Part shown: positions 1-64,000 of the stretch, one piece after another | Layout: each line of letters opens with the position of its first letter | How positions within the stretch are numbered: position 1 is the stretch's first letter | NCBI GenBank assembly: GCA_965644495.1 | Contig: CBFFSA010000001.1 | Location: 248,001 to 312,000, forward strand | Origin: Perkinsela sp. CCAP 1560/9 | Lineage: Eukaryota > Protista > Euglenozoa: Kinetoplastea | Direction: 5' to 3' | DNA length: 64,000 nt | Translations under genes and position numbers: made by a program | The notes under the pieces: generated by a model | Told to the model about the DNA's origin: nothing | The model's input: the letters and a program-made list of their open reading frames with translations, nothing else | Database searches by the model: none

Positions 1-871
1 CAGGAGCGAAAATTTGGAACAAGGAACGGAGCTGACCAAAAGAAGAGTATTCGAGAAATACTTCGTACAGGAGTTTGGTGTCCATGTCATGATTCTAGGA
101 GTGAGTAAACTACGTGTCCTTACGCATAATCGATATGGGCAGTACGCATGACCATGATGTAGTATAGTATGGCCATGATTACATACACAAGTATCTGATG
201 GGCAATGTGTCGGGGGTACGTATCGCGAGCTTCCACGTGTGGGTACGTCCGTATCTTATTTCACGGATTTCTTGCACTCATTTTTGTACATAGGATACTA
301 TTCGATGTCGTTTTCCGCAGTCGACTCACTGTAGCATAAAATATGCACCGCGCTTCAGCTGCACTGGACTTTAATGATCAAGCATACTCTTTTTTCCTCA
401 CTGAGGAATTCTACGACAACTAGTCGAACGTTTCCGCGTCAAACCCAAGTGAAGATTTACTGTATAGAAGTAAGAATCGGTAGAACAGTTCATAAAAGTT
501 TTGTGGTAAAACTTATTTGAGTTCTTGCTGATTTCTCAAGTAGAATGAAGCAGATGATAAATATTGTATGCTTTCGTGCGACTTCTTGAGCGTACCTAAT
601 GTACGCCCTTTTGTGAGATGTGAATTAATTCAAATTGAATGATTCAATGGATGTTCATTGGGCTGACTGAAAACTTTACTGAAATTGTCAAATAGCAACA
701 CGTGTCCTCATCTCCCTTTCACATCGAATTCTTTTTCCGAATCGATTCGTAAATTTTGAACGCTATCTGCGCAACTGTGATTCTGCATTACATCGTATAC
801 TGTGTAATAAAAATTTACACATTTGTATTACTATAAAGGTAAGATAATACCCAACAAAAAAATAAAATCGT

Positions 872-1480
872 ATGTATTCCTCCAAGAATTTCTTAATGTT
901 TGGTCACATTGCATCATCGGACCCGCAACGTCGCTCTAAAGTTCGACTTGCGAAAGTGAGCGGAACATTTCTACCTGCAGAGTATAATTTAATACGACTC
1001 ATTGAAACTGTCGAAAATTGTCATCCTACCTGGAGCACGAATACACCCGCCTGCGAGTGGAATGGAATAGCGTGTGATAAAAAAGGTTCCTTGGAGAAAA
1101 TTTTCTGGTTCGATGATAACTTGTATGGAGTACTAAACTGGAGGTATTTGCCTTTGGGATTAAGACACTTGAATGTTGCCGAAAATCTACTTTGTGGTGA
1201 TGTACTTTTTGACTGTTTGCCTGTAGCCTTGGTTTCGCTCTATTTGTCTGCAAATCGTTTCAGCGGAACTCCCTGCCTTTCTCACCTACATGAACTGCGC
1301 ACGGTTGATTTGAGTCAAAACGAATTTGTGGGGTGGGTCGATGTTAATGCAATTCCATCGTCCGTGAGTCTTCTTTACTTAAGTGGAAACTTGGGACTCA
1401 AAGGCACACTAAACTTAGAACTCTTCGGTGAGGATTTGATATATGATATTAGCGAAACACAAATTGAAACAACTTTTTAG
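872..1480 (+). CDS. Leucine-rich repeat protein (LRRNT-like cap W..GxxC plus LPxxLxxLxLxxNxFxG repeats)
   Basis: 202-aa ORF with 'HPTWSTNTPACEWNGIAC' cap and LxxLxLxxNxFxG repeats; paralogous to four other LRR genes in the window. Confidence 0.85.
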   Translation: MYSSKNFLMFGHIASSDPQRRSKVRLAKVSGTFLPAEYNLIRLIETVENCHPTWSTNTPACEWNGIACDKKGSLEKIFWFDDNLYGVLNWRYLPLGLRHLNVAENLLCGDVLFDCLPVALVSLYLSANRFSGTPCLSHLHELRTVDLSQNEFVGWVDVNAIPSSVSLLYLSGNLGLKGTLNLELFGEDLIYDISETQIETTF

Positions 1481-1943
1481 TATATTCTCCTGGAATGAAG
1501 CACGAACGTTCTTTGAAAGAGGCGTCGTAGCCTCGACCAGATGGGCTTGCCCTTTAAAGTATCGAATCATCTAGACTTTTCAGGTATTCTCGTGATTTTC
1601 AAGGCTAGATAAAATGTTCAAGGATAATATGTTCAAAGATAATATGTTCAAGGATACCTCAAGGTGGGACGGAAGCTCCGTAACGGAATTATCAGTTCCT
1701 GCTGTATATTATCGGGAACAATTCCCTTTAACGTGCTAGTACTTGGATTCGTGCGGTTTCTTCTGGTTTGAAGTGCTCTGGATTGGGGGGTAAGAATTTA
1801 GTTTTCCCCCATAAGATAAAACGGCGTACTTGTATGTCGATAGCTAGTCCAGCGAAATCGGATTTTTCTTTTTCTAGAATTTCGATAGGATATCCACATT
1901 AAAATTACTATATATTGTTGTTTATTGATTTATTTATTGTTGT

Positions 1944-2888
1944 TTGGTTGAACGAACCTTGTGACACAATGAGAAAAATACGGCACTATTCTACACTATT
2001 TATCTTGTTTTACAATATTCTGAATCTTTTCATAGTCAATAGATATTTTCGCACTCCATGAACATGTGCGGTGGAGCACGTAGAATATCTACTGCAGAAT
2101 CCGTGGTGCAAAAGAAAGCGCAAAGAGTTAGCAAAGTAAATTTGCCCGCAGACTTGTTATTAGTTCAGTTTCTTTCCAACATCGAAAATCCGCATTCTAC
2201 ATGGAAAGAGAAATTTCCTGTATCTTCTTGGGCAGGGGTTAGATGCAATGCAAATGGTCAAGTTGTTAGCATTTCGTGGAGTCGATATGGAATCCGTGGA
2301 AAGGTATCATGGTTTAGTCTTCCTTCGAGTGTGCAGAAAATCTTTTTGAACGACAACAAATTGTCTGGTACCGTTCTCCCCGCGGAGTTTCCGCCCGAGC
2401 TTCGAGTTCTCAATGTGTCGCTCAATCAATTTGGAAACACCTTAGATTTGGATGAGCTACCTTTGCATATGGAAGATTTGCATGGCCACCAAAATTACAT
2501 GATTGGCCCCATTCATCTTTCCGGCCTACCCTGTACTCTTGTATCTCTCATACTTTCGAATAACAAATTTAGTGGCGAGGTGGAACTTCGATATTTACCC
2601 CAATCTCTTCGAATAATTCTTCTTCATTCCAACAAGCTAACTGGAAATATTGAATTGGGCTCTCTCCCGAAGGCGATAACCAATATTTCTCTTAATAAAA
2701 ATCGCCTGACAGGGTGCATTTGCTTAAAAGCTCTTCCGCTGAGCTTGAAGTATCTCACCTTGCAAGATAATAAATTTACTGACTTTTCACATTTGGACTG
2801 CCTGCCCCCTGCATTGAAAGAACTTAAGCTAGGGTTAAATTGTTTTTCGAAGGATTTACTTGAAACCTTACCATCAGAATACAAATGA
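1944..2888 (+). repeat. Segmental duplication, copy 1 (copy 2 = 5494..6438, offset 3550). Downstream homology continues at 4110-4265 vs 6439-6474 + 8773-8888
   Basis: Direct sequence match starting at ttggttgaacgaaccttgtgacac; the 3' flanks realign once the inserted transposons are removed. Confidence 0.95.
2058..2888 (+). CDS. Leucine-rich repeat protein, tandem copy 1
   Basis: 276-aa ORF with about 7 LRRs; near-identical to 5608..6438. Confidence 0.9.
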   Translation: MNMCGGARRISTAESVVQKKAQRVSKVNLPADLLLVQFLSNIENPHSTWKEKFPVSSWAGVRCNANGQVVSISWSRYGIRGKVSWFSLPSSVQKIFLNDNKLSGTVLPAEFPPELRVLNVSLNQFGNTLDLDELPLHMEDLHGHQNYMIGPIHLSGLPCTLVSLILSNNKFSGEVELRYLPQSLRIILLHSNKLTGNIELGSLPKAITNISLNKNRLTGCICLKALPLSLKYLTLQDNKFTDFSHLDCLPPALKELKLGLNCFSKDLLETLPSEYK

Positions 2889-2894
2889 AAAAAA

Positions 2895-4109
2895 GGTGGG
2901 ATGGAACGAATAATGTACACTTTTTTTAAATAATTTTAAATTTTTATGAAATCCTTTTTTGTGTTTCCTAGGGTGATATGTATGAATTTTTTGGATTATT
3001 AGTCAATTTTTATCTTAAAATTACGGCTAGTATTGCTTCTCTAAGGTTTCAATGAACTGCACAGGTTGCCCTCGTTTTGATTGCGCTGCTCGAATTCGCT
3101 TGACTTCAGTCGGCTCTGCCACAGAGGAAACGTGTATGTTGTGGATGCGAAACCACAAACTCACTGTACAAAGCGTTTCCTGCGAGCGTGGGCATGAGCG
3201 GGTATTGTGTAATCTGAAGGGAGGCAAGTTCCACTGCCCAGTACGCTCCTGCCGCAATTTGATGTCACAGGACGGTCCTCTCAAGCACTCAAAGACAAAG
3301 GTGTCCGCAAAGCAGATTCTAATTGGGATCGTTTCCTTTTCTTATAGCATGCTGGGAACAGAAGTTGCAAAGGAAGAAGAAGTCTCTCAAAGAACTGTAG
3401 TTTTGCAAAGCCAAATTATCGAAAAATCATTGTCTGAGGTTCATAAAATCCGTCAGCGGAACGCCGAGGGAACAGTATCCTTTATGCAAGTCGATGAGAC
3501 GTGGTTCTCAAAGATCAAGCGAGGGGGAAAAAACCGAAACCAGCGGGTACGCGCTGGTGGTAGCCAGATAGTTCAGACTCTGGCCGAATGTACTCGTGAC
3601 AGCAAGCTGACGGAGATACATGTCACGCCTGTGCCTCAAAAAAGCGCAGAACACTTAATTCCCCCCATCGAGGCTATGTGTGCCTCCTCGCGTACGCGGA
3701 TCCATACCGACGGGGCCAGGCACAACAATTTTCTTGAAGGAAAGTATCAATGGGATTCGGTTATCCACAGAAATGAGTGGATCAGTGATTCCGGTGTGCA
3801 CACTAACACCGTAGAAGGAGCAAACAGCATGTTGAAGAGAACTTTGACGCGTTGTGGCGGCCAACTTGGTAGAAGCAATGAAAACCGGCATGAGCGTGTG
3901 CGCGCCCTGGCAGAAAAATGTAACGGATCTCTGCGGGTGAATGGAGCAAGTGTTTTGAAGCGAGTTTTGGAGGATCTTCGCGTGTATTGTGCGCATTATG
4001 TTCTGCAGTAAGAAGCATATTTTTTGTTAGATAATGATCGAAGGGAAAATATCGTCTTTTTAAAAATTCTGAAAACTGAAATTTTGTACATTATTCGTTC
4101 AATCCGACC
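2895..4109 (+). mobile_element. Merlin (IS1016/IS1595-like) DNA transposon, apparently complete
   Basis: 25-bp TIRs GGTGGGATGGAACGAATAATGTACA (2895-2919) / GGTCGGATTGAACGAATAATGTACA (revcomp of 4085-4109); 8-bp TSD GAAAAAAA at 2887-2894 and 4110-4117; absent from the paralogous LRR copy 2 flank. Confidence 0.93.
3052..4011 (+). CDS. Merlin/IS1595-family DDE transposase
   Basis: 319 aa; Cys-rich N-terminal Zn ribbon, then VDET, HTDG and HTNTVEG(ANSMLK) catalytic motifs typical of DDE_Tnp_IS1595. Confidence 0.92.
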   Translation: MNCTGCPRFDCAARIRLTSVGSATEETCMLWMRNHKLTVQSVSCERGHERVLCNLKGGKFHCPVRSCRNLMSQDGPLKHSKTKVSAKQILIGIVSFSYSMLGTEVAKEEEVSQRTVVLQSQIIEKSLSEVHKIRQRNAEGTVSFMQVDETWFSKIKRGGKNRNQRVRAGGSQIVQTLAECTRDSKLTEIHVTPVPQKSAEHLIPPIEAMCASSRTRIHTDGARHNNFLEGKYQWDSVIHRNEWISDSGVHTNTVEGANSMLKRTLTRCGGQLGRSNENRHERVRALAEKCNGSLRVNGASVLKRVLEDLRVYCAHYVLQ

Positions 4110-4450
4110 GAAAAAAATGAAAAAGTTTGAAGTAGGAAGATACCTTCTCAAGAATATGATGAAGTCGTTTATACACCCTTGATACACCATGTAAGGAATT
4201 TAATTTTTTTGAAAACATTTTTTTAAACAGTACACGGATAATTTACCCCACTTTTCTGTATTTTGTTAGTAATTTTTTGTATACCGTTACCCCCCATTAG
4301 ATATACTAGTACCCCACTTACCCGCTTTTGTGATGAAACCTCTGGGTCACGAGAGCACAAGTGGCATACTAGTTTACAGAGAATCTTTTCAGAATCTTTT
4401 ATTTAAAAAACTCAATAGTAAAGTTTTTAGCTTAAAAACTCTTAAAAATT

Positions 4451-4896
4451 TCAAGTGTTGTGCACAGTTGTACCTCGTTCGATACGCTGTGTTAGCTCGG
4501 TAATAGTTTTATCGCTTAATGGCAATTCCTCTGCAAGTGCCTTGCGAGTAGTCCCGCGTACCATGGACAGCACAACGTAGAACCCCTTTGCGCTCGCAGG
4601 CATGTTATCCTTCGTTCCTAGTTGAGATACAGAAGAAAGTTTAGCGTAGTTCTTGAGATATGGACCTAGGGCAGGAACACGTTTCTAGCACCTAGATGGA
4701 CATTTCAACATGCCAGCTTTAAGGTCTAGTACCATAACTACTTCCTTGCATTTGGGACAGACATGATTATTATAGACTACTCGATGTGTTATCAACTAAG
4801 CAGCTACAACGGCTTCATTGAAGGCATCTAAACCAAGAACAGTGCAGAGAACTGAACACAGAGAAAGTTCTCACACGCAGAACAGTTGAAATCCAT
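4451..4896 (-). pseudogene. Degenerate N-terminal fragment of a second, divergent Merlin transposase
   Basis: Manual minus-strand translation MDFNCSACENFLC.../...AA*LITHRVVYNNHVCPKC...LKCPSRC*...ALAEELPLSDKTITELTQRIE aligns with MNCTGCPRFDC...LWMRNHKL...FHCPVRSC...VAKEEEVSQRTV of 3052..4011; contains a frameshift and stops. Confidence 0.7.
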
Positions 4897-5106
4897 GTGA
4901 AAATCTTTGGTAAAGTGAATCAATATGGTGTATTACTGAGCCAATGTGGCGACGTAATGGTGACGTAATTTATAATGAAAATATGTTCTCTGATACGCTT
5001 AATATGGTTATAACTCTGTAAATAACGTAAAAACGTATCGGAACCATTTTCGAAAAAATCATTTTTTCGTCAAATCATTATCCCTACGGCCCGGAACACA
5101 GTAATA

Positions 5107-5327
5107 AACCCCGTACCGTTTTAAAGTACCTGTAGCTCGCTATTGTACCGGGGGGGGGGTACAATAAGTGGGAACGCTTGGTTTTATTGTACCTATTTTT
5201 ATTTTTCACTATTTTCGTTAATTTTCGGAATTTTTATTGTACCTGTAGCTACGTACACTATACTTTTGTATTGTACCTGTGGCTAGTTATTGTACCGGGG
5301 GGGGGTACATTAACCCGGACGGGGGTT
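5107..5327. mobile_element. MITE of the AAC...GTT / TA-TSD family (subfamily with TATTGTACC core)
   Basis: TA at 5105-06 and 5328-29; 24-bp imperfect TIRs (18/24); internal CCTGTAGCT repeats and TATTGTACC-Gn-GGTACA palindromes. Confidence 0.75.
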
Positions 5328-5607
5328 TATAATAAAGGAAAAAAAAGAAAAATATACCGTGGTGTTCAGCCTCTTTTACCCCTCCTCTGCAGGTCTTGTA
5401 TTTTGTCCGATTTTGGAAATATTTGGTATAACACCGTTCTTCGACCCAATCGTTCCGAATATGAGGTCCTTTTCACTCGAGCGCCTCCCTACCTTGGTTG
5501 AACGAACCTTGTGACACAATGAGAAAAATACGGCACTATTCTACACTATTTATCTTGCTTTACAATATTCTGAATCTTTTCATAGTCAATAGATAATTTC
5601 ACACTCC

Positions 5608-6438
5608 ATGAACATGTGCGGTGGAGTACGTAGAATAGCTACTTCAGAATCCGTGGTGCAAAGGAAAGCGCAGAGAGTTAGCAAAGTAAATTTGCCCGCA
5701 GACTTGTTATTAGTCCAGTTTCTTTCCAACATCGAAAATCCGCATTCTACATGGAAAGAGAATTCTCCTGTATCTTCTTGGGCAGGGGTTAGATGCAATG
5801 CAAATGGTCAAGTTGTTAGCATGTGGTGGAGTCGATATGGAATCCGTGGAAAGGTATCATGGTTTAGTCTTCCTTCGAGTGTGCAGAAAATCTTTTTGAA
5901 CGACAATAAATTGTCTGGTACCGTTCTCCCCGCGGAGTTTCCGCCCAATCTTCGACTTCTCAATGTGTCGCTCAATCAATTTGGAAACACCTTAGATTTG
6001 GATGAGCTACCTTTGCATATGGAAGATTTGTATGGGTATCAAAATTACATGACTGGCCCCATTCATCTTTCCGGCCTACCCTGTACTCTTGTATCTCTCA
6101 TACTTTCGAATAACAAATTTAGTGGCGAGGTGGAACTTCGATATTTACCCCAATCTCTTGAAATCATTGATTTTCATTCCAACGAGCTAACTGGAAATAT
6201 TGAATTGGGCTCTCTCCCGGAGGCGATCATCAATATTTCTCTTCAAGAAAATCGCCTGACAGGGTGCATTTGCTTAAAAGCTCTTCCGCTGAGCTTGAAG
6301 TATCTCACCTTGCAAGATAATAAATTTACTGACTTTTCGCATTTGGACTGCCTACCCCCTGCATTGAAAGAACTTAAGCTAGGGTTAAATTGTTTTTCGA
6401 AGGATTTACTTGAAACCCTACCATCAGAATACAAATAA
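5608..6438 (+). CDS. Leucine-rich repeat protein, tandem copy 2
   Basis: 276-aa ORF with about 20 aa differences from 2058..2888. Confidence 0.9.
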   Translation: MNMCGGVRRIATSESVVQRKAQRVSKVNLPADLLLVQFLSNIENPHSTWKENSPVSSWAGVRCNANGQVVSMWWSRYGIRGKVSWFSLPSSVQKIFLNDNKLSGTVLPAEFPPNLRLLNVSLNQFGNTLDLDELPLHMEDLYGYQNYMTGPIHLSGLPCTLVSLILSNNKFSGEVELRYLPQSLEIIDFHSNELTGNIELGSLPEAIINISLQENRLTGCICLKALPLSLKYLTLQDNKFTDFSHLDCLPPALKELKLGLNCFSKDLLETLPSEYK

Positions 6439-7282
6439 AAAGAATGAAAATGAGTGAGGTTGGAAAATATTTTCCAGAGGTCCGTAAAATCACAAAAACT
6501 ATTTTATAGTACTATTATAGTACTATTATAGTACTATAAACTTTGAAATACTATACAGGTGTATATTAAAACTATACACTGTATGTCTTTACTATTTTTC
6601 TTAGTAAGTTTTTTCTGAAAGTATTGCTTCAAATGCCGACTCGACGCAATTTCTTTTTGTCACTATGTTTCTCATCACTATGCCCAACAAGCGTCGTGGT
6701 CAAGCTCAAATCCTTTTTTCACACTTCGTTGAAGTCGATGGGGAAGTCGACCTACTTTAATTTCAGATGTGTTCCAGCCCAGACGCCTTGTCTTCTTAGG
6801 TCGCTTTTCCTGCCGAAGTATAATGTGTAAATGTGAAATAGGGGGTAAGTGATTCTTCAAATTTCTTCAAAAGATTATGAATTTTGCAGATATTGAATCT
6901 TGCAGGCTCTGCGATGTGTTTTTGTGTTTTACCTTGCCATTGAATACGCCACGTCTAGGATCCAACGAGTGATCTAAAGGGAACTCGTTGAAGGACAACT
7001 GTAATGCGGTTTGCACGGTACAAGGAAAGAGCATTATGGGAAGAACTTGTTGTGAGCTATAGGATCCCGTCTTTTTCCATTTCTGCACACAAACTACAAC
7101 CTTTTTCTCTTTTTCCTACGCGTCAGCGTAACCACACCACTTGCTCCACCTGACATCACGTGACCCCTCTAAGCCTCTACACCTCCATCGGCTCTCTCCT
7201 GCCCCGCGAAATTCCTTCAGGTCCATCGACCGATCTGTCTACCGCGCGCCTTTCTGGACATGAAACACTGATAAACACCATA

Positions 7283-7891
7283 CACTCAACACAATTATTT
7301 GTGTAACAAAAAACAGGAAAACAAAAATTTGTGAATTTTTTATTGTGCAACATTTTTAAAAATGGAAATTTCATTTTAATTTTTTTGCCCAAATTCTAAA
7401 ATCAAAACTTTTTTTAACCTAAAAGAGGGTCCGCTTTAGAATACCTGTGAGCTCGGGGGCATGGTATCGTGACCCAGGGCCAATAGCATACCCCCCCATG
7501 GTTTTTAGCAGTTCCCCTTGGTTTTCTTTAGCAGTTCTGAATGATTGTGCCTAAATCCTTTTTTATTTGTGTTTAACTTTCTTTTCAAACGCAAATATTT
7601 TATTAATACTTACCACGCGTCCGAATATACACACACATTACATTACTATTCACACCGAATTGCCTTCCATTACTATTCCAAATCTATCTGTGAATAGTGT
7701 GGCTTACCAGCGACCGTCCGGAGCAACCCGGAATGATTTGTATTGGATTGGATTTATCCATACCGCCTACATTTTCCTCAACAAAAAAAATTCTACACTA
7801 ATATTTGTGCAACAAAAATTGGTGAATTTTTTATTGTGCAACAATTTCAAAAGTTGCACAACAAAAAGTTCACAAATTTTTGCGAACACTG
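7283..7891. mobile_element. TA-flanked Tc1-type MITE nested in the hAT-like element
   Basis: Right end ...GAACACTG|TA; repeated AAAAATTTGTGAA(T/C)TTTTT(A/G)TTGTGCAAC motifs in inverted orientation at both ends; left terminus degenerate. Confidence 0.55.
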
Positions 7892-7912
7892 TATAGTTTT
7901 TATAGTACTATA

Positions 7913-8671
7913 CAGGGGGGATCACCAATATCGGGACACCTCCCATTTTTGGGCCGTGGGTCCGTTTCACCTGATTTTTGTTGCAAAAGAGAGATCTCGA
8001 CGAGAATATGATCGGAACGACATTTTGCGCCTATTTAAACACACTTGTAAAATATGGTATAAAAAAAATAAAAAAAATCTTCAAAAAATATGCAAATTTA
8101 TGTAAAAATTGTGCAAATCCCGTTAAAATTGTCTATTAAAGGATACAATTCTCTTTTATTAAGTTCCAAATGGGAAAACGACATAGATTAAACTTCCGTC
8201 ATGTATCCCCCGAGCATGCATCCTGCGGCACACGGATTGTGAGCGCGCACGAAGTGCATCAAGGCAAGTCTATGAGGGAAACAGCATGTATGATGAATTG
8301 CGGAAAGAGCAATGTTATATACCCAAGGCTATTGAATATCTCCTAACCGAAAAGCGGGATATCCTAGAGAAGACTCTGAAGAGCCTCCCAAAACGGTTAG
8401 AAGAGTTACGAAAGTGTAACGGAGGGGTTATTTCATACTAAATAACTTTTTCAATGCTTTTTAAGACATTTTTATCCACATTTTCAAATGTGCAAATTTT
8501 GAAAAAAATCATTTTTGTCGTACACACCCTACTTTTTATGTGTGTTTAAATAGGCGCAAAATGTCGTTCCGATCATATTCGCGTCGAGATCTCTCTTTTG
8601 CAACAAAAATCAGGTGAAACGGACCCACGGCCCAAAAATGGCGGGTGTCCCGATATTGGTGATCCCCCCTG
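7913..8671 (+). mobile_element. Internally deleted Tc1/mariner element with 132-bp TIRs
   Basis: TIRs 7913-8044 / 8540-8671 starting CAGGGGGGATC; TA TSD at 7911-12 and 8672-73; interior 8170-8441 joins a Tc1 N-terminal HTH (GKSMRETACMMNCGKSNV) to a Tc1 C-terminus (KSLPKRLEELRKCNGGVISY*). Confidence 0.9.
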
Positions 8672-9024
8672 TATAGTGTTTATAGTACTATAAACGAGGT
8701 TTATAGTACTATAAATTTTCTTGAATCACTATAAACTATCTATGAATAGTTTTAGGGACCTCTGATATTTTCTCAAGAATAAGATGAACTTGTTTATACA
8801 CCTTTGACACACCATGTAAGAATTTGACGTTTAAAAATCTTTTTTCTAAGCAGTACACGGATGATACCCCCCACTTTTCTCTATTTTACGTCTTGCCTAG
8901 ATTTAAGACAGGAGACAATAAGAAGGGAGGCAGCACGTATGTTCTGTAACAAGTTTTTCTTTACGAAACATTAAGGGTCTTTTGCAATAGAAATTATTAG
9001 AACAGTTCTAAAATATTTAATTTA

Positions 9025-11787
9025 ATGAACACTCCGGATCAAGACAGGGTAACGTACTATGGATCTTCTGACAGTACACCATGTTCTGTGCTGGAAACCC
9101 CTGTTCACTCATGCAAGAAAGAGCCGACAAATATGTTAGAAGCATCTCCTTCAGCGTCTCCGGCCAGACAAAAGCACAAAGCGGATTTATTCATTCCTCC
9201 GCGTGCTGCATCACGCGGTCCATCCTCCAAAAATGAATACGCTTCGCAGCAGTCCGAAATCGCAGTACAGAACAGATACGATAGTGGGCTTGATCACGGA
9301 GTGGCTCGAAGATCGGGGAATACGCTACCTTCTCGTAATACGAACGCAAATAGCATGGAAAGAGAGCTACGGGTTAATTCACCACATTCACAGGTTTCTG
9401 CGCGAGGGACGCCAAAGATCATTCCTACGCAGGGTAGGGCTGGCGTGGGGGGTCTTGAGACATCACCTTCTCGAATGATGGTAGACATCTCGGAATACGA
9501 ACTACCCTCGTACTCTAGTTCTCCGACGGAGATTGGACGAATGCCCAGGGTGATCAATGAGCAAGGCGGAGTGAAAGGCGTGAGCGTTTCTACACACCCG
9601 AGGCAAACGTACGCTGTGACGAACCATGGAGAGCGATTAGCGACCATAGATGAAAGTATTCGACAAAGGAATGTGCCAGGGTCCCAAAGTGGGGTTTCTT
9701 TCACGCAAAACTATGCTCAACCTAATGGAATGCCTTCCCTTATGCAATCTCGCGAAAATGTCTCTATCTCGAGTGACCATAAAACTCTTTTATTGGGCGG
9801 GAAAGCGAGGCCTTCGAAAAAAGAAAATCGGGTAATTACTTCTCCAAAGCCAATTGACCGTGAACAGCTATTTCGTGATATCTTGTGGAGTTGGTTGGGC
9901 TGTGATCAAGGTGAAGTCATCGAGTGGGGGAAAACTGGGTTTAGGTTTAAGCCATCCTTTGCGGCATCTCCACAAGATGAATTTACGCTGAAAGAACTAC
10001 AAGAACCAGGTATTCTGTTTCGCAAAATAAAGCAACTCTTAGAGGGAGAAAATTTGCGGAACGAGGGAGAACGCGTTGCGGAACGAAATATTGTTAGAAC
10101 TCCCTCGTTAACCCACGAAAAAATGCGTTCATCTGTCTTTCAAGAACTAGAAACATACAAGGATTCAATCGGGGAAGTGCTTGGAACAAATCTGCCAATC
10201 ATGCTTCCCCAGATGGTGACAATGTGTCGGACATCTTCTAGTTTTCTCGAAAGTGTTTTGTACATTTTGCGTGAAACTGGGGAAAGCGAGGGATGCTGCG
10301 TGCTACAAAAGCTTACCTCTATTTCGGAATCTGCAACTAACGATTCTGTATCAAAGCTGTCTGTAAAATTATGTCATGCTTCGTGCGAACCTTTCCTTGC
10401 GTTTCTCCGTGGCTGGGTAGTAGATGGAAAGATTTATGATCCCTGTCATGAGTTTTTCATTAAGGAGAGCGAAAGCATTGGAAATGACTCTTCAGAATGG
10501 TGGGAGCATAAATATAGTATCTTGAGAGATAAGCTTCCACCTTTGTGTGTTATTGGGATCTCAATACCGTTCACCGAAGAAATCATTGAAGAAGTCCTCT
10601 ACCTCGGGAAAAGCGTTAACTTTTTTCAGTTGATGGGATGCTTAGGGACAAAGAGTTGTTCCAACTTTCAGTGCAATGGAACGCTACCGGAAACACGGGA
10701 GTTGCATGTACTACTGCCCATCCTTCGAAATTCCATTAGTAATCGGTGGAAGAAGACTCTTCTGGAGGATTTGCCCTTGAAAGAATTCCTTACTGGTCTC
10801 TATAAATTCGCTCTCGGCGGGGATGCGTCATTTGTTGATGAAGCCATAAATAGGACAATTGAGGGTAACCTTATGGGTCGTGAGGTACCTCTTCACGCAC
10901 TTCAATTACATGGACTAACAGATTTCGTAATCAAGTCATCTAAGCCGAAAATTCTTTTTGAACATTTAGCAGGATTACTGGTGCGGCGATATAAACAGAA
11001 AGATTTACCTGGACGTGTCCGTAGCCTTATAAGGGTCAAATACGTTCCGCCGAAAGTATTTAACGTGATATTCGTCCCCCATGTGCTGGACCAACTTGAA
11101 CGGCTCAGCGCTATCATATACGACTTAATGCTTGCGAAGCGTAGTGTCTTAAATGTATGGAAGAAAGTTTCCCGACTTAATAAGACCTCTCATTTCAGAT
11201 CGTCGGAAAGTGCATGTGATCGTGCATCGGTTCTGATGGTACATGAAATGTGGTGCGCGATAGCAGCTCTTCAGGACTACATGCACCACGTGTGTGCGCA
11301 TTACTGGTCACAATTTCGAGCGAAGATGGAGCGCCTTATTTTGCAATCTGATATCTTTACATTTCCGGAGCTTTTGAAGCTTCTTGACAGCTTTCTAAGT
11401 GACAATCTTCAGCACATCTGGAAACTTTTAGATCTCAGCGGAGGCTCAAAGATTCAAAAGTCGCAATTGGACTTTCTGCAAAGCTCTAAAAGTATCGAAA
11501 CCTCGACTTTGTTGAAAGAACATTCTCCTATACAAGATGTGATACACTCGGTTTTACACTTGGACGAAGGTCTCGGACCAGATGATAATTTTAGCATACC
11601 TAACATCAAAAGGACTCATGCGGAATTTAAGCGATCGATACATATATTGCTCCAAAAGCTCCAAGGGCAGTCTATTACGGATTGTTCACATTTTCTATAT
11701 CAATCTATCAATTTTTCAAAATTTTACACTGTATTGCCTTCATTTGATTCAACTTCATGTACAATAGGCGTTCCGAAAGTAGAATAG
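9025..11787 (+). CDS. GCP3: Gamma-tubulin complex component (Spc97/Spc98 family, GCP3-like)
   Basis: GRIP1 motif PFLAFLRGWVVDGKIYDPCHEFFI...WEHKYSI...VLYLGKSVNF; long disordered N-terminus. Confidence 0.75.
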   Translation: MNTPDQDRVTYYGSSDSTPCSVLETPVHSCKKEPTNMLEASPSASPARQKHKADLFIPPRAASRGPSSKNEYASQQSEIAVQNRYDSGLDHGVARRSGNTLPSRNTNANSMERELRVNSPHSQVSARGTPKIIPTQGRAGVGGLETSPSRMMVDISEYELPSYSSSPTEIGRMPRVINEQGGVKGVSVSTHPRQTYAVTNHGERLATIDESIRQRNVPGSQSGVSFTQNYAQPNGMPSLMQSRENVSISSDHKTLLLGGKARPSKKENRVITSPKPIDREQLFRDILWSWLGCDQGEVIEWGKTGFRFKPSFAASPQDEFTLKELQEPGILFRKIKQLLEGENLRNEGERVAERNIVRTPSLTHEKMRSSVFQELETYKDSIGEVLGTNLPIMLPQMVTMCRTSSSFLESVLYILRETGESEGCCVLQKLTSISESATNDSVSKLSVKLCHASCEPFLAFLRGWVVDGKIYDPCHEFFIKESESIGNDSSEWWEHKYSILRDKLPPLCVIGISIPFTEEIIEEVLYLGKSVNFFQLMGCLGTKSCSNFQCNGTLPETRELHVLLPILRNSISNRWKKTLLEDLPLKEFLTGLYKFALGGDASFVDEAINRTIEGNLMGREVPLHALQLHGLTDFVIKSSKPKILFEHLAGLLVRRYKQKDLPGRVRSLIRVKYVPPKVFNVIFVPHVLDQLERLSAIIYDLMLAKRSVLNVWKKVSRLNKTSHFRSSESACDRASVLMVHEMWCAIAALQDYMHHVCAHYWSQFRAKMERLILQSDIFTFPELLKLLDSFLSDNLQHIWKLLDLSGGSKIQKSQLDFLQSSKSIETSTLLKEHSPIQDVIHSVLHLDEGLGPDDNFSIPNIKRTHAEFKRSIHILLQKLQGQSITDCSHFLYQSINFSKFYTVLPSFDSTSCTIGVPKVE

Positions 11788-12152
11788 CGCAAACAGAAAA
11801 TATGGAAACTCGGACGAACGTAATGGAAATTCTTACGCTTGTAAATTCTATCGCTTGTGTATGAAGGCGCGATTCCGAGATCAATGTTTTTCTTTTAATT
11901 ACTAGAATTACTGTATAGTTAAAATTTGTCTACAAAAAACACTTCATCTTCTGGTTGCGAACACTGTATGAACGTGCTGCATATACGTACGGCATCTTTA
12001 TAGTTGACTTAGATTACCTGATCTGTTCTGTTTCTGCAAATGGACATCTGTTCGTAAGCAGAAGAAAAGAAACCACGCATTATGATTGGTCATCAACATA
12101 TTGTTTTAATTATTCTGCGTTAGCTCGTATCTCTTTTTATTCTCACTTATTC

Positions 12153-13544
12153 ATGAGTCAATCCAGCGAAGGCGAATCACCCCATTCACGGCGCACAGGC
12201 CTCCGAGGAGACTCTGTCGAAATTACAGCCACTTTAGACGATGTCCTTCGTGCGAAACGACGAAGAAAAAACGAAACGGACACCCCATCAAAGAAGGCGA
12301 AGGAAGTGTCTGTCCCGTGGCCCGCCTCGGCTGAGCTTTTTGATGGTAGCCCAGAGGATATCTCCTCCATGATTGATCTGGACGATATTTTCAAACAAGA
12401 ACCCGACAGCTTTACAACCCCCGGCGCCTCCGGGAAACAACCTTTTAACTGGGACCTCATACGGCAGCGCCTACGGACCGACTACCGTCCCGGGTCCCCC
12501 CGGTTCTGCTACCTGGTACGACGCATGGGGGATATGGCGCTGGAGCCCCGAGGGGAGGAGGTGGCGAAAGTGCCGTACCTTGTGCTGCTCGAGCCCCCGT
12601 CCACCGCCCTGGGAGACACCCTTCACGTCGCCCCGACCCATTTCGTCACGAAAGCCACGGTGGCGCATCTCCACGAGGAGGACTACACCCCGGACCACTA
12701 CCGGTCCCTTCCCTCGGGGGGGTTGGTGTGGCGCAGGGTGAAACACGGCGGCAGGCCGTTGAATGTGTTCCTTCTGGTCGCTAAAAAAAGAGAGGACCAA
12801 GCGGTAAAAAAAGAAGCCCCCCCCTCGAGTACGCCCCCTATGAGTTTCTCGTTTCAAATGAATCCAAATACGGTGGTCGCTGGTTTTGGGAAAAAGACGG
12901 AAGAGGAGGAGGAAGAAATCTCAGCGAATGAAATTAATGTCGTGTTGTGGAGTACAGAGGCAATGCGAGGCCATCGTGAGCAGTGGGGGAACGGGAACCG
13001 TATTGTGATGAAAAATGTCACCCAGTGCGGATCGTTGAAAACACTGATTATGGAAAATGATTTAGAGAGTGCGGAGACCGGGGCGGAGGCGATTGTCCAA
13101 CGGGTTTGGAGAAAGCGAAGTGAGGTGGCGAAAAAGATTACAAGCTACGTGCAGGAAATGCCCTCGGAAGTAAGTCTAACCGAAAAGGAGAGGGAGTCCT
13201 TTTACAGTGCCACGAATCGTAATTTGGATACGCTTATGCGGGAGGATTCACTTTGGAAGCAACTGCACTCCGAGTTGCATGAAAAGCTTCTATCCGTTTT
13301 GCAACCTGTGCTCAATGACCGGAAAAAGGCTCGAGTTGCTGAGCTCGCACTTGTGTCTAACGTATTGCAGAAACTGCAGCGCAAGGAGCTAACAGACGCA
13401 AAGAAATGGAAGATTCACAAATTTTGCCCGAACAATAATATTCTGCGATTTCGCGTGGAAAGTAAAATTCCTGGTCTCGGCGAAGCAGAAGAATGTGTTC
13501 CGGAAAAGTACGTCTTTGTTAATCCTTTTATGCGTTCATCCTAA
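12153..13544 (+). CDS. Hypothetical protein with basic NLS-like stretch (AKRRRK)
   Basis: Long ORF; first ATG at 12153 follows a pyrimidine tract; no family recognised. Confidence 0.75.
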   Translation: MSQSSEGESPHSRRTGLRGDSVEITATLDDVLRAKRRRKNETDTPSKKAKEVSVPWPASAELFDGSPEDISSMIDLDDIFKQEPDSFTTPGASGKQPFNWDLIRQRLRTDYRPGSPRFCYLVRRMGDMALEPRGEEVAKVPYLVLLEPPSTALGDTLHVAPTHFVTKATVAHLHEEDYTPDHYRSLPSGGLVWRRVKHGGRPLNVFLLVAKKREDQAVKKEAPPSSTPPMSFSFQMNPNTVVAGFGKKTEEEEEEISANEINVVLWSTEAMRGHREQWGNGNRIVMKNVTQCGSLKTLIMENDLESAETGAEAIVQRVWRKRSEVAKKITSYVQEMPSEVSLTEKERESFYSATNRNLDTLMREDSLWKQLHSELHEKLLSVLQPVLNDRKKARVAELALVSNVLQKLQRKELTDAKKWKIHKFCPNNNILRFRVESKIPGLGEAEECVPEKYVFVNPFMRSS

Positions 13545-13928
13545 CTGCAATTAGGTATTAGCAAGCTGTTTTAGCTTTATGATGCGGCTTCTTTTGCTTC
13601 TTCCTTTAAGCAGTCACCCAAACACGCATCGAAATTTCCCGTTTTTTTATCTTAAGGCATACGGTATTCCTTTTCTTCGGTTATATGGGCGAAAGATAAC
13701 ACACTTTTTTTATTCCTGAAGACGAGTATAGTCGAGCTCTTTCTGTTTTTTACACATGTCACAAAAACTACATTTTGACTCTCCCCTACTTGATCTCTTT
13801 TTTGTGTCTTCTCCACCAAACATACGTTTCCCGAAACACTTCTTATTTTGCTTAGATTATTATCCTATTCTCTCCATCGTACTCTGCTCAAAGAGCACAG
13901 TACCATTCTTCCATGAACTAACAATCCC

Positions 13929-15551
13929 ATGTTATTACGCTCCGGTGTGTTTCACCTTCCCAAGAGTGTCTACGACCTGCTGGTCATCGGTGGCGGTAGT
14001 GGGGGGGTGGCCTGTGCGACCCAGGCGGCCAAACTCGGCGCCTCAGTGGCGCTGGTCGACTACGTCCCCCCGAGTCCCTACGGCACCTCCTGGGGTCTCG
14101 GCGGCACCTGTGTCAACGTTGGCTGCATCCCGAAGAAATTGTTTCATGTTGCCGCGCAGCAGGGTGAGATCCTTTCGCACATGGCACCGTATTTTGGCTG
14201 GGGTTTGTGTAATTCCGAAAAGGATAGTGTTCCGAGATATCGAATGCAGTGGAGCACACTTCGAGAGAATGTCACCAATTACATACGCTCGCTGAATTTT
14301 AGTACCCGAGTGGCGTGTCAGGAGTTAAACGTGGATTATGTGAATGCCAGAGCGTGGGTTACGGGGGAACACGGCCACGGGGCTTGTGTGGCGGTGAGGT
14401 GTACGGACCCCGATAGCTCCGAGAGCTCTACGACCATGCATGCTCGTCACGTGGTGGTGGCGACAGGGGGACGGCCGCAGTATCCCTCGATTCCGAGGGC
14501 CCAACGTTTTGGCATCACCTCCGATGATTTGTTTTGGTTGAACAAAGACCCAGAAAAGGTCGTGGTGGTGGGGGCAGGATACATTGCACTGGAGTGTGCT
14601 GGATTTCTAGGGAGCTTCGCGAAGTACGCATCTCATGAAGGGGAAAGGCCGTTGAACCGGCCCTCCGTGTTGGTTCGCTCTACCCCGCTGCGTGGTTTTG
14701 ACAAGGACGCTGTGGCCAGGGTCGTACAGTCCATGGCGGACTCAGTCGATTTCGTGTACGACCAACCAAAGGAATTAGTACGTGTGGAATCGAATGTTGC
14801 ATCAAATTCTCCAAAGCTTCGATTGCATACTATGAAGGGCGGTGTTATGGACTGTGATACGGTTCTGTTTGCGATGGGACGCCGCCCCCAAACTACGGGG
14901 TTGGGTTTCGACACGTTGGGCGTGAAAATCGATCCGAGCACACATCATATTATTACCGATGAATTTGCGAAGACCTCACACCCTCAGGTGTACGCCATTG
15001 GAGATGTCGTTCGTGGAGGTGCGGAACTTACCCCAGTCGCCATACGCTCGGGTCGAACACTGGCGAACAATCTGTTTTCAGAACGAGCCCGGGAGACGGT
15101 ACACTTTTTTGCTCAAGCCATGCCCACAACCGTATTCACACCTTTGGAGTACGGTCGCATTGGCCCGAGTGAGGAACAAGCGTGTGCGCTCTATCCTGAA
15201 AAACAAATCGAAGTCTATCACACTGCCTTTTGCCCCCTTGAGTGGACGCTACCCGGCCTCCCACGTGACTTGTGCTTTCTCAAAGTCATCACACGGCGAG
15301 ATCTCGATGCTCCTTTGGATGCAGACAACGCCCGAGGGAGGGATACGAATGAAACCGTCATTGGTTGGCACCTTACGTGTCCCCATGCGGGGGAGATTAC
15401 GCAAGGCATAGCTGTTGCCATGCACGCCGGGTTGACGCTACGAACACTGCGGCAAACGATGGGCATTCATCCTACCATGGCGGAGTGTATAGGCAGCCTT
15501 GTGCGAAAGCGAGATTTTCCTACCCCAAAGGTCCCGGGATGCTGAGGGTAG
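13929..15551 (+). CDS. TXNRD: High-Mr (animal-type) selenocysteine-containing thioredoxin reductase; Sec encoded by TGA 15543-15545
   Basis: GGGSGG FAD motif, WGLGGTCVNVGCIPKK redox centre, GAGYIALE NADPH motif, GIHPT; ends GGA TGC TGA GGG TAG = G-C-U-G-stop; SECIS 33 nt downstream. Confidence 0.93.
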
Positions 15552-15583
15552 GGAAGGGAATGTGAGCCGTCACTCCTTCGCTC

Positions 15584-15653
15584 CATTGGGTTCTTCTTGT
15601 GAAGTTGTGTGCCTAAACCTTTAGGTGGCGCATAATGGATTTTGAACCGAATG
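15584..15653 (+). promoter_or_regulatory. Eukaryotic SECIS element, type II, GUGA core variant
   Basis: Helix I CATTGGGTTC (15584-93) / GAACCGAATG (15644-53); core GTGAA (15599-603) / GGAT (15637-40); 10-bp helix II GTTGTGTGCC / GGCGCATAAT; unpaired AA at 15615-16 and apical mini-helix ACCT/AGGT. Confidence 0.9.
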
Positions 15654-15824
15654 ATGTGGTAGTGACGACGAACACTGTAGTGCGGTTAGATAATGGTAAC
15701 AAAGTGGTAAATTTGGTTTTAGATAAAAGATAATTCCTTAAAAAACTTTAACTTGTCACACCTTTTTACCACACTCATTTCTCATCAAAAACATATTATC
15801 TACTGGGTAGTATCTACTTATTTT

Positions 15825-18800
15825 ATGAGCGAATTCTCCTTACACTCCGCTCGTGTCAAAGCCCTGAGCTTTCACGCCGAACGTCCCTGGATCCTTGTCG
15901 GGCTGCACGACGGAAAACTCGAGATTTGGGACTACCAGAACCAAACCCTCCAAGAACGATACGCAAATGAGCACCAGGGCGCCGTCCGCGCGGTGTGCTT
16001 CCACCCCCACCAGCCCCTCTTCGCCTCCGGGGGGGATGACACCAAAGTTCGTCTGTGGAGTTACGCTCAGCGACGGATCACAGCCACCCTGGTCGGCCAC
16101 TTGGACTACGTCCGCTGCGTCTCCTTTCACACCGAGCAGCCCTGGTTGCTCTCCGGGAGTGACGACCAGGTGCTACGGCTGTGGAACTGGCAGTCCCGCA
16201 CCTGCCTCGGGGTACTCGCCGGGCACAACCACTACGTCATGTGTGGGGTGTTTCACCCGAGTGGGCAAAGCCCCGATTTAGTGGCTTCCGGGTCGTTGGA
16301 TCAAACCATCCGGATTTGGGATATTACCGGCGTGCGTACACGGAAGCCAGCGCCAAGTTTGTCCGAGCTCGCGAGAAGTGCCGGGGTGTTGTCAGATGGT
16401 ACGGATTCCTACGGTTCCGATTCTCGTTCCTTGCCCGCAGCTCTTCCGTTGCTTGCACCGGATTTGTTTGCGAACGAAATATTTGTGAGATGTATTCTGG
16501 AGGGGCATGAGCGAGCCGTGAATAGCGTTGCGTTTCATCCCACCCGTCCTCTGTTGGTCAGTGGCTCGGATGACAAAACGATTCGAGTGTGGAGTATTGA
16601 TGAGGCGTGTTCGACGACAATGATGTACAATGAAACAGCACCTTTCCCTGGATATGAGCTAGAGCAGCTGAGGGGTCACACAGGAAATGTAACCTGTGTA
16701 CTACTAGACGTCGAAACCTCGAATATTCTAAGTGCATCGGAGGACGGAACAATACGGATGTGGAATACCGAAAATGGCAACGCAATCAAGACTATCAGCC
16801 GACCTGGTGGATTGCATGCCGGTCAGGTAGGCCGTATCTGGTCCCTAGCAGTGAATGAAAACGGTCTCATAGCTTTTGGGTATGATCACGGGTTTGGCGT
16901 CACGAGACTACGATCCGAGCACCCGGCATATTCACGAGGCGTACATTTTAACGCAGAACCTGGGCATGTAGCTGGTCTGTATTACGTACGGGAAGGAACA
17001 CTCTACACTTATAATTTCGACACTAGAAAGGAAAGCATCATTTGTTCGTTACGCCGAAAAGGAATCCCAAATCATTTGTACTACGTAGAGAATGTTGAAG
17101 CAGCACTTTGTATATTTGATGAAACAAGCCCGCGATATGAACTTTATACGATTGGATCAAAAACACCCACTCAACGGGCAGCAGTAGAGATGCGCAAGGG
17201 TTATTATTCGAGCACAGCGTTTTGCGGAAGCGGGCGTATTATCGCATTGGATCAATCGAATCTATTGATCAAGAATCTTCAAAACGAAACAGTAAGCAGC
17301 ATGCCATTGACCGAGATTAAAAGGGGCGAATCTTTTCATGGTGAAATTGATCCCGCTTCTACGGTGCTAAATGGTGGATTAACAGAGATTCATACATTGT
17401 ACACCTTGTCTGGGTCCGAAAATAACGTCCTTGCAAGCACACCGACACATATTCTTTTATTAGAAGTCGATCTCAATGGAAAAGCTTCTGTAATTTCCTG
17501 TAGAGATTCTGTTAAAGATCTAGTCGGCGTGCATTCGCAAGATGATTATGCATACACCTCTGAAGACAACACCGTTCAGCTGCGGTCCGTTATAGTCTTA
17601 GTAGCTAAAAATGAGTTGATCGTGTGTGACAGTACTCGTCTTGGAACTCTTTTTAAAGTGAAGGAGCTTCATCGAGAAATCACAAGCTGTGTTTTTGGAA
17701 ATGTAAGTCGCCAGAAGCACCGAACGTCACAATTATCTTCCCTACCTTTAACCAACGCAATCTTTTTTGCAACTACTGCTCATCTTAAATTCGTTCTTTC
17801 AAACGGTCACGTAGGTACGGTTCGTGAAATTTCCTCAAAGAAGAAGCTGTATCTTGCTGCAGTATTCGAAAAAACAGCGTTTTTTATTACAGACGCATCT
17901 TCGGTTTGTCCTTTGGAAATTGATCTCACGGAACTCCATTTAAAGCAAGCCCTTTCATTTCACGAACACGCCGCCGTAAATGAGATCCTTCGTGGGAAGA
18001 AGGTACACGGACAAGCGCTCGCTGCCTATCTGCTCAGCAAGAAAAATCTTCGACCCATGGCAGAATATTTTGTGAGAGATTCACGGAGTAAATTTTTTCT
18101 TTCTTTAGAAAAAGGTAAGCTGAACGAAGCCAGGAAGTATGCGAAGGAATTGGATACTTCGGATATTTGGCAGCACTTTTCACGTGCTGCATGGGAACAT
18201 GGCGACGCGCTTTCTGCTCTTGAGGCATACGAAAGTACAAACGATGAAAATTCTCAAGCTGAAACGCATCTCCTACTTGGCAATTTAGAGAGTTTGGAAA
18301 CACTCGTGGAAAAATCCACATGCCCCCACCTTACCACTACCTACTCTATGATCCTGGGGAATCATACGAAACAGTTAGATGTATTGGTGCAATCAGGGCA
18401 GTACGCTCTGGCGCTTGCTCTGGCGAGAACGAGACACATGGGTAGCGATATCATTCAAGAGCTTGAAGAGAAGTTCAAGAATCGTGTACAATGTATCTAC
18501 GACTCCAGAGATAACGACAAAGGTGCGGATAATGAATGTGAGGCGCAATTGTGTCTGGATAATCTGATCCAACGTTGCGCAAACCTAGAAACCCAAAAGC
18601 AGCCCTCGGGGCTGTTCAGCATGCAGGATTCTTCTCTAGAGTTCGCTGAGTTGCGCAAAATCGCAGTGTGGCCTCACCTTGAAGACGAAACGGAAAATGT
18701 TGACGAATTTTATCAGCATGATTTGGTCAAAGACTTTCCAGAAAAGACAACAAGTGAAACTTTTTCTGATTCATATAAGAATCCTACCCGCACAAAGGAG

Positions 18801-19823
18801 CGTGTTCTGGACAACGAAATGCATTTTACGGACCATTCGAGTTTACGTTCTCCGAGCACGCGCACCGCTAGTGAAGCTTGGGATCTCGAATTAGATATGG
18901 AAGAGAAGCAAACCGACCAGTTCGATCAATGGGATGCCATGAGTGACTACGAATTCGACAAAAATCAGGGCAGGGATGATATGCCCATCTACGCCATGCT
19001 AACCGGGGATGGTGATCGGGCGATGCATTTATTACTCGAGCAATGCGGTATATGCCACTTTGATTGCATTCTACCGTACATGGGGAAATTGAGGGATGTC
19101 GAAGGGCCATTGGGCAATGCTTCTTTTGATGATCTTACCAAGCGCCTTCCCATCACTCGCGAGTTTATTGATTTCCAACTCAATGAAGCGATGAAATTAA
19201 CCACAGAAGGGAAATTTTTGGATGCGTCCCAAACTTTTCATAAAGTACTTTGTACATATCCCACAATTGTAGTGCCATCCTCAGAGGAAGCTCAAGAAAT
19301 CGAATCTAAGGTATTCTTACCAGCCGTCTCATACATCCAAGCACTCAATACGGAATTATATCGACGAAAGCACTTAGCTACACACCCAGGAGACATTCCA
19401 ACCTCGCTTAAGCTGGCTTTGTATTTCACTCACTTTGACCTGCAGCAAGAGCACTTAATATTGGCTCTTCGAAGTGCTATGGTGCTATGTTACAAAGCTG
19501 GAAATTTTGGTCTTGCGACAAATGTAGCAGCGCGTCTTTTGGAGTTCTCACTTCCTCCTGCAGTAGAGCAGCAAGCATGTAAATTAATCAGCACACAAAA
19601 ATTGGACAACGCTCACCAGGTAGAGTATGATCCAACGAACATGTTTACTGTGTGCTCCGCGTCTCATTGTGAAATAAAAAGCTCAGAAAAGGATTCGGTC
19701 GTTTGGTGCAAATACTGTGTGTCTCCTGCCTTGGTGCGTTTCGAAGGCGAACTTTGTGAAGTTTGTCGAATGTCAAAGTATAATCGTAAGCTCTTTACAC
19801 GGAATTTGCACAATGTTTGGTAG
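15825..19823 (+). CDS. COPA: Coatomer subunit alpha
   Basis: N-terminal WD40 (SARVKALSFH..RPWIL, GHLDYVR, WNWQSR, GHNHYVMC); C-terminal alpha-COP domain (LALYFTHFDLQ..HLILALRSAM, YDPTNMFTVC). Confidence 0.95.
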   Translation: MSEFSLHSARVKALSFHAERPWILVGLHDGKLEIWDYQNQTLQERYANEHQGAVRAVCFHPHQPLFASGGDDTKVRLWSYAQRRITATLVGHLDYVRCVSFHTEQPWLLSGSDDQVLRLWNWQSRTCLGVLAGHNHYVMCGVFHPSGQSPDLVASGSLDQTIRIWDITGVRTRKPAPSLSELARSAGVLSDGTDSYGSDSRSLPAALPLLAPDLFANEIFVRCILEGHERAVNSVAFHPTRPLLVSGSDDKTIRVWSIDEACSTTMMYNETAPFPGYELEQLRGHTGNVTCVLLDVETSNILSASEDGTIRMWNTENGNAIKTISRPGGLHAGQVGRIWSLAVNENGLIAFGYDHGFGVTRLRSEHPAYSRGVHFNAEPGHVAGLYYVREGTLYTYNFDTRKESIICSLRRKGIPNHLYYVENVEAALCIFDETSPRYELYTIGSKTPTQRAAVEMRKGYYSSTAFCGSGRIIALDQSNLLIKNLQNETVSSMPLTEIKRGESFHGEIDPASTVLNGGLTEIHTLYTLSGSENNVLASTPTHILLLEVDLNGKASVISCRDSVKDLVGVHSQDDYAYTSEDNTVQLRSVIVLVAKNELIVCDSTRLGTLFKVKELHREITSCVFGNVSRQKHRTSQLSSLPLTNAIFFATTAHLKFVLSNGHVGTVREISSKKKLYLAAVFEKTAFFITDASSVCPLEIDLTELHLKQALSFHEHAAVNEILRGKKVHGQALAAYLLSKKNLRPMAEYFVRDSRSKFFLSLEKGKLNEARKYAKELDTSDIWQHFSRAAWEHGDALSALEAYESTNDENSQAETHLLLGNLESLETLVEKSTCPHLTTTYSMILGNHTKQLDVLVQSGQYALALALARTRHMGSDIIQELEEKFKNRVQCIYDSRDNDKGADNECEAQLCLDNLIQRCANLETQKQPSGLFSMQDSSLEFAELRKIAVWPHLEDETENVDEFYQHDLVKDFPEKTTSETFSDSYKNPTRTKERVLDNEMHFTDHSSLRSPSTRTASEAWDLELDMEEKQTDQFDQWDAMSDYEFDKNQGRDDMPIYAMLTGDGDRAMHLLLEQCGICHFDCILPYMGKLRDVEGPLGNASFDDLTKRLPITREFIDFQLNEAMKLTTEGKFLDASQTFHKVLCTYPTIVVPSSEEAQEIESKVFLPAVSYIQALNTELYRRKHLATHPGDIPTSLKLALYFTHFDLQQEHLILALRSAMVLCYKAGNFGLATNVAARLLEFSLPPAVEQQACKLISTQKLDNAHQVEYDPTNMFTVCSASHCEIKSSEKDSVVWCKYCVSPALVRFEGELCEVCRMSKYNRKLFTRNLHNVW

Positions 19824-20276
19824 CCAAGTTAACGGCAAGAACACTGCTCTTGAAGCTTCCTGACCTTTTTTTTGCGACGTAAAGAGGCACTCACTATTGG
19901 CAAAGGCACCCATCCGGCAAATTTGTAAATCTATTGGATGTTCATAATTTATTGTATTTTTACACGTTGATTAGATACATTGGAAAAACTCTTTTATCAG
20001 GTTCTTTTAGTTGACATGTACTGAATAGCACCTATTGTGAGTTCAATGAAACAGAATTCGCAAATAAGTCTACCCAAGAATAAACAGGGGTGTATCTAAA
20101 AAAATGTCCCGAATCTTCTCCATCCCGATCTCGTCTAAACAAATTAACAAAACGGTCTCAACTTCGATTGACACACACCCCCCCACCTTTCTTCCTTTCT
20201 CTTTTCTCTTTTTTGAACTCCTAACCTTTACCTAAGAACCCTATTCTACCTTTCTTTACCTCTATCTCACCCCCCC

Positions 20277-21200
20277 ATGCCCCGTGACCCCCACGAGGAC
20301 ACCGCATCCGCCTACTCCTCCCCCCCCGCTCCCCCCTCCCTCCATGCCCAGACCCTCCAGCGCATGCGCGCCTACCGCACCGCGCGCTCCCGGCATGAGC
20401 CCCACAAAGGGAAGTACGCGATGAACTTCACAGCGCCCCGGTTCCCCTCCTCCAACGCTTCTTCCAGTCAAAGGCATACGGCAAAGGTAAACGAGAGTGT
20501 CGGTCAAGTAGCGTACCCCCCCGTGACGCTCCCCGGGAGGGGGGAGGGCAAGAAGAGTGCCGGGGGGAGTCGGCGGTCCCGAAGCAGCGCCCCGGCCCGA
20601 CCACAGCCCGGGAGCGCGACCCAGGGGGTACCGTTTTATGCTACAAAGGATAAAACGATGGGGGAGAGATCCTTTTCGGCTTCGGGTTCTTGTTGGGCGC
20701 ATCACCGGGTACTGCCCAGTGCCTCGATGCGGTCGGGCTCGGAGCGGTGTGTGCTGGGGAGTGGGGCGGGGGGCAGTTTGGGGAAGTACGGTCCTGGGGT
20801 GCATTATGCGGTTCCCGGGATGGGGGATGTGAGGAGGAGGGAGGCTTCTGGGAGTATGCGCTCCCGGGCGCCTCGGATTCCGTTGGGGAAGACGGAGGGG
20901 GCGGGACGGTATTATGGTGTGAAAGGCGGAGTTGGGGAGGTGCAGCAAAAGGGGAGGGGAAGTTTCTGGACCCGGCCACCGACGCAACCGAGGGAGGCAG
21001 TGCTTCCGCGAAAAAATGCTAATGCGAAGGGGGCGGTAGTGCCGACATCCGCGCGGGATCCTTTGCATCGGATTCCGAACAGTTCTCGGGCGTCGTTTTC
21101 CGCGACCTCGTCTAGATTGCCACATTTCGAGCGTCTGTCTTGTACTCCCGGTCCCGGGCACTATGCCTCGCCGTTGATTAGTATGGGTATGATGGTATGA
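20277..21200 (+). CDS. SHIPPO/STPG (PGPGxY) repeat microtubule-associated protein
   Basis: F...PRF, GPGVHY, ASFSATSSRL and TPGPGHY motifs. Confidence 0.6.
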   Translation: MPRDPHEDTASAYSSPPAPPSLHAQTLQRMRAYRTARSRHEPHKGKYAMNFTAPRFPSSNASSSQRHTAKVNESVGQVAYPPVTLPGRGEGKKSAGGSRRSRSSAPARPQPGSATQGVPFYATKDKTMGERSFSASGSCWAHHRVLPSASMRSGSERCVLGSGAGGSLGKYGPGVHYAVPGMGDVRRREASGSMRSRAPRIPLGKTEGAGRYYGVKGGVGEVQQKGRGSFWTRPPTQPREAVLPRKNANAKGAVVPTSARDPLHRIPNSSRASFSATSSRLPHFERLSCTPGPGHYASPLISMGMMV

Positions 21201-21753
21201 GACGGAAAACAGAAGGAATGGGATCGACTAGTAGCGTGTTCTTCGTTGTGTATATTTCGTTTGGTTGAGATTCTCGAATCGCAAAGAGGACTAATTATAT
21301 TTTCTGCAGAGATCTGCATGTACATGGAAACGCACGTAAGAAATCAAATCTAATTAAACCTACCGCAATTCGCTATCTTTGCTAGTCTATTAGAGATTTT
21401 ACAATGTCAAATACATTTGATAGTTGTTGGTTTTTAAGCTGAAACCTTATAGTCATGTCGTAGAGCTTGAAATAAAGAAGTCTTCGTGCAAAATACATGC
21501 ACGTAGGTTTTCATGAGCTTTCATTATGTGATAAAAATGATGATAAAAGTAATGCGCTATTATTTTCGTTCTTATAGTGTGCCGTATGTAATGGAGCATG
21601 AATGTTTCTTGGTTTTTTTGTTTCAATATTTTATTTACTCTACAACCTCTCTAATGGGTTTATTTATTATTATTTCAAATGAATATTGCGTAGATAAAGA
21701 AGGTCGCATGATGTGAAAACTGTTACCTTCAACATTTGGAAGACGAAGTCCTC

Positions 21754-24729
21754 ATGAGACGTGTTTGCCTTCTTCAGCGAAAAGCCATGTTTACCAACTC
21801 TTGTCCATTTTTTGCAAAGACAGCGGAAGCGCGCAGTAATTATAATATGACTACCGAAAAAGAGCGGTCTCGAAGTCAACCTAGAAATAAGAAGCCTGTT
21901 TCTGAGGAATTATCCATCAGCAAGAAGCGGTTGGACGACTTGCCTCTAAAAACTAAATTTAAAGATTCCATTGCGTCTGGTGAAATTTCTACTCCTAGTT
22001 GTTATGGTACAGATGACCTCGTACGTTTAGGACTTGAACTTATGTATCGCTCCATATTGAATTTACCGAGCCAATTTGCTGCGAATGCCACACGTTACGT
22101 ACGCTCTAAAAGATCTAAAGAGGAACTCAGTGCCGTTGACGACGCCAGGCTTCGAAAAGTTACTGGGGTGAAATATATTAATGATGCAAGTTTAGTTGAT
22201 GAATCTAGTGGTGCAAATGTATTAATGAATAAAACTTTAAACTCATCATTGACGCAAAATGGAAATTGTTTCACTGAGAGACATGATCGGGTCGCAGAAA
22301 AGGCTCGGAGACTACTCCAAGAGATTCCTTACTTCCAAATCGAACGGCTTCTCATCATGGATTACGCCAACGAAGGTGGATTCTATGATCTAGATATATT
22401 TTCAAATGTCTCTGACAGTTTTCCGAACGAAAAGACGCATATGATCCTCATTGATGAACAAGGAATCGCTGGAGTCCTCAGCCCTTCGCTTCCGATTGTC
22501 AAGCAGAATCAAGTCACACTGATTCGAGTACCCCGAGGCGCCGACAGCGGTGACTTGTGGATATTATACGCCATGTTTTGTGCCATTCTCCCCCATTACA
22601 ACTGTGGAACAAGTACGGCATCCGCTATAAAGGAAATCTTTGTCCTTACTCGGGATGGATCTTTGCGGGATGCCGTACACTCTCTTTCGAACAACCTTTC
22701 TGATTTAATACAACATTTATCATCCCAGACGCGTAGCGGACGTATCCTGTCCCCTTCAGCAATGAATACCAAAAGCTATCTTGCTTTCCGATGTCTAGAA
22801 CTAAAAGGCGGCGTTACGACAGAACACCAAGCGAGAGATATTGGCTCTGTTGCGACCAATGAAGCACGGAACATTGATTTAACGTTGAGGTCTGAACCTT
22901 CACTAGGGGGAATTCCTAGTTCTTCCTCCCCTCCCAATAAATCCGATAATGAAGTCGCGCAGACCTTCATAAAAAGTACTCCCAGCGTCGGTACAAGTCA
23001 TAGAGTAGATGTGAGCAATTCAGAGACTATTGTCTTTTTGCGCCTCTTGAGAGGTCTCGTACTGAAGCGCGTGTCTCTAAGACGCAATTACTTAATATGG
23101 CGTAACCTTGAGCGTTCTTTGCACAGTAAAACGGTTATACCGTACTCTAATAAAACTCAAAAGAGTCAGCGAAAAACATATCGATGTAAGAAAGGCGTTG
23201 AGATATTGCGTCACATCCTGACCAAACAGCGTCAAAAATTGCAAGACTATTCGGCAAGGTGTATCGCTAAACTGAATGGGGTTCGAAAGAATTTATTGGC
23301 TTGTGCTTGCAGGTTAGAAAACATGTTTCCAGTCGATGATCATATAAAACGAGATATGGGTTTGATAAGAAAGCACGCTCTCTTATTCATCAAAAGCCGA
23401 AACAATATATGCTTGGGAAAGCACCATCCTTGTCTCCTAATCGTGGACTTTTTCACGTTGGGCAAGTCGTCTGCTTCATCCTGGAGTGAAGAGCTGGGTG
23501 CCGTTACCTACCAAACGACTGAATCCTCTCACAAGTCAGCGAGTGCTGACATGCCTGAGTTTTTAAAGCACGAGGTTGCTGAACTTCGAATCCCACTACT
23601 AGCACATATTCCGGAGATTGATGATCAGGACCTCAATGTGATGGACATTGAAACCAAACTCCGTATGTCTACTCAGTCAGTAGGAAGCATCCGAGCCCAA
23701 CTCACATGCTACTTATGCTACGTGCTCTCACTTCTAGAAGGTTACTTTCAGTCCTGCATTGTACTGGGAGGGGGGGCCTTTGCTGCCAAACCTAGTTTTC
23801 GAGAGGTTTACACCGACGAAGATGTTTTGGCATCGAATCCTGGTGGAAAGCACATTATAGACTCGTTGTACGCCCTCTATTTTTCGAATGCTCCCAATGG
23901 TAAGAATATGAACGGCTTGAAAAAAATTCTTGAAGTCGAAGATCAAGCTTCTGCTTCGGGGATGCACAAGGATGTTTCTGGCGCAGCGTTCGGACCTGTC
24001 ATTAGTCGTAGAATTTCGTACGCACCACATCAGCTGAAGTCAATTGAACTAGTGTCCCGTTTATCGTGGGATGCACTTTTTGTGCAGCACCCGAATGCGA
24101 AACATCCAAAGGCGTATTTTCGCTGGTGGAAAGAACGTGCTACTACACTACCGCAAAGCGTGTTAACACCTACGATAGAGGATGTCACGAGCGTTCTTCG
24201 TAGTGTGATGGAACCCGTGGTCATTCAAGCCCACGTAGGATACCTCCTCCTGTGTCCTGGGCGTTGCTTATCCATCCTTCCTCAGCATGATTCCTCGCAC
24301 CGGGCTGAAAATTCCAAAGGTTATCCCGTACAGAACTTGCTACGAAATCAAATAGTAAAGGTTGTTGTTCCTTTAGGTTATGAGGGGCTGTATTTGTTTC
24401 GACTTTTACTGGAGCGATCAAGGGAAATTTCTACTCTCTCGCTTGAAGCGAGAACGGCCTTCAAGAAAACGTCCGAAGACTTAAATCGGCATGTACAAAT
24501 TAAAGGACAGCTTGTTCCTCTCCATTCCTTCTGTGCCCTGGTTAGTGCATACGTGGATGATTCTATGCTCGAATTCGGTACGAAATCGAAAGAATTCCTT
24601 CGTCGGATCTGGAGCTGGTGTAAAATCTACACGCGATTTCACTTTGAACACGGTAAACGGTCGGGGTGTAGTTTTTCGTCCTTAAAATATGCTCGACCCC
24701 CCGATAATCGTGCTTCGACCAATAAATAG
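21754..24729 (+). CDS. Hypothetical protein, possible PIN/NYN-like acidic motifs
   Basis: About 990-aa ORF; LIMDYAN...ADSGDLWI...VLTRDGSL spacing resembles PIN/NYN active-site residues (unverified). Confidence 0.7.
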   Translation: MRRVCLLQRKAMFTNSCPFFAKTAEARSNYNMTTEKERSRSQPRNKKPVSEELSISKKRLDDLPLKTKFKDSIASGEISTPSCYGTDDLVRLGLELMYRSILNLPSQFAANATRYVRSKRSKEELSAVDDARLRKVTGVKYINDASLVDESSGANVLMNKTLNSSLTQNGNCFTERHDRVAEKARRLLQEIPYFQIERLLIMDYANEGGFYDLDIFSNVSDSFPNEKTHMILIDEQGIAGVLSPSLPIVKQNQVTLIRVPRGADSGDLWILYAMFCAILPHYNCGTSTASAIKEIFVLTRDGSLRDAVHSLSNNLSDLIQHLSSQTRSGRILSPSAMNTKSYLAFRCLELKGGVTTEHQARDIGSVATNEARNIDLTLRSEPSLGGIPSSSSPPNKSDNEVAQTFIKSTPSVGTSHRVDVSNSETIVFLRLLRGLVLKRVSLRRNYLIWRNLERSLHSKTVIPYSNKTQKSQRKTYRCKKGVEILRHILTKQRQKLQDYSARCIAKLNGVRKNLLACACRLENMFPVDDHIKRDMGLIRKHALLFIKSRNNICLGKHHPCLLIVDFFTLGKSSASSWSEELGAVTYQTTESSHKSASADMPEFLKHEVAELRIPLLAHIPEIDDQDLNVMDIETKLRMSTQSVGSIRAQLTCYLCYVLSLLEGYFQSCIVLGGGAFAAKPSFREVYTDEDVLASNPGGKHIIDSLYALYFSNAPNGKNMNGLKKILEVEDQASASGMHKDVSGAAFGPVISRRISYAPHQLKSIELVSRLSWDALFVQHPNAKHPKAYFRWWKERATTLPQSVLTPTIEDVTSVLRSVMEPVVIQAHVGYLLLCPGRCLSILPQHDSSHRAENSKGYPVQNLLRNQIVKVVVPLGYEGLYLFRLLLERSREISTLSLEARTAFKKTSEDLNRHVQIKGQLVPLHSFCALVSAYVDDSMLEFGTKSKEFLRRIWSWCKIYTRFHFEHGKRSGCSFSSLKYARPPDNRASTNK

Positions 24730-24998
24730 GGAGGTCATAACCAAAACATTCTAACCACGTACACCTAGAAATGTGTTTTTCAGAAAAAGGCGATTCCACA
24801 TGCTCGAAGCACTTCATATAGACCATTACAATAACTTGCATTGCAAATTTACTTTGAAATCGCTTGCATGTTAGACTCTTCAGACATAATGTCCGTTGTG
24901 TTATGATTATAGATCATTGCAAATTTAAGGACTCAGTTAACTATGTTTTTTCTTTTTGTAATTTCAACTTGTTAATACTTAATTCAAATTTCAAGACT

Positions 24999-25715
24999 AT
25001 GATTGTCTTTTTGGTCCTTCTGCCTGTGGTCAGTGCATGTGGCGTACTCTTCTCCCACACGTTGTGCGTCTCTGTATCTGCACTCTATGAGAAGTCCGAA
25101 ATGACATCTACGGAAACAAACGTCACAGAAGGAAGGCGTCGAGGGACCCGAGTTTCATGGAGTAATGAAATACAAAGGACAATTTCAAGTTGGGATGTCC
25201 TATGGTCATTAGGATCCTTGTTAAGCCGTGTCGTTCTTTTAGTTTTAATGTTTCCGATGTATTCCGTGACATACGCGATATGTCAATGCGTTGCTTATTT
25301 TTCGACGCCGCAAGTGTCAAGTTATGTGCGGAGCAAGGAAGGTCGTGGCAAGCTCCTACGAGCAGTTATTACTTGCGTCATGATGATGGCATCTTGTTTT
25401 ATCACTCCGAATCACATGGAAAATAACGATGGCCAATGGTATGTACTTTTGGTTTACATAGGTTTCACCTACTTGCTCTTGAATTTGCTTCGATTATGGA
25501 CTTTTCCATTGACTATACTTCATCGCGGCTGTGCACCAAGTCGTTACGGACACGCAGATTGGTCTTCGCGGATACAAGCTTTCGCACTGCAAGACTCTAG
25601 CGAACAGTTCCGTGAGGAGTGTGAGGAGATTTATTCTGTTGCAACATGGTTAGCAGCTCCACTTTTTGTTGTTTTCGTGTGCTGTGGTGTTAATATTCTG
25701 CATCAAAGGTCGTAA
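24999..25715 (+). CDS. Multi-pass membrane protein, unknown function
   Basis: ORF with 4-5 hydrophobic segments. Confidence 0.65.
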   Translation: MIVFLVLLPVVSACGVLFSHTLCVSVSALYEKSEMTSTETNVTEGRRRGTRVSWSNEIQRTISSWDVLWSLGSLLSRVVLLVLMFPMYSVTYAICQCVAYFSTPQVSSYVRSKEGRGKLLRAVITCVMMMASCFITPNHMENNDGQWYVLLVYIGFTYLLLNLLRLWTFPLTILHRGCAPSRYGHADWSSRIQAFALQDSSEQFREECEEIYSVATWLAAPLFVVFVCCGVNILHQRS

Positions 25716-26186
25716 TTAAAGAAGCCGATTGCCCAGGTACGTATGGAGGCTTTCTGAACAGCCTACCTATCACCATTTTGGTCGTTCCTACGCAAATAGA
25801 GCACTCGATTTATTGATTGGAAGTGCAGTTTTTCAGATCAAGTTGTGAACGTATGGAAAATGCAGTGATTAGCAAAGTCACGCTTACGTACAATTAGACG
25901 CATTTCTCTTAAGAATCACTTCCTGACTTGCTTCGAATCTTTATAACGGGACTTCGTGCACTATTTTCACATCAAGATCAAGCGTATCAGATTATGAATA
26001 CCTTTTCGGGAAGAACAATTATTACCGTTGCAGGTACGTTCTACAGAATCGTGAAATACTTCTAGTTGTATACTTTCAAGCAAACCTTTCCATATGTACG
26101 TACATTTTTTATTCCAGAGCAAAAAGATCACAACTACCATAAATTTAGAACTTAGAAGTCACATTCGTTTACATTGCAGTAAACTC

Positions 26187-26993
26187 ATGCCCTTGAACAG
26201 CTTACATTGGTTAGTTCTCATTGCGTTTAGTACTTCTTTGGAGTACGCAGACGACTCCACCTTGCGACGCGGTAAAGTGGATCGACTTTTAATACCGGCC
26301 GGTGAATTATTCAGTGCGTTCATAGATGAAATAGAAAACCCACATTCCTCATGGATAACGCATAAAAAAAGTTTTTTCCGAACCAAAGAAGTGTCCCCTT
26401 GTACATGGAAAGGAGTTATCTGTAACGCTCATTACCAGATAGAGCGCATTCAGTGGAATTATTACGACCTAAAGTACCGACTTTCCGGTCGTCTTAATTG
26501 GTATGCCATTCCTTGTACCTTAGTTTTTATTGATTGTGGATTAAACATGATCACGGGAGGCGTACCTGCTGAACGATTTCCAGAGACTTTGGAATTTTTC
26601 TCGCTTCACGGGAATCATCTGATGGGATCACTCGACTTAACCTCACTTCCAAGTGAGATGAAAGATCTCTATGGATATGACAACGCGTTTTCCGGGACTC
26701 TCGATTTTTCTCATCTTCCACTTACAATGGAAGTCATTTGCTTACAACACAACCGATTTGAAGGCGAGGTGAGACTTACTGATTTGCCTAGTCGACTAAA
26801 TCGTCTACAGTTGCAACATAATATTTTATCAGGGATCGTGGATTTAACGCATCTAGGGGCTTATAAGGGTGTCGGAAAACGAGACATTAATCTGGCACGA
26901 AATTGCTTTACAGGCTACCGAAGCTCTCTCCCACACAATAAATTGCCCTCTTCTGTATCGTATGACCCACAGAAGGAGAATCTAATTGTTTGA
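26187..26993 (+). CDS. Leucine-rich repeat protein with N-terminal signal-like peptide
   Basis: MPLNSLHWLVLIAF..., ENPHSSW...PCTWKGVIC cap and LRRs; an upstream ATG at 26094 is also possible. Confidence 0.85.
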   Translation: MPLNSLHWLVLIAFSTSLEYADDSTLRRGKVDRLLIPAGELFSAFIDEIENPHSSWITHKKSFFRTKEVSPCTWKGVICNAHYQIERIQWNYYDLKYRLSGRLNWYAIPCTLVFIDCGLNMITGGVPAERFPETLEFFSLHGNHLMGSLDLTSLPSEMKDLYGYDNAFSGTLDFSHLPLTMEVICLQHNRFEGEVRLTDLPSRLNRLQLQHNILSGIVDLTHLGAYKGVGKRDINLARNCFTGYRSSLPHNKLPSSVSYDPQKENLIV

Positions 26994-27243
26994 TAGTTTC
27001 AAAACGACATCAACGTTGGTTTTCAACCTTGAGTATACTGTGTATATTGTAGAGATTAATTTTGAAGATGTGCGAAATTTGTGGATACTTTCCTTTATCT
27101 CCCTCCGCATTTAAGCCTAAAGTTACTGGTACGTTTTGAAAAGATAGCCTTACAAGAAAAATGTATCGAGATACTCGCATGCAATTTACAAACGCATATT
27201 TGAAATGTGTATAAAAATTACTTAGTTTTTAAGCTTTTCTGCA

Positions 27244-30018
27244 ATGGTGCGCTCATATCTGAAGTACAACACTTCTCACGGAGGAGGCGTCTTACTCTCT
27301 CCAGCGTGCAATTTTATGAGCTTTGTAAACTTCGGGAATTTTTTCCCCGATACGTCCCCCAATGGGGTGGGTACAAAGAGGTCTTCGTCGACGATTTTGT
27401 TGATGGCTGGTCTGCGACAAATTCAATTTTTAGACATTCGGACCGGTGAAACGCTACATGTTTTGCGCACCGCTCCGCAGGATGGAAGTATGGAAGATGA
27501 AGGCTTTATAACAACTCTTGGGACGAATGACTCGGATGACTTAATTGCCGTAGGGATGAGTACTGGACGTGTGTCTCTATACCAATTTGATCATCAGGAA
27601 CAGGAGATCACTTGCTCTCTTTCTTCTACCGCTCATCGATATGGTTCAAAAATTCATCATATAGCCTTCTCCGGTCAAGAAAGAATGCAAGCAAACAGCG
27701 TTTCATCATCAAGCTTGATGGTTACAGGAGGACAAGATACCTTCATCATAGTCTGGGACACCTTGAGTCGGGAAGCCCTTGTACGCCTACAAGGTCATAG
27801 CGGTCCTATTACAGGATTGCATCTTATTCAAGTTCCTTATGTTAACGTTACAGAACGACTAATTAGTACATCTGTTGACGGTCTTCTGAAAATTTGGGAT
27901 CTTGAAGAGCATGTTTGTATTAGCACTACGGTAATATGCGACGTAGCTCAAATCGTTACGTGTTCTCTTTACGTAAAAGACATAAAACAGCTACTTATCG
28001 GATCACGTGATGACTTGATACGAGTATATTCTGTGGAGTTTAAAATAAATTCTGAGTCGGGACCTGGGAATAAAAGCGCTGAGGAAGACTTAAGTGGCAT
28101 AGGAGTATCTTCTGCTCAAAGCATCCAACGCAGATCGAAGCGTCCTATTCTTTCAATGTTTGCTCAACTATGTAGTGGTAAAATATTGTTCGTACATCTT
28201 CAAACTGCAGATCGTGCTGTTGAACTGCTTGCGCCTCGATCAGATCAGAAAATTCGAAAACGAAAAGGTGGGAAGAATCATAGCGAAGCACTGCTTGAAA
28301 AATGTGGGCTATTCTACAAGGGAAGTTACTACGCTACAAACGGCAGGATAGTGTGTCTCGCTTGTCTCACCTTAAAATCATCTAAAACAGCTACGAAAGC
28401 CCCTGCTGTTGTACTCGGGCTTAGCAGCAATACCCTTGAGATCGTAGCACTTCGTGACTTACTAAGTGAAGGAAACACTACCCAATCAATCGACGGCCCT
28501 CCGAAAAGAAGTGTTCATCGTCAGTTGTCCATGCAAGGGCATCCTGGAGAGATTACCTCCTTGCATACATTACATGAAGATAGCGGTTTGATTACACTGT
28601 GTCCTCAGGAAGGAATTCGCACCTGGCACTTTGATTTCGACAGTAATCCTTGTCGGGTGGTATGCAATGGTATTATTCCGTATTCGGGTTTAACATGCTT
28701 GGCTACATTCGAAGGAATTGCTGGAGTGGCCGGATCCTCTAGTGGGCACTTGGTTTCATTGGATTTCATGTCGAAGACGTGCTCTGACATGGCTCACGCC
28801 CATGAAGGTGGGGTGACCACCCTTTGTAGTTTCACACTTAGTGATGACACGCGGAAAAAGAGACAAACTGATGAATCACCAAGTATCCCAATGCTATATA
28901 CGTGCGGAAAAGATAATTTTCTACGCGTTTGGGCGCTTGATCAGACGTCGGCCGAATGGCAAGAGCAAGTAGAACGTGCCGTGGAGCTTCCAGACATGGG
29001 CGTCAATGTGTCGGTCGATTCTAGTCTTAAATTCGTGGCAGTGGCCTTGCAAGATACGACTATTCGCGTGTACTATGCAGATTCACATAAGCCGTTTCTC
29101 AATCTTTATGGGCATAGCTATATTGTAAATTCCATTGCAATAAGTGATGACTTGGAACTTCTGGCGTCTGGTTCAGTAGACAAAAATATTAAACTTTGGG
29201 GCCTGGATTTTGGCGATTTACATCGCTCCATAATAGCTCACGATAGCTATGTAATGCAAGTGCGTTTCGTGCCTAATACTCATTATTTGGTTAGCGTGGG
29301 GAAAGATGGTTGTTGCAAGCTTTGGGATGCTGATACGTGGAGTTTGATTCAAGATTTTCCTGTAGGGTGCACCGGACCTTTGAATTCTTGTGTCGTCTCT
29401 ACCCACGGATCGTTTATCGCCTGCGCAGGGGACGATAGGTGGATTCAGGTTTTTGAAAAAACACAAGATCTTATCTTTCCACATGAAGAAACACAACGGC
29501 GAATGGAGCTAGCTTTGGATCGTGAAACGGCCGAACGTGCATCGTTTGAACTTGTAAAAGTGGGAGGGTCTTCTTCCATGGCACCGATAGTACAAAAAAC
29601 TGCCGGGGCTGTACATGCTGCCGATCGCATTTCTGACTCACTGGAAAATGTCCAAATGGAAGCCACTGAGCTCCACGAAAAAGGCAGTCGTTATAGAGTA
29701 TGGACAGTGATACGAGATGAGATTCCTGCAACAGATTTAGCACATGCCCTAAAGTCACTTTCGCTCAGCGATGCCACGAAATTACTTCAACTACTTAAGC
29801 TGCTTCTGGAGTCCAATGTGGTGGACCACTGGGATACCGCGTGGCAAGTCTTGATCCGACTTGCAAGAGCACATTATTCAAATCTTCCGTCGCAGCTTTT
29901 GGTATCGCTCATATCTCTGATGCGTGCTACGGGTAGTGAGCATCACCAACGTATAGGTCAAAATATTGCTGCCTTAGAGTATATTAAATCTTCGAAGGTA
30001 ATTGAAGCTGATATTTAG
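27244..30018 (+). CDS. UTP12: U3 snoRNP WD40 protein UTP12/DIP2/WDR3
   Basis: MVRSYLKY start; LNLYGH...SGSVDKNIKLWGLDFGDLHRSIIAHDSYVMQVRFVPNTHY signature; C-terminal Utp12 domain (IGQNIAALEYI). Confidence 0.93.
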   Translation: MVRSYLKYNTSHGGGVLLSPACNFMSFVNFGNFFPDTSPNGVGTKRSSSTILLMAGLRQIQFLDIRTGETLHVLRTAPQDGSMEDEGFITTLGTNDSDDLIAVGMSTGRVSLYQFDHQEQEITCSLSSTAHRYGSKIHHIAFSGQERMQANSVSSSSLMVTGGQDTFIIVWDTLSREALVRLQGHSGPITGLHLIQVPYVNVTERLISTSVDGLLKIWDLEEHVCISTTVICDVAQIVTCSLYVKDIKQLLIGSRDDLIRVYSVEFKINSESGPGNKSAEEDLSGIGVSSAQSIQRRSKRPILSMFAQLCSGKILFVHLQTADRAVELLAPRSDQKIRKRKGGKNHSEALLEKCGLFYKGSYYATNGRIVCLACLTLKSSKTATKAPAVVLGLSSNTLEIVALRDLLSEGNTTQSIDGPPKRSVHRQLSMQGHPGEITSLHTLHEDSGLITLCPQEGIRTWHFDFDSNPCRVVCNGIIPYSGLTCLATFEGIAGVAGSSSGHLVSLDFMSKTCSDMAHAHEGGVTTLCSFTLSDDTRKKRQTDESPSIPMLYTCGKDNFLRVWALDQTSAEWQEQVERAVELPDMGVNVSVDSSLKFVAVALQDTTIRVYYADSHKPFLNLYGHSYIVNSIAISDDLELLASGSVDKNIKLWGLDFGDLHRSIIAHDSYVMQVRFVPNTHYLVSVGKDGCCKLWDADTWSLIQDFPVGCTGPLNSCVVSTHGSFIACAGDDRWIQVFEKTQDLIFPHEETQRRMELALDRETAERASFELVKVGGSSSMAPIVQKTAGAVHAADRISDSLENVQMEATELHEKGSRYRVWTVIRDEIPATDLAHALKSLSLSDATKLLQLLKLLLESNVVDHWDTAWQVLIRLARAHYSNLPSQLLVSLISLMRATGSEHHQRIGQNIAALEYIKSSKVIEADI

Positions 30019-30185
30019 TTCTTATATCCCATTTTAATCAGAGCATCAAATAAACAAACTCTTTTTAAAGTTATTTTTATCATTGTGCAGAAACCACTTT
30101 ATGATGCAAGAGAAAAGAGACCAACGTGAAAATGATGACTTTCTTTCCAAGTTCTGATTTATTTGATCTTAGAATTATCTGAGCT

Positions 30186-31856
30186 ATGTTTGCGGAGGAA
30201 CGTTCCCAATTCGTACGCGAAGTTATAGGCTTTAAAGGAAACGTAGAAGTACACAGCAAAAAGCTTATTGCAACTGATGAAGAGTTTAATAGCTCTACGA
30301 ACTATGTTCTTATAGGAACGAAAAAGAATTTATGCGAAGAATCTTTCTTTGCATCTTTGCCAGCATTTATACAGGAGGAAAAGGATCTGTACACGCACAT
30401 CGTTCACAAGACCGAGGTAAAATCTTCTCAAAAATTCTACTTGAAAAAGAACCATGAATCATTCATATGTGTAACAATCCTTTGTATTTCGGATGAAAGC
30501 TCGAGAAATAATTGTCCTTCACGTCCTGATATTGTCACTTCCCTCCTCAGGTCATCGAATGTAGGAGATTCCGGCACGAATGGAACTTCTTCTGAAGTTT
30601 CTTGTGCACCAAAAAGTTGTGTTGTACTTTGTGCCTGTATAGTCCCTCACTTGTCCGAAGACTCTCAAACAACGCCGTACCTCAGTCTTGTATGTGCCGT
30701 GGCGAAGAGTTTCTCGCGATTTTCTGTCAAAGGTAAAGAGAACGCTTTTCTAGAAAAGAAATCTCCAGCACGCGTGCTACTAGGCCTTATTAATATTGGG
30801 AACTCCACGTCAGCGGAGGACAGCACTCCGAACTGTGCTGCACTGAATCACGCCGCGTATGCATGCCAATTATGCATGATTCTAGGTGATGCTCCCCCCA
30901 ATTTACTTGATACTACGACATTCTCTGAAATCATACAAGGCCTCTCCGGGACGCATGGATTTCACGTGAGGCAAAACATTGCGGGGGAGGACTTAATCCC
31001 AGCGAAGCTCACCGGGCTGTACAACGTAGGGAAGGCCGCCACAGAGCCCCCACGGTTTCTGGTTCTGGAACATCAAGGAGGGGAGGAATCTGAAAAGCCT
31101 GTGGTGTTCGTTGGCAAAGGCATCATATACGACGCAGGTGGGTTAGCAATTAAGCCTGCTGCAAATATGGTCAACATGAAATGCGACATGTGTGGAGCGG
31201 CTGCTGCGTTTTGTGCGTTTCTAGCAGCTGCACTGAGCAAATCGTCGCAGCGAGCCTACTCTGTACTTTCTTTGGCAGAAAATGCCGTGGGGCCTCTTTC
31301 CTATCGCAACGATGACATTATCAAACTGCATTGTGGTCTCAGCGTGGAGGTAAATAACACCGACGCGGAGGGAAGAATTGTACTTGCGGACGCCATATCC
31401 TACGCAACAACGCATCTTGACCCTTCCTTGATCATCGACCTGGCTACGCTAACGGGTGCTCAGAGTTTTGCTACAGGTGTCAAACATAGCGGAATCTACA
31501 CAAATTTGGACACAACAGAACGAGATGTTTTTCGTGCTGGAAGACAGAGTGGAGATTTGTGCTTCCCATTTTTGTACTGCCCAGAGTTCCTGGACGATCA
31601 GTTTGACAGCAAAGTTGCAGATCTGAAAAACAGCGTTAAAGATCGTGCTACAGCATCATCGGCTGCTGCAGGTCGATTCTTAGAAAAGGCTTTGAATAAA
31701 CAATACAAAGGTCCCTTTGTGCATCTAGATATTGCAGCTCCAGCTTTTCGTTCCGATCGAGCCACTGGGTATGGTGTGGCCCTGTTGCTAGAGTTGTGCT
31801 TTAAAAAGGATTTTTCGAATTTAATGCGACCCGCCAAGCTGTTGAAAAGGTCTTAG
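30186..31856 (+). CDS. M17 leucyl aminopeptidase (NPEPL1-like)
   Basis: VGKGIIYDAGG, MKCDMCG, NTDAEGRIVLAD, DLATLTGA and HLDIA motifs. Confidence 0.93.
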   Translation: MFAEERSQFVREVIGFKGNVEVHSKKLIATDEEFNSSTNYVLIGTKKNLCEESFFASLPAFIQEEKDLYTHIVHKTEVKSSQKFYLKKNHESFICVTILCISDESSRNNCPSRPDIVTSLLRSSNVGDSGTNGTSSEVSCAPKSCVVLCACIVPHLSEDSQTTPYLSLVCAVAKSFSRFSVKGKENAFLEKKSPARVLLGLINIGNSTSAEDSTPNCAALNHAAYACQLCMILGDAPPNLLDTTTFSEIIQGLSGTHGFHVRQNIAGEDLIPAKLTGLYNVGKAATEPPRFLVLEHQGGEESEKPVVFVGKGIIYDAGGLAIKPAANMVNMKCDMCGAAAAFCAFLAAALSKSSQRAYSVLSLAENAVGPLSYRNDDIIKLHCGLSVEVNNTDAEGRIVLADAISYATTHLDPSLIIDLATLTGAQSFATGVKHSGIYTNLDTTERDVFRAGRQSGDLCFPFLYCPEFLDDQFDSKVADLKNSVKDRATASSAAAGRFLEKALNKQYKGPFVHLDIAAPAFRSDRATGYGVALLLELCFKKDFSNLMRPAKLLKRS

Positions 31857-32479
31857 CTCTAGCACGAGAGGTTTTTTTACAGTCGCTTCCTTCTTTTTTA
31901 TCGAAATCGGAAGTTCCAAATATTATGAATCGTAAGTGTGCGAAGCACAGACGTGTAATTCCACGTAGGTAAGTTTCGTAAGCAGTTGGTCTATGTTTGT
32001 TTCATATTCTAAAATGAGGTTAAAACGATTTGGAGCTGGACGAAGTCGCTGCATCTCCTGGCAGTTTTGATAGAATCTGTTCTGATATTAGGTTCAACTT
32101 TCAAATATTGACACATTGCTTAACGTGCTAATGTGTTCTTTAAAAGCTATTTATATTCAATTGTTTTGATAAGCAGTACAGAAAAAACTGCGAGTTTCGA
32201 AATTATTGTAATATTCTTGTAATGACTTGATGTCCTTAAAGAACATCCACGAAAGAGTTTGGAATGTAAAAATGACTCATTTTAAGTGAATGTGTTTCAA
32301 AAACAATCAGCGAAACAGTTTCTCTCATCAACTAATTGCAATTTGTTTTATAAAGGGTTTTCTTTTTTCGATGAAGCTAATGTAATGTCTCCGTATAACT
32401 CGTTTTCCAAGCCGCGCATGTTTTCCTGTTAAAGAACGGGCGTGAGGTATCAGACTTTTGGGAACTTTTAAACTTCGAA

Positions 32480-35400
32480 ATGAACGGTGCAATTGACGTT
32501 AATGTTACGATTCAAGGAACTGGTGAAAAGAATATCGAATCAAGTTCAAAGACGAACTACATACGGACAACAAAATACACCCTATGGAGCTTTCTTCCTT
32601 TGCAGATATACCACCAGCTATGTATTTTGTCCAATATTTTCTTCTTGTTGACTAGTGTTTTAGCTTTTCTTCCCGGTATATCTCCTCTAGATCCTATCAC
32701 GGCAACGTTACCGCTTATATTTGTTCTTGTGGTTGCAATTTTGCGAAATGCTTATGAGGAATATCAACGTTACCGAGCAGACAAATCAGCCAATTCGGCA
32801 CCCATTTCTCTCTTCTCGCGACAACTTCAGAGCAGTGAAGCCGAGTTGAACTTGCCTCTTAATCACAATCTGTATCATGCTTCCTCATCTGATTTGCGGG
32901 TGGGAGACGTCATTCTTCTCCGAAAAAATGAAGAAATTATGGCTGACGTTGCCATGCTTTACTCTTCTGGAAACGATAACATCGCTTATATTGACACATC
33001 CCATTTAGACGGGGAGGCTACAGTTAAGCTTCGTAGAGGAAAAAAGTGGTTTAACGATAAGATGCTTTCGTACTCAAGTAAAGTATTCGAAGACAATTCA
33101 CATTCGAATGCAAACAAGGAGTACGGGGATTTCCCGACAGAATTACAACTAAAACAGCTTTATGAAGTATTGCACTCATGCTCTATGAGGTTTCGCGTCG
33201 AAGCCCCGAGTCCAACATTAATGTTTTGGAATGGTCTTCTTGAAGCACAAGGTAAAACCTTCTCTCTCACAGTGGAAAATTTGTTATACCGCGGATCTGT
33301 TTTACGGCACACGTCTTGGGTCGTCGGTGTCGTCGTATACACCGGATGGGATACCAAACTGTTCCGAAATCTAAAGCCCTCACGTCCTCCAAAAGTCTCA
33401 TCTCTAGACAAGAAATTAAATTTTACACTTGCATTTATTCTTCTGCTCCATCAAATCTTGCTTACAGCCCTTGCGTTAACTGCCGCAAAGAAGGAGAGTG
33501 TTATGTCAACGAATGCCTGGTATATCTACCCGACGGGTGAGGCACATAATATCATGAATCGAAATGCTTTCGTCGATTTTATTTCCCGATACATGACGTA
33601 CTTTGTGCTTTTGAGTTACATGATACCAGTTTCACTTTTCGTTACCCTCGAAGTATGCAAAGCGGTACAAGGTTATTACATAAATCAAGATCCGGAGTTA
33701 TCATTTTGTGACAAAGTTTCTGGATACACAAGACAATCTCTCGCCCGTACGACGAACCTGAATGAACAGCTCAGTCAAGTTAAGCATGTATTTACGGATA
33801 AGACTGGAACCCTCACTGAAAATGTAATGCATTACGTAGGTGGGACTATTCAAAATGCATATTGCATGGAAACTGTCAGCAGAGCTTCCTCTAGGAGAGA
33901 TACGAATGATTCTGGAGGACGTTCCCCAGGTGGTTCAGTGCGTTCTCCGGCCAATAATTCCATTCTTATACGTCCTGATAGAAATCTCTCGATAGGAAAG
34001 CTTTTGAGGACTCCAAGCACCTTCAAGCACTCTCCATTACCCATGAATGACACGATATTTGAATCTCCGATAAAAATCACGATCGCATGCGAGAGCTTGT
34101 ATTGGCGATCCCTAGCACTCTGCAATCAGGTGCTGCCATTACCAAAGGGATTAAATCGTGCTGTTCTTCAAGAAAACAAGAACTCGTCCTCGCTACCTGA
34201 CAGGAGAATTTTTCGCGCTCTCTTTCGGCTTTGGGATATTTTTCTACAAATAGCAGGTGTGAGTACTTACAAGCGCCATGAGGAAACAGTACATCAATCG
34301 CTGCCTTCTACAGAGGATCTAAAGGACGAGCGTTACCCCCGAGAGTTAGCATTTGAGGGGCATTCTCCGGATGAGATAGCGCTAGTCAAAGGAGCGGCTA
34401 ACCATGGCGTAACTCTCATACATCGAGATGAATTTATAAGTACCATAGCGGTGGAAGCTGGTGAAATTTGGGAGAATTCTCCAGTTTTTGAAGCACATGA
34501 AAAAAGAATTAACGGTCAGATCGAAAGTGCTGCAGCATTCCTTAGCTCGAGTTTTTCATACAAATTTGAAAAGTATGTACGAGAGGCGGAACTTGAGTTT
34601 ACCCCTCAGCGGAAGATGATGTCCACTGTGTTAAGAGACCCGAACGGTCGTCTGATTATGTTTACTAAAGGAGCCGATAGTTCCGTGTTACCGATCATTT
34701 TTCCTTGTGAAAATGAAGAACACCCATCCCCACAGGGTAGAGCAATTGACGTAACAAGACAGGCGCTTCATGAATTTGGCACTTGTGGACTCCGAACTTT
34801 GGTTTTCGCATACAAATATCTTGAAGAGGATGATTTTTCTATATGGGATGCCTCCTACCAGGATGCTCTTCAAACACTTGACACTGTAGAGCGTCAAGAA
34901 AAAATAGATCTTTGCTGCAAGAGTCTCGAAAAGGATATGTCATTACTTGGAACAACGGCAATAGAAGATAGATTACAGGACGGGGTCCCAGAGACAATAA
35001 AATCTCTAAGGCAAGCAGGAATCGATGTGTGGTTATTGACAGGTGATATGCGTGAAACTGCACTCAATGTAGCATCACAGAGTGGTTTGGTGAATTGGGA
35101 AACGGATGACATCATTCACGTTGGAGCCGAAAATTCAAAGCACGAAAGCATGTCAAAAAAAATTGAACCGCTTTTGCCGCAAGAAAGAAACGGGAATGAG
35201 TGCTCTTTTGATGGTGTTCAGAAACAATTAGAAGATATTTGCAAGACGTATCCTGTTCGCTCCATAAACAAGTGTCAAATTTACGACGAAGATCTGTCCT
35301 ACGTAGATGACGAGCTGCAGACATGTTTAAGAGGTGTTTGTCTCGTGGTTAATGGACCATCAGTGCAATTTATTATCGAAAATCATTTAGAGCTTCTCCT

Positions 35401-36499
35401 TGACGTGAGCCGCCGTATTAGTTCAGTTGTATGCTGTAGACTAACTCCACTTCAAAAATCCAGTCTTGTCCGTGCAATCCAAAGAGGATTACATACGCCA
35501 GCACAAGGCAAACGTAGATTTTCTCTCGATCAGACTTGCGAACCTTCTAGTACCCCTTGTCCCCTTCATTGGCATCTATTCAAGAGGTTCATGAATCGAA
35601 TAAAAAGAATTATTGACCTAATCTTTCTTTATTATGAGCGTCATATTACAAGTTCTGACGTCACAGCCATTGCCGTTGGGGATGGCGCCAACGATGTAAG
35701 CATGATACAAGAAGCCAAGGTTGGCATTGGCATTATGGGTCGTGAAGGTTCACAAGCTGTCTTAGCCTCTGATTATGCACTTCCTCGATTTCGGCACTTG
35801 AAGAGACTTTTGTTCGTACATGGTCGCTACGCGCTGTATCGCAACGCTACCTGTATTGGGTACTCTTTCTACAAAAACCTTCTACTTTCTTTCTGTCAAA
35901 TTTTTTATGCGTGGTTTGCAGCATGTAGCGGGACGACAATGTTTGACTCGTGGCTTCTCGTCTTCTTTAATCTTTTCTTTACCTCTCTCATTCCTCTTTC
36001 TATGGGAATGTGGCAAAAGGATCACCCTGAAGTTCTCCTTGAAAGTTACCCAAGCTTGTACGTTCCTCTGCGGGAAAAGCAGCAATACTTTAATATCGAA
36101 TCTATGATTCTATTCTGGTTATCAACCGCAGTTTTTCAAGCGCTGGTTGTGTTTGGTCTATGCTACGCTTTCATGCAACATGATGGCTTGGACTCGGCCC
36201 ATTCGTTGACATTGCAACATTATGGAACTATGGTCTTTTGCACGCTACTTGTGCTAATCCACATCCAAGCCCTTACTTACGCCAGAAAACAAGATAAAAA
36301 GCATGTCTATACGATAATAGGAAGTTTCTTAATTTGTATAGCTGTGCTTTTGTTGTACACGAATATGCCAGTTATGACACACACCGCCAGTTTTGTATCC
36401 ATTCTCACACAACTCTCGCGACCTTTTTCAATGGTCCCATTTCTTACAACAGTACTAGGCGCACTTTTAGTTGTATTTCTCGGACCTCATTTGACATAA
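32480..36499 (+). CDS. P4-type phospholipid-transporting ATPase (flippase)
   Basis: NYIRTTKYT, DGE, IPVSL, FTDKTGTLT, SPDEIALV, KGADS, GLRTL, EDRLQDGVP, GDGANDV and FYKN motifs. Confidence 0.95.
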   Translation: MNGAIDVNVTIQGTGEKNIESSSKTNYIRTTKYTLWSFLPLQIYHQLCILSNIFFLLTSVLAFLPGISPLDPITATLPLIFVLVVAILRNAYEEYQRYRADKSANSAPISLFSRQLQSSEAELNLPLNHNLYHASSSDLRVGDVILLRKNEEIMADVAMLYSSGNDNIAYIDTSHLDGEATVKLRRGKKWFNDKMLSYSSKVFEDNSHSNANKEYGDFPTELQLKQLYEVLHSCSMRFRVEAPSPTLMFWNGLLEAQGKTFSLTVENLLYRGSVLRHTSWVVGVVVYTGWDTKLFRNLKPSRPPKVSSLDKKLNFTLAFILLLHQILLTALALTAAKKESVMSTNAWYIYPTGEAHNIMNRNAFVDFISRYMTYFVLLSYMIPVSLFVTLEVCKAVQGYYINQDPELSFCDKVSGYTRQSLARTTNLNEQLSQVKHVFTDKTGTLTENVMHYVGGTIQNAYCMETVSRASSRRDTNDSGGRSPGGSVRSPANNSILIRPDRNLSIGKLLRTPSTFKHSPLPMNDTIFESPIKITIACESLYWRSLALCNQVLPLPKGLNRAVLQENKNSSSLPDRRIFRALFRLWDIFLQIAGVSTYKRHEETVHQSLPSTEDLKDERYPRELAFEGHSPDEIALVKGAANHGVTLIHRDEFISTIAVEAGEIWENSPVFEAHEKRINGQIESAAAFLSSSFSYKFEKYVREAELEFTPQRKMMSTVLRDPNGRLIMFTKGADSSVLPIIFPCENEEHPSPQGRAIDVTRQALHEFGTCGLRTLVFAYKYLEEDDFSIWDASYQDALQTLDTVERQEKIDLCCKSLEKDMSLLGTTAIEDRLQDGVPETIKSLRQAGIDVWLLTGDMRETALNVASQSGLVNWETDDIIHVGAENSKHESMSKKIEPLLPQERNGNECSFDGVQKQLEDICKTYPVRSINKCQIYDEDLSYVDDELQTCLRGVCLVVNGPSVQFIIENHLELLLDVSRRISSVVCCRLTPLQKSSLVRAIQRGLHTPAQGKRRFSLDQTCEPSSTPCPLHWHLFKRFMNRIKRIIDLIFLYYERHITSSDVTAIAVGDGANDVSMIQEAKVGIGIMGREGSQAVLASDYALPRFRHLKRLLFVHGRYALYRNATCIGYSFYKNLLLSFCQIFYAWFAACSGTTMFDSWLLVFFNLFFTSLIPLSMGMWQKDHPEVLLESYPSLYVPLREKQQYFNIESMILFWLSTAVFQALVVFGLCYAFMQHDGLDSAHSLTLQHYGTMVFCTLLVLIHIQALTYARKQDKKHVYTIIGSFLICIAVLLLYTNMPVMTHTASFVSILTQLSRPFSMVPFLTTVLGALLVVFLGPHLT

Positions 36500-36856
36500 A
36501 TCGTACAAAATGTTGGAATTTAAAGGCATCTTAAATTTTAACACCCAAATTCCTGCAGTAGGCTTCTCCTCACCTCCAGTATCGACATCTCTACGGGCTT
36601 AGATTAGAGACTCTAACTCTTAGAGAGAACTCTTAACTTCTACATTAGAGACTGTAAGAGTACAGAATTTTGAGTGCACTCTTATTTGTGACGCAAAAAC
36701 TCGTGACACGAAGCAATTGAAACATATTACCATATCGTCCACAATGATATTATTTAATCACGGTGGTTGAGTTCAACTAACAATGTGTTCTTAACTTCAA
36801 CAATGCGGTCAACTAACAATTTTTCGTTCAAAACAATGAAGCGGAAGTTTTCCACA

Positions 36857-36958
36857 GTGCGGCAGTTTTCCACAGGACAAACGGTATTTCCACCTTTTTA
36901 GGCGCCTGTCTTCATGCCATAAGGGAGACACCGTTTTTCCTGTGGAAAATTGCCGCAC
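36857..36958. repeat. Short inverted-repeat (mini-MITE-like) element with 35-bp arms
   Basis: GTGCGGCAGTTTTCCACAGGACAAACGGTATTTCC (36857-91) vs revcomp of 36924-58, 31/35 identical. Confidence 0.65.
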
Positions 36959-37369
36959 CTACACTATTGGTATCTCCCTCGTCCACTTTACCTTGGGTTA
37001 TACAGTAAAAACATGTTACCTAGGACTCCTTACAGCTTCCCACGCGAGGAAGTCGTCGTCTCCGCCTTCTGCCTTTTTGCCTTGCGCCTCCTCCTTCCTC
37101 TACGGCCTTTCGTATCCCACGCTTCCAGCTGAAAAAAGAATACATACAATATGTATACACGGATACATATACGCATGTGGCAAATTGGGGTTTGAAAAAC
37201 GTTTCCGAAGAAAGGGGTCTCGAGTCGTCCAAACGGTACGTTTTTCGTTCTTAAAACTATCAGTGTATGGTCTTGCCTTAGATTCTTTGCGAAAAAACTT
37301 TTTCCCAAAAATGTTTTGTCGGGCGAAAATTATTAATATAGGATAGCGAGGGAGTAGTATCTCCCTCAA

Positions 37370-37960
37370 TTAAGTAGCTTTAGAAGTAAACGTTGGAGAA
37401 TTACATGGCAAAGTAGGTTCTTTTTTTTCATGTGAGGGGCACCTGAATGTTTTTTCGTCCGTCCAAATAATTTTGGACGTTTGGCTGCCATTCAATCCTT
37501 CAAAGTAATCAGCCAACCTTAAACGATTTTCTTTGTGTTGTGGAGTTAGCATTGGTTTGCGGCTGAATACTTTAATGTATCCCATGCTTTTTTAAAATTC
37601 TTCCCACAGTTTTCAAGCTGCACGGGAATCCATTTTTATCAATCATTCGAAACATCCATTTAAACTCTGGGCAATCAAATATCGTCGTGTTCTTCAAGTA
37701 GCTTCTTGTTCTTTTTTTCCACGAGGCCAGCAAGCATCTGTCGAAACCCGTCAGTATCACAAGTGTTTTCGCGTGTGTACCTCTTTCGCTTTACACCGTG
37801 TTGTACACCAGCCGTTTCTCTAAAACGATGTTACATCAAGCGCGATACAGAAGTATGGGAACAGTTCATCATTTGAACGGTTTCGCGCAAAGAGGCCCCT
37901 TGGTCCACCTCGTGAGCACAAACCAACCTAGTGACATAAGGGTGGAATCGAACTATTTTC
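37370..37960 (-). pseudogene. Tc1/mariner transposase pseudogene, related to the 7913-8671 element
   Basis: TRLVCAHEVDQGASLRETVQMMNCSHTSVSR (HTH, matches 8170-8320), CSLKTVGRILKK / MGYIKVFSRKPMLTPQHKENRLRLA...IIWTDEKTF; contains stops and a frameshift. Confidence 0.85.
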
Positions 37961-38299
37961 GACTTTTCTCCACGAGAGATAACAGCAAATCACCTTATCA
38001 CAATATCTCTTACCTGTTCAAAGCACGTGATCAAGAGGGGTACTGTATGAGGGGGGTATCATTTGGTTTTTGTGGTAAGTTTTATGTGCGCGATCTGTCG
38101 TTTTTCTACCGATACGCTTCTTCCTTTTTGACGCATTTCCCTTCTTTACCTAGTATTTTTTGACGACCCCTTTCGATCTAGACTTCCAGAAAAAAACAAA
38201 TTCAAAATACGCTTCTCTATTTCGAATGCGATCAATTAAATTACAGTGTTGTATTTAATTACCATCGTATTTAATTACGGATATATAATTACGGATTTT

Positions 38300-38959
38300 T
38301 TCGGCCGTAAAAATAACACGGGCAGTATCGAATTTGTAATTCAAAGCAAATTGAACTCTTTTTTGCTTTTGTCGTTCGGTAAGCCCTTGGCATACTGGGC
38401 GAGCGGCATAATTGTAATCCAGCGATGCTAGATCTCGCTTTACAGTGCTTTGCGAAACTTGTATACCTTTTTTACACAGTTGGCCTTTTATACGCCTTGA
38501 AGAATTGAATTTTGGTACCCCAGCGGGGTCGAGAGGAGCCAATATCTTTTCAATTTTCTTTTTGCGAGATTCGATTTTTTTAATGGTCACAGGACTCATA
38601 GTGTATTCCCCGCTACATTTTTTTTCGTTCAGATATTTTTTGATTATCCTTCTAAGGACGTTAAAATCACGGGATAATTGTTTTATCGGAACACCTTCTC
38701 CCCGTCTCATCTTCAGAAGAACCTTGCCACTATCCGTAAGCCCCCCTTTTGGGAGCCGATATGGTGATTTGGTCATTTTTCGAAAAAAAAAGTTGAAAAA
38801 CCAATATTTTTTTTTGACTAAATTTTAAAATTTTAAAATGAGCTAAAAACAGCGGGAACGTACAGATCTCTAAATTTTGAACGAAAAAGTGGTATGATAA
38901 CCCACCCATGCCCCCCTGTGCTAAAAATAAGGGGGGTCACTTATTCGTGAGCGGGGGTT
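38300..38959 (-). pseudogene. 5' part of a Tc1-like element with AACCCCCG terminus and truncated transposase (ORF 38255..38776)
   Basis: HTH, VSQSTVKRDL...LTERQKQKRVQFA...VIFTAEK (first catalytic D replaced by A); terminus TA|AACCCCCGCTC at 38959-38961. Confidence 0.75.
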
Positions 38960-39010
38960 TATAAACTGCTATATATTACGAACATGTGCTGTCAAAAAAC
39001 AAGCCCGCAT

Positions 39011-39192
39011 GGCACTCATCCTAGTTATGTAGTACCTTGTTATATTTGGTACCGGATGGTGCCACCATCAAAACAATGTCAGTCAATAGCAGAGGAGAAG
39101 GAGAGAAGAGAAGAACGGATGTATTATAAAAACGGCCATATCACTCACCCTAGTTGTTTTGTACCCTGTTATATTTGGTACCGGGTGGTGCC
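39011..39192. repeat. Two 53-bp hairpin units, 129 bp apart, downstream of the retrotransposon ORF
   Basis: 39011-39063 and 39140-39192; stems CAC-T-CA(T/C)CC / GG(A/G)TG-GTG and GTACC/GGTAC. Confidence 0.75.
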
Positions 39193-39375
39193 AAAATCCA
39201 ATTCATAACAACACGAAACCATCATCGGTTCGATCAGAACTGTCAGACAGAACGACTCAACATGCAAAGATTCAATTAATATATCAAACCTTCTGAGTTG
39301 TGTATTTCCTTCGGGATTAATGGCTGAGTCCTCCTTGCCACGGTTCTGTTGGCATATATTGGCGGAGTTGCGAAA

Positions 39376-40173
39376 CTACGTGAAAGCAGCAATTTTTTCG
39401 ATTTCTAGTTGGAAGGAATCGCGCGTGGTTTGATAGTCAAGGTCTGCCCGTTGTGCAAGGGTTTTGATTAAATTCTTCTTATCCTCGTGCATTAAACCAC
39501 AATCAATCACCGCTATGCATCGAAAATAATCTTTATCTAAGCCTTTTTCAACTACGTATTTGCGGTGTTTCCTTTCCACTGCATTTTGCAAGAGAGCCCT
39601 GCTACTGATTTTTTGGTAACTACTGCAACACGCATGGACTATTGTGACGTCGTATAACACTTCCCCAACGTCCGGCCACATTATCTCTAGATCTGGACCC
39701 GATCTTACGCATCTGGCGCGTCACGGGTGTCGTTCCGCTGCTTCGGGCGAGATCGAACATTTGCATTTTGTGCAAAAGAACGATGAATACAGGAGAGGTT
39801 CAACAGCGCATGGAAGACCCGCTTTGGCGCATAAGTTTGATAAGTGCCGTACGATGTGCGAATGCTTCTTGGTACAATTCATCCCGGCGCATCGGGAGCA
39901 TCCTGCGACGTGCGGAGCTATGCTGCTTGACGACTCATTTGTCCCACAACCCGGACACGAAATACTGTTCGGTGCATTCGGAAGCGCAATGGCTAGACGC
40001 ATCATGAGGGTTTGCTGAAAGAGGTATGCGTATATGTAGTTACTGGATGAGAAAAGGTGATAGTTGGATTCTTTGGATCTCTTCATGATGTTTGTAAAAC
40101 GAGGATTTGCACTCAGCTTCTCTTCGGTCACAACGCAAAAAATCTTCAAAAGTTTTTGTTGTGTCTCCATCAT
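39376..40173 (-). pseudogene. 3' remnant of an RLE-type (CRE/SLACS-like) non-LTR retrotransposon: CCHC knuckle plus restriction-like endonuclease
   Basis: CPGCG-x9-HVAGC, KHSHIV (RHN-like), VEP, PDL...YDVTIV...ERKHRKY; the two ORFs are in frame across one TGA at 39721-39723. Confidence 0.8.
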
Positions 40174-40265
40174 GCTTTCACTTTAAAATTCAACTCAGGT
40201 CCGCACATTTACATGACAAAGAACGCACAAGAAGAGACCGAGAAAATGTATAATTTATGACCTAG

Positions 40266-41190
40266 GGTTATAAATGACATTTTATGTACAATGCTTGAGG
40301 ATGAATAACGAGTATATACAGGCCCTAGCCTGTTTAATATGGGCTGGAAGGGCAATGGTAGTCAATGTGGCAAAACTTCGAGGTTTGGCCCACATGCGAC
40401 ACCAAAGTTTTCAAGTCGAAGGCACGTTAAACCCCGCTGAAATCCTGCGGAAACCTTCGGATATGACTGTGTACCGATACAGTCCTCTGCCATCGAAAGA
40501 GAAATTTTACGATTCGTCTTTCGTTCTTCTCCACTTCGTCGCGTGCTTTCTCCTATCACTGAAAGAATGGCTTCAGTCATGGATCCAGCAACTGACTTGA
40601 ACATTGTAGATAGATCCCGAAGATCAGGTACATGTTCAGTAGTGGCTGACTCAGGAGCACCTTGTGAAATACACGCTCCCGGAGGAGACATCGACTCGCT
40701 CGTCTTGAGTTGCGGTAACACACCTGTCACCATACTCATCAGAGCAATAATTTCGTCTTTCGCCTCCTGCGTGATTCTAAGTCGGTTGGCCTCTTCTGCA
40801 GCAATCATCATACCTTGCTGCTCACGAAGCAAAAGAACCGAGTCCAGCAATTCATTGTCTCTTGCCTCCTGTTGCATGGTACGAGCTGCCTTCTTGCGGA
40901 AACTTCCCTTTGAAGAATCACTCTTGCGCTTCGCCATCGAGGATACAAGAAACAAAGTATATCGAAAATAAACACACTTTTCGTTGTTACACTGGTCAGT
41001 CCACCTCTACTTTTTCAATCACAGTCTTCTCAATATTCGTAGGATCTTTTTCTTAAAAGTTTTTTTTCTAGATCCTCGGATCCAGCCACATTGACTACCA
41101 TTGCCCTTCCAGCCCATATTAAACAGGCTAGGGCCTGTATATACTCGTTATTCATCCTCAAGTATTGTACATAAAATGTCATTTATAACC
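40266..41190 (-). mobile_element. Unclassified element with 106-bp near-perfect terminal inverted repeats and a truncated coiled-coil ORF
   Basis: 40266-40371 vs 41085-41190, 105/106 identical; ORF 40362..40955(-) ends inside the ITR; no clear TSD. Confidence 0.85.
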
Positions 41191-41887
41191 ATAAATTATA
41201 CTTTAAGTACAAACCTTGAGTCTTACTAACTCCGCCGTTTTCAGGCGCAAACCATGAGAGTCATTTTTGTTCACCTTCATCCCCCTTCCATTGACTTCGA
41301 ATTAAACATTCAGAAGTGCAAGTGCTGACAACGTCTGAACAATGGGATATCTTGTCTCTTTTCATATTCACACACATATTCACGTACGGTGCCAAAGCGC
41401 CCTTTTGCTACCCAATGGGAGCGCAAAATAGGCTTAACCCCACCCGTCAGACATTAGGAGCCAGCAAGCCTACTCTCAAAGCATCACAGCTTCGCTTAGA
41501 CCTCGCCTTTCAGGCATTATGGGCCAGTAACCCCACTCTCAAAGCATCACAGCTTCGCTGAGGCCCCACCCTTCAGGCATTATGGGCCAGTAACCCCACT
41601 CTCAAAGCATCACAGCTTCGCTTAGGCCCCACCCTTCAGGCATTATGGGCCAGTAACTCTACTCTCAAAGCATCACAGCTTCCGTCAGGCCTGATCCTTC
41701 AGGCACTATGGGCCCGACTCATTCAACCCTGCTCATTCAAGACAAATACACTTATGTACCATGGTGGCAAATAATCTTTCGAGTTACCCCTCCTCCCCCG
41801 GTCTTGTTGTGTTGACCAGCTCCAGGCTTGGGACTGGAAACTGCGGAGTTAGTAAGACTCAAGGTTTGTACATAAAATCTTATTTTG
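41191..41887. mobile_element. Second, related inverted-repeat element directly abutting the first
   Basis: IR 41207-41244 / 41834-41871; termini share TTTA(T/A)GTACAA..CTTGAG with the 106-bp ITR. Confidence 0.7.
41438..41715 (+). repeat. 63-bp tandem repeat, about 4.5 copies
   Basis: CTCTCAAAGCATCACAGCTTC at 41473, 41536, 41599 and 41662. Confidence 0.92.
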
Positions 41888-42640
41888 CAAAAGGAAAGAA
41901 AAAGACTTGTTTTTGAAAAATGAGTACAATTGAATCCGACATTAGCCGCTTTTTCATATCATGGCCATCACTTGTCCCACAACATCCGGCGGAAATGGAA
42001 TGTTCTTCGGTCCTCAAAATCAAAATAAAAGGTCTTCGGTCCTCGCTCATATCTCCGTTTTGGATGGCACTGGATGGCAGCGCATGGCACCGGATGGCAG
42101 TGGACAACTGCATAGTGTCCAAGGTCATCACCCTCACCACTGCAGTAGCTGAATTTTTATGCGGGTGTTTCCTTTTCGAGGCCCAGATTGCACAACAGGG
42201 GCCCTTTTGATCCATTCTCATTCTCATTTTCAAGGCCCTTTTTGAGTTGAACGTTGACACGATGATTTGTCATTCTTGAGAGGGTCATTCTCATTTTCGT
42301 GACTCTCAGATTGGTGACGACCACTGTAACATACACGTATTAATTTTCTACGGGTTTTACTCGTTCAATGCACTCGTTCAAAACAATTTACCTACAGTAT
42401 GTCATGTTCTTGAAAATATTGGAAAAACAAAATTAAGAATTTACTTACGATAATATTTATTTACGGCAATATTCAATTACGATACTATTTAATCACGATA
42501 TTATTCAATTAAGATTATTTTCGCCAAAAAAAATCCTTAAATTCGTAATTAAATAATATCCTAATTTAATACAACACTGTATGCGAAATCCAATATTGTA
42601 GAAATTCTTAAATAAAAGAAAGCTTTGAGATTTTACGCTT

Positions 42641-42725
42641 TTCGTTAAACGCGGTGGTCGTTTTCAACTTTGAAGTCACTCATGCTGCGAGCTTCGCGTT
42701 GAAAACTACCTCCGCGTTTAACGAA
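42641..42725. repeat. Short hairpin or mini-element with TA|AAC...GTT|TA ends
   Basis: CGTTAAACGCGGTGGTCGTTTTCAAC vs revcomp CGTTAAACGCGGAGGTAGTTTTCAAC (24/26). Confidence 0.6.
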
Positions 42726-42945
42726 GAGCCTAAAAAAAGAAAAATTACCTTCGACAGCCGAAAAAAGTGGAAGGATTTGAACCCAAAATAGCCGGTTCGT
42801 AGCTAAAAATGGGGCCATTTTTGCGTATTTTTGTCTCATAGCACTAAAACAGACATTTAAACCAGTACATTAAAGTTTAGTAGTAATATGATCGGAGGAT
42901 GAACATCAGTAAAAGAATGTCTGTAGGTCAAGCGATGGACAGAAT

Positions 42946-43719
42946 ATGACGCAGAAAATTTCTCACGACACGATAACTTTATCTTCCTTGACACTGCAAC
43001 TGGAGTATCATTTGAACAAGTTTGAGATGCTTTTGGATCGCACCTATTCCATTTATCATGGTTTGGAAGGAGGTACTAAGACCTCTTTAATAAGCCACGA
43101 GCTCATTGTGGCAGTGGAACACGTACAAAACTATGGAAGATTATGTGATACGCTTTGCTCGCAGGTACCTGATACAATCCATCGTAAAGATCTGCGTAAC
43201 GAACCAGACAGTTCTCTAGAGGGTTATTTAAACCAGCTACAGCAACTATATTCGCATCACTATTTTCTTCTGCAAAGGGCAAACAAATTGTTACCTCTCG
43301 TTGCTAGGTACACGAAAGATGATCTACATGAGACTAATCATCATAAAAGAGAATCATGCAGTCTCACTGGAAATCCAGCGCGCATGTCAAGGCCAAAGAA
43401 CTATGGCGGGTTGTTGCGTACCGAAGAAACACTTCAAAAAGAAAACGCACATGAAGTAATTCAGCTTGAGTCAGACCTTAACGACCTTCATGCAATGCAT
43501 ACCGAAATGAAAGATTGGGTAATTACACAAGAATCAGGATTACATGACACAAAACTAAATATCGAGCAAACAAGAGAAAATGTCGAGAAGGGGGATCGCG
43601 TACTTCGTAAATCACATGCGTCTTCTACGATTAGAAAAAAGATGTCTTACTGGATGGGAGGTATTGTCCTTATTGTGATCATAGTAATCATTCTTCTCGT
43701 AGTAATGGTTGTTCGATAA
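42946..43719 (+). CDS. Syntaxin-like Q-SNARE
   Basis: SNARE heptads with central Q (VITQESGLHD), C-terminal transmembrane anchor. Confidence 0.88.
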   Translation: MTQKISHDTITLSSLTLQLEYHLNKFEMLLDRTYSIYHGLEGGTKTSLISHELIVAVEHVQNYGRLCDTLCSQVPDTIHRKDLRNEPDSSLEGYLNQLQQLYSHHYFLLQRANKLLPLVARYTKDDLHETNHHKRESCSLTGNPARMSRPKNYGGLLRTEETLQKENAHEVIQLESDLNDLHAMHTEMKDWVITQESGLHDTKLNIEQTRENVEKGDRVLRKSHASSTIRKKMSYWMGGIVLIVIIVIILLVVMVVR

Positions 43720-43796
43720 GGTTGCTAAGAGAAATTGATATTCAAAAAACCGATTCTGTACTTCCAAAACGGGGCGCTAGTTCAAAAAAAATATTA

Positions 43797-44268
43797 AACG
43801 GGGGCTCGGGATAACATACCTGTAACACGTTAACATACCGGGGGGGTATGTTATTGTGAACAGGGGTGGATAACACACCCCCCCTCTGGATTTTGGAGTT
43901 TAGGAGTCAATTTGTTTTTGAGATTTTTTTACATGTGTAATACAGATCATTTTTTTGTCAACATGAGCACTCAAGAACTGATTGGTATTCATGAAGAAAT
44001 TCCAAGCGAGGTTGTTTCGTCGGAGGAGGATGAAGAGGAAGACGAGGAGGGAGAAGAGGAGGAAGACATTGACAATTCAGGAGTATTTTCGAATACATAG
44101 TTGTCCTGAAATTGTGGAGTAAAATATATTGGAGCAATTTTTTGAATTGGTGCAATTTTTTGAATTCTTTAAAAAAATGATGGCATAAAAGTTAACATAC
44201 CTGTAACAGCATAACATACCTGTAACACGATAACATACCGGGGGGGTATGTTATCCAGTAACACCGTT
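43797..44268. mobile_element. MITE of the AAC...GTT / TA-TSD family (ATAACATACC core)
   Basis: TA at 43795-96 and 44269-70; 24-bp TIRs 19/24; AACATACCTGTAAC repeats and TAACATACC-Gn-GGTATGTTA palindromes; internal acidic ORF remnant. Confidence 0.8.
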
Positions 44269-44940
44269 TATACGCAAACCCTTTTCCGAAGTAGGTATGT
44301 ATTTTTCCACGAACGAACGCACGCAAACCCAACACGTCCGCTACAAATGCGACGAGCAACCTGCGTAGCCGGAATCTCAATTTCTTGCTCTTCCCATGAA
44401 TGTGCCTCACCATCATCGCGGGGAAAGCGCTCAGTGCTCCAGTTCTGACAATGTGCAATGTATAAGCTCCCTACTATGTATAAAAGGAAACGTGGAATTA
44501 AATCTTCTGCGTCGTCGTTTCGATTCGGGTTGTCGTGTGACATGAACCCTGAAATTTTTAATGAGTAACACAAGTCTAAGAAAAATGGTTTGCTTCTAAT
44601 CAAGTCACTTTCCTTCTCTCAATTATATTCGTTGAGTACTCAGCGAAGTGTACAACACTTCATTCAGTACTCATTAAAGTGTAGAACAGTTTATTGATCA
44701 TTTTTCGTGCAAATTCAGGATGCATATACGGTATTTATTGACGGAGGGTGAAGCAGCGTTCCGACTAAATATACATCTGAATGTTTTTTCTCGGAATTAC
44801 TTATTTTTATATATTTTTTTATAATTGAAGATAGAGCGGTTGTTACGCAACCACATCAATAGTATCGTAATTAGACACGTAACGTAGTACGTCAATTCAA
44901 AACGTAATCAATCTTCGAAACGAAATCTACATGTACATGT

Positions 44941-45921
44941 ATGTGCCTTTCATACATGCTTTCATACATGCTTTCATACATGCTTTCATACATGCTTTCA
45001 TACATGCTTTCACACATGCTTAGCATTCATACAGCGGATGATCAACCGCGGCCCCGTCGAGCTCAGAAGGCGCACAGATCTCTACTCCCCATAGAGCTAC
45101 AGCTTGACGCCTTTCTTTCTGGCATACATGAATTGGAAACTCCTGGACTGTCGCCTCTTGGCAAGCACTCGACATGGAACACAAGCATACCTGGGTGCAA
45201 TTGGTATGGAGTTCAGTGTGATGCGTTTCAAATGGCACGTAAGATTGATTGGCGAGGTCGGCAGCTGGAAGGGACTCCTAGTTGGACACACCTTCCTGTA
45301 ACACTCAGTTGGTTTCTTTTAGGCTCCAATTGGGGCATCAACAACAAATGCAACGGTGAAGTTCCATTCGATACCCTGCCTCAAGGACTTACTCGTCTCG
45401 ACCTGAGCAAAAATCAGTTTTCTGGTTATATTGGTGCAGGAGATCTCCCTAAAACGTTGACACGGCTTCTTCTCAACAATAATCATTTCACAGGAATGAT
45501 AAATTGGAGTGCGCTACCCCGGAGTCTGTGCATTATTGATATCAGTGGAAATCGTCTCGATGGGACACTTAACTGTGCCGTCATTCCACCTAATTTACTT
45601 GGTCTTGACATATCCAATAACGAATTTGTAGGCAATCTGGCATTGGAAGAATTTCCAACTTCATTGCTCTTATTTAAAGCGCGAAATAATTCATTTACAG
45701 GAACACCACGATTTGACAATCTTCCACCGAGGATGAAGTGCCTACAACTATGGCGTAATCGTCTCAGCGGACACGTCGATGTCTCTCGTTTGCCTCGCGG
45801 AATGAGTGAGTTGTCGCTTCAGGAAAACAATATTGAATCGTACTCTCCGCAGTCGCTTCCCAAGTGTGTTTCTTTATTTCAGAACCCCGCATGGAAATCC
45901 GGTTCGCGTGGCTTTTATTAA
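44941..45921 (+). CDS. Leucine-rich repeat protein with N-terminal MLSY tandem repeat
   Basis: 326 aa; HSTWNTSIPGCNWYGVQC cap and about 8 LRRs. Confidence 0.88.
   Translation: MCLSYMLSYMLSYMLSYMLSYMLSHMLSIHTADDQPRPRRAQKAHRSLLPIELQLDAFLSGIHELETPGLSPLGKHSTWNTSIPGCNWYGVQCDAFQMARKIDWRGRQLEGTPSWTHLPVTLSWFLLGSNWGINNKCNGEVPFDTLPQGLTRLDLSKNQFSGYIGAGDLPKTLTRLLLNNNHFTGMINWSALPRSLCIIDISGNRLDGTLNCAVIPPNLLGLDISNNEFVGNLALEEFPTSLLLFKARNNSFTGTPRFDNLPPRMKCLQLWRNRLSGHVDVSRLPRGMSELSLQENNIESYSPQSLPKCVSLFQNPAWKSGSRGFY
44947..45021 (+). repeat. 12-bp tandem repeat CTTTCATACATG x6
   Basis: Directly visible; in frame, giving seven ATGs. Confidence 0.95.
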
Positions 45922-46060
45922 CACTGCAATATAAGTAGAGTTTGCTTCGGTGGCCATAGTTCTAAATACTATTAAATATTCTAAATTTCTATTTACTTCA
46001 ACCTCTCTACTTTTTTTCGCTGTCCCAAAGCTACGAAAACAATAATTACTGCCCCTTTTA

Positions 46061-46492
46061 AACCACAGTCCGGTTTAACATTCCTGTAGCTAGATAACAT
46101 TCCGGGGGAGAATGTTATGATGTCCCATGCGTTTTTTAACATTCCCCCCTGAAAAACCCCCGTGCCCCCCCGTGGCTTACAGGTTCATCCACTCTACCGA
46201 CGAAGAGCCACCACGGGAGATTCTCAACTTTGATCCCCTACAGGGTCCTCCAGGTTTTCGCTACGAATGTACGCTGACGGAGTACTTTAAGAAAGTTCAA
46301 GAACGCTAAGAAAGTGAAGCAAAAGAAGTCGAAGCGATGGGCGAAGAGGAAGATACATAATAAATGAAGTTATTTTTCCTTTCAAAAAAATACCTCAAAA
46401 AATTATCTTGAAAATTTAACATTCCTGTAGCTCCTTAACATTCCTGTAGCTACTTAGCATTCCCCCCCGGAATGTTAAACCGGACTGTGGTT
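46061..46492. mobile_element. MITE of the AAC...GTT / TA-TSD family (TAACATTCC core) with perfect TIRs
   Basis: Perfect 24-bp TIR AACCACAGTCCGGTTTAACATTCC; TA at 46059-60 and 46493-94; empty site preserved in the paralogous sequence 46969-46991. Confidence 0.92.
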
Positions 46493-46494
46493 TA

Positions 46495-46715
46495 TATTTT
46501 TTCTTTTACGATATGACTGTGTTCACTCCTTTTATTCACTTTTCTTTCCATAACCCAACCTAGAGCCCTGGTTACCTACCACCACCATCACCACCACCAC
46601 TACCCTACAACCTTAAACTCTACTCTACTCCATACCTTTTCCAACCTCCCTCTCTCACTCCCTCCCCCCTCCCCCCCACCACCACCATGCTTCACCCCTC
46701 CCCCTCCCTCCTCAC
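46495..46715 (+). repeat. Partial duplication of the upstream region and first codons of the J-domain gene (paralogue about 46969-47225)
   Basis: Shared ccataacccaacctagagccctggttacctacacc...atgcttcacccctcc. Confidence 0.85.
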
Positions 46716-47200
46716 CACCGGTTCACGATAGCGATGTCAATTTTGCAAATATCGACGGAGAACCTTGCCGTCTGTCTAACGAACCACTCTTCCGGAGCCG
46801 ATGCGCCATATCCTAGCTGCGGAGAGAAACCTAGAAGTTAGCAATGTTTCGAAAAGCTCGAAGACGGTTTCGAAGTACCGCCCTAAAATTCCGGACCTCG
46901 GCCTTTCTCTTCAGCAGGCCTATCTAACTTGTTGTGAACGAGGTTTGGAACGATTTTAGACCACCGGAGCCCCTTTTATTTTTTTTCTTTTATTCTATGA
47001 CGATGTTTCTCTTTATAAAGGTTAAACACAACGGTGTTTCTTCTTTACTTTCCCTCTTTTTGCTCACTTTTCTTTCCATAACCCAACCTAGAGCCCTGGT
47101 TACCTACACCCACCACCACCACCACCACTAAACCACCTTAAACTCTACTCTACTCCATACCCTTTCCAACCTCCCTCTCTCACGCCCTCCCCCCTCCCCC

Positions 47201-47908
47201 ATGCTTCACCCCTCCCCCCCCCTCCTCTCCCCCCACCCCTACCGCCCCGGTCCCCTCACCGCCCTCTCCCGTTGGCTCGTCCTCCACCTCCTCCCCCGCC
47301 CCGCCCAGCGCGCCCTCGGCCGTCGTCTGCGCCGCAACCTCTCCCACGTAAAGGCCATGGAGGACGACCTCCGCTTCCTCACGGCCCACCGCTCCCCGCT
47401 GGCCGTGCTGGACCTCCCGGAGACCGTGGAGGCGCTCCCGGAGGTGCACGCGGCGTACCGGCGGCGGGTACTCGCGGCCCACCCGGACGCCCCGGGGGGC
47501 TCGCCGGGGGAGCTGGACCGGGTGCGCCGGGCCTACGCGATGGTGCTGGACCCCGGGAGTGTGTGGTACCGGGATGGGGGCGGGGGGGGGCTGGGGGGGG
47601 AGCTGGTGGGGGGGAGAGAGAGCGGAAGGGTCTCTGTACACACAAAGGCCACGTGGCTGGGGGTGGGGGTGGTGCTCGGTGCGCTGGTGGTGCTGTGGGG
47701 GTTGGGGGAGACGGTGGTGAGGAAGGGGTGGGAGGGGGTGTTGGGGGTGGTGTTGCCGGAGGTGTATGAGGTGATGGTGGAGAGGGAGGGGGAGGAGGGG
47801 AGGAGGAGGGCGGCGGGGTTGGAGGTGGATACGGATCCACAGCGGTTACAGCCCCGGAAGTTGCAGAGGATAAACTTTCCGGGGCGGTTTTTGGATGAAT
47901 TGGATTGA
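47201..47908 (+). CDS. J-domain (DnaJ) protein with a transmembrane helix
   Basis: SPLAVLDL...VHAAYRRRVLAAHPD..GGS...VRRAYAMVLD; hydrophobic segment WLGVGVVLGALVVLWG. Confidence 0.82.
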   Translation: MLHPSPPLLSPHPYRPGPLTALSRWLVLHLLPRPAQRALGRRLRRNLSHVKAMEDDLRFLTAHRSPLAVLDLPETVEALPEVHAAYRRRVLAAHPDAPGGSPGELDRVRRAYAMVLDPGSVWYRDGGGGGLGGELVGGRESGRVSVHTKATWLGVGVVLGALVVLWGLGETVVRKGWEGVLGVVLPEVYEVMVEREGEEGRRRAAGLEVDTDPQRLQPRKLQRINFPGRFLDELD

Positions 47909-48121
47909 AAAAAAAAGGGGGGGGGGGGTTGTGGGATAGGGGGGAAAAGGGGTATTAAAAGGTGGCAGTGGAATACTGGTGTATATTCTTGATGTACAGG
48001 ACTTCACATTTTTGGTGCGGAAACGCAAGTTTTCTACTTGTACCAACCGTCTATTTATACTCTTTTTCTCCGTTTCGTAAAAACAAGTGATCAGTAGATT
48101 TCTTTCCGAGCTCTTTTTTTC

Positions 48122-48916
48122 ATGCATCGCTTCCTTGCACGGAGCTTTCGAGTTTTTAAAGTGCCCTCTCTACGACATTACAGCCCACCTGCGAGAGCTG
48201 TACAAGTGTACGAGTCAAAGTTTACAGAAAATATATTTCCAGTGGAACTTCCTCGCAGTGAGGTGGCAGAATATGCCCAGTTCCTGTTTGCAATGGGGGA
48301 CAATTTTCTTCACGAGTTTCAGAACGTGGCAGGGTTGAGTCTTCCCGTGTTTTGGGAACGCTACCGTGATGTAACGACGAATAGTGATATTGCCCAGGCC
48401 ATATCCGAGGAATTTTTGTTCTGTCTACGCTGGATGCAAATTCAGGGTGATTTGGAAAAATTATCTACAGTCCGGAACTACTATGAGACATTGGTTAATG
48501 CACAGCGCAAGGTACTGAGAGTTGAAGTGTTTGTTAATCCCTCAATCATGAAGGATAGTACCGCTATGTATACGATTCAGGAACGGATAGGCTTCCAAAT
48601 TGCTGCACATTCCACGCTGAAACACAAATCGCAGTACAAGAGAATTTTTCAAGTTCATTCGGATTCCACTATTCCGGACGGGAAAGAAATGTTTTATGCC
48701 GAGACCGACGGGATATCATTGTCGTCAATTCCTCGAGTTCACAAAGAAGAGCTTGAGGCACAACAAGCTTTAAGTGACGTGGACTACACCCGAGTGATAC
48801 CATACAAAAAAATTATACGCACTCAATGGGAGGACAATATCGAGGTCGACGTTTTGCGTAGCTATTTTGATCAGTTGGCGTTATTGGATGAGGAAGAACA
48901 ACTGCATGGAGTATAA
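48122..48916 (+). CDS. OSCP: Mitochondrial ATP synthase OSCP subunit, kinetoplastid type
   Basis: Matches, from recall, motifs of trypanosomatid OSCP: YxPP..., LPVFWER, WMQ..G, YETLVNA, DYT and WEDNIExxVLRxY...DxEExxxGV. Confidence 0.85.
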   Translation: MHRFLARSFRVFKVPSLRHYSPPARAVQVYESKFTENIFPVELPRSEVAEYAQFLFAMGDNFLHEFQNVAGLSLPVFWERYRDVTTNSDIAQAISEEFLFCLRWMQIQGDLEKLSTVRNYYETLVNAQRKVLRVEVFVNPSIMKDSTAMYTIQERIGFQIAAHSTLKHKSQYKRIFQVHSDSTIPDGKEMFYAETDGISLSSIPRVHKEELEAQQALSDVDYTRVIPYKKIIRTQWEDNIEVDVLRSYFDQLALLDEEEQLHGV

Positions 48917-49329
48917 TTGCTTTGGTGGAAAAATGAAAACGAAAATAGCTTACGACCCTATTAGTTTTGTGGTTAGCGCAGTATAGATCAAAGAACGTTT
49001 CGTAGAGTGCTCCTTACTATTTAAGTACGTTATCTTTTCTATAAGAACAGCACAAATGTGCATTCTGTCGAATGTGGTCGACATCCTATTATTTTTTCGT
49101 CGATTTTCTTGTAAACCCTCAGTTCTTTTCCGTTGATGCGTTCTCGTTGTACAAGGTCATGTTTTCGAAAAACTGTTTATTAACAAACGGGATATTCAGT
49201 GAAATATTGTGACAACGTTCAGAAGGTTGTAAATACATCCTTGTATTATTTGTGGTTGCTATTTTGTGGTCTATGGGGAGAACTTTTCTAGATCAGTTTT
49301 AACCGTGACCGTAATTTTCTGCTATTGGC

Positions 49330-52300
49330 ATGACCACAGAAACACCAGTCGGCACGTTCGGCTCCTCTCTTAATGAATACTGTACTCTCGGCCCGTCCGA
49401 TTCCCTTTCTCTGACAGATTTTTTTGACAAACTTTTGTCGAGAAGGGCATTTATGTCGAGATCGAAATCTGAAAACAATGCGGATTCTTCGTCAAAGCTT
49501 TCCAACTCGAAAGATGATTTCAGTAAGAATTTCGCTTGCAGAACTAAAACATTGGGTCACTTTATTGTAGAATACATGACTGAAAACGAGAAGAATTACT
49601 CTCACAATATGGACCTGGAACAACTAGGAGAAAATTGCCTTTTCTGTATGGTGCAAGCACTTGAGTCATATTTAACTCATCAAGATTGCTCCATTCGTTC
49701 ACGTGCCACAGATGTACTTGGACAAGCCATTCGACTTGCACATGGTTTTGGTCAGCTATCATCATGTGATCATTTCAGGGATAACGCTGAACTTTATAAA
49801 AGTTTTGAAAAGAGGATTTGGAGAAGCAATCTTGCTCGACGTAATTTGCTGGAATTTCTTCTTTCGCGCATGAAAGATTATGATACAATAGAGAGTGTTA
49901 TACACGCCTTGCATGTTCTGCTGATTCAAATCGATGAAGTTTGTTCATTTTCAGAACGGCAAGGACGAGGATGGCTCAGACTTACTGATGTGTCATCTAT
50001 ATTAGTCAGGATTGCATCCGAGACACGATTGGAATATTCTCGATTAAGACTTCGACGTCAAATTTACGACCTTTTTCGGAAGTTCTTTCTTCTCGGATAT
50101 TTTTCCGACGAAGCACACGCAGAAATTGTGGGAGACATTCACCAGTCACATGTTTCGGAAAACGGCATGATCGAGATTCCTTTTCTTGATATAGGTGAAT
50201 CTTCTTTTTCATTGAACGTTTCATCCCAAATTGTCGCATGCGATATTGCCGAGTACTTTAAACAACTATCTCCACTTGTTCACCCTGCCACGTTCGTGCC
50301 CAAATTTCTGAAGTGTGTGGATGGAGAGCGCGATCCATTCAATGTTGTTACCCTTTTTCATCTTTTTGAAAGAGTAAACCGAATTATTGCGTTTTGGAAA
50401 AATCAATCGGGAGATGATGCGCTAGATATGGACTTCTTTGACAGTTTTTCTTGCTACTTTCCCATTGACTTTAAAAAACCACAAGAAAACGTAACGTCAC
50501 GTGAAGATGAACCCACGAAATCTACTAACGTGGATGAAAACACCTTCCAGTCAATATCTTCGCCACTAGAATTCTACTCCATCACACGTCCAACGCTTCC
50601 TGTCGTTGACTCAATAAAACTACAGGAAAGCCTCCAAGAATTGTTGATACATCCAAGATTTATAAAAATTAGCATTCCTTTTCTTCTTGAGAAATTGTCT
50701 TCTGCCATTGAGGATACGAAACTACAAGTCCTGGAAGTCATGCGCGACATTTTCGTCCAAGCGATGCGAACAGATCAATATTTCGAGGCACTATCACATT
50801 TAGACTCTGATGCGATGAGTACCGAAGACACATCCTTGTTACTCTTAAGTGAAATTATTCAAGCTTTACGAGAGGAACTTCACCAGTGCGTTGGTAGCGA
50901 ACGCAATGCACTCAAATTCGAAACTTTGCGTGTCATAAAAGCAATAGGAAGCTTTGTGTATGAAAGATCCAAGAGCGACAAGACGCTGAACTACTTAACT
51001 AAAAGATTCGTATTGGAGCCCTTCTTCAGGAATGTTACTAAGTTTCATGTAGACCGCGATTTTACGACTGATGACGATTTTAATCGAAATATTACTGTGT
51101 TAAATCAATCCGAAATACATGCTCTTTCTATTGATTTAGCATTAATCGAATCTTTTTTGGAGTCAAAGTCACGCCTGATATTGTTTTGCTACGCTCAAAT
51201 CGATGCTGTACTGCAGTCTCACCATAAGGAGGGTGGAATAATTCGGTCCTCTCTTCAAAACAATTCTTTTGGGGAGCGTGAGAGACTCATGCACCTTCGA
51301 AGGGTTGAATATGCGACAGAAATATACGCCAATCTTCTTAGCATGGTGCGTAGCGCTGTATATGCTTCCCCTACGGATTTATGCCAGTACTTCAGAAACG
51401 TGATAAGCTTTATCCATTGTATCTTTGCGAGCGAATGTCCGACTTTATCGCGAAATTTAATGAGCAATGGCGCCAAGTGTGTGATTGTACTTGCCTCATT
51501 CTTGGATTCACAGAAGTTTTTAGAGGCTCCGTCTTGCCGCGCTCTTGCGAATAACGAGCCCGTATCTACTGACATTGAAGCACTAAGTGTTACATTGGAA
51601 ACACAAGTTAACCTCTCCGATAACACTTTCGTTCGAGTGCAGGGCGACACGTCACATCTATTTATGAGTTGTTCTTTGCGTCTAATTCTCACCAAATTGT
51701 TCGTTATCGTGTGCTCATTTTATTTCACAGTAGCTGATGTGCCTTCGGCCTCTGCGGTGTTGTCCAGTTTGACTCATGGGTGGATTACCCCTCAATCTTC
51801 TCTGTTGGTAAATATTTTGGTTCCCATGTGGCTCAGAGTATATTTTTCCTCTGATCACTTTACCCGTGAAGGTATCGCTGAGAGTGAACATTCGCACGAC
51901 GCACAAAGTAACTCCATGTTATTTAACTCCATCAAATGCGAAAAGCGCGAAGCGAATTTTCCACCAGTATCTATAGCATTGGTCTCTGAAGTGTTTTCAT
52001 CAGATCCTTACAAAGAGCGTATTTTGCATGGTCTCCTCTCGATTGTGCAGCTCGACGTTTCTTATGCACGAAATGCTTTGAGTACAACGACTCAGTTTCC
52101 AACTGTTAACTTCATTCGTATCGTTTCAGAACTTTTGCCTCTTACTGCAAAAGGTTGTCTGCCTCATCTCTTAAATCATTTATTAAAGGCAACGCAGAAA
52201 GTGCTTGACGTGTATCGTCAAGGCTCGTATGCTAAATGGGGTGAAGCGCCTGGAAGCACCCGAATAATGGAGAACAGCTTGGATCCTGATTCGAATCCTG

Positions 52301-53898
52301 TACCATCGACGGAAAACATTACTGCTGCTTTATTCTCTTGTATACAAGCTATCTCTAGTTCTGTTCGTGCGAAAAGCCAATCGATCTCTTTGGAAAAGTT
52401 TTTATGTCTTGCTCATGCATTCTGCGCAACCAATATATGCAGTGCAAATCGTTTATTGAGTGAAGTCGGTGAGCCATTATTCCGAGAAAGGAAAGACAGC
52501 GGATATTCTGATTCACACGATACAAATATGTGGATAAAACTCTTAAGCCTCGTGTTGCGTTCTGGACAGCGACTCGCTTCTCTTGAATCCCAAACTTCGA
52601 TTCAGCATGGGGAAGTCACTTTATCAAATAGTTCATGCGTAGAAAACTTAAGTTATGTGATGACAGAATGCAGTGACATTATTCCTCAAAACAGGGAAGA
52701 CGTGTTATTGTTAACATCGATTGTTCCTTCTCTACTTTGTGTGGAGTTGTGCGCTGCACTGGAGACTGTCAAAGATAAGAATGCTTTAGGGGTCTACGTA
52801 CGAAGGAAAATTGATTTTCCTTCATCGTGGTTTTCATCGTCCGGTGACCCATCTCACTGTGACCGTCAATTTATGTCTTTGAGTTCCGCGATTCACGCAT
52901 CGGTAGCAAAAGCATTTTTTATGCACAACTGTGTCTCTGTAGGGAATGAAATCCTTGATATTGTTCTCGAAAACTTAACTCGATTGATAGTATCGAGTAA
53001 GTTCGATAAATGTGAAGACGTAATTCAGGGTCTGACAATCGCCTGTAGCCGTCATGATGCATGGCTACATCATTGTCATGGAATACGACTTTCTGATAGC
53101 GAATGCCAAGAGCAGTTAAACACATTTTTGTATGAAGTTTTGCTACGATTGCTGAATTTATACGCAACGTTTGCCGGTCGCAAGCACGAAATTAGCAACC
53201 ATTTCCCTGGAATGTTATTGTTCGTGTGCTTCTTGGCCTCTGAATTAGGCCCCAGTCAATGGAAGGCTCAATCGACCTTGCTTTTTGACGGGCTTCTTTA
53301 CTTTCTACGTTCTTGCCTTCTGTCTCCCAAATCGTCAGTGCTATCTGGAGATCGAAAGACTCACATTCCAAGATGCGAAGCAACCAGTGATGCACCTCAG
53401 GGTGCCCTCAAGCACGAGATCACGAAAGCGCAGCTTGAAAGGTCGTGCTTGGGTATACTTCAGGAGCTTTTGAACGAACTGCCGTTTCAGCATATAGAAG
53501 AAAATTTAACGAATTTAATAAGTGTGCTTCTTTTTTCATGTCAACACAGCAAGTTGGATTCTAAAAGTGTTATGTCATCCATCGAAATGGACAGCAGAAT
53601 AAGCTCTTTTCGTTCATTAACTTTGCTTGCAGATCTTCTCTCCACCAAAAGCGTGAACAATTCTTCCGAAGCATGGCGAGAGGTAGAACACAGCCTGACT
53701 GTGAACAAGGACGGGAAAGAGATTGTTGACGAAAAAATTGAGCCTCCACACCTCTGCGATCAAACACTTTCCCTGCGTGACCTTGTTCTACGTGAGACGG
53801 AAAGATTTTTGTTTGACAAGAAACGACCAGTTAGGCGAGAGGTGCAGCTTTGTCGACATAAATGGTTTCTACGCGAAGAATTGGAGAACTCTTTCTAA
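49330..53898 (+). CDS. MMS19: MMS19/MET18 cytosolic Fe-S assembly targeting factor
   Basis: DGERDPFN...FDSFSCYFPIDF, PFLLEKLSS, and C-terminal DKKRPVRREVQLCRHKW motifs. Confidence 0.88.
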   Translation: MTTETPVGTFGSSLNEYCTLGPSDSLSLTDFFDKLLSRRAFMSRSKSENNADSSSKLSNSKDDFSKNFACRTKTLGHFIVEYMTENEKNYSHNMDLEQLGENCLFCMVQALESYLTHQDCSIRSRATDVLGQAIRLAHGFGQLSSCDHFRDNAELYKSFEKRIWRSNLARRNLLEFLLSRMKDYDTIESVIHALHVLLIQIDEVCSFSERQGRGWLRLTDVSSILVRIASETRLEYSRLRLRRQIYDLFRKFFLLGYFSDEAHAEIVGDIHQSHVSENGMIEIPFLDIGESSFSLNVSSQIVACDIAEYFKQLSPLVHPATFVPKFLKCVDGERDPFNVVTLFHLFERVNRIIAFWKNQSGDDALDMDFFDSFSCYFPIDFKKPQENVTSREDEPTKSTNVDENTFQSISSPLEFYSITRPTLPVVDSIKLQESLQELLIHPRFIKISIPFLLEKLSSAIEDTKLQVLEVMRDIFVQAMRTDQYFEALSHLDSDAMSTEDTSLLLLSEIIQALREELHQCVGSERNALKFETLRVIKAIGSFVYERSKSDKTLNYLTKRFVLEPFFRNVTKFHVDRDFTTDDDFNRNITVLNQSEIHALSIDLALIESFLESKSRLILFCYAQIDAVLQSHHKEGGIIRSSLQNNSFGERERLMHLRRVEYATEIYANLLSMVRSAVYASPTDLCQYFRNVISFIHCIFASECPTLSRNLMSNGAKCVIVLASFLDSQKFLEAPSCRALANNEPVSTDIEALSVTLETQVNLSDNTFVRVQGDTSHLFMSCSLRLILTKLFVIVCSFYFTVADVPSASAVLSSLTHGWITPQSSLLVNILVPMWLRVYFSSDHFTREGIAESEHSHDAQSNSMLFNSIKCEKREANFPPVSIALVSEVFSSDPYKERILHGLLSIVQLDVSYARNALSTTTQFPTVNFIRIVSELLPLTAKGCLPHLLNHLLKATQKVLDVYRQGSYAKWGEAPGSTRIMENSLDPDSNPVPSTENITAALFSCIQAISSSVRAKSQSISLEKFLCLAHAFCATNICSANRLLSEVGEPLFRERKDSGYSDSHDTNMWIKLLSLVLRSGQRLASLESQTSIQHGEVTLSNSSCVENLSYVMTECSDIIPQNREDVLLLTSIVPSLLCVELCAALETVKDKNALGVYVRRKIDFPSSWFSSSGDPSHCDRQFMSLSSAIHASVAKAFFMHNCVSVGNEILDIVLENLTRLIVSSKFDKCEDVIQGLTIACSRHDAWLHHCHGIRLSDSECQEQLNTFLYEVLLRLLNLYATFAGRKHEISNHFPGMLLFVCFLASELGPSQWKAQSTLLFDGLLYFLRSCLLSPKSSVLSGDRKTHIPRCEATSDAPQGALKHEITKAQLERSCLGILQELLNELPFQHIEENLTNLISVLLFSCQHSKLDSKSVMSSIEMDSRISSFRSLTLLADLLSTKSVNNSSEAWREVEHSLTVNKDGKEIVDEKIEPPHLCDQTLSLRDLVLRETERFLFDKKRPVRREVQLCRHKWFLREELENSF

Positions 53899-54092
53899 AA
53901 GTATTTTTTAATGTTTTTTCCTTTGTGCTCTTTTAAAAAGGTAAACCTTTCAACCCCTTTTCTAGAATCTGGACTCGTTACTACTATACTGTACCCTATA
54001 AGTACAGTATATTGGTTATATAGTATCTGACCCTGCAGTACACAATATGCTTTTTAATATGCTTTTTGACGGATATTAGTTTGTCAACAACA

Positions 54093-54581
54093 ATGAGCAA
54101 CCGAGAAGATGAACTTAAAGCCATATGGGGGAAACCGCTAACTGTGGGAGATGACGTTTCCAGCGACGAATCCGACATTTACGACATCATGAACGACAGA
54201 AAAAAAACAAAGGAACGGACAATGGACTCAAAATCTCCCAAACTGAAAAATAACCTTAAGGATGAGAGACAATTCAAAGACAAAACTCGTTCTTTCACCA
54301 TACATTGTACAGTGCACAGCTCAACGAAGCGCTCTGAGCTTCAAGCACTTTTTAGTAGCTATCGACCACTTTCTATTCGTATACACAAAGCGATCAAGTC
54401 TTCAGTGAGGAATCCGGTACACTATGCACTTGTAACTGTACCTAACAAAGCCATGGGCCTACATGCGATTTATACATTCCGAGGTACCGATCAGTCTCGT
54501 ACAATTGGAGTAACAGAGCCATTGGACCTTAATATTTATTTCACACGCAAGCAAAATCGGGTCATGCGCAGCCGGGCTTAA
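54093..54581 (+). CDS. Small RRM-like RNA-binding protein
   Basis: ELQALFSSY...YALVTV...AIYTF pattern resembles an RRM fold. Confidence 0.6.
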   Translation: MSNREDELKAIWGKPLTVGDDVSSDESDIYDIMNDRKKTKERTMDSKSPKLKNNLKDERQFKDKTRSFTIHCTVHSSTKRSELQALFSSYRPLSIRIHKAIKSSVRNPVHYALVTVPNKAMGLHAIYTFRGTDQSRTIGVTEPLDLNIYFTRKQNRVMRSRA

Positions 54582-54821
54582 AATTATGTCTAGTTCTTAC
54601 TGACTGTTTAGACAAATCGGCTCACATACAAAGAGGTAAAAAAACATAAAAATAGGTAAATCCTCTTGCATTCTTATTTTTTCGTAGGTTACATAAACGA
54701 TTGAAATATTTTAAAAGGAAGTCGGTTGCTTTATTGGTGGTTCTACTTTGAATATGTCATTTTGATATTCGTAGGTTTTCTTGTTTGTTACGCCTCTTAT
54801 ATTACTAATGATTCAGTGAGC

Positions 54822-56987
54822 ATGACAATGGAATTATTGACGTCCGACACGTTGGATAGCGTTGAGGTTTTGCCTTTGGGGTCAGGGGGCGAAGTGGGTC
54901 GTTCGTGCGTGGTAGTGACCTTTAAAGGAAAGCGTGTTATGTTTGATTGCGGCTTACACCCAGCGCGAATGGGACTTGATAGCCTTCCTATTCTTGACAA
55001 TCTGAACTGTGGGTCCATTGACCTGGTTTTAGTAACTCATTTTCACTTGGATCATTGTGGTGCTCTTCCATACTTGTGTAACGCTACTAATTTCGAAGGC
55101 AAAGTTTTTATGACGCACCCAACGAAAGCAATATATAGAAAGGTAATGTTGGATTTCATGAGAGTAAGTCCGAACTCTTCGGAACTAGTAAAGTCGCAAT
55201 GGCTAGACAACACTATGGAAGTAGTACAGACTACTCATTACCACAAAAGAGAAGCTTGTGGAGGGATTTGTTTTACTGCATACAATGCGGGACACGTCCT
55301 TGGTGCCGCCATGTTTCTCGTAGAAATTGGGGGCGCAAAAATCTTGTACACAGGGGATTACAGCCGTTATCCTGATCGACATCTTGTTGGGGCAGAGACT
55401 CCTCCACATTGTCCCGATGTGCTCATAGTTGAAAGTACATACGGAATTCAGATACATGAATCTCGCGAAGATAGAGAGGCGAAGTTTCTAAATTGGGTCA
55501 CAGAAGTCATACAGAGTCCTCGCAAAGGCAAGTGTCTTGTCCCGGTTTTCGCACTTGGACGCGCACAGGAGCTTTTACTTCTGTTAGATGAATATTGGGA
55601 GCAACACGAGGAGCTACGTAGTGTTCCAATTTACTTTATTTCTTCCATGTCTAAGCGCTGCAGTGCTTTTTATGAAACTTATCGCTTTCAGATGAATGAG
55701 AATATTAAACATGGTACCGATAATCCGTTTGACTTTAAATACATTACGTGTTTAAAGGATTTGTCTAATTTTCACGACTTTGGTCCTTGTGTTGTACTTG
55801 CCAGTCCTGGTATGTTGCAAAGTGGTGTAAGCCGACAACTTTTTGAACGATGGTGTATCGATAGGCGCAATGGAGTTATCCTCGCTGGATACAGCGTCGA
55901 AGGAACCTTTGCAAAAAGTATTATGTCTCATCCTAAAGAAATAAACGGGGAGGACGGTCGTGTGCTTCCTCTTCGAATGGAAACGATTCACACCGTGAGT
56001 TTCAGCGCCCACAGTGACTATGCTCAAACGCATGATTTTATCCAGAGTCTGCCTACTCTTCAGCATGTAATTTTAGTTCATGGGCATTCCGAAGCTATGG
56101 CCAAGCTTTCCGAGAGGCTTAATTCAGACTTTTCTAGCCGTCCATTGACTGCCCTTACAACACTGAATACTAAACCGATCTGCATTCCGTTACGCGCGAC
56201 CAACCACGCGTCTGCGCTTGGCACTTTGGCCTCTGAGTTAAACCACGCGAGTACGTCCATTACAAGGGATGCCATTCTCATCACACAAGCGGATGGAACA
56301 CTGGAATTAGTGAATAGAGGAGATTTGGAGATTTACAGTGGACTGCGAACGGCTCGTCTACACTGCGGTATGCGTATTCCTGTTGACGAATCCATCAGTC
56401 TTCGAGACGTTTACAGTCATCTGTGTAACACTTTTCAAAATTGTATTCTGCATTCGGAAAACAGCGCTATTGGAGATACAGTTTTTGACCATCGTGGCAA
56501 TATCGAACATAAAATCGTCGTCGCAAAAGCAATAATAGTTGAGTTGAATACTGTAACCAATTCGTCGGAAAACAATCTGGTCGTCAAGTGGAATATGTCC
56601 AAACATACTGATGTCATAGCGAATGCAGTGTGTATCACTTTACTCCAACTGCATCACTTGGAAAAGTTGCAGGTGGGAGATATTCAGTCAGAATTGGATA
56701 TGTCTTTCCGAATGCAATCTGCTCATCATTTTCTCTCACAACACTTTCAAGGCGTCCAACTGGATTACCGTACGGGCGAGATGACATTTCGACACGAAAA
56801 AGGGGGAAACGTTACGATTACTAACCTGCAGAAAGTTGAGTGTGATGATCAAGATACTAAAGTTGATGTCGAGCGGGTCGTACGACGTATGTTTCTGGCA
56901 TTATTTCCCATCCCACTACTGGAGGGGGATGGATTATGTGAATGTCCATCACATGTGCATGAAAATGCCGCTTTTGACACGTCATGA
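54822..56987 (+). CDS. CPSF3: Cleavage and polyadenylation endonuclease CPSF3 (CPSF73)
   Basis: PLGSGGEVGRSC, THFHLDHCGALP, AGHVLGAAMF, ESTYG, PVFALGRAQELL, SPGMLQSG and SFSAH motifs. Confidence 0.96.
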   Translation: MTMELLTSDTLDSVEVLPLGSGGEVGRSCVVVTFKGKRVMFDCGLHPARMGLDSLPILDNLNCGSIDLVLVTHFHLDHCGALPYLCNATNFEGKVFMTHPTKAIYRKVMLDFMRVSPNSSELVKSQWLDNTMEVVQTTHYHKREACGGICFTAYNAGHVLGAAMFLVEIGGAKILYTGDYSRYPDRHLVGAETPPHCPDVLIVESTYGIQIHESREDREAKFLNWVTEVIQSPRKGKCLVPVFALGRAQELLLLLDEYWEQHEELRSVPIYFISSMSKRCSAFYETYRFQMNENIKHGTDNPFDFKYITCLKDLSNFHDFGPCVVLASPGMLQSGVSRQLFERWCIDRRNGVILAGYSVEGTFAKSIMSHPKEINGEDGRVLPLRMETIHTVSFSAHSDYAQTHDFIQSLPTLQHVILVHGHSEAMAKLSERLNSDFSSRPLTALTTLNTKPICIPLRATNHASALGTLASELNHASTSITRDAILITQADGTLELVNRGDLEIYSGLRTARLHCGMRIPVDESISLRDVYSHLCNTFQNCILHSENSAIGDTVFDHRGNIEHKIVVAKAIIVELNTVTNSSENNLVVKWNMSKHTDVIANAVCITLLQLHHLEKLQVGDIQSELDMSFRMQSAHHFLSQHFQGVQLDYRTGEMTFRHEKGGNVTITNLQKVECDDQDTKVDVERVVRRMFLALFPIPLLEGDGLCECPSHVHENAAFDTS

Positions 56988-57161
56988 GTATACACTATCT
57001 TATTTATAAAACACCATCTTTGTACCCCTTCGTATCTAAAACCGTTCGTTCTCATTGTCATTTTTCTTTTTTTCACCTCAGGCATAAGTAGTCTGTTTAA
57101 TGGGATCCGGGGGCTACAAATAGTCTGTTTCTGATATTCAATACCTTTGACAATTCTGAAA

Positions 57162-57989
57162 ATGTTCTCACCGATCGGCGTCACTGTAGCTTATGTGCTA
57201 TTTCTCAACGGGGTGAGATTTCGGGGTGCATGCGTTATGCGACCACCCCCTTTTGCTGATGGGCCTGTGCCTGGTGCGCACTACGCCCCGAACGCAAGCA
57301 CGCTCACAGCTACGTGGAATATCACACAGGCATGTGACACGTTTCAGCAAGGCCAGCAAGTATGCTGCAGTGAAGGCCAGTATCACGCTATGGCTACAAA
57401 TTTTATTGTTTTACAAGCCACTCTGGCAGGCTGTGACGCTTGTTCCATTGCTATGAAGCGTATGTGGTGCAGCTTTACATGTTCCCCAAACCAGTCCGAT
57501 TTTGTATCAATCCGTTCATACGTGCCCGACAGTGGTCCTGATCCTCGTGTCCAATCGGTATACTTGAACATAACAAGTAGCTTTGCCGAAAGATTCTGGA
57601 TGTCGTGTCAAAATGCCGGCTTTCGTGGGACGGAAAGTTTTAAAAACATGTTTTTGAATGGCGTTTCGGGCCTCTTGACGCTTATGGCAAGCAAAACACC
57701 TTCAACAGAGCCTCCCACAAGTCATCTTGTGCACTCCATACCGATCGATTATCATCCACACTCTAAAGCATTGAATGTAACACTTGCAGAAGATCAGTAC
57801 AGCTGTAGTAAGTCAGTACCACCTCCGCAATATCCTATGCCACGAGCGATGGTTGGCTTAGTCTCGCTAGAAGCGTTTACTCTTATCATGTATTTTATTA
57901 TTCTTGCTCTGTCTCTCTTGTTGGGTGTGCGTAACATGTACGCAGGCTCTTTAAAGGGACGATTGAGCCATTGGCTTTCTGAAATGTAA
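57162..57989 (+). CDS. Stand-alone NPC1 N-terminal (sterol-binding) domain protein with signal peptide and one C-terminal TM helix
   Basis: CVM...C.......VCC...Q...............CDAC.......WCSFTCSPNQSDFV...FAERFWMSC cysteine pattern of NPC1_N. Confidence 0.8.
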   Translation: MFSPIGVTVAYVLFLNGVRFRGACVMRPPPFADGPVPGAHYAPNASTLTATWNITQACDTFQQGQQVCCSEGQYHAMATNFIVLQATLAGCDACSIAMKRMWCSFTCSPNQSDFVSIRSYVPDSGPDPRVQSVYLNITSSFAERFWMSCQNAGFRGTESFKNMFLNGVSGLLTLMASKTPSTEPPTSHLVHSIPIDYHPHSKALNVTLAEDQYSCSKSVPPPQYPMPRAMVGLVSLEAFTLIMYFIILALSLLLGVRNMYAGSLKGRLSHWLSEM

Positions 57990-58426
57990 GGAGCGCGAAA
58001 GGCAAGAAACATTTCAAAGCGGTGTGCTAGGCTACATACGCACTCTTTTTGTCATCATGCGTGCCGCAAAAAGCTTTGTAGTTAACTTAGAGTTGGTCAC
58101 TAGTAGACGTACGGGAGTGCGCTACCCAAGTAAATTAATTTTTTCCGTACTTCACTGTACAAGTCTCATCTTTTGGATAAGGCGATGATTTCCGTCGAGG
58201 TGTTTATATCACATTCGATTTACTCCACTCACTGCATTTGTTGGCGTTCGTAGTAGAAGTCATATGGGCTCAATGCCGTGTTAGATACAAAAGCATTGCA
58301 CGTTTGTTAAAAGAAAATTAAACTGAAATGTGGAAAGGAATTATATGCTCTTTTGTTCGAAATGTGGAACTCTTTGGATACTACTCTCTATTCCATAATA
58401 TTTCTAGAAGAAAAATCTGTGAAGTT

Positions 58427-60445
58427 ATGAAGGCTCTCAGGCGAAAAACATACCTGAAACCAGAATTTTGCGGCATCTTCCAAAGGCGTCTAGCAACATC
58501 GCAAAGCCATCATAGTGTCGCTATTAATCCTATACATTCAAATACAGACCGACTGAAACAGTTTCAGCACATTTGGAAGTTATTTCCTGACGCTGCCTTG
58601 GATTCATGCGAGTCAACTTTGAGAGCTCCGCCAACTTGGCTTACGGAACTGTGCACTGACTTAAGTCTGCGTATTAACGAGGAAAATGACGAGTATCGTG
58701 CATCTCTCCTTGAAGAGGAATCCGAGTTTTCAGTACTTAGGCAAGCCTTAAAAGAACGGGGTAGAAAATTTACTGCCTTACAAAATCCTATGAAGATATG
58801 TCCAACGGCGTCACACCAGACTAATTCTACTAATTCTGATGATCTACAATCACGAGATCGCAGCGAAACGTCATTGAAAAATACGACCTCGAGTACCAAT
58901 GCTTCTTTTCAAGATAATCCTAGCGAAACATCGTTAATGAACTCTCAAGATACATACATTCTTGCCGACCCTTACTCGTATGTTCGCGTTGTCATCTATC
59001 CTGAAGACAACTATTCCATAGGCCCCTATGAGTTTCCTCGCCCTGGAGCGTACCCTGATCCTGAGGTACGCCAAGCCTTATCTCTGAACTATGAAAATCA
59101 TGTCTATGTATGCATCGGAGAGGCATACTGCTTCCCTCACCGTTCCCAACTACCGACATCGCGGGGAACAGAGCCATCAAAGCTGTATGTCGATCCGACA
59201 TCGCGTACTCCTACTTTGTTTCTCCAGCTTTCTCCCTATTTTCCTCCTGCAACTTGGATACCCATGCGACCCTCTGCCGCAGTGGTTCGTCGCGTGCTTT
59301 CAGAATTCGCTCAGTTCGCTGTGTACCATCGCGATTTGCATCACACCGACTACGTGAGGAAATGGGAACTGGCCAAAACGGTCCTTTCGAAGCAAAATAT
59401 GCCTTCAGATGATGGAAGCGTTATGCGATATCTAGGATGGTCGGCTCGACTTCTTCTAATGCATCAGGCCCCACTCCGAGAATACCCAAACACGCAAGAC
59501 TTTTTTATCGGTGAATATGAAAGACCTGAGGAAATTCTTGAGTACATAGAAAATTGTCCGTTCCTGTTTGCTATTCCGGAAATGCGAACAAGCTCAATGG
59601 CATTATACAGCCGCGCAGACGGCCCCGGTATCGCAATGTCCGCTTTCCGATGCATATATTCAAAATCAGTACTTTGGGTTAAAGTGCATCACAGCACGGA
59701 AGTGAAACTACCTCCCGCTGAGCCAATGCAATTCAAATACTTATGGCAGGAAAAGCGAGATCTTCCCGAAACCCTTACACCAGTATTCATTCGCATTGTT
59801 TGGCCGGATAACACTCGCATGTGCGGGGGTGGAGGTCTGATTCCACGCTTCAACCAATTATTTGAAACCGAATTTGCTCGCGATATTCCCATCGATGCGG
59901 TTCTTGCGTTGCACTATATCGCCTCGTGGGCCAAGCGATCAAAGGATCTCGTGGGTGTTCTGGGGATGCGCAAACGAGTGGAGGCACTAGAGGCAGCTGT
60001 TCTAGAGCAACCTCAGCCCATCCTACCCGATTTCGGGGCGTATCCATCTACTCGAGAAATCCCTTCTCCGATGTATACGAACAAGGAACGACTTGCCATG
60101 CATATCCAATATCTGGCTCACTTAGGCGATCCTAATATTGAGAAAGTTATTCGGCGATGGATGAGGCATGACAGTGGGTCTATTCGCTTCGGCTGTGCGA
60201 AGGCCTCACTGGAACGAAATCATCGTGAATTATTCAAAGAAATTGTCCGGAACGAGTTACCGGGGGAATATCAGCGCATGATGTTGCGCTGTATTCGCCT
60301 CAGAAAGAAACGCGATTATACCGACGCTGTCCAGAAGCTCAAGGAAGAAGACTTTGACCTACCTCCTCATGAAATCAATCATGCTGTTAAAAAGAAGGAA
60401 GGAAATCAACTTGAGCAAAATTTGCGGATGGAAGATTACCCTTGA
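58427..60445 (+). CDS. Hypothetical, probably mitochondrial protein
   Basis: Long ORF with a basic presequence-like N-terminus (MKALRRK...FQRRLA); family not recognised. Confidence 0.75.
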   Translation: MKALRRKTYLKPEFCGIFQRRLATSQSHHSVAINPIHSNTDRLKQFQHIWKLFPDAALDSCESTLRAPPTWLTELCTDLSLRINEENDEYRASLLEEESEFSVLRQALKERGRKFTALQNPMKICPTASHQTNSTNSDDLQSRDRSETSLKNTTSSTNASFQDNPSETSLMNSQDTYILADPYSYVRVVIYPEDNYSIGPYEFPRPGAYPDPEVRQALSLNYENHVYVCIGEAYCFPHRSQLPTSRGTEPSKLYVDPTSRTPTLFLQLSPYFPPATWIPMRPSAAVVRRVLSEFAQFAVYHRDLHHTDYVRKWELAKTVLSKQNMPSDDGSVMRYLGWSARLLLMHQAPLREYPNTQDFFIGEYERPEEILEYIENCPFLFAIPEMRTSSMALYSRADGPGIAMSAFRCIYSKSVLWVKVHHSTEVKLPPAEPMQFKYLWQEKRDLPETLTPVFIRIVWPDNTRMCGGGGLIPRFNQLFETEFARDIPIDAVLALHYIASWAKRSKDLVGVLGMRKRVEALEAAVLEQPQPILPDFGAYPSTREIPSPMYTNKERLAMHIQYLAHLGDPNIEKVIRRWMRHDSGSIRFGCAKASLERNHRELFKEIVRNELPGEYQRMMLRCIRLRKKRDYTDAVQKLKEEDFDLPPHEINHAVKKKEGNQLEQNLRMEDYP

Positions 60446-60604
60446 TCATAGAGACGCACATGTAAATCTGGTGTTGGATGTAGGCATACTTTAGAAAATA
60501 TTTTTCCACTGTTCTACAGAAAATTTATTTTGTGCGAAGTGCAGCAATCGAACTTTATACGAAAGAGAAACTCAACCTTTTTTTATAACTATCTTATCCT
60601 GGAA

Positions 60605-63600
60605 ATGAGCTCCAAATCTATTGCAGTGACATCATGCATTCCTTCGCTGGCGGAATCATTGGCGTTATTCTCTGAAGATGTATCCGGATCTGATATCATA
60701 GCCGCACGAATATGGGCATTAGCACCGGATAGCGGCGACTACTTAGAGGTCGACAAAATCGCGTCGTCTACAGTCAAGAAATTGTGCTCCACGCTTGAAG
60801 AGAGTCGATTGCCAACGAACTCTTTGGTCAAGACAGTATCCTGGAACACAATGACGTCACTTACTAGCTTACTGCTAGCGATTGTTTCACGCTTCAATGT
60901 GGACTGTCAAGATTTCTTCCTCATGATGAAAACAGGTATCCGTCTAATCATGCTTTTTGCTGGTCAAGTAGAGGCACGCGAATTCCAGGTGATCCTTATG
61001 CTCTGCGTAGCTAAGTTTATGCGACGCGCTTCTGAAGCCTTCCAAAAAGTGGAAGGAGCCATTCTCCTCATTGATTTTTCGCCGAATTCTCTACATCGTA
61101 CGACATTTTTTCAAATTCTATCCGAAGGCTTTAAGGATCTTTCTGGATTATGTCTCCCTTCGGACGCACTCAAGGCTGTTCATGGGTACCTCTCGATTTT
61201 GATCATGGAAGCTTCATGTCTTACACGTGCGCAATCTCCCGAGGACGATAACCATTTGGATATGATGCTATCGGCTGTCAACCCATATGCTCCTCGCTGC
61301 ACTGAACTTCCTGATATAGTCCAGTGCAGTGCATTCGAGCATCTTATGTACATGATTCAGTCTAGCCTAGGCAGTAAGTTATCACGCGAGCTTTTATCAG
61401 AGTACGTACATTCTCTGTTGTGTGACTTCGTTGTAAACATGAGCCCCGTACTACAACGGTGCTGTCAGATTGACCGAAAACTGGAGACCGAACTTGAATC
61501 CTCCGACTTGAATGTCGCATATAATGGAGTCAAGAACAACGTTCAAATAGATTATTCTCCCAAGAGACTTGATGTGCAAGATACAACTGTACACACAGAT
61601 GTTCTTACGAAATCGCACAGTGGATATCACTTTCGGTTAGTGCCATGCCTTCTCGAGTTGTGCGCAGTTGTATTAAAAGACATTAAGGCCTCAAGCACTT
61701 ATCCAGCTAACGGTCTTTGTCTAAAGAGCAACCAGTCGCAGCTTAACTTCTTCGTTAGGAAATTCGGTCCCCTCTTCTTCCAAGAATGTGTACAGACTTC
61801 GCATTCACTTCTTCAAAACCTCTATTTACTCCGTACAGTTTCCCTGTACTTGCGCGTGATACGATTTATGATCAGAGATCAAGAAAGTGCTCAAGACGTC
61901 GTATCTTACCTTGCTGAGCAGGATTTGTTTCCTGATATGCAATTAACGAATCTACTATCTACGACAACAAACATCGTGCAAAGCCAGTTTTCAAACAGCA
62001 AAAAGGATTCTAGAAGCTCGCGAAAGGGCAGCGCACGGGGAAACGCTTCCGTTGGTAACCCTGATATGCTCGTTCAAGACGATTTTATTTCAGAAGTCCT
62101 AAGTCTGTACGAGGCCTTGTATTTTTTCTTAGACGAAGAAAATGATGAGTATAAGGCGTTCCATTCTTCTGATATTTTAGGTGTTGCTTTTGAAATAGTA
62201 TGCAGTCCGGCAAGTCCTCAAATTATATCCCATGCATTCCTGCTAATTGGTTCTGCAGCCACTCGTGAGTCATTACTGGAATTCGTACTAAGCACTATTA
62301 CCCGCGTTGGTACCTTGGCACCAATGAACGGCACGAAGTTGCTGCATCCAAACCACAGGGCAGGGGAATATTTTCACGAGATTGACATGCGTTCTGTTCT
62401 CAAATTTGAGCACGGGACTTCGTTCTACCCTAAAACTCTTGGATACATTGTGGTATTGTACTCCATTTTATCAAGTGCGGGTGTTCGGAGCTCTGAAACT
62501 GTGGAGGCCACGGATTCTCCTACACGACACAGCTTTCTTGGTTCAAGACCTCGAAACAAGATAATAATCGAGGAACGTCAACTTAAGCCATTTTTAGATT
62601 TTACGGTAGAAACCCTTCTTCTTGTAGGGTACGCAAAAAACGCAGATGAGTCACAGCGTTGGTGCATTATTGCTACAGGTCTTCAGATTCTGTTGACAAG
62701 CACAGTTTTGTCTTTGTTAAAACTAAATCAAATAGTTGCGGTAGTCGCGCTTGTAGAGAATATAATGGAATCCTTGGGAGAGAACTTGTCATCTGCGGAT
62801 TACCTTCCACAATCGTTTTCTACTGCTGTATCGTCGATGGTGCATTGGCTTTTTGTCATCTCATTCCATGCACCTTTATCCGGATCTCAAATGGAAGAAG
62901 TTTCTCGACGAGTTTGTCGAAATTCTCAATTAATATATTCCGTTATACGAAATCTGCGCTTTGAGGACACTTCTGTTCGTTGTATGTCACTGATTTTTCT
63001 TTGCGAAATTTGGGTCCACTATGGTATGGTAGGATCACTAGCCCGAGATTTGTGCGCTCAAGGAAAGGACGCCGTTGCATGCGAAGATTTCTCTTTTGTC
63101 TTTTCGTGCATGAGCAGTTCTTCGTTGGTCTTTGAGCCAGGGAAGGTCTTCCTGTGGAATCCTCGGTTGTGGCTGAATACGCTTGATTGGATGTGTGGAT
63201 CACAGTCCAACGCACGGTTTGGTAAACTTGGGGGAAAAATGTTTTCGATTGAGCAGCTTGAAGAGTGCATGTTGTGGGGTATGAAAAGTCTTTTGCTCCA
63301 GCATATAATTCAGTTGATACATCTTCCCCTTCCGTCAATGAGTTCTATAATTCTGGGATTAGCTGCGAGTTCCACAAAGTTTACAAGAGGAAGTCTCTTA
63401 CTTTTGATAGAAGACGCACAATCAGTTCAAATCGCTTTAGATCAGCCTCTCTATCATAGCTTGTGTCTTGAATGTCTAGCAACGCTGTTGTCTTATACGC
63501 ATATCGTATCAGATTTTCTCTTGCAGCAAACTAGAGACCCGTTTATTCGCATAGCAGGAATGGTAATGGAGCATTTCAGCAGTCTGCGGTGGAATCAAGT

Positions 63601-64000
63601 AGGATGGGCGATGCATTGCACAGCTACTTGTATACGCATGGGATACTTATTGACGGAAAATCTTCCAGATCTTTCTAATTGGCTACCTCTCTCCATCGAA
63701 ATGTTACCTGAGACTAAATCGTTGCCCAATTTTTCGGAATATCCGCGCAAAAATTTTCTTACTGGAACAGTTGAGCATGATTTAGATATTTATGGAGCCA
63801 GGGCTTTAGCTGGTGATGACTACGAATCCTACCTGCGAGAGCTATCTATTGAAAACAAAAACATGTTTCTTCAATACGAAATACTTGCATTTTGCCAAGG
63901 ATGGGCAGATGTGACGCTTGCATACAGTTCGTCTGCAGTTGAGGATACTTTAATTTGCCACTTCTTTAAGAGCAGTATTGTGCAGGTCTTCATTGTTGTC
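60605..64000 (+). CDS. Large alpha-helical protein, partial (runs off the window); weak resemblance to Nup205/Nup188-type nucleoporins
   Basis: ATG at 60605; frame is open in every stretch translated manually, including the last line, and the ORF track has no ORF in this frame. FEHGTSFYPKTLGYIVVL resembles the Nup205 E...YPxTxxFxxLL motif. Confidence 0.8.
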   Translation, partial: MSSKSIAVTSCIPSLAESLALFSEDVSGSDIIAARIWALAPDSGDYLEVDKIASSTVKKLCSTLEESRLPTNSLVKTVSWNTMTSLTSLLLAIVSRFNVDCQDFFLMMKTGIRLIMLFAGQVEAREFQVILMLCVAKFMRRASEAFQKVEGAILLIDFSPNSLHRTTFFQILSEGFKDLSGLCLPSDALKAVHGYLSILIMEASCLTRAQSPEDDNHLDMMLSAVNPYAPRCTELPDIVQCSAFEHLMYMIQSSLGSKLSRELLSEYVHSLLCDFVVNMSPVLQRCCQIDRKLETELESSDLNVAYNGVKNNVQIDYSPKRLDVQDTTVHTDVLTKSHSGYHFRLVPCLLELCAVVLKDIKASSTYPANGLCLKSNQSQLNFFVRKFGPLFFQECVQTSHSLLQNLYLLRTVSLYLRVIRFMIRDQESAQDVVSYLAEQDLFPDMQLTNLLSTTTNIVQSQFSNSKKDSRSSRKGSARGNASVGNPDMLVQDDFISEVLSLYEALYFFLDEENDEYKAFHSSDILGVAFEIVCSPASPQIISHAFLLIGSAATRESLLEFVLSTITRVGTLAPMNGTKLLHPNHRAGEYFHEIDMRSVLKFEHGTSFYPKTLGYIVVLYSILSSAGVRSSETVEATDSPTRHSFLGSRPRNKIIIEERQLKPFLDFTVETLLLVGYAKNADESQRWCIIATGLQILLTSTVLSLLKLNQIVAVVALVENIMESLGENLSSADYLPQSFSTAVSSMVHWLFVISFHAPLSGSQMEEVSRRVCRNSQLIYSVIRNLRFEDTSVRCMSLIFLCEIWVHYGMVGSLARDLCAQGKDAVACEDFSFVFSCMSSSSLVFEPGKVFLWNPRLWLNTLDWMCGSQSNARFGKLGGKMFSIEQLEECMLWGMKSLLLQHIIQLIHLPLPSMSSIILGLAASSTKFTRGSLLLLIEDAQSVQIALDQPLYHSLCLECLATLLSYTHIVSDFLLQQTRDPFIRIAGMVMEHFSSLRWNQVGWAMHCTATCIRMGYLLTENLPDLSNWLPLSIEMLPETKSLPNFSEYPRKNFLTGTVEHDLDIYGARALAGDDYESYLRELSIENKNMFLQYEILAFCQGWADVTLAYSSSAVEDTLICHFFKSSIVQVFIVV

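Follow-up and report, generated by a model that had tools for sequence, protein, structure and literature searches.

The gene at positions 13929-15551 on the + strand of the window, by which we mean the whole 64,000-nt stretch of DNA analysed here, very probably encodes a selenoprotein. Its apparent TGA stop would encode selenocysteine (Sec), with a SECIS element lying just downstream. By sequence comparison, its product is a large (high-molecular-weight, animal-type) thioredoxin reductase (TrxR), which we refer to as TrxR-A. From sequence we infer that Sec is inserted into TrxR-A and that its mRNA includes the SECIS element; its substrate and its compartment are predictions of the same kind. 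A ribosome translating TrxR-A would arrive at the UGA at 15543-15545, and the hairpin in the 3' UTR, which begins 32 nt past the TAG, would be bound by the short SBP2 encoded in this genome. SBP2 would bring in eEFSec loaded with Sec-tRNA(Sec)(UCA), Sec and then Gly would be added, and translation would stop at the TAG to give a 540-residue product with a -Gly-Cys-Sec-Gly end. In that enzyme, NADPH would pass electrons via FAD to one subunit's CVNVGC disulfide, from which the partner subunit would take them up at the Cys-Sec selenenylsulfide of its flexible tail and hand them on to thioredoxin.

The reductase and its C-terminal codons

The ORF track covers 13929-15545 (538 codons at 13929-15542 plus the TGA), with residues ending in ...KVPGC. 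A preliminary description of this DNA had pointed to an ORF ending in ...VPGC over the codons GGA TGC TGA GGG TAG, and reading the DNA directly at 15537-15551 confirmed both. Large TrxRs usually end in GCUG, and the gene is read here as follows.

13929..15551, + strand: TrxR-A coding sequence, with 538 standard codons, the predicted Sec TGA at 15543-15545, Gly GGG at 15546-15548 and TAG at 15549-15551
14109..14126, + strand: N-terminal redox-active disulfide CVNVGC, residues 61-66, aligned to the mouse TrxR2 motif
15537..15548, + strand: C-terminal redox centre Gly-Cys-Sec-Gly (GGA TGC TGA GGG), the residue at the UGA being predicted

Pfam searches identified the FAD, NADPH and dimerisation domains of the class I pyridine nucleotide-disulfide oxidoreductases in TrxR-A (Pyr_redox_2, PF07992, 1e-50; PF00070, 4e-11; Pyr_redox_dim, PF02852, 6e-19). 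The top match among solved structures was mouse mitochondrial TrxR2 (PDB 1zdl, 9.8e-113, or 1e-112 when rounded), in agreement with the animal-type TrxR proposed in the preliminary description. This alignment runs end to end, spanning CVNVGC and HPTxxE and reaching the ...TGC before the mouse Sec. Further PDB matches were to schistosome thioredoxin-glutathione reductases (TGR) and to human and rat TrxR1, and the TrxR2, TGR and TrxR1 matches together spanned 1e-113 to 1e-105. With TrxR-A as query, TrxR and TGR structures ranged from 1e-113 to 1e-88, whereas GR and trypanothione reductase (TryR) structures reached only ~3e-60 and ~7e-54, respectively. The GxGxxG and HPTxxE motifs are conserved in TrxR-A, and CVNVGC is unchanged across an alignment of six kinetoplastid TrxRs.

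We read the 3' end of the coding sequence in eight TrxR genes: TrxR-A, a second gene in the same genome (TrxR-B), the Perkinsela gene and five relatives from metagenomes or read assemblies.

TrxR-A (the window gene), this genome, contig 1: TGA GGG TAG
TrxR-B (L105), 51% identical, this genome, contig 4: TGA GGT TAA
L005, ENA metagenome assembly: TGA GGA TAA
L006, JGI metagenome: TGA GGA TAA
L007, ENA assembly ERZ25071330: TGA GGA TAG
L008, Perkinsela sp. CCAP 1560/4: TGA GGA TAG
L113, ENA assembly ERZ25071330: TGA GGA TAA
L114, Logan contig from a public run: TGA GGC TAA

The arrangement Cys-TGA-GGN-TAA/TAG was present in all eight genes, with GGG, GGT, GGA and GGC all occurring as the Gly codon, while the remaining 3' UTR could not be aligned between genes. 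Synonymous variation in a Gly codon behind the supposed stop, with another stop immediately after it, indicates that the codon is translated. The preliminary description had proposed a Sec-dependent TrxR cut short by two amino acids, and the UGA-Gly-stop kept in every relative read argues for the same reading. Almost all of the best 120 database homologues end in ...GC, like truncated Sec-TrxRs, and the deposited protein of Perkinsela sp. CCAP 1560/4 ends in ...GNC, two residues short. The annotation error is systematic: two active-site residues are missing from the kinetoplastid TrxRs that we read, the deposited Perkinsela protein among them. A metagenome scan for further close relatives found none above 42% identity.

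The SECIS element and its probable decoding

The hairpin behind TrxR-A has the anatomy of a type 2 SECIS element.

15584..15653, + strand: type 2 SECIS element (Rfam SECIS_1, RNAfold, constrained fold)
15584-15587/15650-15653 and 15589-15593/15644-15648, + strand: helix I (RNAfold)
15599-15603, + strand: 5' core GUGAA (G-UGA-A), in an internal loop (Rfam, fold)
15604-15613/15627-15636, + strand: helix II, 10 bp (RNAfold)
15614-15616, + strand: unpaired UAA (RNAfold)
15617-15619/15624-15626, + strand: mini-stem of 3 bp with a 4-nt loop (RNAfold)
15637-15640, + strand: 3' core GGAU (G-GA-U) (Rfam, fold)

The Rfam SECIS_1 model matched 15589-15648 on the + strand over its full length, with 34.8 bits (E-value of 2.8e-5 for the 501 nt searched). 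This is 0.2 bit below the gathering score of 35. No other SECIS_1 match in the whole 21-Mb genome scores higher. RNAfold gave -26.6 kcal/mol for 15583-15655 (z = -4.5), a value that one of 200 shuffled sequences equalled. The elements listed in the preliminary description, namely helix I, GUGAA/GGAU, a 10-bp helix II, an AA bulge and a mini-helix, were reproduced by RNAfold. Its two spacings need a small correction: the hairpin starts 32 nt past the TAG rather than 33 nt, and the TGA codon is 54 nt from the core UGA rather than about 53 nt.

Our own structural scan of 260 kb of the genome returned about 0.04 SECIS-shaped sites per kb, and only one scanned site, the TrxR-A SECIS, carried the GUGAA/GGAU signature. 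At this frequency, such a site less than 100 nt from a Cys-TGA-Gly-stop is not expected by chance. Two other SECIS_1 matches, L003 (28 bits) and L004 (24.5 bits), belong to one repeat family, have no selenoprotein ORF upstream and were discarded as chance matches. A SECIS-shaped site elsewhere in the window (43857-43922) was also rejected, as it is part of a palindrome capped by G7/C7 and follows an ordinary ORF.

For the SECIS core, UGAN/KGAW has been published as the consensus (SECISearch3, PMC3753652), and AUGA is described as highly conserved in human SECIS elements (PMC2761289). Since UGAA/GGAU fits UGAN/KGAW, the GUGA of TrxR-A departs only in the usual A before the core. Compared with the eukaryotic SECIS consensus (Rfam RF00031), the TrxR-A element shares helix II, the unpaired AA and the type 2 mini-stem, but its UGA is preceded by G where A is usual. 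The GUGA variant reported in the preliminary description is present, its core lies within the published consensus, and it is not peculiar to TrxR-A. By our own structural reading, six elements have a GUGAA...GGAU/GGAG core and architecture in common. Five of these are in TrxR 3' UTRs, those of TrxR-A, TrxR-B, L006 (with GGAG), L007 and Perkinsela, and the sixth is a candidate with a long apical extension behind the genome's own SPS2 gene. TrxR-B ends in KSGC-TGA-GGT-TAA and is accompanied by a GUGAA/GGAU hairpin, while the core position of L113 reads GGGAA. A non-AUGA SECIS core thus appears to be lineage-wide in these predicted structures.

Rfam SECIS_1 gave only 16.6 bits for the L006 element and no match for the Perkinsela TrxR and TrxR-B elements, so the SECIS calls outside TrxR-A rest on our own structural reading. 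Generic SECIS models would miss most such elements because of their consistent GUGAA/GGAU core. No convincing SECIS was found for L005, the closest relative, on its 2x-coverage contig. A covariance model built from the TrxR-A SECIS alone proved too sequence-specific and was abandoned, as relatives reached at most 11 bits and were mixed with noise. Aligning the SECIS elements with MAFFT gave structurally inconsistent results.

The check for Sec machinery proposed in the preliminary description turned up five of six components in this genome.

tRNA-Sec(UCA): contig 8, 166475-166559, in a tRNA cluster; 62.8 bits, and SeC(tca) by ARAGORN
SepSecS: contig 6; 363 bits
SPS2 (SelD): contig 8; 207 bits, with one in-frame TGA at the Sec/Cys position (...LRG-U-GCKVP)
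eEFSec: contig 1; 591 residues, 1.2e-90 against human eEFSec (5izk)
SBP2: contig 1; 385 residues, with the L7Ae region matching human SBP2 (7zjw_B) at 1.9e-18

The sixth component, PSTK, was not found in the genome with PF08433 or TIGR03575, a blank that says little as the KTI12 control was also unclear. The lone weak KTI12-type match in this search had, by eye only, an adenylate-kinase/Fap7-type look. SelK and SelT had no Pfam match in the genome; both models are short, and a control shows the SelK search to be uninformative.

The region between TrxR-A and the following gene bears on whether the SECIS element would be part of the mRNA.

15825..19823, + strand: WD40 coatomer-alpha-like ORF, the next gene, with its first ATG at 15825

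This ATG sets the limit of the TrxR-A 3' UTR. The intergenic stretch measures 273 nt. It contains pyrimidine-rich runs at ~15730-15790, followed by an AG at 15809-15810. The splice-acceptor and poly(A) positions are predicted, and the layout is compatible with, though no proof of, a short 3' UTR that contains the SECIS. Sec could conversely have been retained by descent but be poorly decoded, with the SECIS lost to polyadenylation or placed too near the UGA, so that mostly truncated protein is made. The small size of the intergenic stretch and the UGA-to-core gap of only 54 nt would fit such an arrangement. In mammalian reporters, the minimum UGA-SECIS spacing is ~51-111 nt. Against this, the UGA-to-core spacings in relatives are also short (69, 78 and 99 nt), suggesting that a compact arrangement is normal in the clade. 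Neither the ORF nor the SECIS is disrupted, and the Gly codon has been conserved. In addition, the hairpin ends more than 75 nt before the pyrimidine tract and AG that belong to the next gene. We consider poor decoding improbable, and Sec insertion at the UGA remains the preferred reading.

A slightly smaller probability attaches to the TGA being a true stop. The enzyme would then end in ...Pro-Gly-Cys, as a Cys-only or tail-less form or one inactive on thioredoxin, and the hairpin would be fortuitous. The standard ORF call does end at the TGA, and the SECIS score falls slightly below the Rfam cut-off. Yet a GGN codon and a stop directly follow the TGA in all eight genes, with four different Gly codons, and the hairpin is the top SECIS match in 21 Mb. 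The decoding machinery is complete save PSTK, and Cys-type large TrxRs end otherwise, as in the ...SCCS of insect homologues.

Two paralogues and their descent

The genome encodes a trypanothione reductase with a match of 3.7e-155 to the T. brucei enzyme and a similar one (~1e-155) to that of T. cruzi. Its presence identifies the genome as kinetoplastid, consistent with the kinetoplastid-like genome suspected in the preliminary description. The nearest named relatives of SepSecS and the TrxRs are from the free-living prokinetoplastids PhM-4 and PhF-6 and from Perkinsela, at only 42-58% identity, which sets this organism apart both from trypanosomatids and from Perkinsela sp. CCAP 1560/4. TrxR-A and TrxR-B both occur in this genome alongside trypanothione reductase, and the 4.1-Mb contig with TrxR-A also carries TryR, SBP2 and eEFSec.

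To place the two TrxRs, we computed a quick maximum-likelihood tree from 58 sequences, with SH-aLRT values as its only branch support. A euglenozoan TrxR clade (SH-aLRT 97) contained Euglena, Perkinsela, TrxR-B and a group that we call the A clade. The six members of the A clade (SH-aLRT 99) are the window gene, P0002, P0003, P0004, PhM-4 copy a and PhF-6. A B clade comprised TrxR-B from contig 4, Perkinsela, PhM-4 copy b and P0024. Both the A clade and the B clade fell inside the euglenozoan clade. This topology supports vertical descent with an old TrxR duplication, and argues against host transfer. Of the two origins that the preliminary description had raised, descent and host-derived horizontal transfer, the quick tree therefore favours the former.

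The A clade proteins end in PGCUG, and four of the six start with a short basic N-terminus of the M(L/F)(L/R)R type. TrxR-B starts with MTSPDTPP..., without such an N-terminus. The features of kinetoplastid presequences are the basis for a guess at the compartment. Because most A clade members have the short basic N-terminus, we would guess that TrxR-A is mitochondrial and TrxR-B cytosolic, with about an even chance of being right.

Horizontal gain of the TrxR, for example from an amoebozoan host, would fit the lack of TrxR in trypanosomatids and the earlier suspicion of a Perkinsela-like endosymbiont, but is the least probable of the alternatives, as the quick tree groups the gene with prokinetoplastid, Perkinsela and Euglena TrxRs (SH-aLRT 97-99), its 4.1-Mb contig is shared with TryR, SBP2 and eEFSec, and an ancestral TrxR lost only in trypanosomatids was inferred previously (Butenko 2020, PMC7052976).

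A broader scenario can be drawn, to which we give somewhat less than an even chance. Early kinetoplastids may have possessed two Sec-TrxRs, a mitochondrial one ending in PGCUG and a cytosolic one, together with trypanothione reductase. Their SECIS elements would have had a lineage-wide non-AUGA core (GUGA, and GGGA in one relative), read with a minimal SBP2 of 385 residues, and spacings down to 54 nt would have been tolerated. Trypanosomatids would later have lost both TrxRs and replaced Sec by Cys in SPS2.

Comparison with known systems

That TrxR occurs in kinetoplastids other than trypanosomatids has already been published, with its loss placed in the trypanosomatid ancestor (Butenko 2020, PMC7052976). 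The word stem "selen" is absent from that paper, and among the papers listed by a full-text search none treated selenoproteins together with bodonids, Bodo saltans, Trypanoplasma, Prokinetoplastina or diplonemids. The Sec nature of TrxR in this lineage may be new, as may the two paralogues, the Sec-type SPS2 and a non-AUGA core shared across the lineage. Sec in the large TrxR of a Sec-using organism is what the field expects, and current understanding is not overturned. Still, the thioredoxin system lost by trypanosomatids seems to have depended on selenium and to have existed in two copies. The GUGAA/GGAU elements also offer a small set of natural variants on which to test what SBP2 requires ahead of the UGA.

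Mammalian mitochondrial TrxR2 (TXNRD2; PDB 1zdl and 3dgz) has the same fold, domain order, CVNVGC motif and His-Glu dyad as TrxR-A. It also shares the TGC TGA GGN stop arrangement, a short N-terminal extension and a 3' UTR with a type 2 SECIS. Compared with mouse TrxR2, TrxR-A contains extra insertions, for example at residues ~229-243 and ~457-472. It further differs from the mammalian enzyme in the Pro before GCUG, in having GUGA instead of AUGA, and in its much shorter UGA-SECIS spacing.

The kinetoplastid TrxRs of Butenko 2020 (PMC7052976) belong to the same family and, by our tree, to the same euglenozoan lineage, and they likewise occur alongside trypanothione reductase. Within this lineage, the tree places the annotated TrxR of Perkinsela sp. 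CCAP 1560/4 with the B paralogue and the window gene with the A paralogue.

Trypanosomatids have the same Sec decoding set as this genome, consisting of tRNA-Sec, eEFSec, SBP2, SepSecS and SPS2. Published work on kinetoplastid selenoproteins deals with trypanosomatids, for which it names SelK, SelT and SelTryp (Lobanov 2006, PMC1557815; PMC12153298). Trypanosomatids have no TrxR, whereas this genome encodes two predicted Sec-TrxRs and a Sec-type SPS2, so that the selenoproteome of this lineage would be unlike the trypanosomatid one. In trypanosomatids, the UGA and the SECIS are 200-1100 nt apart (PMC1557815), compared with 54 nt for TrxR-A and 175 nt for TrxR-B.

Selenocysteine machinery and spurious SECIS matches

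The features below come from the assembly that holds the window and, in the last section, from related assemblies; numbers prefixed with L refer to loci in any of these.

Features of the assembly outside the window
Contig 8, about 179.4-180.7 kb, minus strand: selenophosphate synthetase (SPS2) with an in-frame TGA (in L012, TGA 2286-2284, stop 1075, candidate SECIS 886-805)
Contig 1, 846724-847881 (L022:730-1887): SBP2 candidate, 385 residues only
Contig 4, 910275-911852 (L105:1483-3060), plus strand: TrxR-B, a second large thioredoxin reductase (TrxR)
L105:3229-3275: SECIS-like hairpin of TrxR-B
Contig 1, 860628-862127 (L106:1468-2967), plus strand: trypanothione reductase

The catalytic Sec/Cys position of SPS2 is encoded by TGA (...LRG-U-GCKVP), which makes the enzyme itself a predicted selenoprotein; trypanosomatids have Cys at this position. 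About 190 nt downstream of its stop lies the candidate SECIS, a hairpin that Rfam did not report: it carries GUGAA...GGAU, its helix II spans 8 bp, an AA is left unpaired and the apical stem is long. Of the SBP2 candidate, only the C-terminal ~150 residues align with the RNA-binding region of human SBP2, while the N-terminal part is low-complexity and without a match.

A tRNA-Sec gene, about 13 kb from SPS2 on contig 8, lies within a six-gene tRNA cluster (L001:870-1586, about 165.8-166.6 kb), 2 nt after tRNA-Ile(UAU) on the same strand.

Palindromes capped by G7/C7 recur in this genome (43840-43890 of the window; L004:2260-2367) and give false miRNA-family and SECIS-shaped matches. Separately, a repeated element shared by contigs 11 and 4 (L003:1453-1650 and L004:1453-1650) yielded weak matches to the Rfam model SECIS_1 (28 and 24.5 bits). 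It adjoins long (GA/CT)n-like tracts, and no selenoprotein ORF was associated with it.

Reductases encoded alongside the window gene

TrxR-B is 51% identical to the window gene and ends in KSGC-TGA-GGT-TAA. Its hairpin, 175 nt downstream of the TGA, resembles a type 2 SECIS: the core reads GUGAA/GGAU, helix II spans 12 bp and contains a single bulge, and both the AA and a mini-stem (GGG/CCC) are present. It was not detected by SECIS_1. The trypanothione reductase matches the T. brucei enzyme (3.7e-155) and shares a 4.1-Mb contig with the TrxR of the window, so both reductase systems coexist.

Thioredoxin reductases of Perkinsela and a Perkinsela-like assembly

In Perkinsela sp. CCAP 1560/4 (GCA_001235845.1; loci L008 and L009), the deposited 'thioredoxin reductase' ends in ...KGNC (gene end 4551). 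The DNA continues with TGA GGA TAG, and a GUGAA/GGAU hairpin follows at 4629-4676, so the deposited annotation is probably two residues short.

The Perkinsela-like ENA assembly ERZ25071330 contains both an A-type TrxR (L007) and, on a 999-kb contig (L113), a B-type TrxR ending in GNC-TGA-GGA-TAA. The latter locus is syntenic with that of Perkinsela (BUD31, RPS26, unknown, TrxR, cyclin). Its 3' UTR hairpin, at about 3136-3186 of L113, carries GGGAA in place of the GUGAA seen in the others, similar to the GGGA-type SECIS described in Toxoplasma.
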